DNA from: an uncultured Gemmatimonadota bacterium
GTDB taxonomy: Bacteria > Gemmatimonadota > Gemmatimonadetes > Palauibacterales > KS3-K002
Assembly (NCBI GenBank): GCA_964347085.1
Contig: CAYFXF010000006.1
Coordinates: 1,811 to 44,947, forward strand
Length of the DNA stretch: 43,137 bases
Reading direction: 5' to 3'
Shown here piece by piece: positions 1-43,137 of this stretch. Position numbers and translations under genes: made by a program. Numbering within the stretch: position 1 is the stretch's first letter; each line of letters starts with the position of its first letter. Under the pieces are notes generated by a model that was given only the letters and a program-made list of their open reading frames with translations, was not told the DNA's origin and ran no database searches.

Positions 1-240
1 GGCTACAACTACTTCTACATCCTCGACAGCAACTTTCAGGGCAAGCCGTTCTTCGATTGGGAGCGGCTGGGGCTGTCGCTCACCTGGAGCCTCGGCGTGC
101 CCGCGGACGTTCCGCTCGGCTTTTTCGTCAACGTTTACCTGGGTCAGGACTACTACAACATCTGGTACAAGCAGGACCTGTCGATCGTGCGGGTCGGCCT
201 CACGGCTCAGTCGATCTCCACGCTACTGGCACCCCGCTAG
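1..240 (+). CDS. 3' end of an unknown protein (partial, runs off the window start); aromatic/beta-rich, possibly an outer-membrane barrel
   Basis: Frame 1 is open from base 1 to TAG 238-240 (GYNYFYILDSNFQGKPFFDWERLGLSLTWSLG...YYNIWYKQDLSIVRVGL...). G/C-rich third positions. No family recognised. Confidence 0.4.
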   Translation, partial: GYNYFYILDSNFQGKPFFDWERLGLSLTWSLGVPADVPLGFFVNVYLGQDYYNIWYKQDLSIVRVGLTAQSISTLLAPR

Positions 241-413
241 CGGGCGCGGCGGAGCGCGACCCGGACCGGGCGAGCGGCAGTCTTTCGCCGGCCCAGATGG
301 GCCCTCGCATCCTGGCAGCGAATGTGTAGATTGGGGCGTCGCGCGCCCGGTTGGGCCGCCTCATCCCGCTAGCAAGAGCCCCGTTTCCCCCAGAGGTCTG
401 GAGGCGTAAGCGT

Positions 414-1832
414 ATGCAGATGAACGACTTTCTGGCGAAGGTCGAGACGTTCCGCCAGGACATGGAATCCTACGTGCACGAGATGGAGTGCTACGGTGGC
501 CTGGAGCTCTCGACCCCGGACGACGTGATCAAGTACTGCTCGGATCACGGGGTGACCTCGCTCCGCCTCTGGTTCACGGACATCCTCGGATATCTCAAGT
601 CCTTCGCGATCACCCTGCCGGAGATCCGGGGCGCCTTCGAGGAGGGGATGGGATTCGACGGCTCGTCGATCGAGGGGTACCAGCGGATCCAGGAGAGCGA
701 CATGGTGGCGTTCCCCATTGCCTCCACTGCGCAGGTCGTGCCGTTCAGGGTCGGCGGCTCGCGCTCGATCCGCATGTACGCTGAGGTCCGGAACCCGGAC
801 GGCACGCCCTACGCCAGTGACCCGCGCGAGGTGCTGAAGCGCAACCTGAGCCGCCTGGAGCGATACGGCTTCAAGGAGATGAACATCGGGCCGGAGGCTG
901 AATACTATTACTTCAAGGACGACAAAGCGCCGACGATCATCGACCGGGCCGGCTATTTCGACATCGTGCCGGTCGATCTGGGCGACGACTTGCGCGAGGT
1001 GACCGTGTTTGCCCTCGAGGCCATGGGCATCCCGGTCGAGTACATGCACCACGAGGTCGGCCCCAGCCAGCACGAGATCGACCTGAAGTACCAGGAAGCG
1101 CTGCGCATGGCGGACGCGTTGCAGACTTACAAGTGGGTAGTCAAGGAGATCGCGCGGCGTAACGGTGTACACGCGACCTTCATGCCGAAGCCGCTGTTCG
1201 GCGAGAACGGGAGCGGTATGCACACGCACTTGTCGCTGTTCACTGACGAGAACACGAACGCTTTCTACTCGAGAGACGAGAGCTATCACCTGTCACAGAC
1301 CGCCAAGCACTTCATGGCGGGCGTGCTCGAGCATGCACGGGAGATGGCGTTCGTCACCAATCAATGGTACAACTCGTACAAGCGGCTGGTGGTCGGCTTC
1401 GAGGCGCCGGTTTACATCGCCTGGGCGGAGCGCAATCGCTCGGCGCTAGTGCGGGTGCCGACTTACAAACCGGGCAAGGAGCTCGCCACGCGGATCGAGC
1501 TTCGCTTCCCGGACGCGGCTTGCAACCCGTACCTGGCGTTTGCGGCGATGCTGGCTGGCGGCCTCGACGGTCTGGAGCGCAAGTTGCCGGCGCCGGAGCC
1601 GATGACGCGTGATCTGTACGAGCTGACGGCGGTGGAGCGGGAACGGCTGGGCGTGAAGTCGCTGCCGCACGACCTGTACGCCGCGATCCAGGTGGCGGAG
1701 TGCAGCCAGCTTCTGCGGGATTCCCTGGGCGACGACGTGGTGAACAAGCTCTTGGAGACGAAGCTCGCGGACTTCGAGAAGTTTAAGCTCTACATCTCGC
1801 CGCTGGACCTCGAGAGCCACATGGAGCTGTAA
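414..1832 (+). CDS. glnA: Glutamine synthetase, type I
   Basis: ORF 351..1832. ATG 414 is preceded by GGAGG. Motifs: FTDILG, GFDGSSI, HHEVGPSQHEIDLKY, NGSGMHTHLSLF, RVP..........ELRFPDAACNPYLAFAAML. Confidence 0.9.
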   Translation: MQMNDFLAKVETFRQDMESYVHEMECYGGLELSTPDDVIKYCSDHGVTSLRLWFTDILGYLKSFAITLPEIRGAFEEGMGFDGSSIEGYQRIQESDMVAFPIASTAQVVPFRVGGSRSIRMYAEVRNPDGTPYASDPREVLKRNLSRLERYGFKEMNIGPEAEYYYFKDDKAPTIIDRAGYFDIVPVDLGDDLREVTVFALEAMGIPVEYMHHEVGPSQHEIDLKYQEALRMADALQTYKWVVKEIARRNGVHATFMPKPLFGENGSGMHTHLSLFTDENTNAFYSRDESYHLSQTAKHFMAGVLEHAREMAFVTNQWYNSYKRLVVGFEAPVYIAWAERNRSALVRVPTYKPGKELATRIELRFPDAACNPYLAFAAMLAGGLDGLERKLPAPEPMTRDLYELTAVERERLGVKSLPHDLYAAIQVAECSQLLRDSLGDDVVNKLLETKLADFEKFKLYISPLDLESHMEL

Positions 1833-1861
1833 GGCGCCGGGGGGCGCTGAGCGGGAGGGGC

Positions 1862-1892
1862 GGGGGGTCGGTCGCGGGTGCGGCGACCCCCC
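1862..1892 (+). terminator. GC-rich hairpin downstream of glnA (putative terminator, no T-tract)
   Basis: GGGGGGTCG (1862-1870) pairs with CGACCCCCC (1884-1892), 30 nt after the glnA stop. Confidence 0.35.
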
Positions 1893-1920
1893 GCTTGACA
1901 GGTAGGGGGTGAGCGGGCAT

Positions 1921-1952
1921 CATACGTACGTATGAAGGAAGACATACGTATG
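1921..1952. promoter_or_regulatory. Two palindromes sharing the half-site CATACGTA; candidate TetR operator overlapping the tetR promoter/5' end
   Basis: CATACGTACGTATG (1921-1934, perfect 14-bp palindrome) and CATACGTATG (1943-1952, perfect 10-bp palindrome). TTGACA at 1895-1900 lies upstream. Confidence 0.45.
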
Positions 1953-2576
1953 AAGCAAACCACCCCCGAGGCCCTGCTCGCCGCCGCCCGCGCCCTGTTC
2001 GCACTACACGGCTTCGATGCGACCTCCGTCCGCGCCATCACCCAACGGGCCGGCGCCAATCTCGGCGCCATCACCTATCACTTCGGGTCCAAGCAGGCCC
2101 TGTATGAGGCCGTGGTCGCCGCCGTGGCGGGTCCCTCGAGCGAGCGTCTCGCAGCGGCGGCCCGAGCGCCCGGGCCGCCGCTCCAGCGCATCGAGCTCAT
2201 GGTGCGAGAGTTCTTCGATTTCCTCGAAGAGAACCCTGACTTGCCCCAGTTCATGATGCAGCAGCTCACCGGCGCACAGCCGATGTCGCGCACGGCCCTC
2301 GAGACGATGCAGGCGAACATCGGCATGCTCGCCGCGCTGATCGCGGAGGGACAGGCGGACGGGTCGGTTCGAGAGGGGGATCCACGGCTGATGGCGCTGA
2401 GCGTCGGCTCGCAGCCGATTTGGCTGAGCATGGCACGGCGCGGCCTGCGCGAAGGCATCGACATCGATCAGGCGGACCCGGAGACGAGGGCGCGGCTGGT
2501 GACAAGCGTGGTGCAGTTCGTCCGTGCAGGGCTGGCTGCGCATTCGGAGAGGGAAGAATGGGACGCCAACTCATGA
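1950..2576 (+). CDS. TetR/AcrR-family transcriptional regulator (CecR/YbiH-like position)
   Basis: ORF 1932..2576. ATG 1950 has AAGGAAG 8 nt upstream. N-terminal HTH: LLAAARALFALHGFDATSVRAITQRAGANLGAITYHFGSKQALY. Confidence 0.85.
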   Translation: MKQTTPEALLAAARALFALHGFDATSVRAITQRAGANLGAITYHFGSKQALYEAVVAAVAGPSSERLAAAARAPGPPLQRIELMVREFFDFLEENPDLPQFMMQQLTGAQPMSRTALETMQANIGMLAALIAEGQADGSVREGDPRLMALSVGSQPIWLSMARRGLREGIDIDQADPETRARLVTSVVQFVRAGLAAHSEREEWDANS

Positions 2577-3925
2577 GGCTCACCTGCCTTGCCGCTGCGT
2601 CGGTCGTCGTCGTCACCGGTGCGCCCGACGCGGCTCATGCTCAGAGCGAACGCACGCAGCTCACCTTGAGCCAAGCCGTCGCGCTGGCTCGCGAGCGGCA
2701 CCCGAGTCTGGGCGCGGCACGGGCGGGTGAGGAGGCGGCGGCGTCCGCGGTCGGGCAGGCGACCTCGGCGCGCTGGCCACAACTCGCCGGCTTGGCTTCG
2801 ATCACGACGTTCGAGGAGCCGATGCTCGTCGCGCCCCTGCATCGCTTTGAAATCAGTGCGGTGCCGGAGTTCGAGGAGACGCTACTGCGCGGCGATCTGC
2901 GACTCGCCTGGACGCTGTTCGACGGCGGCGCGCGTGGTGCTCGCGTCAATGGCGCCCGCGCCAGTGCGGCCGGCGCCCTCGCCGGGCGGCTGGGTACGGA
3001 CATGGCGCTCACGGCGCGCGTGACGCGAACCTACCTCGAGGTCCTAACGGCGCGGGGCGTGCTGGAGGCCCAGGACCGCCGCATCGCAGCCCTGAGTGCC
3101 GAGGGCGCGCGCGTGGATCAGTTGCTCGCCGTGGGGCGCGCGGCGCGGGTCGAGCGGCTGCGCGTGGGGGCCGCGCTGGCCGAGGCAGAGGCAGGCCGGG
3201 TGGCGACATCTGCGCGTCTAGCTGTCGCCGAACGGGAGCTGGCACGGTTGATCGGGGTAGCGGCGGAGGAGACGCGCGCGGACCGACTGCGCGGCGTCCG
3301 ACTGGTCGAGGCCGGGTTACCCGAGGATCGTGCGGCGCTCATCGCGGACGGGCGGGCTGGCAGTCCGGAGGTGGAACGAGCGCGCCGCGAGTTGGAGGCG
3401 GCGCTCGCCGATCGTCGGCTGGCCCGTGCGGCCTGGTTTCCGAAGTTCGACCTGGTGGGCGGCCTCCTCGGGTTCAGCAGTACGGAGGGGGGTGGCACCG
3501 CGGAGTGGCAGGCCGGCGTCAGCCTCTCCTATCCGCTGTTTACCGGTGGCGGCCGGGCCGGCGCCGTGGCAAGCGCCAGCGCCCGAGCCAGGGCGGCCGG
3601 CGAGGAGCTTCGGTCGGCGGAGCTGCGGCTGGCCGACCAGGTGGATCGCGCGCTCACGGCGGCGCTCGAAGCGCGGGCTCGCGTCGAGGCGGTTGCCCGG
3701 GCTGTCGAGCTGCAGGGGGAGGTCGTGCGCATCGAGCAGCTGGCGCTGGAGGCCGGTGCCGGCACGCAGACGGACTATCTGCGGGCGGAGGCAGACCTGT
3801 TGCGCGCGCAGTCGGGGTTGGTGGAGGCGCGTCACGCCGAGGTGGCGGCGCGAGTGGAACTTGCACGAGTCCTAGGTGAACTGACGCCGGAGTGGCTGGA
3901 GCGAAGTCTGGAGAACGAAGGATGA
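2558..3925 (+). CDS. TolC-like outer membrane efflux protein
   Basis: ORF 2420..3925. Start at ATG 2558 or ATG 2573 (the latter is an ATGA overlap with the tetR stop). Signal-like MRLTCLAAASVVVVTGAPDAAHAQ, then Ala/Leu/Arg-rich repeated coiled-coil halves typical of OEP family proteins. Confidence 0.8.
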   Translation: MGRQLMRLTCLAAASVVVVTGAPDAAHAQSERTQLTLSQAVALARERHPSLGAARAGEEAAASAVGQATSARWPQLAGLASITTFEEPMLVAPLHRFEISAVPEFEETLLRGDLRLAWTLFDGGARGARVNGARASAAGALAGRLGTDMALTARVTRTYLEVLTARGVLEAQDRRIAALSAEGARVDQLLAVGRAARVERLRVGAALAEAEAGRVATSARLAVAERELARLIGVAAEETRADRLRGVRLVEAGLPEDRAALIADGRAGSPEVERARRELEAALADRRLARAAWFPKFDLVGGLLGFSSTEGGGTAEWQAGVSLSYPLFTGGGRAGAVASASARARAAGEELRSAELRLADQVDRALTAALEARARVEAVARAVELQGEVVRIEQLALEAGAGTQTDYLRAEADLLRAQSGLVEARHAEVAARVELARVLGELTPEWLERSLENEG

Positions 3926-4917
3926 GTAGGGTACGGGTGATCGTGATCGGACTGGCGGCCGTCGTGCTGCTGGCGGCCGTGCTGCGCTACACCCTTTTCC
4001 GTTCGGAGGGCACCGGTGCGATCGTCGCCTCGGGCACGGTGGAAGCGACGGAGGCGGACCTCGGGTTTCAGCTGGCCGGGCGGATCGAACGCGTGGGCGT
4101 GCGGGAAGGTGCCCGTGTGACGGACGGCCAGGAGCTTGCCTGGCTGGACCGCTCGGAGCTTATCGCGCGGCGTCGCGCGGCGGCGGCGCAGGCCGAGGCG
4201 GTGCGTGCGATGCTGACGGAGCTGGAGCGTGGGTTCCGGACCGAGGAGGTGGCGCAGGGCAGAGCTGCGCTACGGGCAGCCGGGCAGCGGGTGAACGACG
4301 CGCGCCGCGACCTGGAGCGCACGCGCGAGCTGTACGAGGGAGGCGCGGTGAGCAAAGAGCTCTTGGATAAGCACGAGACGGCCTACGAGGTGGCGACGGC
4401 GGAGTACGACGGTGCGGTGGAGGCGCTGCGGATCCTGGAGACAGGCCCGCGGCGCGAGCGCGTTTCGGCCCAGCGCGCGGCGCTGGCCCAGGCGGAGGCG
4501 AGCGTGGCGGGTATCGACGCGGCGCTGGACTTCGCAGTCGTGCGCGCGCCGTTCGATGGTCTGATCACAGTCCGGCACCGCGAGCCGGGCGAGACGGTGC
4601 CGCCAGGCTCGCCGGTGCTCACCCTGATGAACCCGGACGACCGCTGGGTGCGCATCTTCGTGCGCGAGGATGAGGTGGGGCGGATCGCGTTGGGCCAGAC
4701 CGCGCGCATCAGCGGTGACGCCGATCCCGATCGCGAGTACGCGGGCGAGGTGGTGTTCATCGCTAGCGAAGCGGAGTTCACGCCGCGCAACGTTCAGACT
4801 ACTGAGGAGCGGGTAAAACTGGTGTATCGGGTCAAGGTGCAGATCACCGGTGATCCCGACTTCGACCTCAAGCCCGGGCTGGCCGCCGACGTGCGCTTGA
4901 CGACAGGGGAGAGTTGA
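3922..4917 (+). CDS. HlyD/YbhG-like membrane fusion (periplasmic adaptor) protein
   Basis: ATG 3922 overlaps the TolC-like stop (ATGA). N-terminal TM helix, lipoyl-like GTVEATEADLGFQLAGRIERVGVREGARVTDGQELAWLD, coiled coil, then VRAPFDGLI. Confidence 0.85.
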   Translation: MSRVRVIVIGLAAVVLLAAVLRYTLFRSEGTGAIVASGTVEATEADLGFQLAGRIERVGVREGARVTDGQELAWLDRSELIARRRAAAAQAEAVRAMLTELERGFRTEEVAQGRAALRAAGQRVNDARRDLERTRELYEGGAVSKELLDKHETAYEVATAEYDGAVEALRILETGPRRERVSAQRAALAQAEASVAGIDAALDFAVVRAPFDGLITVRHREPGETVPPGSPVLTLMNPDDRWVRIFVREDEVGRIALGQTARISGDADPDREYAGEVVFIASEAEFTPRNVQTTEERVKLVYRVKVQITGDPDFDLKPGLAADVRLTTGES

Positions 4918-4924
4918 GGGCCGA

Positions 4925-5805
4925 GTGGAAGCGGCCGTCGCGCTCGAGGGGCTGACTCGCCATTTCGGCGAATTGAAGGCGGTCGAGGACCTCAGCTTCC
5001 AAGTCGCGCCGGGCGAGCTGTTTGGCATCGTCGGCCCCGACGGTGCCGGCAAGACGACGACGCTGCGCATGCTGGCCCTGAAGGTGTGAAGGGTCACATC
5101 GCCTACATGTCGCAGCGCTTCGGCCTCTACACCGACCTCACGGTCCGCGAGAACATCGAGTTCTACGCCGACCTCTACCGTGTGCCGAGGGGTGAACGGC
5201 CTCAACGCCTCGAGCGTCTCTACGGCTTCTCCGGGCTCGGCCCATTCGAGAACCGGCTTGCCGGTCAGCTCTCAGGCGGGATGAAGCAGAAGCTCGGGCT
5301 CTGCGCCGCCCTCATCCACGAACCGGACATCCTGTTGCTCGACGAGCCGACCTTCGGGGTGGACCCGATCTCGAGGCGCGACCTCTGGTTGATCGTGCAC
5401 GAGCTGGTCGCCGGCGGCGTGACGGTGATCGTCTCGACGGCCTACCTGGACGAAGCGGAGCGCTGCGACCGGCTGACGTTGCTGCATCGGGGCCGCTCGG
5501 CGATGCTCGACACACCCGCGGCCCTGCAGCAGCGTCTGCACGGGCAGGTATTGGCGCTGCGTGCCGACGACCCGCGCGCCGCCTGCGAGCGGCTGCGGCG
5601 CCACCCGGCCGTGCGCAGTGCCGTGCTGTTCGGGGACACCGTTCATCTCACCTTGGGCGGGGGCGGGAGGGGGGGGGGCGGCTGGGCGGCCGCTGGGGCC
5701 GACCTGGTCGCCGGCGGGGTTCAGGTGCTGGAGGAGGGCCCGGTGGAGCCCTCGCTGGAGGACGTGTTCATCGATCTCGTGCAGGGCGGGGGCGATGCCG
5801 GATAG
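4925..5805 (+). pseudogene. ABC transporter ATPase (first NBD of a YbhF-like pair), interrupted between Walker A and the Q-loop
   Basis: GTG 4925..TGA 5089 encodes VEAAVALEGLTRHFGELKAVEDLSFQVAPGELFGIVGPDGAGKTTTLRMLALKV*. The rest (KGHIAYMSQ..LSGGMKQK..LLLDEPT) is in another frame (5086..5805). About 20+ residues normally found between the two parts are absent. Confidence 0.6.
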
Positions 5806-6736
5806 AGCGGTCGAGGTCAGCGAGCTCACGCGCATGTTCGGCGATTTCACCGCCGTCGATCGGGTGAGCTTCGACGTCTTCAAGGGAGAGATCTTCGGGT
5901 TTCTGGGCCCGAACGGCGCTGGGAAGACCACGACGATCAAGATGCTCAGCGGACTCTTGCGTCCGACCTCCGGCTCGGGGCGCGTCGCCGGCTTCGATGT
6001 GGTCGCGGAGATCGAGAGTGTCAAGCTGAACATCGGCTACATGTCACAGCTCTTCTCGCTTTATCCCGATCTTACCGTGGACGAGAACGTCCAGCTCTTC
6101 GCCGGCCTCTACGGTGTGGCAGGCAGCCGTTTCGTCGAGCGGCGCGACTGGGTGCTGGCGATGGCCGACCTCAGCGGTCAAGCCAGTCGCATGACCGGCG
6201 AGTTGGCGCTGGGGTTTAAGCAGCGGCTGGCGCTCGGCTGCGCAGTGCTGCACGAGCCGCCGATCCTCTTTCTGGATGAGCCGACCTCCGGTGTCGACCC
6301 GGTCTCGCGCCGCAACTTCTGGGACCTCATCTACGAGTTCGCTGCCGAGGGCACGACGGTGTTCGTCAGCACTCACTACATGGAGGAGGCGGAGTACTGC
6401 CATCGACTGGCGGTGATGAACCGCGGGCGTCTGATCGCGCTGGACCGCCCGGCTGCGCTTAAAGGCGCGATCCAGGAGCCGATCCTCGAGGTCGTGACCG
6501 ACGATGCGCCGCGCGCCGTGGAGGCCCTGCGGAACACGCCTGGGATCATCGAAGTCACAATGTTCGGGCGCGCCGTGCACGCTATGGTCGCGGACGAGAC
6601 GGCAGCGGTGCGCGCGATCCGCGAGCAGCTGAATGCCGTGGGACGTACGATCCAGTCGATACGCCCGATCGCGCCCTCGCTCGAGGACGTCTTCGTCTCG
6701 TTCGTACACCGCTCGGGAGGCTCGCTGGCCGGATGA
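5795..6736 (+). CDS. ABC transporter ATP-binding protein (second NBD, intact)
   Basis: ATG 5795 within ORF 5561..6736. Walker A GPNGAGKTT, Q-loop YMSQ, Walker B ILFLDEPTSGVD, H-loop STHYMEEA. Confidence 0.85.
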   Translation: MPDRAVEVSELTRMFGDFTAVDRVSFDVFKGEIFGFLGPNGAGKTTTIKMLSGLLRPTSGSGRVAGFDVVAEIESVKLNIGYMSQLFSLYPDLTVDENVQLFAGLYGVAGSRFVERRDWVLAMADLSGQASRMTGELALGFKQRLALGCAVLHEPPILFLDEPTSGVDPVSRRNFWDLIYEFAAEGTTVFVSTHYMEEAEYCHRLAVMNRGRLIALDRPAALKGAIQEPILEVVTDDAPRAVEALRNTPGIIEVTMFGRAVHAMVADETAAVRAIREQLNAVGRTIQSIRPIAPSLEDVFVSFVHRSGGSLAG

Positions 6737-7848
6737 ACCTGGGGCGGCTGTTGGCGGTAAGCCGCAAGGAAGCGATCCAGCTGCGGCGCGATCCCCGGAG
6801 CCTGATGCTCGCCTTCCTGCTACCGGTCGCGCTCATCCTCTTCTTTGGCTACGCCATCACACTCGACATCCGCAACATCGAGTTGGCGGTGCGGGACGAG
6901 AGCGGCAGTCAGGAGAGCCGGGCCCTGGTCGAGGCGTTCGCCAGCTCCGGGTACTTCGACCTCGTGGCCTACCCGGCGAGCCAGCGGGAGGTGAACCGGT
7001 TGCTCGACCTGGCGCGCGTCAAGCTGGTTCTGGTCATCCCGCCGAGCTTCAGCCGCGACCTGGCAGCCGGGCGTGGGGCGCATCTGCAGATCCTACTGGA
7101 CGGTGCCGACGCCAACACGGCGACGATCGCGCAGAACTACGCCGACGCGATCGTGGCGCGCTACTCCGCCGAGGCCGTGTTGCAGGGGCGCCAGTTGGCT
7201 CTGCCGCTGGAGCCGGAGTCCCGGGTCTGGTACAACGAGACCCTGGAGAGCCGCAACATGATCGTGCCCGGTCTGGTAGCCGTCATCATGTCGATCATCG
7301 CGGCACTATTGACGGCGCTGACCTTCGCGCGCGAGTGGGAGCGCGGCACCATGGAGCAGCTCGCCGCTACACCGGTGGGCCGGCTGGAGGTCGTGCTGGG
7401 GAAGCTCGTACCCTACGTGGCGATCGGTTTGTTCGATGTGGTTCTGGCCATCCTGGCCGGGCTTTTGATCTTCGACGTGCCGCTTCGCGGGAACCTAGTC
7501 GTCTTGAGCGGCCTCACCTTCCTCTTCCTGCTCGGCGCGCTCAGTCTGGGCATGTTCATCTCGGCAGCGGTGAAGACCCAGGTGCTGGCGACTCAGATCG
7601 CCATCCAGACCACCTATCTGCCGGCGCTCCTCCTCTCCGGCTTCATCTTCTCGATAGCGACCATGCCGCTGCCCCTGAAAGCGCTGACCTATGTCGTGCC
7701 GGCGCGCTACTACATCACAGTGACGCGTGGGATCTTCCTCAAGGGCGTGGGCCCCGGCGTGCTGTGGGTCGAGGCCGTGGCGATGGTCATCTTTGCGGTT
7801 GTCGGCCTCTCGCTCGCGATCCGAGCTTTCCGCAAGGAGCTGGCATGA
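6733..7848 (+). CDS. ABC-2 type transporter permease (YbhS-like)
   Basis: ATGA overlap with the upstream ATPase. RKEAIQLRRDPRSLMLAFLLP start typical of ABC-2 permeases. Large periplasmic loop plus multiple C-terminal TM helices. Confidence 0.85.
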   Translation: MNLGRLLAVSRKEAIQLRRDPRSLMLAFLLPVALILFFGYAITLDIRNIELAVRDESGSQESRALVEAFASSGYFDLVAYPASQREVNRLLDLARVKLVLVIPPSFSRDLAAGRGAHLQILLDGADANTATIAQNYADAIVARYSAEAVLQGRQLALPLEPESRVWYNETLESRNMIVPGLVAVIMSIIAALLTALTFAREWERGTMEQLAATPVGRLEVVLGKLVPYVAIGLFDVVLAILAGLLIFDVPLRGNLVVLSGLTFLFLLGALSLGMFISAAVKTQVLATQIAIQTTYLPALLLSGFIFSIATMPLPLKALTYVVPARYYITVTRGIFLKGVGPGVLWVEAVAMVIFAVVGLSLAIRAFRKELA

Positions 7849-8969
7849 GACCGGTCTCGGCATTGCGCGTGGGCGAGATGCTCAAGAAGGAGCTGCGGCA
7901 GATGTTCCGCGACCCGCGGATGAAGCGAATCATCTTCGTGGCACCGGTCATCCAGCTCGTCGCTTTCGGCTACGCTGTGAACACGGACATCCGAGATACT
8001 ACGACCTTCGCGGTCGACCACGACCGTAGCGCCGCTTCGCGCGAGCTGATCGAAGCGTTCCAGGCAACAGGCTACTTCCGGGTGGTGGCTAGCTCCGCGC
8101 GGCCGGCCGACCTAGTGCGGGCGCTGGATCGTGGAGCCGCCCAGGTCGGCATCGAGATACCCGCCGGGTTCGCCGAGGATCTCAGTTCCGAGAACGGGGC
8201 CCGGGTCCAGTTGATCTTCGACGGCACCGACTCGAACATCGCCACGGTGGCTCAAGGCTACGCCACGCGCATCGTCCAGCGCTACGCGCTGGCGGCGGCC
8301 GGCCCGAGCGGCCTGCCGCAGGCGGGCGTCGATCTGCGCGCCCGCGCTTGGTACAACCCGGGCCTCGAGAGCCGGGTCTACAACGTGCCGGCGGTGATCG
8401 GGATCCTGGTCCTGCTCATGTCGCTCTTGCTCACCGCCCTGGCGGTGGTGCGCGAGCGCGAGATGGGCACGCTCGACCAGCTCGCCGTAAGCCCGCTCTC
8501 CGCGGTCGAGCTCATGCTGGGGAAGACGCTCCCCGTGGTGCTGATCGCTCTCATCGACCTGTTTCTGATCACCATCGTCGCGGTCCTCTGGTTCGGGATC
8601 CCGTTGCGCGGTTCGGTCTTCGTGCTTCTACCTGCCGCGCTCCTCTACATCGTGGGAGGAATCTCGATCGGGCTCCTCATCTCGACCATCTCGCGCACCC
8701 AGCAACAAGCGATCATGTCGATGTTCCTCATCCTGCTGCCCGCGATCATCCTCTCCGGCTTCTTCTATCCGATCAGAAGCATGCCGCTCCTCTTCCAATG
8801 GCTGACTGTGCTCAACCCGGTGCGTCACTTCCTAGAGGTTGTGCGGGCGGTGTTTTTGAAGGGCTCGGGTCTCGGGGATCTCTGGAGTCAATATCTGGCA
8901 CTGACGCTCATGGCCGCCGCTGCCCTCTGGCTTGCCGTCGTCCGCTTCCGCCGGACGGTCGTGGCCTGA
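7845..8969 (+). CDS. ABC-2 type transporter permease (YbhR-like)
   Basis: ATG 7845 (ATGA overlap) inside the artefactually long ORF 6633..8969. KKELRQMFRDPRMKRIIFVAPVIQL. Paralogous to the previous gene. Confidence 0.85.
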   Translation: MRPVSALRVGEMLKKELRQMFRDPRMKRIIFVAPVIQLVAFGYAVNTDIRDTTTFAVDHDRSAASRELIEAFQATGYFRVVASSARPADLVRALDRGAAQVGIEIPAGFAEDLSSENGARVQLIFDGTDSNIATVAQGYATRIVQRYALAAAGPSGLPQAGVDLRARAWYNPGLESRVYNVPAVIGILVLLMSLLLTALAVVREREMGTLDQLAVSPLSAVELMLGKTLPVVLIALIDLFLITIVAVLWFGIPLRGSVFVLLPAALLYIVGGISIGLLISTISRTQQQAIMSMFLILLPAIILSGFFYPIRSMPLLFQWLTVLNPVRHFLEVVRAVFLKGSGLGDLWSQYLALTLMAAAALWLAVVRFRRTVVA

Positions 8970-8975
8970 GGTCGC

Positions 8976-9824
8976 TCAGCGCTGCGCCTCGGAGAAGGTG
9001 TCGCAGCGGTTGGGGTTTCCGGCCTCGAAGCCGCGCCGGAACCAGTAAGCACGCTGTTGCGAGGTGCCGTGCGTGAAGCTCTCCGGGGAAACGTAGCCGC
9101 GGGATTGACGCTGCAACCGGTCGTCGCCGATCGCGGCGGCGGCAGCTAGAGCCTCCTCCAGGTCGCCGGCTTCGAGCCACCCCCAGTCCCGGTCGGTGTG
9201 ATAGCCCCAGACGCCGGCGAGACAGTCGGCCTGCAGCTCCTGGAGGACGGAGAGCGCGCTCGCGTCGACCTGGGAGAGGCGGCGCTGGGCGACACGGACC
9301 TGGGTCGAGATGCCGAGCAAATTCTGCACGTGATGGCCGATCTCGTGCGCGATCACATAGGCCTGGGCGAAGTCGCCGGGCGCGCCAAAGCGGCGGTGCA
9401 GATCGTCAAAGAAGCTCAGGTCGATGTAGACCTTCTGGTCGGCCGGGCAGTAGAAGGGCCCAACGGCGGCCTGGGCAAAGCCGCAGGCCGACTGGACGGC
9501 ATCGGTAAAGAGGACGAGGGTCGGCTCGCGGTACGTGCGCCCCAGCTCGCGGAACAGCGGGTGCCAGGTGTCCTCCAGGTTGGCGAGCACGGCCGACGCG
9601 AACTCGGCCAGCTCCGCCTCTGCGGCCGAGGGCGTCCCGGCGGCCGGCTCGCTCACCGTAGCTGGGCCACCCACCTGCAACAGAGCCGAGGGGTCAACGC
9701 CGAGGAAGAGCGCGAGTACGAGCGCCACGAGGAGTCCGAGTCCACCACCCGCCGCGCGGCGACTCACGCGTCGGCCGCGTCGGTCCTCGATGTGGCTGCT
9801 CCGCCTGCCGGATCGCCAACGCAT
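8976..9824 (-). CDS. ypfJ: YpfJ-family neutral zinc metallopeptidase
   Basis: MRWRSGRRSSHIEDRRG start, TM segment, FYCPADQKVYIDLSFF, HEIGHHVQ zinc motif. AAGGAGA SD upstream. Confidence 0.8.
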   Translation of the reverse strand: MRWRSGRRSSHIEDRRGRRVSRRAAGGGLGLLVALVLALFLGVDPSALLQVGGPATVSEPAAGTPSAAEAELAEFASAVLANLEDTWHPLFRELGRTYREPTLVLFTDAVQSACGFAQAAVGPFYCPADQKVYIDLSFFDDLHRRFGAPGDFAQAYVIAHEIGHHVQNLLGISTQVRVAQRRLSQVDASALSVLQELQADCLAGVWGYHTDRDWGWLEAGDLEEALAAAAAIGDDRLQRQSRGYVSPESFTHGTSQQRAYWFRRGFEAGNPNRCDTFSEAQR

Positions 9825-9905
9825 GCGCCTGTCTCCTTTCTTCTCGCTTCATCTGTAGACACGCCGCGGGGCGGTCGGGTCAGATTATTTGGCCGGTCGC
9901 CCCGC

Positions 9906-10895
9906 TCAGCGGGTGTGCAACTCGACGATGTCGCCGTCCTCGAGCACGTGTTCCTCGCCGACGCGCTGTCCTTCGAAGCGGCCCGAGGCGCCCCACAGCC
10001 GCCCGTAACGGAAATTGGCGAGGATCTCCTTGTGTATCTTGCCGGCCAGGTCGCGCACCGTACTACCGACGGGTAATACGAACGGCTCGCCGAGGTCGGC
10101 CTCTTTGCCGGGCTGTTTGGTGAAGACCCGGGCGATCTGCATGACCTGGAACAGCGTCCGCTGGAGCTCGTCGATCCCGTCCTCCCGCTCGACGGAGAGG
10201 CGGCAGAACGGAAACCGCTCGCCGAAACGTGCTGTGAGTTCCTCTGCCGCGGCCTGCGCAGCGGGCGCCTCCGACTTGTTCCCCGCGAGGAGCGTCGGGA
10301 TGCAGACCTCGAAGCCTTCACGCTCGTCCGGCACCTGTCCGATCAGCACCACGTCGCGGGCTTCCAGCCCTTCGACGATGTAATCGATCCGGTCGGCCGC
10401 CTGCGGATCTGCCAGATCGGCGAGCAGCACACAGGCGTCAGCCCGGCGAACCAGCTCGGGCAGCCAGTTGACGCTGAACTCCTCGGACCAGGCCGGCGTG
10501 TCGATGAGCTGGATCTGAATGTCTTCGAACGCCATCATGGCCGGGATCGGCGACTGGGTGCTGAACGGGTAGTCGGCGACGCGCACTTCTGCGTGCGTGA
10601 CCTTGGCGATGAGCGCTGATTTGCCGGCATTGGGCGGTCCGATCACCGGGACCTGTCCGGCCCCGACTTTGTCGATCACCCAGTGGGGTGCCTGCCGAGC
10701 CGCGGGCGCCTTCTTCGCCTGCTCCTTCAGCTGCGCGATGCGCCGCTTGATGTCGGCCTGCAGCTTGTCGGTGCCCTTGTGCTTGGGCATAACGGCCAAC
10801 ATCTCACGCAGGGCCGCGACCTTCTCCTCGGCCGTGTTGGCTTGCCGGTACTTCTTCTCGGCTGTGTGGTAGACCGGTGGCAGATTCGCAGGCAT
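9906..10895 (-). CDS. DRG/OBG-like GTPase with C-terminal TGS domain
   Basis: ORF 9906..10964 begins with TTG; ATG 10895 is preferred. G1 GPPNAGKS, DYPFST, G3 DTPA, TGS-like C-terminus (ARVFTKQPGKEAD...GDIVELH). Confidence 0.75.
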   Translation of the reverse strand: MPANLPPVYHTAEKKYRQANTAEEKVAALREMLAVMPKHKGTDKLQADIKRRIAQLKEQAKKAPAARQAPHWVIDKVGAGQVPVIGPPNAGKSALIAKVTHAEVRVADYPFSTQSPIPAMMAFEDIQIQLIDTPAWSEEFSVNWLPELVRRADACVLLADLADPQAADRIDYIVEGLEARDVVLIGQVPDEREGFEVCIPTLLAGNKSEAPAAQAAAEELTARFGERFPFCRLSVEREDGIDELQRTLFQVMQIARVFTKQPGKEADLGEPFVLPVGSTVRDLAGKIHKEILANFRYGRLWGASGRFEGQRVGEEHVLEDGDIVELHTR

Positions 10896-11041
10896 GGACG
10901 GTGGCGCGGCTATCTGTTTATCGTCTCGAGCCTCAAAGCTGTCCTGAGGCGCGCCGACTGGCAACTCGGTCTCCGTTGCCCGCGCATGGAGCCCTCCCTA
11001 TGATGAGCGTGTCAGCGCTCAGCAGACCGGCGAGGTAGGCC

Positions 11042-11521
11042 ATGGAGACGGGATCCGCCCCGGCCCAATTCAACTTGCGAGTTGGCGACAAGCTCTACGA
11101 CCTCGGCGAGGCCGAGTTCGGCGGTGTGCTGTACGACATCGTGACGACACTGGTGTACGAGAAGCGGGTCGACCGGGCCTCGTACGTCATGCAGTGCCGG
11201 GAGTCGGAACTCACGGGGTCCGGCAGCGTTCACTTCGATCCGATGTGCGTGAGCCTGTACAGGCACCTCAAGGAAGATCCTTACCACGGTAAGGTCTACG
11301 AAGATCTCGGTGGCGAGACGCACTCGTTCCGCCTGCACTCGATCATCGACGGCCTCGAGGCGGTCGCCTTCTACCTGCGAGCCGGCGCGATGGTGCCCCA
11401 TTTCCTCGTCGGCCGCCCGGAGGAGGATTTGCTGATCGTACTGGACCGGGGCGCGCGTTCGGAGCTGAGGGTGGACGATCCCGCGTGGCTCGAGCGGATC
11501 GCGCGGCTCCTCTCGGATTGA
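11042..11521 (+). CDS. Hypothetical protein, no family recognised
   Basis: 160-codon ORF with G/C3 bias, divergent from the GTPase gene. Confidence 0.5.
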   Translation: METGSAPAQFNLRVGDKLYDLGEAEFGGVLYDIVTTLVYEKRVDRASYVMQCRESELTGSGSVHFDPMCVSLYRHLKEDPYHGKVYEDLGGETHSFRLHSIIDGLEAVAFYLRAGAMVPHFLVGRPEEDLLIVLDRGARSELRVDDPAWLERIARLLSD

Positions 11522-11583
11522 CTTCCAGCTTCGTCGAACAGCTGTGGCCCCTGGGGATCGCTTCGGGGCGGCGAACGCTCAAT

Positions 11584-12399
11584 CTAGCGACGCGCGGCGA
11601 CGACCGTCAGCCAGTTGCGCGGCCATGCGGGCATGCCGAACTCGGCGAACGTCTCGTGCAGCGACGCCACCAGCACATCGCTGGCCGTCTTGAGTGGGAT
11701 GCCGGGCAGGGCGCCGGCGATGAAATCGGAGAAACGACTGAGATCCACCCAACCCTGTTCGGGCACCCGCCCGGGATAGATCTCCTGCGAGCGGATCTCG
11801 AACCCCTGGCTCTCCAGCAGGACGCGGTACTGCTCCGCGCTCAGCTGGCGGCGCGATTCGACCTTGTCACGCGTCGGCTTCAGGTTGTACTCGGTCTTGA
11901 GTTTCCGTAGCGTCTTCAGCATCCAGCGCCGGTAGTACTTCTGGGTCTCCCGCGGCATGGCACCTTCGAAGAACCCCGTGTTGAAGGCGAATATGCCGCC
12001 GGGTTTGAGCGTCTTGTGGACTTCGGCGACCAGGCGGTCTTTGTCCTCGATGTAATGGATTCCGTTACAGAAGACGACGGCGTCCACAGCGCGCCGGATG
12101 CTGCGCGACAGCTCCTCGGCCCGGGCCTGCACGAGCTCGACCACCGCGTCGCGAGCGCCGGCGACCTTCGCGCGCGCGTCTCGCAGCGCGCTCGCCGACA
12201 TGTCGACGCCGATCACCATGGCCTCCCGCGCGCCACGGATTTTCTCTAGGATGAGCGCGGTAATGGCACCGCTGCCGCAGGCCACGTCGACCACGGTCCA
12301 GCCGCGCTCGAGTCGGGCGCGGTCGACCAGTGTCTTGTTCACCTCGCGATAGAACTCGTGCTCGCTGAAAGCCTTGAATGAGTACTCTTGAGTCGCCAT
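11584..12399 (-). CDS. Class I SAM-dependent methyltransferase
   Basis: ATG 12399 (GGAGA upstream) within ORF 11584..12579. Motif I VVDVACGSGAIT; post-motif LKPGGIFAF. Confidence 0.75.
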   Translation of the reverse strand: MATQEYSFKAFSEHEFYREVNKTLVDRARLERGWTVVDVACGSGAITALILEKIRGAREAMVIGVDMSASALRDARAKVAGARDAVVELVQARAEELSRSIRRAVDAVVFCNGIHYIEDKDRLVAEVHKTLKPGGIFAFNTGFFEGAMPRETQKYYRRWMLKTLRKLKTEYNLKPTRDKVESRRQLSAEQYRVLLESQGFEIRSQEIYPGRVPEQGWVDLSRFSDFIAGALPGIPLKTASDVLVASLHETFAEFGMPAWPRNWLTVVAARR

Positions 12400-12590
12400 C
12401 CGACCTATCTCCGTGCTTGCACCGTGCCCGGTTGCAACACCCAACAATTTAGCTAATCGGCGGCCCGGCCGCGAGTGCTTGCCCTGCGCAGCGGCGCGCG
12501 ATAGAGTCAGATGCACTCTCCAGCCCGACCCCACGGACAATACGTTTGACCACCGGCTGCGGCCGGCCCGTCTACCCACGGAGGCTGGAG

Positions 12591-13592
12591 ATGGATTTCC
12601 TGACGCTCACGCTCGCCGCTCTCGTCTTCCTCGTCCTCTGGTTGGCCTGGCGGTTGGTCCGCTTGGATCGGGCGCTCAGGCGCGCGGGGGAGTCGCCGCC
12701 CGCGGTCTTGCAGCTGCTGCAGCAGGAGGTTCAGGCCGTGCGCTCGGGTGTGGACGAGCGGTTACGCGAGCACACCCAGCAGAGTCACGAACTCAGCCGG
12801 CGGCTCGGCGAGCTGCAGAAAGCGACGGAGCAGGTGGAGCAGCTTGGCGCCGGACTGGAGGAACTGCAGAAGATGTTGGGTCCGCCGGGCCTGCGGGGGG
12901 CGTTCGGTGAGCGGCTGTTGGAGGACCTGCTAGCCGATGTGTTGCCGCGCGATCGGTTCACCACCCAGTACACCTATCCGACCAGTGGAGTCAGGGTTGA
13001 TGCGGCGGTGTTCGTGGGCGGGGGCCAGCTGCTGCCGATCGATTGCAAGTTCCCGCTCGACAACCTGCGCTGTTGCCTGGAAGTCGAGGGAGCGGAGCGT
13101 GATGCGGCGCGGCGTGCATTCGGGCGTGACGTGAAGCGACACGTCAATGATGTTGCCGGGAAGTATCTATCGCCGCAGGACGGTGCGCTGGACATAGCGT
13201 TCATGTACATCCCGTCGGAGTCTGTCTTCCACGAGCTGATGACCCATCCGCTCGATTCGACGGGTGCCACGCTGAGCGAGTATGCCCTGCGCCGGCGCGT
13301 CGTGCCTGTCTCGCCGAATACGCTCTACGCCTATCTGAGCGTGGTGCGAACCGGGCTTCGAGGTTACCGACTTCAGCAAAGCGCGCGTGAACTTCTGGGC
13401 CAGCTTTCTCACCTGGGTTCGGACGTCGAGGGGCTGCGCACGGAGCTGGACCGGGCTCTCCGGCAAGCGCGACATTCGCTCTCGAACTTGCGCGGCGCTG
13501 AGGCCGCTCTGAGCCGTGTGGAGCTACGGCTGCATGGCGTCGGGGACGGCGAATCGCTCGAGCGGATTGAGGGGACTGGCGGTAAGAGCTGA
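12591..13592 (+). CDS. rmuC: DNA recombination protein RmuC
   Basis: ATG 12591 after GGAGGCTGGAG. N-terminal TM, coiled coil, then LPIDCKFPLDN, FMYIPSESVF, VPVSPNTLYAYL typical of RmuC. Confidence 0.8.
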   Translation: MDFLTLTLAALVFLVLWLAWRLVRLDRALRRAGESPPAVLQLLQQEVQAVRSGVDERLREHTQQSHELSRRLGELQKATEQVEQLGAGLEELQKMLGPPGLRGAFGERLLEDLLADVLPRDRFTTQYTYPTSGVRVDAAVFVGGGQLLPIDCKFPLDNLRCCLEVEGAERDAARRAFGRDVKRHVNDVAGKYLSPQDGALDIAFMYIPSESVFHELMTHPLDSTGATLSEYALRRRVVPVSPNTLYAYLSVVRTGLRGYRLQQSARELLGQLSHLGSDVEGLRTELDRALRQARHSLSNLRGAEAALSRVELRLHGVGDGESLERIEGTGGKS

Positions 13593-13603
13593 GCTGTGGA
13601 GCG

Positions 13604-14095
13604 CTATTTCTGCAATCGGGCCCGCAGGTCGCCGATGAAGGTCTCGAGGTGTTCCGGGCTCACGAGCAGGCGCTGCGCGCGCACTGAGTAGATCCGCGGG
13701 ATAACCGGCAGGGAGAGCGGGCGCCAGAACGATAGCTCGGCCACCGGGCCCGACGTCGTGACCACGGCGATCATGTCGCGCAGGTTCGTACGCACCCCCA
13801 GGCCGCCCACGATCTTCCAACGCGTTTCGCTCACCTTGGCGATGTCGGCGAGCGAGATCGTCTCGTCGAACAGTACGCCGAGCTTGACCCGGAGCGCCTC
13901 GTCACCGAGCTCGACGAAGGCGTCGCCTAGGTTGCGGCCCAGCCAGATCAGGCCGCCGGCCAGGGCCAACGGGCCGGCGAGCGGACCGATGGCGCGCCGT
14001 GCCGCAGCCTTGGCCAGGCCAACCGCACCGGCGGTTAGGCCACTTCCCGTGGTTAACGCTGCGAGCGTCTCTCTACCGGCCAGGGGATAGCGCAT
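13604..14095 (-). CDS. Hypothetical protein (hydrophobic Gly/Ala-rich N-terminal part, PH-like C-terminal part?)
   Basis: ATG 14095 inside ORF 13604..14221. No family recognised. Confidence 0.45.
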   Translation of the reverse strand: MRYPLAGRETLAALTTGSGLTAGAVGLAKAAARRAIGPLAGPLALAGGLIWLGRNLGDAFVELGDEALRVKLGVLFDETISLADIAKVSETRWKIVGGLGVRTNLRDMIAVVTTSGPVAELSFWRPLSLPVIPRIYSVRAQRLLVSPEHLETFIGDLRARLQK

Positions 14096-14180
14096 CGTAT
14101 CTGGAAATATAGTGCTGCCGCGGCACCAGCACACGCGGCCGCAGCGCGTCTCCCGCGCGCCCCCCGCGCGCCACCCAAAC

Positions 14181-15656
14181 TCATCTGAGGTACGTCTCGA
14201 AGAAGCCGGGCCCTCGCGCATCGACGCGGCGCCCGGCCAGCACGCCGCTCAGGGCCAGCGTCCCCTGCATCTGCGCGAAGTAGACGTCGGCGTCGGCGCC
14301 GAGCCTGAGGCGCGAGAGCGCGATTCGCGCCAGCTCGATGTCAGCCAGTAGCGAGTCGGAGCCCTGCACAGCGCTCCAACGCAGGCGCCGGGGCGCCACT
14401 ACGGCCCGGCCGTCGTGCTCGATCGTCTGCTCATCGGAATAGATCAGCTCGTGCGGCTCCAGCACGGCGGCCACCCCTAGCGAGTCGACCACGTAGCCTA
14501 GGAATCGCACGCCGTGGCGACGCGCTTCCTCGGCGGCCACGCCGTGCACGCCGCCGTACAGCACGTCGAACGCGCCCGCGTGGGCGGCCCCCCAATCCCA
14601 GACGACGCCGCCCCAGGTGCCCCAGTTGTGGTCGTGGTAGCCGATCGTCTCCTCTACAGACAGGCAGTCCTCACCCTGGCAGACGCGCCCGCTCGCGTCG
14701 GCGCGTAGCGCCGGCACGACGTAGCCGCTCAGGAACGAATCGGAAGCGGCCAGCTCGACCGGCGGAAAGTAACGGCCCGGGGCGGGCTGCAGCTCGACAT
14801 CGACCTCGAGTGGCGGTCCACCGTCGAGCGCGGGTAGTCGCGCGCGCACGCGATAGCGCGCTGGGTCGTCCACCAGCTGCACGGTGTGCGGCCCGAAACG
14901 GACGTCCGGCGAGCGGGTCGAGAACTCGATCGCGTCGGCGCGCAGCGTGTCGGCGAACGAATGGTGGCGGCCGTCGGGCGTCCGGTAGCGGGCGAGCACG
15001 ATCCCGCCCCAGCGGTCGCCACTCAAGTCGCCGCCCAGGATATACGACAGGTAGAGCCAGCGGTTCTCTTCCGGCCACAACAGATTGAAGTAATGCCACT
15101 CGGCCCAGGTCGTGTCGCCGCGCAGGGCCGCGGGTGGAAGGTGGAAGCGGTCGATCTCCGAGTAGAGCTCGTAGGCGGTCGGCGCGAGCCAGCGGCGATC
15201 GGCCTCGCTGTCGGCCCAGCCGCCGGCGCTCAACTGGGGCGGGGCGCCGAGTGCGGCTGCCGCTGAGGGGATGATCCCGCTGGCGCGAATCGGAACCACG
15301 CCTTGCCGACCGCCGCGGCGCAGATAGACGGCGCGGTCGTCGAGCCATGGGGCCGCCGTCTCGACCTGGTCGGCCAGGCGCGGCCCGAGCAGGATGGCGC
15401 GCGCGATGAAGCGGGCCTGCTCGATCCCGAAGAAGACGGCGCCGCCGGTGCGCAGCGTCTCCAGCTCGACGCCCACGGGGACGACGGTCAGATCACCGCC
15501 GCCGACCCAAGCCTCATCACGAGACTGCTGTACCATCACTTCGCCGATCGAGAGTAGGGCGAGCATGACCGACACGCCCGCGGCGTAGCCGCCGACGAAG
15601 ACGAGCGAGCGGATGGGGTGCAGTGCCAGGTGGCGAAGGACGAGCCGCCCGATCAT
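14181..15656 (-). CDS. Fusion protein: FtsX/MacB-type TM1 plus periplasmic N-terminus joined to an AttH/CrtC-like (COG5621-like) beta-rich domain
   Basis: ATGA overlap with the upstream ATPase. N-terminus LRHLALHPIRSLVFVGGYAAGVSVMLALLSIGE resembles MacB/LolC TM1. Later AEWHYFNLLW and GYHDHNWG resemble the EWWY / DHxWG signatures I recall for AttH/hydroxyneurosporene-synthase-like proteins. The domain call is from memory only. Confidence 0.55.
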   Translation of the reverse strand: MIGRLVLRHLALHPIRSLVFVGGYAAGVSVMLALLSIGEVMVQQSRDEAWVGGGDLTVVPVGVELETLRTGGAVFFGIEQARFIARAILLGPRLADQVETAAPWLDDRAVYLRRGGRQGVVPIRASGIIPSAAAALGAPPQLSAGGWADSEADRRWLAPTAYELYSEIDRFHLPPAALRGDTTWAEWHYFNLLWPEENRWLYLSYILGGDLSGDRWGGIVLARYRTPDGRHHSFADTLRADAIEFSTRSPDVRFGPHTVQLVDDPARYRVRARLPALDGGPPLEVDVELQPAPGRYFPPVELAASDSFLSGYVVPALRADASGRVCQGEDCLSVEETIGYHDHNWGTWGGVVWDWGAAHAGAFDVLYGGVHGVAAEEARRHGVRFLGYVVDSLGVAAVLEPHELIYSDEQTIEHDGRAVVAPRRLRWSAVQGSDSLLADIELARIALSRLRLGADADVYFAQMQGTLALSGVLAGRRVDARGPGFFETYLR

Positions 15657-16339
15657 GGCAGCTCCGCCAGCCTGAGCATGCCGTCCCGCATCTCGTGCAC
15701 GACGGTCGCCGGCTCTGCGAGCGCCGCATCGTGAGTGACGATCACCAGGGTCGTGCCGTCGCTGTTCAGGCGGAGGAAGAGCTCGGCGATCTCGGCACCG
15801 GTGTCGCGGTCCAGCTCGCCGGTCGGCTCGTCGGCGAGGATGATCGCCGGCGTGTTGGCCAGGGCGCGCGCGATCGCCACCCGCTGCATCTCGCCGCCCG
15901 ACAGTTGGCCGGGCCGGTGATCGACGCGCTGACCCAGTCCAACGTAGTCGAGCAGGTCACGCGCTCGCCCGCGTCGCTCCTGGCGTGGCGCGCCCGCCTC
16001 GGCCATCGGGAGCTCCACGTTCTCCGCCGCGGTGAGAGCGGGGAGCAGATGAAAGCGCTGGAAGACGAAACCGACGTGCTCGAGGCGCAGGCGCGTGAGG
16101 CGCCGGTCGCTGAGCTCGCGGGTCTCCTGTCCCAGCAGCTGCACGCTGCCCGACGTGGGGATGTCGATCCCGCCCAGCAGGTTGAGCAGCGTCGACTTGC
16201 CGGACCCACTGGGCCCAATCACGGCGACGTAGTCGCCGGCGTGCACGGTGAGATCGATGCCGCGCACCGCGTGCACCTGCGTGGTGCCGCGGGTGTAGGT
16301 GCGGTGCAGGTCGCGGGCCTCGGCGATTGCGGTGTTCAT
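15653..16339 (-). CDS. ABC transporter ATP-binding protein, MacB/LolD/AttE type
   Basis: ATG 16339 (ATGA overlap) inside ORF 15653..16714. [51 protein letters not shown]. Confidence 0.9.
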
Positions 16340-17532
16340 TCGATTTCCTCTCGGAGCACCGCCGCGATGTTCAGGCTGGCGGCGCGCCATGCGGGGTAGA
16401 GACCGGCCAGAAGGCCCGTGCCCACGAGCAGGCTGACCGCGAGCGCCGCGTCCGCCGGCCGAAGCACGAAGAAGGAGAGGTTGACCGGCAGCCCCGGGAA
16501 GGTGGTGAGGATGGTGTCGAGGTAGCGGGCCACGATCAGGCCGGCCGCCAGACCGACCACGGTCCCCGCGCTCGAGATCAGGAGGCCCTGCCAGGCGACC
16601 TGCGCCAGCATGCGGCCGCGCGTGACGCCCAGCGCGCGCAGCGCCGCGATCTCGCCCCAGCGCTCGTTCACCGAAAGGGTGAGCAGCGTGGTCACGAGCA
16701 GGAACGCGACGCATAGGCTCACGGTGCCGAGCACGAGCGAAAGCTGCTGGAAGTAGGTCAAACGGTCACCGGCTGCCTCGATGATCTCGGGGACCGCGTA
16801 GACGTCGACGTCCCGGTAGCGGCCACGCAGCTCCCGCGCGACGAGGTAGGGGTCGGCGTCGTGGGCGACGCGTACCAGGAGCATCACCGCCGGCCGCGCG
16901 GCCGTGCCGGCCATCGTCCAGAGGTCGGGCAGCGCCAGGCTGAGGTAATAGGCGTCCGGCGGCGCAAACATGAAGTCGGCGATGCCCGCAACCCGCACGC
17001 TGCGCCGCCGCCTGAGCGCAGCGACCGCCGGGTCGGGATCGAGACCGACGAGCAGCGAGTCGCCGACGGCGAGCCCGTAGGCCTCCGCCAGCGTCGTGCT
17101 GACCACCGCCTCGCCGGAGCGCTCGACGGGCCCGCCTTCGCGCAGGCGCAGGGTGGGCGCGGCGCGCGGGGGCACACCGTACCCGAAGGCCGCCTCCGGC
17201 GCCCGGCCGGCGGCCAGGCTCGCGACGTAGACCGTCTGGCCCCAGAGCGGGATCGCCTCGGCCACCCGCGGGTCGCCGGCGACCTCGGCGGCGAGCGAGT
17301 CGCTGTTGAAGAGGGCCGCCTCGGTCTCGAACGGCAGCACGCCCTTCGGCAGCACGCGGATCTGGTAGCCGGTCGACTCCAGCAGGTCGACCAGGCTGCG
17401 CTGCAGTCCCTCGGCCAGCATCACCATGTCGATCAGCACGGCCGTCGCGACCGTGACGCCGGCGACGAACAGCACGAGCCGGCGGGGTCGCCGCACCAGC
17501 GTGCGCCAGCCGAGCGCAAACGCGTGGCTCAT
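16336..17532 (-). CDS. FtsX/MacB-family ABC transporter permease
   Basis: N-terminal TM (RRLVLFVAGVTVATAVLIDMVML), periplasmic domain, C-terminal FtsX module (GEIAALRALGVTRGRM...). Confidence 0.8.
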   Translation of the reverse strand: MSHAFALGWRTLVRRPRRLVLFVAGVTVATAVLIDMVMLAEGLQRSLVDLLESTGYQIRVLPKGVLPFETEAALFNSDSLAAEVAGDPRVAEAIPLWGQTVYVASLAAGRAPEAAFGYGVPPRAAPTLRLREGGPVERSGEAVVSTTLAEAYGLAVGDSLLVGLDPDPAVAALRRRRSVRVAGIADFMFAPPDAYYLSLALPDLWTMAGTAARPAVMLLVRVAHDADPYLVARELRGRYRDVDVYAVPEIIEAAGDRLTYFQQLSLVLGTVSLCVAFLLVTTLLTLSVNERWGEIAALRALGVTRGRMLAQVAWQGLLISSAGTVVGLAAGLIVARYLDTILTTFPGLPVNLSFFVLRPADAALAVSLLVGTGLLAGLYPAWRAASLNIAAVLREEIE

Positions 17533-18353
17533 GGCTGTCGGAGCCGCGCTGAGCCGGTGCGCACCATCTGCGTACCGGCCAGGATGCCGACGACGACGCC
17601 GGTGGCGAGCCCGATGAAGCCGACGAGGAGCGCGAGGTCGGGGGTTACCCGAGCGAAGGCGAGCGTCGTGTCATAGAGGCCGCGGAAGTAGGCGTTGATG
17701 ATGCCGGAGCCGGCCCAGCCGAGCGCCAGCCCCAGGCCGGTTCCCAGCGCGGCCATCGCCAGCGTCTCGCTGAACATCCAGGTGAAGAGCGTGCGCCGCG
17801 AGATACCGACGTCTCGCATCGACGCGCCCTCGAGTCGGCGTTCCTCGATCTTGAGAACGACCAGACAGAGAAGGAAAACCGCGCTACCCACGATCGTGAT
17901 CCCGGCAAGCGCGCGGTGAAAGCGCGAGACCACGCGAAACGTCTCGGTCGTCGCCTCGGCGACGGTTTCACTGGGCAGCGCGTCCGCGCCGAAAGCGAGC
18001 CGGTCGATCGTCGCGATCACCGATTCGCGGTCCGCACCGGGCCTGAGCCGCACGCTGAAGCGGTCGACTCGGTCGCTGGCGCCGAGCAACGCCTGCAGGT
18101 CGGGCAGGTGAAAGATCGCCCGGTAATCGCGCAGCGTGGCGGTTGCAGGGTCGGCCGGTCGCCGGTAGGTGCCGGACACGATGAACGGGCGCTCGCCAGT
18201 ATCGAGCCCGGAGACCCACACCGTGTCTCCGAGCCCGATCTCGAGCTGCTGGGCGGTGCGGTTCGCGAGCAGGAGTTCGGGGAGGTCGCTACCCTTCGCC
18301 GTCGGCGCGAACCCGACGGCGACCCACAGAACGAGTCGGCTGAGGTGAAGCAC
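17529..18353 (-). CDS. Short FtsX-family permease (reduced N-terminus)
   Basis: GTG 18353 immediately after an in-frame stop. C-terminal FtsX module (EGASMRDVGISRRTLF...). Only a short hydrophobic N-terminus replaces the canonical TM1. Confidence 0.7.
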   Translation of the reverse strand: MLHLSRLVLWVAVGFAPTAKGSDLPELLLANRTAQQLEIGLGDTVWVSGLDTGERPFIVSGTYRRPADPATATLRDYRAIFHLPDLQALLGASDRVDRFSVRLRPGADRESVIATIDRLAFGADALPSETVAEATTETFRVVSRFHRALAGITIVGSAVFLLCLVVLKIEERRLEGASMRDVGISRRTLFTWMFSETLAMAALGTGLGLALGWAGSGIINAYFRGLYDTTLAFARVTPDLALLVGFIGLATGVVVGILAGTQMVRTGSARLRQP

Positions 18354-18409
18354 GCCCTAGGCTATCCTGGGCGCTTTGGGGTGTAAAGGGCGTTCAGCTG
18401 CTTGGCCGG

Positions 18410-21316
18410 CTAAACTCGGGTCGGGGTGAGCTCGATCTCATCGAGGAAGAGGCTGCCGCCCGAGTCGCGGCCGCGCCGGCGATCGGTACGCGTCAGCACC
18501 AGCCGGTCCTTGGCGCGGGTCATCCCCACGTACAGCAATCGGCGCGCCTCCTCGATCTCTTCCCGCACGTTGTCAGTCGCGGCGAAATAGCCGGGGATCT
18601 GATAGTCTTCAACGCCGACCACGTAGACGCGCGAAAACTCGAGCCCCTTGGTCGAGTGGAGCGTGATCAGGTTCACCCGGTGCGGGTCCGCCTCCACGCC
18701 CTCGGAACTCGAGAGCGCCACAAGCTCGAGCAGCCGCCCCACCGCCGCCTCCAAGGTGTCGGCCCGGGCCGCCGCGGTCAGCATGCCCAGGCGCGCGACC
18801 GCGGCGGGATAGCGCTCGGCCGGCGAGCGCTGCGCCCGGATCCGCTCCATCAACCGGCGACCGCCCAGCCGCTTGATGACCTCGTCGAGCTCCGGCGCCT
18901 CGACTCCGGAGCGGGCCTGCTCGCCGGTGTAGAACTCGAGGCAGTCGCTGTAGCGGCCCAGGGCGTAGGGGACGGCCAGCTCGAACAGCAGCTTGTCCTC
19001 GTCGGTACGCCGGCGCCGCGGCTCCAGCGCCAGGCCCAGCCCGAGGTAGTCGAGCAGGTTGACCAGCGCCGCCTTGCGTGCGCGGACCCGCTTCTGGCGG
19101 TTGAGCCCAACGAATACGCGGGCCAGTGTGAGCGCGTCGTCGAGCGCGTGATGCTCACGGCCGGTCGCCACGCCGAATCGCGCGGCCAGGTCGCCCAGTC
19201 TCGCGCTCTCGCGGAAAAGCGAGCGGGCGAGCGGCAGCGTGTCGAAGAAGACGAGATCGTCGAATCCGGTGAAGCGGCCGGCCGAGCGGCGCAGGACCGG
19301 CACGTCAAATCGCAGGCCGTTGTGCGCTACCAGCACGTCGTCCCCTACGAAGCGGCGGAAGCGCGGCCAGATCTCTTCGAGCGTCGGCGCACCTCGCAGA
19401 TCGGTCACAGCGTACCCGTGTTTCTCGCGCGCCTCGGCGGCGATCGGCCTATCGCAGTACACCAGAGACCTGAAGGTATCGACGACCTGGCCGTCCCGGA
19501 CGCGCGCCGCGCCGAGCTCGATGATCTCGCAGGCCGCTGGATCGAGGTCGGTCGTCTCGAGGTCGAAAGTCACGAAGTCGCGGAGCAGGTCACCGAAATC
19601 GTGGCTGTGAATGAGCTGCAGTGCCTTGAAGAGTGTGGTGGCGAGCGGTCGCTCGCCCGACGCCGGGTCGAGCACCGGGTCGCGCGGGCCGGGATCGGCC
19701 TCCCGGGTCAGGTAAGGGACCGGGGCAGGGAAACGAATTGAAGCGAACATCCCGCGCAGAGCGATGCCTCTACCGCCGGCTGGCGCGACGTAGATCGGGC
19801 GGCCTTCGGAGACGCTGCGCCTCAGTTCGTCGGCCAGCTCGCGGGCGCCCGGGAAGCCCTCGGGATCTACCAGTTCGTCGTAATGCTCCTCGAGCCGGTT
19901 TTCATAGGGTCGCACGCGCTGCGAGAGCAACTCCTCGACGATCCCGGCGAGCGAGTCGTGCGACTCGGCCAGCGCGCGCAGATTCTCGACATGGTAGATG
20001 AAGCGCCAGGCCTTCTTGGTGTCGGGATGCTCCGGCGGGTGACGGCGCGCGTAGGCGCGCAGTGCCGCTAACAGGTCGGGCCCCGGCGCCGAGCCGAACG
20101 TGCCGACCTCCGCCAGCAGGTTCTGTGGGAGCAGCCGTTGGGCGAAGGCCTCGACCGCGACCGGGTCGTCGGGCGCCACGATCACGCGCAGCGACGCCAC
20201 CACGTAGGCGATCACCGGATCGTCCAGCAGCGAGCGGCCCCGAACCAGGCGGCAGGGGACGCCCGCGGCGATGAAGCGGTCCTCCAGGTCGTCGCCGACG
20301 GCATGCCGGCGGTAGAGCAAGGCGTATGCGCCCCAGCTCTGGCCGTGGCGCTCGCGGTCAGCCAGCAAGTCGCGCAGGATCCAGTCCGCCTCAGCCACTT
20401 CGTCGGGGAAAGCATGCGCTTCTACGTCAAACGGCGAGTCGCGCTCCGCCTCGATGTCCTTACGAAAGAGCTCCGGGTTCTCGCGCAGCAGCCTGCGGGC
20501 GACCTCGAAGATCTGGCGGCTGCAACGCCAGTTGCGGTCGAGGAGTACCGGTTCTTCGATCTCAAACTCGTTCTGGAAGCGCCAGAGGAGACGCGGGTCG
20601 CTGCCACGCCAGGAGAAGATCGACTGCTCGTCGTCGCCCACGGCGAAGATGTTGCGGTGTGTCTGTACGAGCCGCTTGATGACCGAGTACTGCGCGGCGT
20701 CGAGGTCCTGGAACTCGTCTACCAGCACGTAGTCCCAGTGCGCGCCGACCTGGGAGGCGACCTCCGGGTGTCGCGTTAAGAGGTCGTCGGTAAGGGCGAT
20801 GATATCGTCGAAGTCGACGAGGTTCTTCTCGCGCAGCAGCGAGATGTAGTTGTAGAAGATCGCCTCGTCGCCCTCGCTGAGTTCGTAGCCTTGGAGGCGC
20901 CGCCGCCCGAACAGGGTGAGTAGTCCCGTGCGCCGCTTGGCCGGGTAAACGCGCAGCCGCCGCAGCAAAAGTTCCTGGTATTGGTCATCGGCTACGCCGA
21001 ACCCCGGCTTGAGCCCGGCGGCCTCGGCCCGCTCGCGGAGCAAGCCGAGACAGAGGGCATGCAAGGTGCCGCGCGTGATGAGATCGGCGCGGGCGCCGAG
21101 GCGCCGGTGCAGGCGCACCGTGACCTCCTCCGCGGCCTTATTGGTGAAGGTCACCGCGCAGATCCGCTCGGGCGCGAAGCCAAGCGACTGGATGAGATAC
21201 TCGATCCGGCGAATCAGGCAGAACGTCTTGCCGGCGCCCGGCCCGGCCAGCACGAGGATGGGCCCGGGTGGCGACTCGATGGCGTCGGTTTGGCTAGCGA
21301 ACGGTTCCAGGGCCAT
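18410..21316 (-). CDS. UvrD/Rep/PcrA-family helicase with an internal DnaQ-like DEDDh 3'-5' exonuclease domain
   Basis: Helicase motifs: AGPGAGKT, TFTNKAA, VDEFQD, GDDEQSIF, NWRC, TLHSTKGLEF, YVGMTRAKDRL. Between motifs IV and V: FDLETTD, AHNGLRFDVPVL, HHALDDA (aa ~578-738 = nt 19103..19585). Confidence 0.85.
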   Translation of the reverse strand: MALEPFASQTDAIESPPGPILVLAGPGAGKTFCLIRRIEYLIQSLGFAPERICAVTFTNKAAEEVTVRLHRRLGARADLITRGTLHALCLGLLRERAEAAGLKPGFGVADDQYQELLLRRLRVYPAKRRTGLLTLFGRRRLQGYELSEGDEAIFYNYISLLREKNLVDFDDIIALTDDLLTRHPEVASQVGAHWDYVLVDEFQDLDAAQYSVIKRLVQTHRNIFAVGDDEQSIFSWRGSDPRLLWRFQNEFEIEEPVLLDRNWRCSRQIFEVARRLLRENPELFRKDIEAERDSPFDVEAHAFPDEVAEADWILRDLLADRERHGQSWGAYALLYRRHAVGDDLEDRFIAAGVPCRLVRGRSLLDDPVIAYVVASLRVIVAPDDPVAVEAFAQRLLPQNLLAEVGTFGSAPGPDLLAALRAYARRHPPEHPDTKKAWRFIYHVENLRALAESHDSLAGIVEELLSQRVRPYENRLEEHYDELVDPEGFPGARELADELRRSVSEGRPIYVAPAGGRGIALRGMFASIRFPAPVPYLTREADPGPRDPVLDPASGERPLATTLFKALQLIHSHDFGDLLRDFVTFDLETTDLDPAACEIIELGAARVRDGQVVDTFRSLVYCDRPIAAEAREKHGYAVTDLRGAPTLEEIWPRFRRFVGDDVLVAHNGLRFDVPVLRRSAGRFTGFDDLVFFDTLPLARSLFRESARLGDLAARFGVATGREHHALDDALTLARVFVGLNRQKRVRARKAALVNLLDYLGLGLALEPRRRRTDEDKLLFELAVPYALGRYSDCLEFYTGEQARSGVEAPELDEVIKRLGGRRLMERIRAQRSPAERYPAAVARLGMLTAAARADTLEAAVGRLLELVALSSSEGVEADPHRVNLITLHSTKGLEFSRVYVVGVEDYQIPGYFAATDNVREEIEEARRLLYVGMTRAKDRLVLTRTDRRRGRDSGGSLFLDEIELTPTRV

Positions 21317-21400
21317 CGCCCTTGACGCCTCCTAGTGCTGCAGACAAACTGATCTCCAAGCTCAAGTTAAGGCCGGGGACTCACAGGGGGGATATAAGCC

Positions 21401-21676
21401 ATGCCTGACATCAAAGTGTACACTACGCCGACTTGACCCTACTGCAAACTGGTCAAGGATTGGCTAGATGAACACGGTTGCGAGTACGAGGAGGCGGACA
21501 TCACCCAAGACGTCTTCCAGCTGCGTGAGTGGCGGGCGCTCACCGGTGGCGTCGGCGTCCCGGTGGTTGCGCACGGCAAGGACTTCGTCGTTGGATTCAA
21601 TGCTGAGCGGCTCGAGATGTTGCTCGACTGCTGCCGGCATACGAGTCCGGTCGTCCTCCCCCAGGAAGAGGAATAG
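21401..21676 (+). CDS. Glutaredoxin/NrdH-like redox protein with in-frame TGA (21434-21436) at the first Cys of CPYC; candidate selenoprotein (U-P-Y-C)
   Basis: ATG 21401 with GGGGGGA (21386-21392) upstream. Translation: MPDIKVYTTPT[TGA]PYCKLVKDWLDEHGCEYEEADI...TGGVGVPVVAHGKDFVVGFNAERLEMLL..., ending at TAG 21674-21676. Confidence 0.6.
21449..21467 (+). promoter_or_regulatory. Candidate SECIS-like hairpin 12 nt downstream of the in-frame TGA
   Basis: CUGGUCAA-GGA-UUGGCUAG: 8 pairs (C49-G67, U50-A66, G51.U65, G52-C64, U53.G63, C54-G62, A55-U61, A56-U60) with a GGA loop. Paired by hand, not with a folding program. Confidence 0.35.
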
Positions 21677-21748
21677 AGCCGGCCAGCAACGTAGCATCAT
21701 CAGCGCGACCGGCCTGGCAAGCATGAGGCGGCGAAGCCCCGCCTCTGA

Positions 21749-22084
21749 GTGAGGTTCTGGCCCCGGACGCCTCGCCCAACCCTTGTCGCTTCGGCCGGAA
21801 GCCGGTTATTTTGTAAGCTAAATACCGAATCAGACCATGGTGGGCGCCGGCCGCCCAGAGGGGACAGGATCGGGACACCGCGGCACCCGAAGGGCCTCGC
21901 CACCTGCTGCCACGGCGAGGAGCCGCACGTGGTCGGCTGGCGCTTCGTGAACGAGCGCCGCGCCGTGAATCTGGACCCGAACTGCGGCTGGGCGCGCGGC
22001 AAGGCGGACGTGCTCTATGTAGCGGACGCGTTCCAGGTGCTGGCCAAGCTGAACGAGTTGCTGGCTAGCGGCTCGAGCGGGTAG
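21749..22084 (+). CDS. Hypothetical Cys-rich protein; start uncertain
   Basis: The 3' two-thirds (..ATCCHGEEPHVVGWRFVNERRAVNLDPNCGWARGKADVLYVADAFQVLAKLNELL) has coding-like G/C3. The only canonical in-frame starts are GTG 21749 and GTG 21929. A good SD (GAGGGG 21858-21863) faces ATC 21869. Confidence 0.3.
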   Translation: MRFWPRTPRPTLVASAGSRLFCKLNTESDHGGRRPPRGDRIGTPRHPKGLATCCHGEEPHVVGWRFVNERRAVNLDPNCGWARGKADVLYVADAFQVLAKLNELLASGSSG

Positions 22085-22129
22085 CTCTCGGTCGAGCGCA
22101 GTGCGTGAGAGTCGGTGAGGGAGGTTGAG

Positions 22130-22426
22130 ATGCAGATGCCGGTGATGCCCATCGATGTGACGGCCGTGGTCGCTGTCTTCATGGGAACTCTGATCGTCCT
22201 CGTGCCGGTGGCCGGCGTCACGGCCCGGTTCGCCTTGCGGCCGATCGCCGATGCGATGGCACGAGTGCGGCAGTCGCAGGGCGCCGAAGAGCGGCTGGCA
22301 CTGATGCAGCAGCGGCTCGACTTGATGGAACAGCAGCTCTTGAGCGTCGAGTCCGAGGTGCACCGCCTTCGTGAGGTGCAGGAGTTCCACGCCCAGCTCA
22401 AGGCACCGGAGCGGCCGTCGTCTTGA
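22130..22426 (+). CDS. Small membrane protein with C-terminal coiled coil
   Basis: ATG 22130 after GAGGGAGG (22117-22124). One TM (VTAVVAVFMGTLIVLVPVAGV), then a heptad-like LALMQQRLDLMEQQLLSVESEVHRL. Confidence 0.5.
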   Translation: MQMPVMPIDVTAVVAVFMGTLIVLVPVAGVTARFALRPIADAMARVRQSQGAEERLALMQQRLDLMEQQLLSVESEVHRLREVQEFHAQLKAPERPSS

Positions 22427-22469
22427 TGCGACTCGTGTGACTTAGCCTAACCGAGCTGAGGTCGAGTCG

Positions 22470-22964
22470 ATGACCCGTTTGGATCCATGGCAGGCCGGTT
22501 CGCCGCAGCCGGGAGAGAAAGGTTCGGGTAAGTGGAGCGTTGCCCACGACCTGGTCAACATGTATTTGGGGATCGCGCACCTGGCCGACAGTGAGCTGGA
22601 CCCGGAGGAACAGCGGACGTTCATGCGTAAGTTCGGTAGCTGGATGCCGGCGGTGAGTCTCGAGGGTTTCGAGCAGATCTGGGGCGAGGTGACGTCACTG
22701 TACCGTTCGCTGGGCAGCGATGAGGAACGCTACGCACTTTACCTCCAGTCGACGGTCAACCTCGCCCGGGCGCTTGGTGAGAACAAGGAGAAGCTGCGCG
22801 CGATCATCCGTGACTTGGTGGACATCGCCGGCGCGGACCGGGTGCTGCACGACAACGAGATCATCATGATCAAGGCGGCAGCGATCGCCTATGGGCTTAG
22901 CGCGGAACTTCGACTGAACGTGAAGACCGGCATCGTGGAGCTGACGCTTCGGGACGCGAACTGA
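22470..22964 (+). CDS. TerB-like domain protein
   Basis: GAGG SD. Two helical repeats with acidic motifs (LADSELDPEEQ ; IAGADRVLHDNEIIMIKAAAIAYGL) resembling TerB/co-chaperone DjlA-N type domains. Call from pattern only. Confidence 0.55.
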   Translation: MTRLDPWQAGSPQPGEKGSGKWSVAHDLVNMYLGIAHLADSELDPEEQRTFMRKFGSWMPAVSLEGFEQIWGEVTSLYRSLGSDEERYALYLQSTVNLARALGENKEKLRAIIRDLVDIAGADRVLHDNEIIMIKAAAIAYGLSAELRLNVKTGIVELTLRDAN

Positions 22965-23040
22965 ACGGCCGCCGTCACGGAAAACTGATTGTGGGAGCGC
23001 TGCAACGCTGTAATAGGTGATGTCGCCGGGAGTAGCCAAC

Positions 23041-23070
23041 AAAAAACCCGCCGAAGCTCGCTTCGCCGGG
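23041..23070 (-). terminator. Rho-independent terminator (minus strand)
   Basis: On the minus strand: CCCGGCGAAG-CGAG-CTTCGGCGGG (10-bp stem, 1 mismatch) followed by TTTTTT. Downstream of the Zn-ribbon gene. Confidence 0.6.
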
Positions 23071-23186
23071 TGAGATGGGTCGCCCGCGCGGGATGCTAGC
23101 CGCTAGTCACTAGTTTTGCCCCTGACCAGACGCCAATCGCGGGGGCGTCCGGTCCAGCGTTGTCAGGAACTCACGCGCCGTCATGG

Positions 23187-23363
23187 CTAGTGGTAGCTCA
23201 CCGATGTCAGCACGCCCTCGCCCTCCTCGTCCTCGCGCAGGAGGTACTGGGTCTCGACTTCCGCCCAGCGGATCGGCTGCTGGCACTCATGACAGAGCAC
23301 CCAGTCCTTGCCGAAACCGATCCAGACGCAGTCGGTGACGGTGTGACAGTGAGGACACTGCAT
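23187..23363 (-). CDS. Small zinc-ribbon protein (CxxC...CxxC) with acidic tail
   Basis: ATG 23363 with AAGGAG 6 nt upstream (inside ORF 23187..23411). MQCPHCHTVTDCVWIGFGKDWVLCHECQQPIRW.... Confidence 0.5.
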   Translation of the reverse strand: MQCPHCHTVTDCVWIGFGKDWVLCHECQQPIRWAEVETQYLLREDEEGEGVLTSVSYH

Positions 23364-23717
23364 TACAGGCTCCTTAAACATGGCGCCGCTCCAAGCTGGC
23401 GCTTCCCCCAAGTCCCACCCAGTTCAGGGCACACGGCGTACCAGCGGGGGGCCCAAATCGTTAAGTAGTTGGGAAATATCGAGTTAAATGCCGGTGTGGC
23501 TCGCACGGGCGGCCACGCGCACCGTTACCTCTCGGTAACTACATCGGGAACTCTGACCGGCCTCGGTTGCATTCTGCCCGATCGGGCCGGGTCGGCGGGG
23601 CGAGAGTCGGTTAAGGAAGGGGATCCCGAGTGACGGGGGCGTGGGACTCGAAGTGGCGGCCGAGCGCTGTCAGATAAGACTCGAGGGTGGTGTGGCAGCC
23701 GAGCTCACCTAACTCGC

Positions 23718-24650
23718 TCAGCGGCTGAACAATTGGCGTGCCACAAAGGCGATGTTCGCGGGACGCTCGGCGAGACGGCGCATGAACCAGGGAAACCAGG
23801 AGTCCCCATAGCTGATCAGCACACGCACCCTGTGGCCATCCGCAGCAAGCTGCGCCTGGGCCCGCCTCTGGATGCCATAGAGCATCTGAAACTCGAATGC
23901 GTCTTTCGGCAACCCGAGTCCCTCCGCACGCCCGCAGACCTGTTGAATCATTCGTGGGTCATGAGTGCCGAAGTAGACCCGCTCGCCGCGGTTCTCGCCC
24001 AGTTCTCGGAGTAAGGTGTCGGACAGCCGGACGAAGTTGGCGTCGACGTCGCTCTTGCGGCGATAGGCGAGCTGGCGTGGCTCGTTGTAAGCGCCTTTCA
24101 CCAGCCGGATCCGCGGTGCGATCGGCAACAGCGTGACCAGGTCAGCGGTCGTGCGGTACAGGTAGGCCTGAAGGCAAAGGACGACGTTGTCGTGATCCGC
24201 GCGCAGACGGCGGTACAGCTCAATCGTCCGGTCGACGTACGAGCTGTCTTCCATGTCGATCGCCACCAAGCGGCCGACTTCGGCAGCGCGCCCCGCCAGC
24301 TCGCGGTAGCGCGCGTAGGTCGCTTCGGCGTCCAGATCGAGGCCGAGCTGGGTGGGCTTGATCGAGACGTCCGCGTCGAGCCCCCGCTCATGCACTTGCT
24401 CCAGCACCTGCCGATAGTGCTGGGACACCCGATCCGCCTCCCTGGTCTCGCTCACGTTCTCGCCGAGTAGGGTCAGGATCGTGGTGATGCCGTTACGTTC
24501 GAGCTCTCGAGCTGCGCCAAGCGCCGCTTCAAAATCCTCGCCGGGCATGAAGCGCCCGACGGCCTGCCGAGTGAAGCGGCGGCGCGTCAGCTGAGCTTCC
24601 AGCCAGGGGCTGCGCGAGCCGCGCAGCAAGAGTTCGCGGGCGATCCCCAT
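23718..24650 (-). CDS. Proline dehydrogenase (monofunctional PRODH)
   Basis: ORF 23718..24680, ATG 24650 preferred. LGENV, IKPTQLG, AIDMEDS, LQAYLYRT, RLVKGAY, FGTHD, EFQMLYG motifs. Confidence 0.85.
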   Translation of the reverse strand: MGIARELLLRGSRSPWLEAQLTRRRFTRQAVGRFMPGEDFEAALGAARELERNGITTILTLLGENVSETREADRVSQHYRQVLEQVHERGLDADVSIKPTQLGLDLDAEATYARYRELAGRAAEVGRLVAIDMEDSSYVDRTIELYRRLRADHDNVVLCLQAYLYRTTADLVTLLPIAPRIRLVKGAYNEPRQLAYRRKSDVDANFVRLSDTLLRELGENRGERVYFGTHDPRMIQQVCGRAEGLGLPKDAFEFQMLYGIQRRAQAQLAADGHRVRVLISYGDSWFPWFMRRLAERPANIAFVARQLFSR

Positions 24651-24799
24651 CCCTCCAACCTCCAGCTCCGGCAGCAGCAAGGCGAGCGCTCGGAGATCTT
24701 AGCCTTCGACGCGGGGCGAATCCAGGTGTGCGGGGTGTCGGGCGGCGCGGCCGTCGGCCGCAGCGCCGGCCGGGTGTCGACTGGATGTCGATCGCGACC

Positions 24800-24829
24800 T
24801 TGACGTCTGTCGGACGTTTGTGGTACACT
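24800..24829 (+). promoter_or_regulatory. Candidate carH promoter with operator-like TGTGGTACA overlapping the -10
   Basis: TTGACG (24800-24805), 18-nt spacer, TACACT (24824-24829). TGTGGTACA at 24819-24827. ATG only 13 nt after the -10 (near-leaderless). Confidence 0.35.
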
Positions 24830-24841
24830 TGCGCTGGACAG

Positions 24842-25783
24842 ATGGCTGAGTCGAGCGAAAGCCGCCGCAAGCGGCATCCGATACAGGTGGTAGCGCGCCG
24901 GACGGGGCTGAGCCCGGACGTGCTGCGCGCTTGGGAGAAGCGCTACGGCGTGGTGGAACCGGGCCGCTCGGAGGGCGGACGCCGGCTATACTCGGATGAG
25001 GACATCGAGCGGCTGCGGCTGTTGCGGCGCGCGAGCCGGGTGGGCCGGCGGATCAGCCAGGTGGCCTTGCTGGGCACCGAGCAGCTCTCCGGGCTGGTGG
25101 AGGAGGACGAGCGCGAGGAGATCGAGACGGCGCCGGAGGGCGCTGGCGAAGCGACGGCAGCGGACGGTTTGCTCAAGGCGAGTCTGGCGGCGATGGAGCG
25201 ACTGGATGGGCGGGAGCTCGAGTCGACGCTCAATCGAGCCCTGGTGAGCCTCAGCGCTGCGGTGTTGATCGAGCAGGTCGCTTCGCCGCTCTTACGACGG
25301 GTCGGTGAACTGTGGGTGGAGGGGTCGGCGCGGCCGGCGCAGGAGCATTTGGTCTCAGCCGTGTTGCTGCGGGTTTTGGGCAAGTTGATCGAGAACGCGG
25401 AGGCCTCGAGCGCGGCCCCGGCGATCGTCGTAACGACGCCGGCGCACCAGGAGCACGAGTTCGGCGCGCTGTTCGTAGCGGCGACCGCGGCGGCGGAGGG
25501 GTGGCGGGTCATCTACCTGGGCGCCAATCTGCCGGCCGACGACATCGCGGCGGCAGTGCGCGAGACGGGCGCCGAGGCTGTGGCCGTGAGCATCGTGTAT
25601 CCGCCGGATGACGAAGAGATGGGTGACGAGCTGCGCGAGCTTCGGCTCAAGCTACCCCCGGCGGTCCCCGTTCTCGTGGGCGGTGCGGCGATCTCTTCCT
25701 ATCGCACGGTTCTCGACGAGATCGAGGCGATCGAACTCAGCTCGCTGGAAGAGCTACGCTCCATGCTGGCTGGGTTGCGCTGA
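24842..25783 (+). CDS. carH: MerR-family, B12-binding light-sensing regulator (CarH/LitR type)
   Basis: MerR HTH IQVVARRTGLSPDVLRAWEKRYG..RLYSDEDIERL. Wx9EH (ELWVEGSARPAQEHLV, nt 25313-25348). B12 module TTPAHQEHEFGA...SIV...LVGG. Confidence 0.8.
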   Translation: MAESSESRRKRHPIQVVARRTGLSPDVLRAWEKRYGVVEPGRSEGGRRLYSDEDIERLRLLRRASRVGRRISQVALLGTEQLSGLVEEDEREEIETAPEGAGEATAADGLLKASLAAMERLDGRELESTLNRALVSLSAAVLIEQVASPLLRRVGELWVEGSARPAQEHLVSAVLLRVLGKLIENAEASSAAPAIVVTTPAHQEHEFGALFVAATAAAEGWRVIYLGANLPADDIAAAVRETGAEAVAVSIVYPPDDEEMGDELRELRLKLPPAVPVLVGGAAISSYRTVLDEIEAIELSSLEELRSMLAGLR

Positions 25784-25799
25784 CTTCGATCGCGCCGCT

Positions 25800-26768
25800 T
25801 CAGACCGCTCTCCCTTTGCCTGAATCGCTCAGGCTCATCAACCCTTCAGGATAGGGATCGAAAAACGTCTGCGGCAGCAGGTAGTCCTGCTCAAACCTGA
25901 CGATCCAAGCCCGCAAGATAGAGGTCACCGCGCTCAGCGGCTGTTGCCCGTTTCGATAGCGGTCGATTGAAGTCTGGAAGAACGCCTTCTCGCGCTTGGT
26001 CAGCTGATCGGAGAAGTACCCCGAGGCATGCTGCAGCACGTTGATCACGGAGGTAGAGCGTGGCGTGCGAGCCAGCGCAGCTTGGAAATGTCTCTCGTAC
26101 TCGCCGACGATCTGCTCGAAGCTGGCGCGATCCGGGTTCGCGACCGTTCGGCCGAGGACCCTCAGCTCCTTCTGGCTGTAGGCCATGAGCAGGAACTTGT
26201 TGACCGAGTGGAAGCGCACGAGCTCGCGCATCGCCCCTGTCTTCTTGAGCTGCCGGAAGCGGGCCAGCGCGAAGAGCTTGGTGAGGAAGTGGTCGCGGAT
26301 CTTGTAATTGCGCAGCCGGCCCTCATCCTCGATCGCCAGCCCCTGATAACGCTCCAGCACGCGGCCGCCGAAGAAGCCCGCGCCCTTCTTGGCCGGAGCT
26401 GATTTGTCGGTTCCCTGGTAGATCTTGACGTCGGTAATCCCGCAGGAGGGCGAACGGTTCTTCAGGATGAACCCGTCGATCTCGCCTAACGACGAGAGGA
26501 AGCGGTCGCTGAATTCGACCATCTCGCTGGTCAGGTCTCGATCGGTGGTGGGTTGGAGCAGCCGCGCCTCGCCGTCGACTGCCACGATGCGCACCGGGTC
26601 GCGGGGCACCCCCAGCCCGATCTCCAGCTCGGGGCAGACCGGCAGGTAAGTCACGTACGGCTCGAGCTGTCGGACGAAATCGTAAGGGATAACCTGGGCG
26701 TTATAGCGCACAGGCTCGAGCTCCAGGCAGCGGCTCAAGACGACGACGGGCTTCGGGCGCTGGCTCAT
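25800..26768 (-). CDS. DUF523 (TudS-like) - DUF1722 (YbgA-like) fusion protein
   Basis: ATG 26768 preferred over 26852 (which lies in the AT-rich promoter island). VVLSRCLELEPVRYNAQ, PVCPELEIGLGVPR, NRSPSCG, then a YbgA-like helical C-terminus. Confidence 0.75.
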   Translation of the reverse strand: MSQRPKPVVVLSRCLELEPVRYNAQVIPYDFVRQLEPYVTYLPVCPELEIGLGVPRDPVRIVAVDGEARLLQPTTDRDLTSEMVEFSDRFLSSLGEIDGFILKNRSPSCGITDVKIYQGTDKSAPAKKGAGFFGGRVLERYQGLAIEDEGRLRNYKIRDHFLTKLFALARFRQLKKTGAMRELVRFHSVNKFLLMAYSQKELRVLGRTVANPDRASFEQIVGEYERHFQAALARTPRSTSVINVLQHASGYFSDQLTKREKAFFQTSIDRYRNGQQPLSAVTSILRAWIVRFEQDYLLPQTFFDPYPEGLMSLSDSGKGRAV

Positions 26769-26824
26769 CCGCTTAGGGGGTTTGGCGTGTGGCGTGGCTG
26801 CCGTGCGTTGCCCATGCTGTGACC

Positions 26825-26894
26825 AATACAAAGATAGACATATTATTGACAAATACTGAGTGTCTAGATAGATTGTAGTACATCAGGTGTACAA
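26825..26894. promoter_or_regulatory. AT-rich divergent promoter island with operator-like motifs
   Basis: Plus strand: TTGACA (26846-51)-17-TAGATT (26869-74). Minus strand: TTGTAC (26894-89)-18-TATCTA (26870-65). TGTCTAG 26861-67, TGTAGTACA 26874-82, TGTACA 26888-93. Confidence 0.45.
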
Positions 26895-27040
26895 AGCGCC
26901 CCGGTTGCCCTTGATTGGGTCAACAATAACGAGTACAAGTGGTGTGACAAGCAGATGATCGTGGCGAAGGCGAAACAGTTGTTCCAATCAGGAGCCCGCC
27001 GTGGCGATCGCCGCCGGCGAGGCTCCCCCGTCGGGAGCGG

Positions 27041-28543
27041 ATGCATAACGTGGTGAGACGAGTCGCGAGCGGGCCGCGGATTCTGCTGAGCGGCGCTTCC
27101 GGCTATGTCGGCGGTCGGCTGCTGGAAGCTCTGGAGGGGCGCGGGGCGCGTGTCCGCTGTCTGGCGCGGCGGCCTGAGTTCTTGAGGGCGCGTGTGAGTC
27201 CGGAGACCGAGGTCGTGCGAGGCGACGTGCTGGAGGCCGAGTCGTTGCAGACGGCGCTCGAGGGGGTCGAGGTGGCCTACTATCTGGTCCACTCGATGGG
27301 TTCGAGGGGTAACTTCGAGGAGGAGGACCGACGCGGGGCTCGGAACTTCGCTCGTGCGGCCAGGCAGGCCGGGGTGGCGCGTATCATCTATCTCGGGGGC
27401 CTGGGACACGAACCGGGCTTATCGCGGCATCTGCGAAGCCGACAGGAGGTGGGTCGCGTGCTGCGGGAGTCGGGTGTGCCGACCGTGGAGTTTCGGGCCT
27501 CGATCATCATCGGATCCGGCAGCCTTTCGTTCGAGATGATTCGGGCGCTGGTGGAGAAGCTGCCCGTAATGATCACGCCGCGCTGGGTGAGCGAGACGGC
27601 GCAGCCGCTGGCAGTCGAGGACCTGGTCGATTACCTGACGGCCGCGATCGATGTGGAGCTGACGGGGAGCGAGGTGTTCGAGATCGGCGGGGCGGACCAG
27701 GTCTCCTACATGGAGATCATGCGGGAGTATGCGCGCCAGCGCGGTTTGAGGCGCTGGATGTTGAAGGTGCCGGTACTCACACCGCGCCTATCGAGCCTCT
27801 GGCTGGGACTTGTCACGCCGGTGTATGCCCGAGTGGGCCGCGAGCTGATCGACAGCGTGCGCAACGCCACGGTGTGCAGGGACGATACGGCACTGAAAGC
27901 ATTTCCGATCCGTCCGCGCGGAATTCGAGCGGCGATCGAACGTGCGCTGGCCAAGGAAGATCGCGACTTCGAGGCGACCCGTTGGTCGGATGCTTTGTCC
28001 TCCGGCGGGTCACGCAGCTTCGGCGGCCCTTCATTCGGATCGCGGATCGTCGATTCACGCTCGGCTGACGTTTTTTACACGCCCCGGGAGGCGTTCCGAC
28101 CAATTCGCAGGCTAGGTGGTCAAGTCGGATGGTACTTCGCGGATTGGCTGTGGCGCCTCCGGGGCTTCGTCGACTTGCTGGTCGGTGGCGTCGGCTCGCG
28201 CCGCGAGCGGCGCGACAGCGAGGAGCTAGCGCCGGGCGACACGGTCGACTTCTGGCGGGTCGAGGAGATCATCCCCGACGAATTGTTGCGGCTGTACGCC
28301 GAGATGAAGCTGCCGGGGCGGGCCTGGCTGCAGTTCGAGGTCGAGCCGAACGGGCGAGGCTCCACGGTTCGTCAGACGGCGGTCTTCGACCCGATCGGCC
28401 TTGCTGGGCGCCTCTATTGGTACGCGCTCTATCCGCTACACCATGCTGTGTTCGCCGGGATGTTGCGAGGTATATTGCGCGCGATGGGCGAGGGGTCCGA
28501 GGAAGCGCTCACCCAGACGGCCGGAGCCCGCCGGCCGGGATAG
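27041..28543 (+). CDS. NAD(P)-binding (NmrA/SDR-like) protein with C-terminal DUF2867-like domain
   Basis: ILLSGASGYVGGRLL Rossmann motif. Long C-terminal domain as in SDR-DUF2867 fusions. Confidence 0.7.
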   Translation: MHNVVRRVASGPRILLSGASGYVGGRLLEALEGRGARVRCLARRPEFLRARVSPETEVVRGDVLEAESLQTALEGVEVAYYLVHSMGSRGNFEEEDRRGARNFARAARQAGVARIIYLGGLGHEPGLSRHLRSRQEVGRVLRESGVPTVEFRASIIIGSGSLSFEMIRALVEKLPVMITPRWVSETAQPLAVEDLVDYLTAAIDVELTGSEVFEIGGADQVSYMEIMREYARQRGLRRWMLKVPVLTPRLSSLWLGLVTPVYARVGRELIDSVRNATVCRDDTALKAFPIRPRGIRAAIERALAKEDRDFEATRWSDALSSGGSRSFGGPSFGSRIVDSRSADVFYTPREAFRPIRRLGGQVGWYFADWLWRLRGFVDLLVGGVGSRRERRDSEELAPGDTVDFWRVEEIIPDELLRLYAEMKLPGRAWLQFEVEPNGRGSTVRQTAVFDPIGLAGRLYWYALYPLHHAVFAGMLRGILRAMGEGSEEALTQTAGARRPG

Positions 28544-28631
28544 TAGCACGTCGACCGTCGCAACTGCCCCGCCGTCGCAGCTCGACACCACCCCGGAAGC
28601 GAAGGCTTGCCTTGAGCTACCGCGGTGCTGC

Positions 28632-30002
28632 TCAGCGTCCCAGCTCGTGGCGCAGGGCGCCTTCGAGCTCTGGCTGGGTGAATCGGTAGCTCGCCGCTTC
28701 CAGCCGGCGCGGCTCGACCCGCGCGCCCTCGAGAAATAGCACGCGACCCATCTCGCCAAACATCAACTCGATGATCGGGGCGGGCAGCGGCAAGGGCGTG
28801 GGCCGGCGCAGCACGCGGCCCAGCGTCTTGGTGTACTCGCGGTTGGTCAGCGGTCGCGGAGCCACAGCGTTGACGGGGCCGGCCAGGCTGTTGTCGAAGA
28901 GCAGGTGGAGGACGGCGCCGAGCAGGTCGTCGAGCACGATCCAGCTGAAGCCCTGCCGCCCATCTCCCAGCACACCGCCCAGCCCCAGCCGGAAGGGCGG
29001 AAGCATCCGCCGCAGCGCTCCGCCTGCCGCGCTGAGCACGACCCCGATCCGCAGGTTGACGACGCGGATCCCCGCCGCGCGAGCGGGCTCGGTCGCCGCC
29101 TCCCACTCGCGGCAGAGCTCGGCGAGGAATCCGCTGCCGAGGGCGCTGTCCTCGTGCAGGACCTCGGTGCCGCGGTCGCCGTAGCAGCCGATCGCGGAAG
29201 CGGCGATCAGCACGCGGGGTCGGCGTTTGAGTCGGGCGAGCGTCTCGCAGAGGAGCCGAGTGCTGGCGATGCGGCTCTCGCGTATCTCACGCTTGATGCC
29301 GGGGCTCCAGCGCCAAGCGGCGATGCTGCGGCCGGAGAGGTGGACCGCCGCGTCGATCCCCTCCAAGCGTTCGCGATCGATCGTCTCCGCGGCGGGCTCC
29401 CACGAGACTTCGCCGGCCTCGGGATGCGCTTCGCGGCGGACCAGGCGCAAGACCTGGTGGCCTCCCGTCGAGAGGAAGGACCAGAGCTGCTGGCCGATAA
29501 GCCCGGAGCTGCCGGTTAGCGCGATCTTGAGGCGCGGCCGTCCGCGATAGGCGGCATGGCGCGCCAGGTCGTCGGCGGTGCGCCGGTGGCGGAAGCGGAA
29601 CATGCGCGCGAGGTCGCGGCGGACAAAGCCGCCGACGATGCGTTCACTGATCGGCGCCAGCGGTAGCGCGTAGTCGATCGTGTCTTCGAGCCGGCAGCGG
29701 TTGGCGCCCTCGTGGCTCACCCAGTGCGTGTGGCGCCATTGGGCGAACGGCCCCTCGGCCTGCTCGTCTGTGAACCCTCGGCCCGGCTGGACGTCTCGGT
29801 GTACCGCGACCCAGCGCAGCTTGAAGGGCCCGCGGCGTAGGTGCAGAACCGTTCGCGCATTCTCCTTTATGCCCCCGCTGCTCAGTACCTCGATGCGTTC
29901 CCAAGGAGGGATGAGACGCTCAAGGGCCCCGGGCCGGGCATGCCAGGTGAAGACTTCCTCGGCCGAGTAGGGCAGGTCGGTAGAGTGGAGGAAGCGAGGC
30001 AC
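28632..30002 (-). CDS. SRPBCC/START-like domain fused to YfcH/TIGR01777-type epimerase-like SDR (DUF1731)
   Basis: N-terminus: FTWHARPGALERLIPPWE...FAQWRHTHW. Then ALTGSSGLIGQQL Rossmann and C-terminal FRLGLGGVLGDGRQGFSWIVLDD...RFTQPEL. Confidence 0.75.
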   Translation of the reverse strand: MPRFLHSTDLPYSAEEVFTWHARPGALERLIPPWERIEVLSSGGIKENARTVLHLRRGPFKLRWVAVHRDVQPGRGFTDEQAEGPFAQWRHTHWVSHEGANRCRLEDTIDYALPLAPISERIVGGFVRRDLARMFRFRHRRTADDLARHAAYRGRPRLKIALTGSSGLIGQQLWSFLSTGGHQVLRLVRREAHPEAGEVSWEPAAETIDRERLEGIDAAVHLSGRSIAAWRWSPGIKREIRESRIASTRLLCETLARLKRRPRVLIAASAIGCYGDRGTEVLHEDSALGSGFLAELCREWEAATEPARAAGIRVVNLRIGVVLSAAGGALRRMLPPFRLGLGGVLGDGRQGFSWIVLDDLLGAVLHLLFDNSLAGPVNAVAPRPLTNREYTKTLGRVLRRPTPLPLPAPIIELMFGEMGRVLFLEGARVEPRRLEAASYRFTQPELEGALRHELGR

Positions 30003-30005
30003 GGA

Positions 30006-31681
30006 TCATTTCCCGTGGCGCCGCGCATCATGTGGCCCAAGCGTCGCGCCCGCGGCGAGCGTCTCCTGCACCCAGCGGTACACGGCCTGATCGTGGCGTC
30101 GGCGTTCCGGCGCCCGCTTTGCGAGTGAGGCGAGTGGAAGCCTGAGTCGCGGAATCTGGCCCAGGGTCTCGCGGTGGCGGTCGAGAAAAGCCCAGTAGAG
30201 GTGGGTAATCGGGCAATTGCGCTTGGGGTCGAACGCACACTCGTCACAGTAATCGCTCATCCGATTGATGTAGGCGGCCCCCGAGACGTAGGGCTTCGTC
30301 GTCATCAGGTCGCCCAAAGCGAAGGCACCCATGCCCAGAACGTTGGGCTCGACCACCCAATCGTAGGCGTCGCTGTACGCGACCCAGAACCAGTCGGTCA
30401 ACTCGCGCGGAGTGACGTCGAGCAGCGTGCCGATATTGGCGAGCACCATGAGGCGGGTGATGTGGTGGCTATAGGCGCTGGTCCAGACCTCCGACACGAC
30501 ATGATCGACACAGCGAAGCCCAGAGCGCACTCCCCAGAAAGCCGCCGGTAGCGATCGCGTGCTGCCCAGGGCGTTGGGGGCCGCGCCGCCGTCCAGCCCC
30601 GCCACGCCCTCGGAAGCTGGCCACGCCTCTCCCGACCAGGCTCGAAAGCCGCCGTCGCCCGGTTGCTTTGCCAACTTGGGCGCGCCGTCCGGTAGGCTGC
30701 GGAAACCGTCCGTCGCCCGGTGCACGTGTCGGACGAACTCACGCCAGCCTAACACCTGGCGCACGAATCCTTCAACGCTATTCAGCGGCGCCTCGGAGTG
30801 GAGCGCGTCCTGCACGACACGTTCCGGCAGGAGGCGGTGCAGGTTGAGCAGCGCCGAGGCGCGCGTATGGAAGAGCCCCGCGGACCGAGCGGACATTGCG
30901 TCTTCGTAAGGACCGAACTCGGTGAGACAATGGGTTCGGGCCCAGTGCCAGAGCGATTCGGCGTCGGCGGCCGTGGCCGGCAGGGCCGGGAGGTCGAGGT
31001 CCCCGGGGTGACGGTCGAATCGCTGCCGGATGAGGTCGCCGACCTCCTGCTTGATCTCGTCGACGGGGAAGCTCGGGGGCGTCGGAGCGGCCGGCTCGCC
31101 GTGCCAGGGTTCGCGGTTCTCGGCGTCGAGGCTGTACTTGCCGCCTACGGGTTTGCCGTCCTGCATGAGGATTCCGCTGGCGCGGCGCACGTGGCGGTAG
31201 AAAGCGTCCATGCGCCAGGGCGGCGCGCCCTTCGCTTGACTGGCTTGGAATTGCTGGGCCGTGGTCAACCAGCCGTCGTGCGCAACCAGTTTCAAGGCGC
31301 CCGACTCGACCAGCGGCTCGAGATCTGCCCGCAATTCTCGCTCGGCCGGCTCCATCGCCTGCAGCATGCCGAGCTCGGAGGCGAGCGGGTGAAGTGCGTC
31401 TCGGTAGCGCCCGTAGGTCGAGATGTAGCGCACGGCGACGCCGCGCGCCGCCTGTTCCAAGGCGAAATGCCGCTGGTTCGCGAGCACGAGCGCGAGCTTC
31501 TGCTTGTGGTAGGGCCGCCGGTCGCCTTTCCAGGCATTCTCGATCAGGACGATCCCCACCTCGGCGGGCTTGGCATCGGCGAGCGGGCCAATCCGGTCGG
31601 ACAGCTGGTCGTAGGCGATGTAGACCCAGCGGCGTCCCCCGGGATCCGGCTGTCGCTCCGCTAACGCTCGAGCGAACGCGC

Positions 31682-31685
<4 letters not shown>
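30006..31685 (-). CDS. FeS-BCP / CryPro-type cryptochrome-photolyase family protein (PhrB/CryB-like, (6-4) photolyase type)
   Basis: GTG 31685 (GTGA overlap with the photolyase stop) inside ORF 30006..32093. WVYIAYDQL, DRRPYHKQKLALVL, GWREFVRHV. Four-Cys pattern C..(~90)..DYCDEC..(~8)..NCP as in the 4Fe-4S photolyases. Confidence 0.8.
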
Positions 31686-33145
<1,460 letters not shown>

Positions 33146-33361
33146 CTTCCCTCGCTTGTCGGACCGATTGCGTCGACCGGGCGAGCGCTCTCGTCGAGTG
33201 GCCCAGCGGCCACGGCGCGGCCGGCCGGTCGCGGTATCAGTCTGCGGGGCCGCGCCGACCGCGTCCAGGGGAGGGTCGCGGACGGCCGTCGCGGGAGGAG
33301 TCGGCGCCGCTCCGATCGGGCGGAGGGCGGGGCGCGCGCGGCCTGGGCCTTGTATAAGGTA

Positions 33362-33416
33362 TGTCTAGTATACGACCATACCAAGCCTTGACAATTGGAA
33401 GACGGTGCTATATGTT
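33362..33416. promoter_or_regulatory. AT-rich divergent promoter island (photolyase operon / fasciclin gene) with -35 boxes overlapping on opposite strands
   Basis: Plus strand: TTGACA (33388-93)-17-TATGTT (33411-16). Minus strand: TTGTCA (33394-89)-16-TATACT (33372-67). TGTCTAG 33362-68. TGTAGTA..GTAC at 33462-73 lies further downstream. Confidence 0.45.
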
Positions 33417-33496
33417 GTCGAACATTGGTTAGACATAGTAGTCCTGGGGGGATTCCATGAGTGTAGTATGTACCACATTTCAAAGGGGAGGGTGAC

Positions 33497-34021
33497 ATGA
33501 AGCGCAACGTTCTCATTTCCGCGATCGGTCTGGCCGCTTTCTTCGCCAGCACGGCGCCCGTGGCGGCTCAGAGCTACTCGAAGTCCGAGAAGCAGATGAA
33601 GAAGCAGAAGGACATCGTCGAGACGGCGGTGGCCGCGGGCCCGTTCAACACCCTGGTGGCCGCGGTCAAAGCGGCGGGCCTGGTCGAGACGTTGAAGGGT
33701 GAGGGTCCGTTCACCGTTTTCGCGCCCACGGATGACGCGTTCGAGAAGCTGCCGGCGGGCACCGTCGAGGAGCTTTTGAAGCCGGAGAACCGCGACAAGC
33801 TGACGGCCGTTCTCACTTACCACGTCGTGCCGGGCAAGCTGATGGCGGCAGACGTCGTTAATACGAAGTCGGCGAAGACGTTGCAGGGGCAGAGTGTGCG
33901 GTTCGAGGTGAAGGAGGGTCAGGCGATGATCGATAACGCCCGCATCATCAAGACCGACATCGCTACCAGCAACGGCGTTATCCACGTGCTCGACACGGTT
34001 ATTCTGCCGGCGAGCGAGTAA
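33497..34021 (+). CDS. Secreted fasciclin (FAS1) domain protein
   Basis: GGGGAGGG SD, signal peptide [58 protein letters not shown]. Confidence 0.85.
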
Positions 34022-34121
34022 ATCCGGCGAGTATCGTCCAGCGGATGCGACCCGAGTCTTGGACAGCAAGTGGTGCTACGGGTAAGCGCTGTCGGAGGAC
34101 GGACGATCAGGGGACGAGCGG

Positions 34122-34184
34122 GGGGAGGGTGAGCAAGGACACCTCTCCCCGCGCAACATTAGGCGAGTACGAGCTCGTCTCGCC
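34122..34184 (+). terminator. Two tandem GC-rich hairpins after the fasciclin gene (possible terminator/attenuator, no T-tract)
   Basis: GGGGAGGGTG..CACCTCTCCCC (34122-34150) and GGCGAGTACGAGCTCGTCTCGCC (34162-34184). Confidence 0.3.
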
Positions 34185-34238
34185 TCAAGCAGTTGGCGCT
34201 TTCATGCAAACAGGGCTGGCGGAGAACTGGGGGACGAG

Positions 34239-35009
34239 ATGAACTCAGTTGAACCTTTGGAACCCGTGCCCGGCGCGGTCCACGTGGTGCTCGGCGCCAC
34301 CGGTGGGATCGGCTCGGCGTTGTCGCGAAGGTTGGTGGCGGGTGGCGCCCGTCTGTTGCTGGCCGCGCGGAACGCGGAGAAGCTCGACGAGCTGGCCGGA
34401 TCACTTGATGCCGAGTGGTTGACACTGGATGCGACCCGGTTCGAGGACGTAGACGGCTGCGTGTCGCTGGCGATCGAGAAGTATGGTCGAGTCGATGGTA
34501 TCGCCAACTGTGTCGGTTCGGTGCTGTTGAAGCCGGCGCACCTCACGCACGAGGACGAATGGAACGCAACCCTGGCCTTGAATCTCGGTTCGGCGTTCGC
34601 TACTGTCCGCGCCGGGGCGCGCGGTATGATGAAGGACGGCGGCTCCATCGTACTCGTTTCCTCGGCGGCTGCGCGTGTCGGTCTTGTCAATCACGAGGCG
34701 ATCGCGGCGGCCAAGGCGGGGATCAACGGGCTCGTGCTGTCGGCGGCTGCATCATACGCGCGTCATGGCATTCGGGTAAATGCCGTGGCCCCCGGCTTAG
34801 TGCGGACGCCGCTGACCGAGCGCCTGACGGCGAATGAGGCGTCGGAACGAGCCTCGATCGCCATGCATGCTGTGGGGCGGCTGGGCATGCCGAGGGACGT
34901 GGCCTCGGTGATGGCCTGGCTGCTGAACCCGCGCAACGATTGGGTCACAGGCCAGGTGCTCGGGATCGACGGCGGACTGTCGACGGTGCGCCCACGAGTC
35001 ACAGCCTGA
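34239..35009 (+). CDS. Short-chain dehydrogenase/reductase (SDR)
   Basis: VVLGATGGIGSAL, NCVG, SSAAARVG...AAAKAG (YxxxK position variant), VNAVAPGLVRTP. Confidence 0.8.
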   Translation: MNSVEPLEPVPGAVHVVLGATGGIGSALSRRLVAGGARLLLAARNAEKLDELAGSLDAEWLTLDATRFEDVDGCVSLAIEKYGRVDGIANCVGSVLLKPAHLTHEDEWNATLALNLGSAFATVRAGARGMMKDGGSIVLVSSAAARVGLVNHEAIAAAKAGINGLVLSAAASYARHGIRVNAVAPGLVRTPLTERLTANEASERASIAMHAVGRLGMPRDVASVMAWLLNPRNDWVTGQVLGIDGGLSTVRPRVTA

Positions 35010-35020
35010 AAAGACAAGCC

Positions 35021-36289
35021 ATGCCCGTTACCGAAGCTACGGACGTCGTGGTCGTCGGTGCCGGCCTGGCCGGGCTCGCCTGCGCGGTGAGGCTCCGGAG
35101 CGCCGGTCTGTCGGTGACCGTGCTCGAGGCCGCCGATGCCGTAGGCGGTCGGGTGCGTACGGACCGGCACGACGGATTTCGGCTAGATCGTGGCTTTCAG
35201 GTCTTGCTCACCGCCTATCCGGAGGCGTCTCGGCTTGTGAACCAAGACGCGCTCGGCCTGCGCGCGTTCACCCCGGGCGCCTTGGTCCGTGTGGGTGGCG
35301 CGTTTCACCGAGTTGCGGACCCGCGGAGGAGGCCGGGCGACCTGCTGGCGACGCTCAGGGCACCAGTGGGCAGCATGGCGGACAAGCTGCGCATCGACCG
35401 GCTTCGAAGCCGGGTAGGGAAAGGTACGATCGAGCATCTGCTAGCGCGCCCTGAGACGACGACGCTCGCGGCACTGCGCGCCTTCGGCTTCTCGGACCTG
35501 ATCATCGAACGGTTCATGCGGCCGTTTCTGGGCGGGATATTTCTCGAGCGCGACCTTGAGACATCGAGCCGCATGTTCGAGTTCGTGTTTCGCATGTTCG
35601 CCCAGGGTGATGCCGCGCTTCCCCGCGAGGGCATGGAAGCGATACCCCGCCAGCTGGCGGAGCGGCTGGACGACGGGGTTGTGCGCTTGGGGGCGCGGGT
35701 GGAGGCCGTGGGTGCCGACGGGGTCGCGCTCGCGGGCGGCGAACAGGTCGCGAGCCGTGCGGTGGTAGTGGCGGCGGATGGCCCGAACGCGGCGCGACTG
35801 GTGCCCGGCCTGCCGGAGCCGGGTTCGAGGGCCGTCACCTGCCTCTACTTCGCTGCCGCCCGGCCGCCGACCGAGGAGCCGTTGCTCGTGCTAAACGGGG
35901 AAGGTCGTGGACCGGTCAACAATCTCTGCGTCCCGAGCCAGGTGGCGCCGAGCTACGCGCCCCCCGGCGCCGCACTCGTCTCGGTGACGGTCCTGGGGTG
36001 CCCGAAGACTCGCGACGCGGAGCTGGAGCGTTCGGTGCGAGACCAGTTGCGGGGCTGGTTCGGTGAAGAGGTCGAGGCTTGGCGGCACCTGCGGACCTAT
36101 CGCATCCGAGACGCGCTGCCGGCTCAGACCCCGCCGGCCTACGGGGGCGGGATGAGAGAAGTGCGCATAGGCCGCGGGCTCTATGTTTGTGGCGATCACC
36201 GCGAAAGGGCCTCGATCGAAGGAAGCCTGGTCTCTGGCCGCCTGGCCGCGGAGGCGGTGGTCGCCGATCTGGTGGGCGCCGCGGCTTGA
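35021..36289 (+). CDS. NAD(P)/FAD-dependent oxidoreductase (amine-oxidase / phytoene-desaturase-like)
   Basis: ATG 35021 inside ORF 34940..36289. VVVVGAGLAGLACAVRL...VLEAADAVGGRVRT dinucleotide fold. C-terminal GLYVCGD. Confidence 0.8.
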   Translation: MPVTEATDVVVVGAGLAGLACAVRLRSAGLSVTVLEAADAVGGRVRTDRHDGFRLDRGFQVLLTAYPEASRLVNQDALGLRAFTPGALVRVGGAFHRVADPRRRPGDLLATLRAPVGSMADKLRIDRLRSRVGKGTIEHLLARPETTTLAALRAFGFSDLIIERFMRPFLGGIFLERDLETSSRMFEFVFRMFAQGDAALPREGMEAIPRQLAERLDDGVVRLGARVEAVGADGVALAGGEQVASRAVVVAADGPNAARLVPGLPEPGSRAVTCLYFAAARPPTEEPLLVLNGEGRGPVNNLCVPSQVAPSYAPPGAALVSVTVLGCPKTRDAELERSVRDQLRGWFGEEVEAWRHLRTYRIRDALPAQTPPAYGGGMREVRIGRGLYVCGDHRERASIEGSLVSGRLAAEAVVADLVGAAA

Positions 36290-36356
36290 TGCCTTTTCAC
36301 CGGGCGGCGGATCTGACAGCTTCGCGCCGGGGCTCTAACGGATGAAAGGAGGTCTC

Positions 36357-36641
36357 ATGGCAAGGGCGATCTGGAACGGAGCGGTTCTGGCGGAGAGCGA
36401 TCGCTACGAGACAGTGGAAGGCAACATCTACTTTCCGCCCGAGTCGGTCAAACGCGAGTACATGCGCGACAGCGACCATACGACCGTCTGCCCCTGGAAA
36501 GGGACGGCGAGTTACTACGATATCGTCGTGGAGGGGAAGACGAACCCCAGCGCCGCCTGGTTTTACCCCGAACCCTCGCAGGCGGCCGAAAAGATCAAGG
36601 ACCACGTCGCTTTCTGGAAGGGTGTAGAGATCGACGCCTAG
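36357..36641 (+). CDS. DUF427 domain protein
   Basis: ATG 36357 after AAGGAGG. AIWNGAVLAES...VEGNIYFP...CPWKGTASYY...AWFYPEP...VAFW. Confidence 0.75.
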   Translation: MARAIWNGAVLAESDRYETVEGNIYFPPESVKREYMRDSDHTTVCPWKGTASYYDIVVEGKTNPSAAWFYPEPSQAAEKIKDHVAFWKGVEIDA

Positions 36642-36765
36642 TTTCCGCTCGGCGCCCCTACGCCCGGCGCTGAGGCGCGAGGAGCCGCCGGTCCTCGCGG
36701 CAGGATAGGCGGCCGGGTATATTCGGGCGCGAAATGTTTGGCTTGGCATCTTTGGGCGGCGATCG

Positions 36766-37551
36766 ATGACGCGTTGGGTCTCGCGCCTGATCTACGCGAA
36801 TGGGGCGGCCTTCGTGCTCACCTACTTGGCCGCCCCGCAGCTGCTGCGGGCGTTCTGGCTCGTGCCGGCGGCGATCCATCTCCGGCCGTGGACGGCCGTG
36901 ACCTACATGTTCCTCCACGGCGGCTTCATGCACCTCCTGTTCAACATGATAGCGCTGTTCTTCTTCGGGCCGCGGTTGGAATCCCGGCTGGGGAGCCGGA
37001 GCTTCCTCTGGCTCTACTTCGCGAGTGGGATCGCCGGGGCGCTCTTGTCGCTGGCGGGTGGGCTGGCGGCGCTGACGAATCCCAACGTGCCGATCGTCGG
37101 GGCTTCGGGGGCGGTGTTCGGCGTGCTCTTGGCCTACGCCCGATTCTGGCCGCGTGACCAGATCTTCATCTGGGGGGTCTTCCCGATCGAGGCACGCTGG
37201 CTGGTCGCGATCATGACCGGTCTCTCGCTGTTCGGAGGGTTCGCAGGGCGGGGCGGAGGCATCGCCCACTTCGCGCACCTGGGCGGCTTCCTCGGCGGCT
37301 TCCTTTACCTGCAATGGATGGAGCACCGGTCTCCGGCGCGACAATTCAAGGCGAAGGTGAACGCACCGGCACGGCGCAGCCCGGGCGGGCTGAGCGCCGA
37401 TATCAAGCGTTGGGAGCAGATCCGGCGTGAGGAGCTGCATCCGGTGAATCGCGACGAGCTCGATCGGGTGATGGAGAAGATCAAAACCACCGGCGTCGGG
37501 AGCCTCACGCCGGATGAGCGTGCCTTCCTCGATCGGTTCGCGCCGGGGTAG
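36766..37551 (+). CDS. Rhomboid-family intramembrane serine protease with C-terminal soluble extension
   Basis: FLHGGFMHLLFNM, GASGAVFGVL (catalytic Ser), AHLGGFLGG (catalytic His). Confidence 0.85.
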   Translation: MTRWVSRLIYANGAAFVLTYLAAPQLLRAFWLVPAAIHLRPWTAVTYMFLHGGFMHLLFNMIALFFFGPRLESRLGSRSFLWLYFASGIAGALLSLAGGLAALTNPNVPIVGASGAVFGVLLAYARFWPRDQIFIWGVFPIEARWLVAIMTGLSLFGGFAGRGGGIAHFAHLGGFLGGFLYLQWMEHRSPARQFKAKVNAPARRSPGGLSADIKRWEQIRREELHPVNRDELDRVMEKIKTTGVGSLTPDERAFLDRFAPG

Positions 37552-37627
37552 CCGCGGGGCCGCTGACGGGTTGTGAAACGGTGATCTGAGCGACAGGATT
37601 AGGGCGAGCACTCAGGTAGGGTAGGCG

Positions 37628-38377
37628 ATGAAAGATAACGCGATCAGCAGAGCGAGGTTTGACGCGGTAATCTTCGACCTGGACGGCGTCGTCACGCACA
37701 CGGCGGCGGTTCACGCGCGTGCGTGGAAGCAGGTGTTCGACGAACACTTGCAGCGGCGGAGCGAGCGGACGGGCGAATCCTTTCAGCCGTTCGAGATCGA
37801 GACGGACTATCCGCGCTACGTGGACGGAAAGCCACGCTACGACGGTGTACGTAGCTTCCTGGCGGCGCGTGGGATCACGCTACCGGAGGGCGATCCGAGT
37901 GACGGGCCGGACAGCGGGACGGTGTGTGGGATCGGGAATCGCAAGAACGAGCTGTACAACGACCTGCTCGAATCGGGCGTCGAGGTGTTCGATGACACGG
38001 TCGAGCAGATCCGGCGCTGGCGGGGGATGGGCTTGAAGACGGCGATCGTCTCTTCGAGCAAGAACTGTGCGGCGGTGCTGCGCGCCGCAGGGTTGAGCGA
38101 ACTGTTTGATGTGCGGGTGGACGGCGTGGAAGCGGCGCGCCTCGGGCTCAGTGGAAAGCCTGCGCCCGACATCTTTCTCGAGGCGGCGGAGATGCTCGCC
38201 GTCGATCCGGCGCGAGCGGCGGTGTTCGAGGACGCGGTCTCCGGCGTCCAGGCCGGACGCGCCGGCGATTTCGGCTGGGTGATCGGGGTGGATCGCGGCG
38301 GAGCGCGCGACGCCCTGCTCGAGGCTGGGGCCGATACTGTCGTGAGTGACCTGCGGCAGGTGAGGACGGAGGGCTGA
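37628..38377 (+). CDS. Beta-phosphoglucomutase-family HAD hydrolase
   Basis: VIFDLDGVVT, SSSKN, GKPAPDIF, FEDAVSGVQAGRAG. Confidence 0.8.
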   Translation: MKDNAISRARFDAVIFDLDGVVTHTAAVHARAWKQVFDEHLQRRSERTGESFQPFEIETDYPRYVDGKPRYDGVRSFLAARGITLPEGDPSDGPDSGTVCGIGNRKNELYNDLLESGVEVFDDTVEQIRRWRGMGLKTAIVSSSKNCAAVLRAAGLSELFDVRVDGVEAARLGLSGKPAPDIFLEAAEMLAVDPARAAVFEDAVSGVQAGRAGDFGWVIGVDRGGARDALLEAGADTVVSDLRQVRTEG

Positions 38378-38379
38378 GC

Positions 38380-39213
38380 TTGGTGATCGAGGGGCATCAG
38401 GAAGGGTCTCGCAAGGCGAGCGAGCTGCCATCGGCGCTTAAGTCGCGTGAGGCGTTGGGCAGGCGATTGGCGGGCAAGCGGCCGGCGATGTTTCTGGACT
38501 ACGATGGGACGCTGACGCCGATCGTCTCGCAACCGGAGGACGCGCTGCTTTCGGAGGCGATGCGCGACGTGCTGCGGCGGCTGTCGCAGCTGTGCACCGT
38601 CGCCATCGTGAGCGGGCGTGACCGGGCGGACGTGGAGCCACTGGTGGCGTTGGACGGTCTGGTCTTTGCGGGTAGCCACGGCTTCGACATCGAGGGGCCC
38701 GGCGACCTGCGCATGGAGCACGAGGGCGGGCGCGCCTGCCTGCCGGACCTGGAGAGCGCCGAGCGCGAGTTGCGCCAGCTGATCGAGCCGCTGCCTGGGG
38801 CACGAGTCGAGCGCAAAGCCTTTGCCATTGCGAATCACTACCGCAACGTAGCCGACGCGGACGTACCGCGGGTCGAGCAGGCGGTGCGCGAGGTTCTGTC
38901 GCGGCACGACCGGCTGCGGCTTTCGAGTGGCAAGAAGGTTTTCGAGCTGCGCCCGGACATCGAGTGGCACAAGGGACTTGCGGTGCTCTGGCTGCTCGAG
39001 GCGTTGGGCCTGGACGGTGACGATGTGCTACCCTTCTATTTGGGCGACGACGTCACCGACGAAGACGCGTTTCAGACGTTGGCGGAACAGGGTATCGGGG
39101 TGCTGGTCGGTCATCCCGCCTATCGCACGCACGCCAGCTACGGGCTGCAAGATGTCGCCGAGGTGGGGCAATTTCTCGAGACCATGGTTGAGCTGCTGGG
39201 AGACCGGACGTGA
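38380..39213 (+). CDS. otsB: Trehalose-phosphatase (OtsB family)
   Basis: TTG 38380 / GTG 38383, 2-5 nt after the previous stop. [26 protein letters not shown]. Confidence 0.8.
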
Positions 39214-41633
39214 TGACTGGGTGGAAGCTGGTATACGAGGGCTGGAAGCCTGACGAGGAGCCGCTGCGCGAGGCTCTCTGCACGCTCGGTAACGGCTACT
39301 TAGCGACGCGGGGTGCCATGAGCATGGTGAAAGCCGGCGGCGCCCACTACCCCGGGACCTACCTGGCTGGCGGCTACAATCGCCTGCAGACCGAGATCGC
39401 CGGTCGCGTCGTCGAGAACGAGGATCTGGTCAACTGGCCGAACTGGACGTGTCTGACCTTCCAGCCGGAGGGCGGCGAACCCTTCGCCCTGGAAGCGGTC
39501 GACGTCTTCGACTACCGCCAAGAGCTCGATCTCAAGAACGGGGTCGTCGAGTGGACGATGCGGTTCCGCGATCGCGAGGGGCGAACGAGCTCGCTGCGGA
39601 GCCGCCGCCTGGTCCATATGGCCGACGTGCACCTCGCGGCGATCGAGTGGGTGTTGACGCCCGAGAACTGGTCGGGCCGCGTGCACCTGCGCTCGGCGCT
39701 CGACGGCAAGGTGGAGAACCGCGGGGTGGCCCGCTATCGCGACTTCAACAGCCGCCATATCGAGCACCTGGATACGGCGCCTGTCGGCGAGGACGGGATC
39801 TCCCTGCTGGTGCGCACCAATCAGTCACACATCGAGATGGCCCAGGCGGCGCGCACCCGGGTCTTCCGGGCGAGGGAGGAGATCCCGGTCGAGCGGACGA
39901 CCCACCATGAAAGATGTTACGTGGAACAGACCCTCAGCTTCGATTGCGAGAAGGGCGAGCCGTTCCGGGTCGAGAAGGTCGTGGCCGTGTACACGTCGCG
40001 CGACACGGCGATCAGCTCGCCGGTGGACGCGGCTGCAGAGGCCGTCCGGCGGGCCGGCTCTTACGAGAGGCTGCTCCGCACCCACCGGCTGTCCTGGGAA
40101 CGGATCTGGTATCGCTGCGATATCGAGCTCGAGGGCGTCCCGGAAGCACAACTCGCCCTCAGGGCACACATCTTTCACCTGCTGCAGACGGTCTCGCCCA
40201 ACATGGTGGAACTGGACGTCGGCGTCCCAGCGCGCGGGCTGCACGGCGAGGCCTACCGGGGTCATATCTTCTGGGACGAGCTCTACATCTTCCCATTCCT
40301 CGAGTTGCGCATGCCCGATATCACCCGGGCGCTGTTGATGTACCGTTACCGGCGGCTGCCCGAGGCGCGGCGCATCGCGCGGGAGCAGGGGTTCCGGGGC
40401 GCGCTCTATCCGTGGCAGAGCGGGAGCAGCGGGCGCGAGGAGAGCCAGGTCGTCCACCTGAACCCTAAGTCGGGCCGCTGGATCCCTGACGACACCTACT
40501 TGCAGCGCCATGTGAACGCGGCGATTGCCTTCAATGTATGGCGCCACTACCAGGCGACGGGCCGGCGCGAGTTCATCTGCTCCTACGGCTCGCGGATCAT
40601 CCTGGAGATCGCGCGCTTCTGGGCCAGCATCGTGACCTACAACCCGGAGCGCGACCGCTACGAGATTCGCGGCGTGGTGGGCCCGGACGAGTATCACACG
40701 GGCTATCCAGGCGCGAAGAAGCCGGGCCTCAACAACAACGCCTACACGAACGTGATGGCCTCGTGGTGCCTCGAGTGCAGCGGCCGCGTTGTGGGCATGC
40801 TCGACGAAGATTGTAAGGCCGAGATCTTTGAGGACCTCGAGCTGACCGACGACGAGCTGGAGGAGTGGGACAAGATCAGTCGCAAGATGTTCGTGCCGTT
40901 CCACGGCGATGGGATCGTCAGCCAGTTCGAGGGCTACGAAGAGCTCGAGGAGTTCGATTGGGAAGGCTACCGGGCGAAGTACGGTGACATCCACCGGCTC
41001 GACCGGCTCCTCGAGGCCGAGGGCGATACGCCAAACCGCTACAAGGTGAGTAAGCAAGCCGACGTGCTGATGCTGTTTTACCTATTCTCAGCGGAGCGCT
41101 TGCAGCAGCTGTTCGAACGACTCGGCTATCCGTTCGAGCCGGAGATGATCCCGAGGAACATCGACTACTACCTGCGGCGCACGTCTCACGGCTCGACGCT
41201 CAGCGCCATCATCAACTCCTGGGTCCAAGCACGCGGCGACCGCGAGCGTTCCTGGCGCTGGTTCGAGGCGGCGCTGATGAGCGATCTCAAAGATGTGCAG
41301 GGCGGCACGACGGCCGAGGGGATTCACCTGGGGGCGATGTCGGGCACGGTCGATCTGGTACAGCGCTGCTACAGCGGTATCGCGACCCGCGAGGGCGTGC
41401 TGTGGCTCCACCCCGCGTTGCCGAAGGAGCTGAAGAGCGTCAAGTCACGCATCCAGTATCGCGGCCATTGGTTTACCTTGAACATCAACCACGAGAAGCT
41501 AGTCGTGTCGTTCGAGGGCGCATGGGCTCCCTACGCGCGGATCGGCGTCGACGGGAAGATCTACACGTTCAAGCGCGGCGAGACCAAGGAGTTCGCGCTG
41601 GTCGGTAAAGAGTCCAGTGGCTTACCGACGTAA
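39213..41633 (+). CDS. Glycoside hydrolase family 65 phosphorylase (kojibiose/trehalose/maltose phosphorylase-like)
   Basis: GTG 39210 or ATG 39213 overlapping the otsB stop. EALCTLGNGYLATRGA, RGLHGEAYRGHIFWDELYIFPF, LYPWQSGSSGREE, NNAYTNVMA, KQADVLML, GGTTAEGIHLGAM. Confidence 0.85.
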   Translation: MTGWKLVYEGWKPDEEPLREALCTLGNGYLATRGAMSMVKAGGAHYPGTYLAGGYNRLQTEIAGRVVENEDLVNWPNWTCLTFQPEGGEPFALEAVDVFDYRQELDLKNGVVEWTMRFRDREGRTSSLRSRRLVHMADVHLAAIEWVLTPENWSGRVHLRSALDGKVENRGVARYRDFNSRHIEHLDTAPVGEDGISLLVRTNQSHIEMAQAARTRVFRAREEIPVERTTHHERCYVEQTLSFDCEKGEPFRVEKVVAVYTSRDTAISSPVDAAAEAVRRAGSYERLLRTHRLSWERIWYRCDIELEGVPEAQLALRAHIFHLLQTVSPNMVELDVGVPARGLHGEAYRGHIFWDELYIFPFLELRMPDITRALLMYRYRRLPEARRIAREQGFRGALYPWQSGSSGREESQVVHLNPKSGRWIPDDTYLQRHVNAAIAFNVWRHYQATGRREFICSYGSRIILEIARFWASIVTYNPERDRYEIRGVVGPDEYHTGYPGAKKPGLNNNAYTNVMASWCLECSGRVVGMLDEDCKAEIFEDLELTDDELEEWDKISRKMFVPFHGDGIVSQFEGYEELEEFDWEGYRAKYGDIHRLDRLLEAEGDTPNRYKVSKQADVLMLFYLFSAERLQQLFERLGYPFEPEMIPRNIDYYLRRTSHGSTLSAIINSWVQARGDRERSWRWFEAALMSDLKDVQGGTTAEGIHLGAMSGTVDLVQRCYSGIATREGVLWLHPALPKELKSVKSRIQYRGHWFTLNINHEKLVVSFEGAWAPYARIGVDGKIYTFKRGETKEFALVGKESSGLPT

Positions 41634-41689
41634 CTTCTCTCAACGCCACTGGGTCCTCTCACCTCCGGCCAGGTCGGGACGGCGTTCGC

Positions 41690-43137
41690 CTAGACTTTGG
41701 CGGTCGCCAGCTCCGAGTAGGCGTTTCGCATGTACTGGGACACCACCCTCTGGGTGTTGAAGAAGGAAGCGTTGTGGGCGATGGCCGAGCGCATCACCTC
41801 CGCGAACGTGTCCGGCTGTCGGTAATAGAGCGGAACGATCACCCGCTCCAACTTGTCGTAGAGGGCGTTGACCTCACCGGATTCGTCGCCTGACCCGGAG
41901 GCGCCGCCCGGTATCGACCACCCCGTCACACCCTCGATATGACCCTCGATCCACCAGCCGTCCAGCACGCTCAAACTGGGCACCCCGTTGCAGGCAGCCT
42001 TCATCCCACTCGTCCCGGAGGCCTCACGCGGGGGCTGCGGCGTGTTGAGCCAAATGTCCGACCCGGCGATAAGGCTCTTGGCCAGCGACATGTCGTAGTC
42101 CTGTAAGTAGACTAGCCGCACCGCGTCTTTCAGATCTCGACCGGCGGCGAAGATGCGCTGGATCAGCTCCTTGCCTTGCTCATCGCGGGGGTGGGCTTTG
42201 CCGGCGTAGATGATCTGCAGCGGGCCCACTGCACGAGCGATCTGTCTCAAACGGGCTGGCTGCCTCAGCAGCAAGTCGGCCCGCTTGTAGGGGGTCGCGC
42301 GGCGTGCAAAGCCCAGCGTCAGCGCGCCTGGGTCCAGCTGAACGCCGGTTAGCCCGCCCACGGCCTCGCACAGCTCTTGTTTAGCGTGCTCGTGGGCGCC
42401 GCGTATCTCGGTCAGTGGGATCTTGACGGCGTAGCGCAGGTAGCGATTGTCGTGGCGCCAGCCCGGTATGTAGCGGTCGAAGAGCGCCGCGAAAGAATCC
42501 GAAGTCCAGGTCACTGCGTGCACGCCGTTGGTGATTGCCTGGACCGGGTAGTCGGGGAACATACCGAGCGACACCTCGCCGTGCCGCATCGAGACTCCGT
42601 TGATATAGCTGGAGAAGCGGAGCCCGAGGTAGGTCAGGTTGAGCACGCCGTCCAGCAGGCAGCGGCTGGCTTCCAGCAGCCCGACGCGAGTCGGTCCCAA
42701 GACCTCGCCGACCAGCTCGTGCGGGAACTTGTCGTGTCCGGCGGGCACCGGCGTGTGGGTCGTGAACACACAGCGTTGGCGAATCGCCTCGACGTCCGCC
42801 TCGCTCGGCTCGGGACAGCCGCGCTGGGCAAGGCGTTCTTCGAGCAGAGCTAGGGCGAGCAGCGATGAGTGCCCTTCGTTCATGTGATAGACGAGGTCGC
42901 CGGCGTAGCCGAGTTCCCGAAGCACTGCAACACCGCCCAGTCCGAGCAACGCCTCCTGACGTAAGCGGTGCGGGTGGTCGCCGCCGTAGAGCTGGTCGGT
43001 GAGCGCGCGATCCTCGGCTTGGTTGTCCGGTAGGGCCGTATCGAGCAGGATGACCGGAACCGTGAAGCCCGTGATCCCGGACATTCGGTAGAGCCAGGGT
43101 CGGACTTTTACCTGTCTGTGCTCGATCTGCAGCCAAG
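41690..43137 (-). CDS. glgP: Alpha-glucan family phosphorylase (partial; N-terminus beyond the window end)
   Basis: The frame stays open upstream of M43084 to the window edge. VPVILLDT, HMNEGHS, FTTHTPVPAGHD, TNGVH, EASGTSGMKA (PLP Lys). Confidence 0.85.
   Translation of the reverse strand, partial: WLQIEHRQVKVRPWLYRMSGITGFTVPVILLDTALPDNQAEDRALTDQLYGGDHPHRLRQEALLGLGGVAVLRELGYAGDLVYHMNEGHSSLLALALLEERLAQRGCPEPSEADVEAIRQRCVFTTHTPVPAGHDKFPHELVGEVLGPTRVGLLEASRCLLDGVLNLTYLGLRFSSYINGVSMRHGEVSLGMFPDYPVQAITNGVHAVTWTSDSFAALFDRYIPGWRHDNRYLRYAVKIPLTEIRGAHEHAKQELCEAVGGLTGVQLDPGALTLGFARRATPYKRADLLLRQPARLRQIARAVGPLQIIYAGKAHPRDEQGKELIQRIFAAGRDLKDAVRLVYLQDYDMSLAKSLIAGSDIWLNTPQPPREASGTSGMKAACNGVPSLSVLDGWWIEGHIEGVTGWSIPGGASGSGDESGEVNALYDKLERVIVPLYYRQPDTFAEVMRSAIAHNASFFNTQRVVSQYMRNAYSELATAKV

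Follow-up and report, generated by a model that had tools for sequence, protein, structure and literature searches.

Does the in-frame TGA of a glutaredoxin-like gene in a 43,137-nucleotide stretch of Gemmatimonadota DNA (the window, which here means the whole stretch that was analyzed) end translation, or does it encode selenocysteine (Sec)? A first-pass annotation of the same letters had read the gene as a candidate selenoprotein with a U-P-Y-C motif and a glutaredoxin/NrdH fold, accompanied by a SECIS hairpin. The proposal was supported by the pairing of Sec with Cys in one alignment column, by selection on the frame, by the hairpin itself, and by the lack of TGA reassignment. Almost certainly, its product is a redox protein of the glutaredoxin type in which the catalytic Cys is replaced by Sec, read from the TGA with a downstream hairpin.

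Reading frame and active site

The glutaredoxin-like frame runs on the forward strand from ATG 21401 through 91 sense codons to TAG 21674-21676 (Table 1). Its only in-frame TGA is codon 12, at the position where the CxxC motif begins (T-[TGA]-P-Y-C). The start codon, the purine run before it, the frame, the single TGA, and the stop codon were all at the positions given in the first-pass annotation, and the two translations were identical. A purine-rich GGAGG-type run was also present 5' of the start codon in most homologous loci, and the start codon was ATG in all of them except L015 (GTG).

On the 3' side of the TGA, no in-frame ATG, GTG, or TTG occurs in the window gene before codon 55 (GTG). 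The listing of open reading frames in the window contained none in the glutaredoxin frame, as had been remarked before. Because the next possible start is codon 55 and no open reading frame is listed, the window gene could be expressed solely by read-through of the TGA.

Table 1. Positions of the glutaredoxin-like gene, its predicted signals, and its neighbour in the window
Feature	Position	Strand	Basis
UvrD-family helicase with inserted RNase_T/DEDD exonuclease domain, divergent neighbour	18410..21316	-	Pfam domains
Shine-Dalgarno-like purine run GGGGGGA	21386..21392	+	8 nt 5' of ATG; read from sequence
CDS, predicted 91-residue glutaredoxin-like selenoprotein MPDIKVYTTPT-U-PYCKLVKDWL..., stop TAG	21401..21676	+	Frame, Pfam, pN/pS
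In-frame TGA, proposed Sec codon, residue 12, nucleophilic position of U-P-Y-C	21434..21436	+	TGA in 18/18 loci
TGC, predicted resolving Cys15 of UxxC	21443..21445	+	Read from sequence; invariant in alignments
SECIS-like hairpin, 8-bp stem CUGGUCAA / UUGGCUAG	21449..21467	+	MFE fold; starts 12 nt after TGA
Terminator-like GC hairpin, then TTATTTTG	21788..21812	+	About 115 nt after stop; consensus match only

Fold and family assignment

The window protein was compared with profile libraries after Cys had been substituted for the TGA. The Pfam Glutaredoxin profile (PF00462) matched residues 4-63 with 51.5 bits, against a cutoff of 22.9. For the structure, an AlphaFold model of P0001, a Cys orthologue with 81% identity, was used in place of the window protein. 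The model (pLDDT 85) had a glutaredoxin-type thioredoxin fold with the elements beta4-8, alpha13-24, beta29-33, alpha38-48, beta55-58, beta61-64, and alpha68-79, and its C-x-x-C motif was located at the start of helix 1. In a Foldseek search this model matched Grx, NrdH, and related short redoxins with query-normalised TM-scores of 0.67-0.76, and structures of NrdH and BC3987 were among the top fold matches. In the cis-Pro loop, V53 was near-invariant and P54 was invariant in the alignment with 26 Cys homologues. Judged through the model of this close orthologue, the window protein probably has the glutaredoxin fold.

The best NCBIfam matches were to the YruB family, the Uxx-star proteins, and NrdH-redoxin, which likewise have a thioredoxin fold with CxxC or UxxC and are short, at about 75-90 aa. 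The score was 65.8 bits against a cutoff of 88.55 for YruB (TIGR02196), and 45 bits against 85.75 for NrdH-redoxin (TIGR02194). The Uxx-star models NF041212, NF041114, and NF041211 gave 57.2 against 66, 25.3 against 72, and 44.4 against 100, respectively. Membership in the three families was therefore rejected, all scores being below the curated cutoffs. The hallmark of Uxx-star, which, from the NCBIfam name, we understand as a Sec three residues ahead of the stop codon, has no counterpart in the window gene, which has no C-terminal TGA and ends in ...LPQEEE-TAG. By these profile scores, the protein is a predicted member of the glutaredoxin superfamily and of none of the YruB, Uxx-star, and NrdH curated subfamilies. 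Its sequence is nearer to YruB/NrdH-like short redoxins. The Gemmatimonadota family has conserved extra residues, namely C27, H58, C77/C78, and H80, and an acidic C-terminal tail.

Relatives with TGA and relatives with Cys

The first-pass annotation had suggested a search for homologues with TGA in the same column, and 17 further loci were found. With the window this makes 18 distinct loci (the window, L001-L011, L014-L016, L102/L103, L104, and L105), and TGA was present at the identical codon, with the frame intact, in 18/18. The named sources among them were Gemmatimonadota MAGs. A scan of one genome per species gave 13 loci, 12 of them in MAGs assigned by name to Gemmatimonadota or Gemmatimonadales; the remaining one, L013, belongs to a bacterial MAG without classification. 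All 11 of the genome-scan loci that cover the N-terminus had TGA at the same codon and a frame intact to residue 88-98. A scan of metagenomes gave three further TGA forms (L014-L016). The relative L012 was without the N-terminal 23 codons.

The protein database also contained full-length relatives with Cys. These are 86-99 aa long, are 53-81% identical to the window protein, and have a C-x-x-C motif (CPYC, CPWC, CSYC, and others). The orthologues P0001-P0015 and others, which are 66-81% identical, all have C-x-x-C with the first Cys invariant at the TGA column. An alignment to Cys homologues had been proposed in the first-pass annotation, which placed the TGA exactly at the first active-site Cys. 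When the window protein was aligned to 26 full-length homologues of the Cys type, all 26 had Cys in the TGA column, which is the classic pattern of a Sec/Cys pair.

Selection and use of TGA as a stop codon

Substitutions were analyzed in the 18 TGA-type loci on both sides of the TGA. For codons 2-11, pS was 0.43, pN was 0.095, and pN/pS was 0.22; for codons 13-84, pS was 0.51, pN was 0.10, and pN/pS was 0.20. These ratios point to purifying selection on both flanks of the TGA, so the 11 codons 5' of the TGA are likely to be translated in frame with the remainder. The conservation of the TGA itself exceeds chance, because it is invariant in 18 diverged loci while synonymous sites differ by about 43-53%.

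TGA is the stop codon of 22 of the 31 Pfam-supported window genes, which indicates that it is an ordinary stop here and that there is no genome-wide reassignment. No other TGA-split coding frame was found in the window besides the glutaredoxin gene, the remaining matches being antisense shadows or adjacent genes. The base after the TGA was C in all copies (UGA-C). UGA-C is a weak termination context.

Structure and conservation of the hairpin

The first-pass annotation had described an 8-bp stem with a GGA loop, beginning 12 nt after the TGA. We recovered this structure within the MFE fold, with the apical loop at 21457-21459 and 20 nt from the UGA to the loop, and the same hairpin was found at the same place in every TGA-type sequence folded. 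It has an invariant core, GUCAAGGAUUGGC, at 21452-21464, and all TGA-type loci carried the core CAAGGATTGGC. The five uppermost base pairs together with the loop read G-[U/C]-C-A-A GGA U-U-G-G-C and varied only by the U/C change, which preserves pairing. The core overlaps codons [V/A]18-K19-D20-W21, and AAG-GAT-TGG was invariant in 15/15. Other Asp codons were mostly GAC, with GAC:GAT ratios of 11:4 at codon 33, 13:2 at codon 37, 12:3 at codon 61, and 10:5 at codon 76. Synonymous variation is, by these codon counts, suppressed in the hairpin core, and one A-U pair of the stem depends on the T of GAT.

The lower stem varies by lineage and stays complementary. The arm pairs CUG/UAG, GUUG/UGAC, GUUA/UGAC, CUG/UGG, CCUC/GAGG, ACUG/CAGU, GUG/CAC, and CUU/AAG were observed, with zero, one, or two bulged nucleotides, and in many relatives a U was bulged on the 3' arm. 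Complementarity is achieved through the choice of the Leu17 codon together with the variable residue 23. The pairing was examined by an arm-swap permutation on MFE, in which cognate arms had a mean of -8.62 kcal/mol compared with -6.09 +/- 0.38 kcal/mol for swapped arms. None of 5000 permutations reached the observed value (0/2000 in a version with 15 sequences), a result inflated somewhat by shared ancestry, with at least six different complementary arm pairs present. Fixed-register pair counts on an ungapped alignment gave weak signals and support for the invariant 5-bp upper stem only, and RNAalifold recovered only the same upper stem. Both methods miss the lower stem because the relatives use different registers (continuous, with a 1-nt bulge, or with a 2-nt bulge).

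The hairpin was then compared with the published bSECIS model, which has an apical loop of 3-9 nt, an upper stem of 4-16 bp, a UGA-loop spacing of 16-37 nt, a G in the first two loop positions (in the notation N1-G-[G|U]-N-N2), and an MFE of -7.5 kcal/mol or lower (PMC13188914). The loop size, the leading G, the stem, and the spacing of the window hairpin all agree with the model (A-GGA-U, 8 bp with the 5-bp invariant upper part, and 20 nt). The energy of the bare 28-nt hairpin was -7.4 kcal/mol, which is borderline against the threshold. With flanking pairs it was -10.1 kcal/mol (51 nt) or -12.5 kcal/mol (67 nt), and the hairpins of relatives ranged from -4.5 to -12.3. The 67-nt stretch folded no better than its shuffled versions (z = +0.83). 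A search of Rfam at the gathering threshold gave no family match; there was one sub-threshold sRNA match (E = 8) outside the gene. The hairpin resembles the E. coli fdhF-type SECIS and the bSECIS consensus in being located in the CDS directly after the UGA and in having a small loop that leads with G. It differs in its marginal energy and in its short loop of just 3 nt, which two A-U pairs close.

According to the first-pass annotation, the SECIS assignment would be weakened if folding and covariance tools did not predict a stable element. The assignment held for conservation, for covariation by arm-swapping, and for bSECIS geometry; it held less well for stability and for RNAalifold, the bare energy being borderline and the upper stem alone being recovered. 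Apart from its borderline bare energy, the hairpin fits the published bacterial SECIS model as a putative SelB-binding element.

The core CAAGGATTGGC was also present in the closest Cys forms, L094/P0001, L096/P0002, L097/P0003, and L106/P0015, and L094 keeps the full 8-bp stem, whereas the more distant Cys forms L017-L022 and L098 do not have the core. The hairpin thus occurs outside the TGA forms as well, and since the closest Cys forms share the core, conservation of the core could partly reflect the K-D-W residues or shared ancestry instead of SelB binding.

Search for the Sec machinery and genomic context

We searched the 43-kb window for selA, selB, selD, and tRNA-Sec using ARAGORN, Pfam scans of about 40 ORFs, and tblastn with E. 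coli SelA, SelB, and SelD, and none was found. ARAGORN detected no tRNA genes in the window or in L001-L013, and tblastn with the same three E. coli proteins gave no match in about 528 kb of fetched loci, which are only partly from Gemmatimonadota. Selenoprotein genes and sel genes can be unlinked in a genome, so the absence of the latter from the window and the fetched loci carries no information. A SelA profile built from the E. coli and Aquifex proteins was run against a set of 5.8 billion proteins; among the 120 matches listed all were enterobacterial, and this search was likewise uninformative. Among the papers searched, none reported Sec use in Gemmatimonadota, Gemmatimonadetes, or Gemmatimonas.

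The UvrD-exonuclease helicase was directly upstream of the glutaredoxin gene in 13 TGA-type loci, with 69-73% amino acid identity. Downstream, the terminator-like hairpin (Table 1) gave three overlapping matches, compared with 0.5 expected in shuffles. With its own predicted ribosome-binding site and this terminator-like hairpin downstream, the gene appears to be monocistronic. Neighbouring proteins in the window were about 54-78% identical to proteins of named Gemmatimonadota MAGs (most 62-78%), which assigns the window to this phylum. No database record identical to the helicase protein was found. The window looks rearranged just downstream of the glutaredoxin gene.

Truncated entries in the protein database

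A second type of relative in the protein database consists of calls of 71-75 aa that start at M/V/L-[AV]KDWL or at a following MRDHG (P0016-P0019, P0022, P0024, P0025, P0027, P0028, P0032-P0035, and P0038). The DNA of four such loci (L102, L103, L104, and L105; proteins P0034, P0038, and P0025) was analyzed, and the upstream frame M-x-x-IKVYTTPT-TGA-P-[YW]-C was present in 4/4. Because the fetched loci carry the full upstream frame and the TGA, the short entries are best explained as selenoprotein genes cut at the TGA. The fragments are labelled "hypothetical protein" or "arsenate reductase-like glutaredoxin family protein", and the public records examined for the clade had no selenoprotein annotation. 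Public gene calls would thus be wrong wherever the TGA form occurs, giving fragments without the active site, and for the window copy no gene would be called at all. Automatic pipelines are expected to keep missing the family, because no curated NCBIfam model reaches its cutoff.

Discussion

Among solved structures, the one nearest to the window protein is cGrx1 of Clostridium (Alkaliphilus) oremlandii OhILAs. It was the best sequence match in the PDB (7C10, E = 2.9e-11, residues 3-80, about 37% identity), and it ranked 3-5 in the Foldseek search with the P0001 model (TMq 0.70-0.76, TMt 0.86-0.91). In its native form cGrx1 contains Sec, in a U(or C)PXC motif, and it was crystallised with Sec changed to Cys (PDB 7C10/7C12; PMC7642778); PMC13188914 cites Kim et al. 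(2011) for it as a selenoprotein. Both proteins have the short Grx fold, and the first motif Cys of cGrx1, its native Sec position, aligns with the window TGA codon. Unlike the Gemmatimonadota family, cGrx1 is without C27, H58, C77/C78, H80, and the acidic C-terminal tail. It has a known partner, selenoprotein MsrA, whereas the window gene is adjoined by the UvrD-exonuclease helicase and no msrA; its host is an anaerobic Firmicute, whereas the window belongs to a different phylum.

Glutaredoxin (PF00462, UxxC) is an experimentally verified bacterial selenoprotein family that is restricted to relatively few species (PMC13188914, PMC9312934), and genome surveys found Sec-Grx in Geobacter, Moorella, and Alkaliphilus (PMC1794560). 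The proteins of Geobacter sulfurreducens, Moorella thermoacetica, and Alkaliphilus metalliredigenes are like the predicted product in belonging to PF00462, in having UxxC, and in having a SECIS in the CDS just downstream (PMC1794560, PMC9312934, PMC13188914). The Grx selenoproteins of those reports are few and come from mostly anaerobic Deltaproteobacteria and Clostridia, whereas the window clade consists of Gemmatimonadota MAGs. The window gene is an unannotated addition to this experimentally established selenoprotein family and no new kind of system.

If the TGA were instead a true stop, the product would be an N-terminally truncated glutaredoxin-like protein of 71-75 aa that starts after it, as in the database gene calls for many relatives. 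This is very improbable. The window codons that correspond to the starts of those calls are CTG GTC, with no ATG, GTG, or TTG until codon 55, and the 11 upstream codons are under purifying selection (0.22), have the conserved sequence M-x-x-I-K-V-Y-T-T-P-T, and are preceded by a ribosome-binding site. The full upstream frame and TGA were found in all four of the loci behind truncated calls, and by the P0001 model the shortened protein would be left without strand beta-1 and without either active-site residue. The loss of N-terminal codons in L012 and the apparent rearrangement just downstream in the window might suggest a pseudogene, or a sequencing or assembly error at 21434-21436. Yet 17 further contigs, assembled independently and from different samples, share this TGA. 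The first-pass annotation had named frameshifted or degraded relatives as evidence against its reading, and no frameshifts or extra stops were found across the TGA-type loci, with pN/pS at 0.2. The comparative data effectively refute a pseudogene or an error, and we consider either scarcely conceivable.

It is also improbable, though somewhat less so than a true stop, that the TGA is decoded as an amino acid other than Sec, by a near-cognate tRNA (Trp/Cys) or a lineage-specific suppressor, with the hairpin as a generic stimulator of read-through. Such decoding would agree with the failure to find the Sec machinery in the window or the fetched loci and with UGA-C in all copies. However, the residue at this position is the redox-active nucleophile, a role that only Cys or Sec can fill, and the codon pairs with an invariant Cys in orthologues. 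A single change of TGA to TGC or TGT would give Cys, yet TGA has been kept across a pS of about 0.5, and TGA terminates most window genes. The geometry and loop of the hairpin match the SelB-type bSECIS model specifically, and the nearest structurally characterised relative has Sec at the same residue (PMC7642778). We therefore regard it as very probable that the product is a true selenoprotein, a UxxC glutaredoxin, and that its gene carries a canonical bacterial SECIS in frame.

As a selenoprotein gene, it would be translated from ATG 21401, and at UGA 21434-21436 the mRNA hairpin at 21449-21467 would recruit SelB with GTP and Sec-tRNA(Sec), as we infer from Sec insertion in other bacteria. 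Sec would be inserted instead of termination, and translation would run on to TAG 21674. By analogy with glutaredoxins that have been studied, the attack on the substrate (a disulfide, a sulfenate, or a mixed disulfide) would come from the selenolate, at the N-terminal end of helix 1; Cys15 would resolve the intermediate to give a selenenylsulfide, which would then be reduced by a cellular reductant. The product may thus be a small thiol/selenol-disulfide oxidoreductase with Sec as its attacking residue (U12-P-Y-C15), for which SelB dependence, Se incorporation, substrate, and reductant are drawn from such analogies.

The distribution of Sec and Cys among the relatives was examined with a neighbour-joining tree of 66 residues, computed without resampling support. 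In this tree the Cys form P0001 was located inside the main Sec clade, and the Sec form L016 was beside the Cys form P0015 in a separate clade. For the Cys forms that have the hairpin, recent switching between Sec and Cys with retention of the SECIS may be the simplest reading; the tree makes it suggestive only, because it is short and unsupported by resampling. The wider idea of an unannotated, Gemmatimonadota-wide clade of Sec-glutaredoxin-like proteins, with its own Cys/His set and repeated Sec/Cys switching, is tentative, and we lean somewhat against it. The residues C27, H58, C77/C78, and H80 could form a metal site or a second redox site. If the switching is real, P0001/L094, a Cys form nested among Sec forms with an intact hairpin, would be a case of Sec-to-Cys reversion, an event that a 2026 review describes as uncommon among bacteria and largely confined to FdhA and SelD.

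The gene leaves the general picture of bacterial selenoproteins unchanged, and it is of use chiefly for annotation and for evolutionary questions. The dense mixture of Sec and Cys orthologues, with hairpins kept in some Cys forms, is a compact natural data set that could serve the study of how bacterial SECIS elements arise and decay inside a CDS. To our knowledge, Gemmatimonadota have not been noted for the use of Sec. The gene would imply that the full Sec machinery is maintained in these Gemmatimonadota lineages, which come from sediment and saline metagenomes, and that their thiol redox metabolism is partially dependent on selenium.

Database records and codon context of the TGA forms

Forms of the Sec-Grx gene with TGA at codon 12, the proposed Sec codon, were found in the protein database as gene calls of 71-75 aa (P0016-P0019, P0022, P0024, P0025, P0027, P0028, P0032-P0035 and P0038), which were fragments carrying the label 'hypothetical protein', 'glutaredoxin' or 'arsenate reductase-like glutaredoxin family protein'. 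The DNA of the three entries checked (P0034, P0038 and P0025, four loci) contained the full selenoprotein frame.

The codons around the TGA (window 21422-21439, and the same region in all TGA-type loci) were unusually fixed for a GC3-rich genome. Thr11 was encoded by ACT in 14 of the 15 copies and Thr8 by ACT in 11 of 13, and the base 3' of the TGA was C in every TGA-type copy. These fixed codons, together with the adjacent C, may reflect a context effect on Sec decoding.

Neighboring genes and a possible etfA remnant

The divergent UvrD/PcrA-type helicase gene was a conserved neighbor of the Sec-Grx gene at 13 loci, and its product in the window carried an RNase_T/DEDD 3'-5' exonuclease domain as an insertion spanning residues 582-735. 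Farther along the window, the genes at 24728-36289 formed a run resembling a cluster for the response to light or photo-damage.

Features of the window and of Cys-form loci (locus coordinates where a locus is named)
Feature	Position	Strand	Remarks
UvrD/PcrA-type helicase, 968 aa	18410-21316	-	Pfam domains
ORF with etfA-like end	21749-22084	+	matching stretch about 21902-22081
MerR + B12-binding regulator, CarH-like	24728-25783		
DUF523/DUF1722	25800-26852		
NAD-binding/DUF2867 protein	27041-28543		
Polyketide-cyclase/epimerase fusion	28632-30002		
Photolyase-related DPRP protein	30006-32093		
SDR and flavin amine-oxidase/desaturase-like protein	34239-36289		
Cys (TGC) orthologue with SECIS core, L094	357-632		
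Cys (TGC) orthologue with SECIS core, L096	1599-1874		
Cys (TGC) orthologue with SECIS core, L097	1916-2200		
Cys (TGC) orthologue with SECIS core, L106	170-445		

The final ~60 codons of the ORF downstream of the Sec-Grx gene matched the C-terminal part of etfA, the gene for the ETF alpha subunit, at 82-92% identity. In the relatives L102, L104, L008, L001, L004 and L010, the distance from the Sec-Grx gene downstream to etfA is 8-9 kb. Between the Grx gene and etfA, L102-L104 carried acyl-CoA dehydrogenase, ETF-QO and ETF-beta genes, and L102/L103 also a Tricorn-type protease gene; all of these were absent from the corresponding place in the window. The comparison suggests either a ~9 kb deletion, with a 3' remnant of etfA left behind, or a join made during assembly at around 21.7-21.9 kb.

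Altered relatives and conserved residues

The SECIS-core sequence CAAGGATTGGC was still present in the four TGC-bearing orthologues, and the Cys form L094 retained the complete 8-bp stem. This core may be a fossil SECIS from Sec-to-Cys reversion, or the hairpin may be older than the switch to Sec. In another relative, on a Gemmatimonadota contig (L012, 1345-1570), the C-terminal 66 codons of a Sec-Grx homologue were intact, and unrelated sequence stood in place of the first 23 codons, and with them of the U-P-Y-C motif and the SECIS. This locus represents either a relic left by truncation or a short contig of chimeric origin.

Alignment of the window protein (encoded at 21401-21676) with 26 full-length Cys homologues showed that, beyond U/CxxC, C27, H58, C77 (often C77-C78) and often H80 were conserved in the Sec-Grx family. 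Judged from this conservation, C27, H58, C77(-C78) and H80 could form a second redox or metal site, a feature absent from ordinary glutaredoxins.
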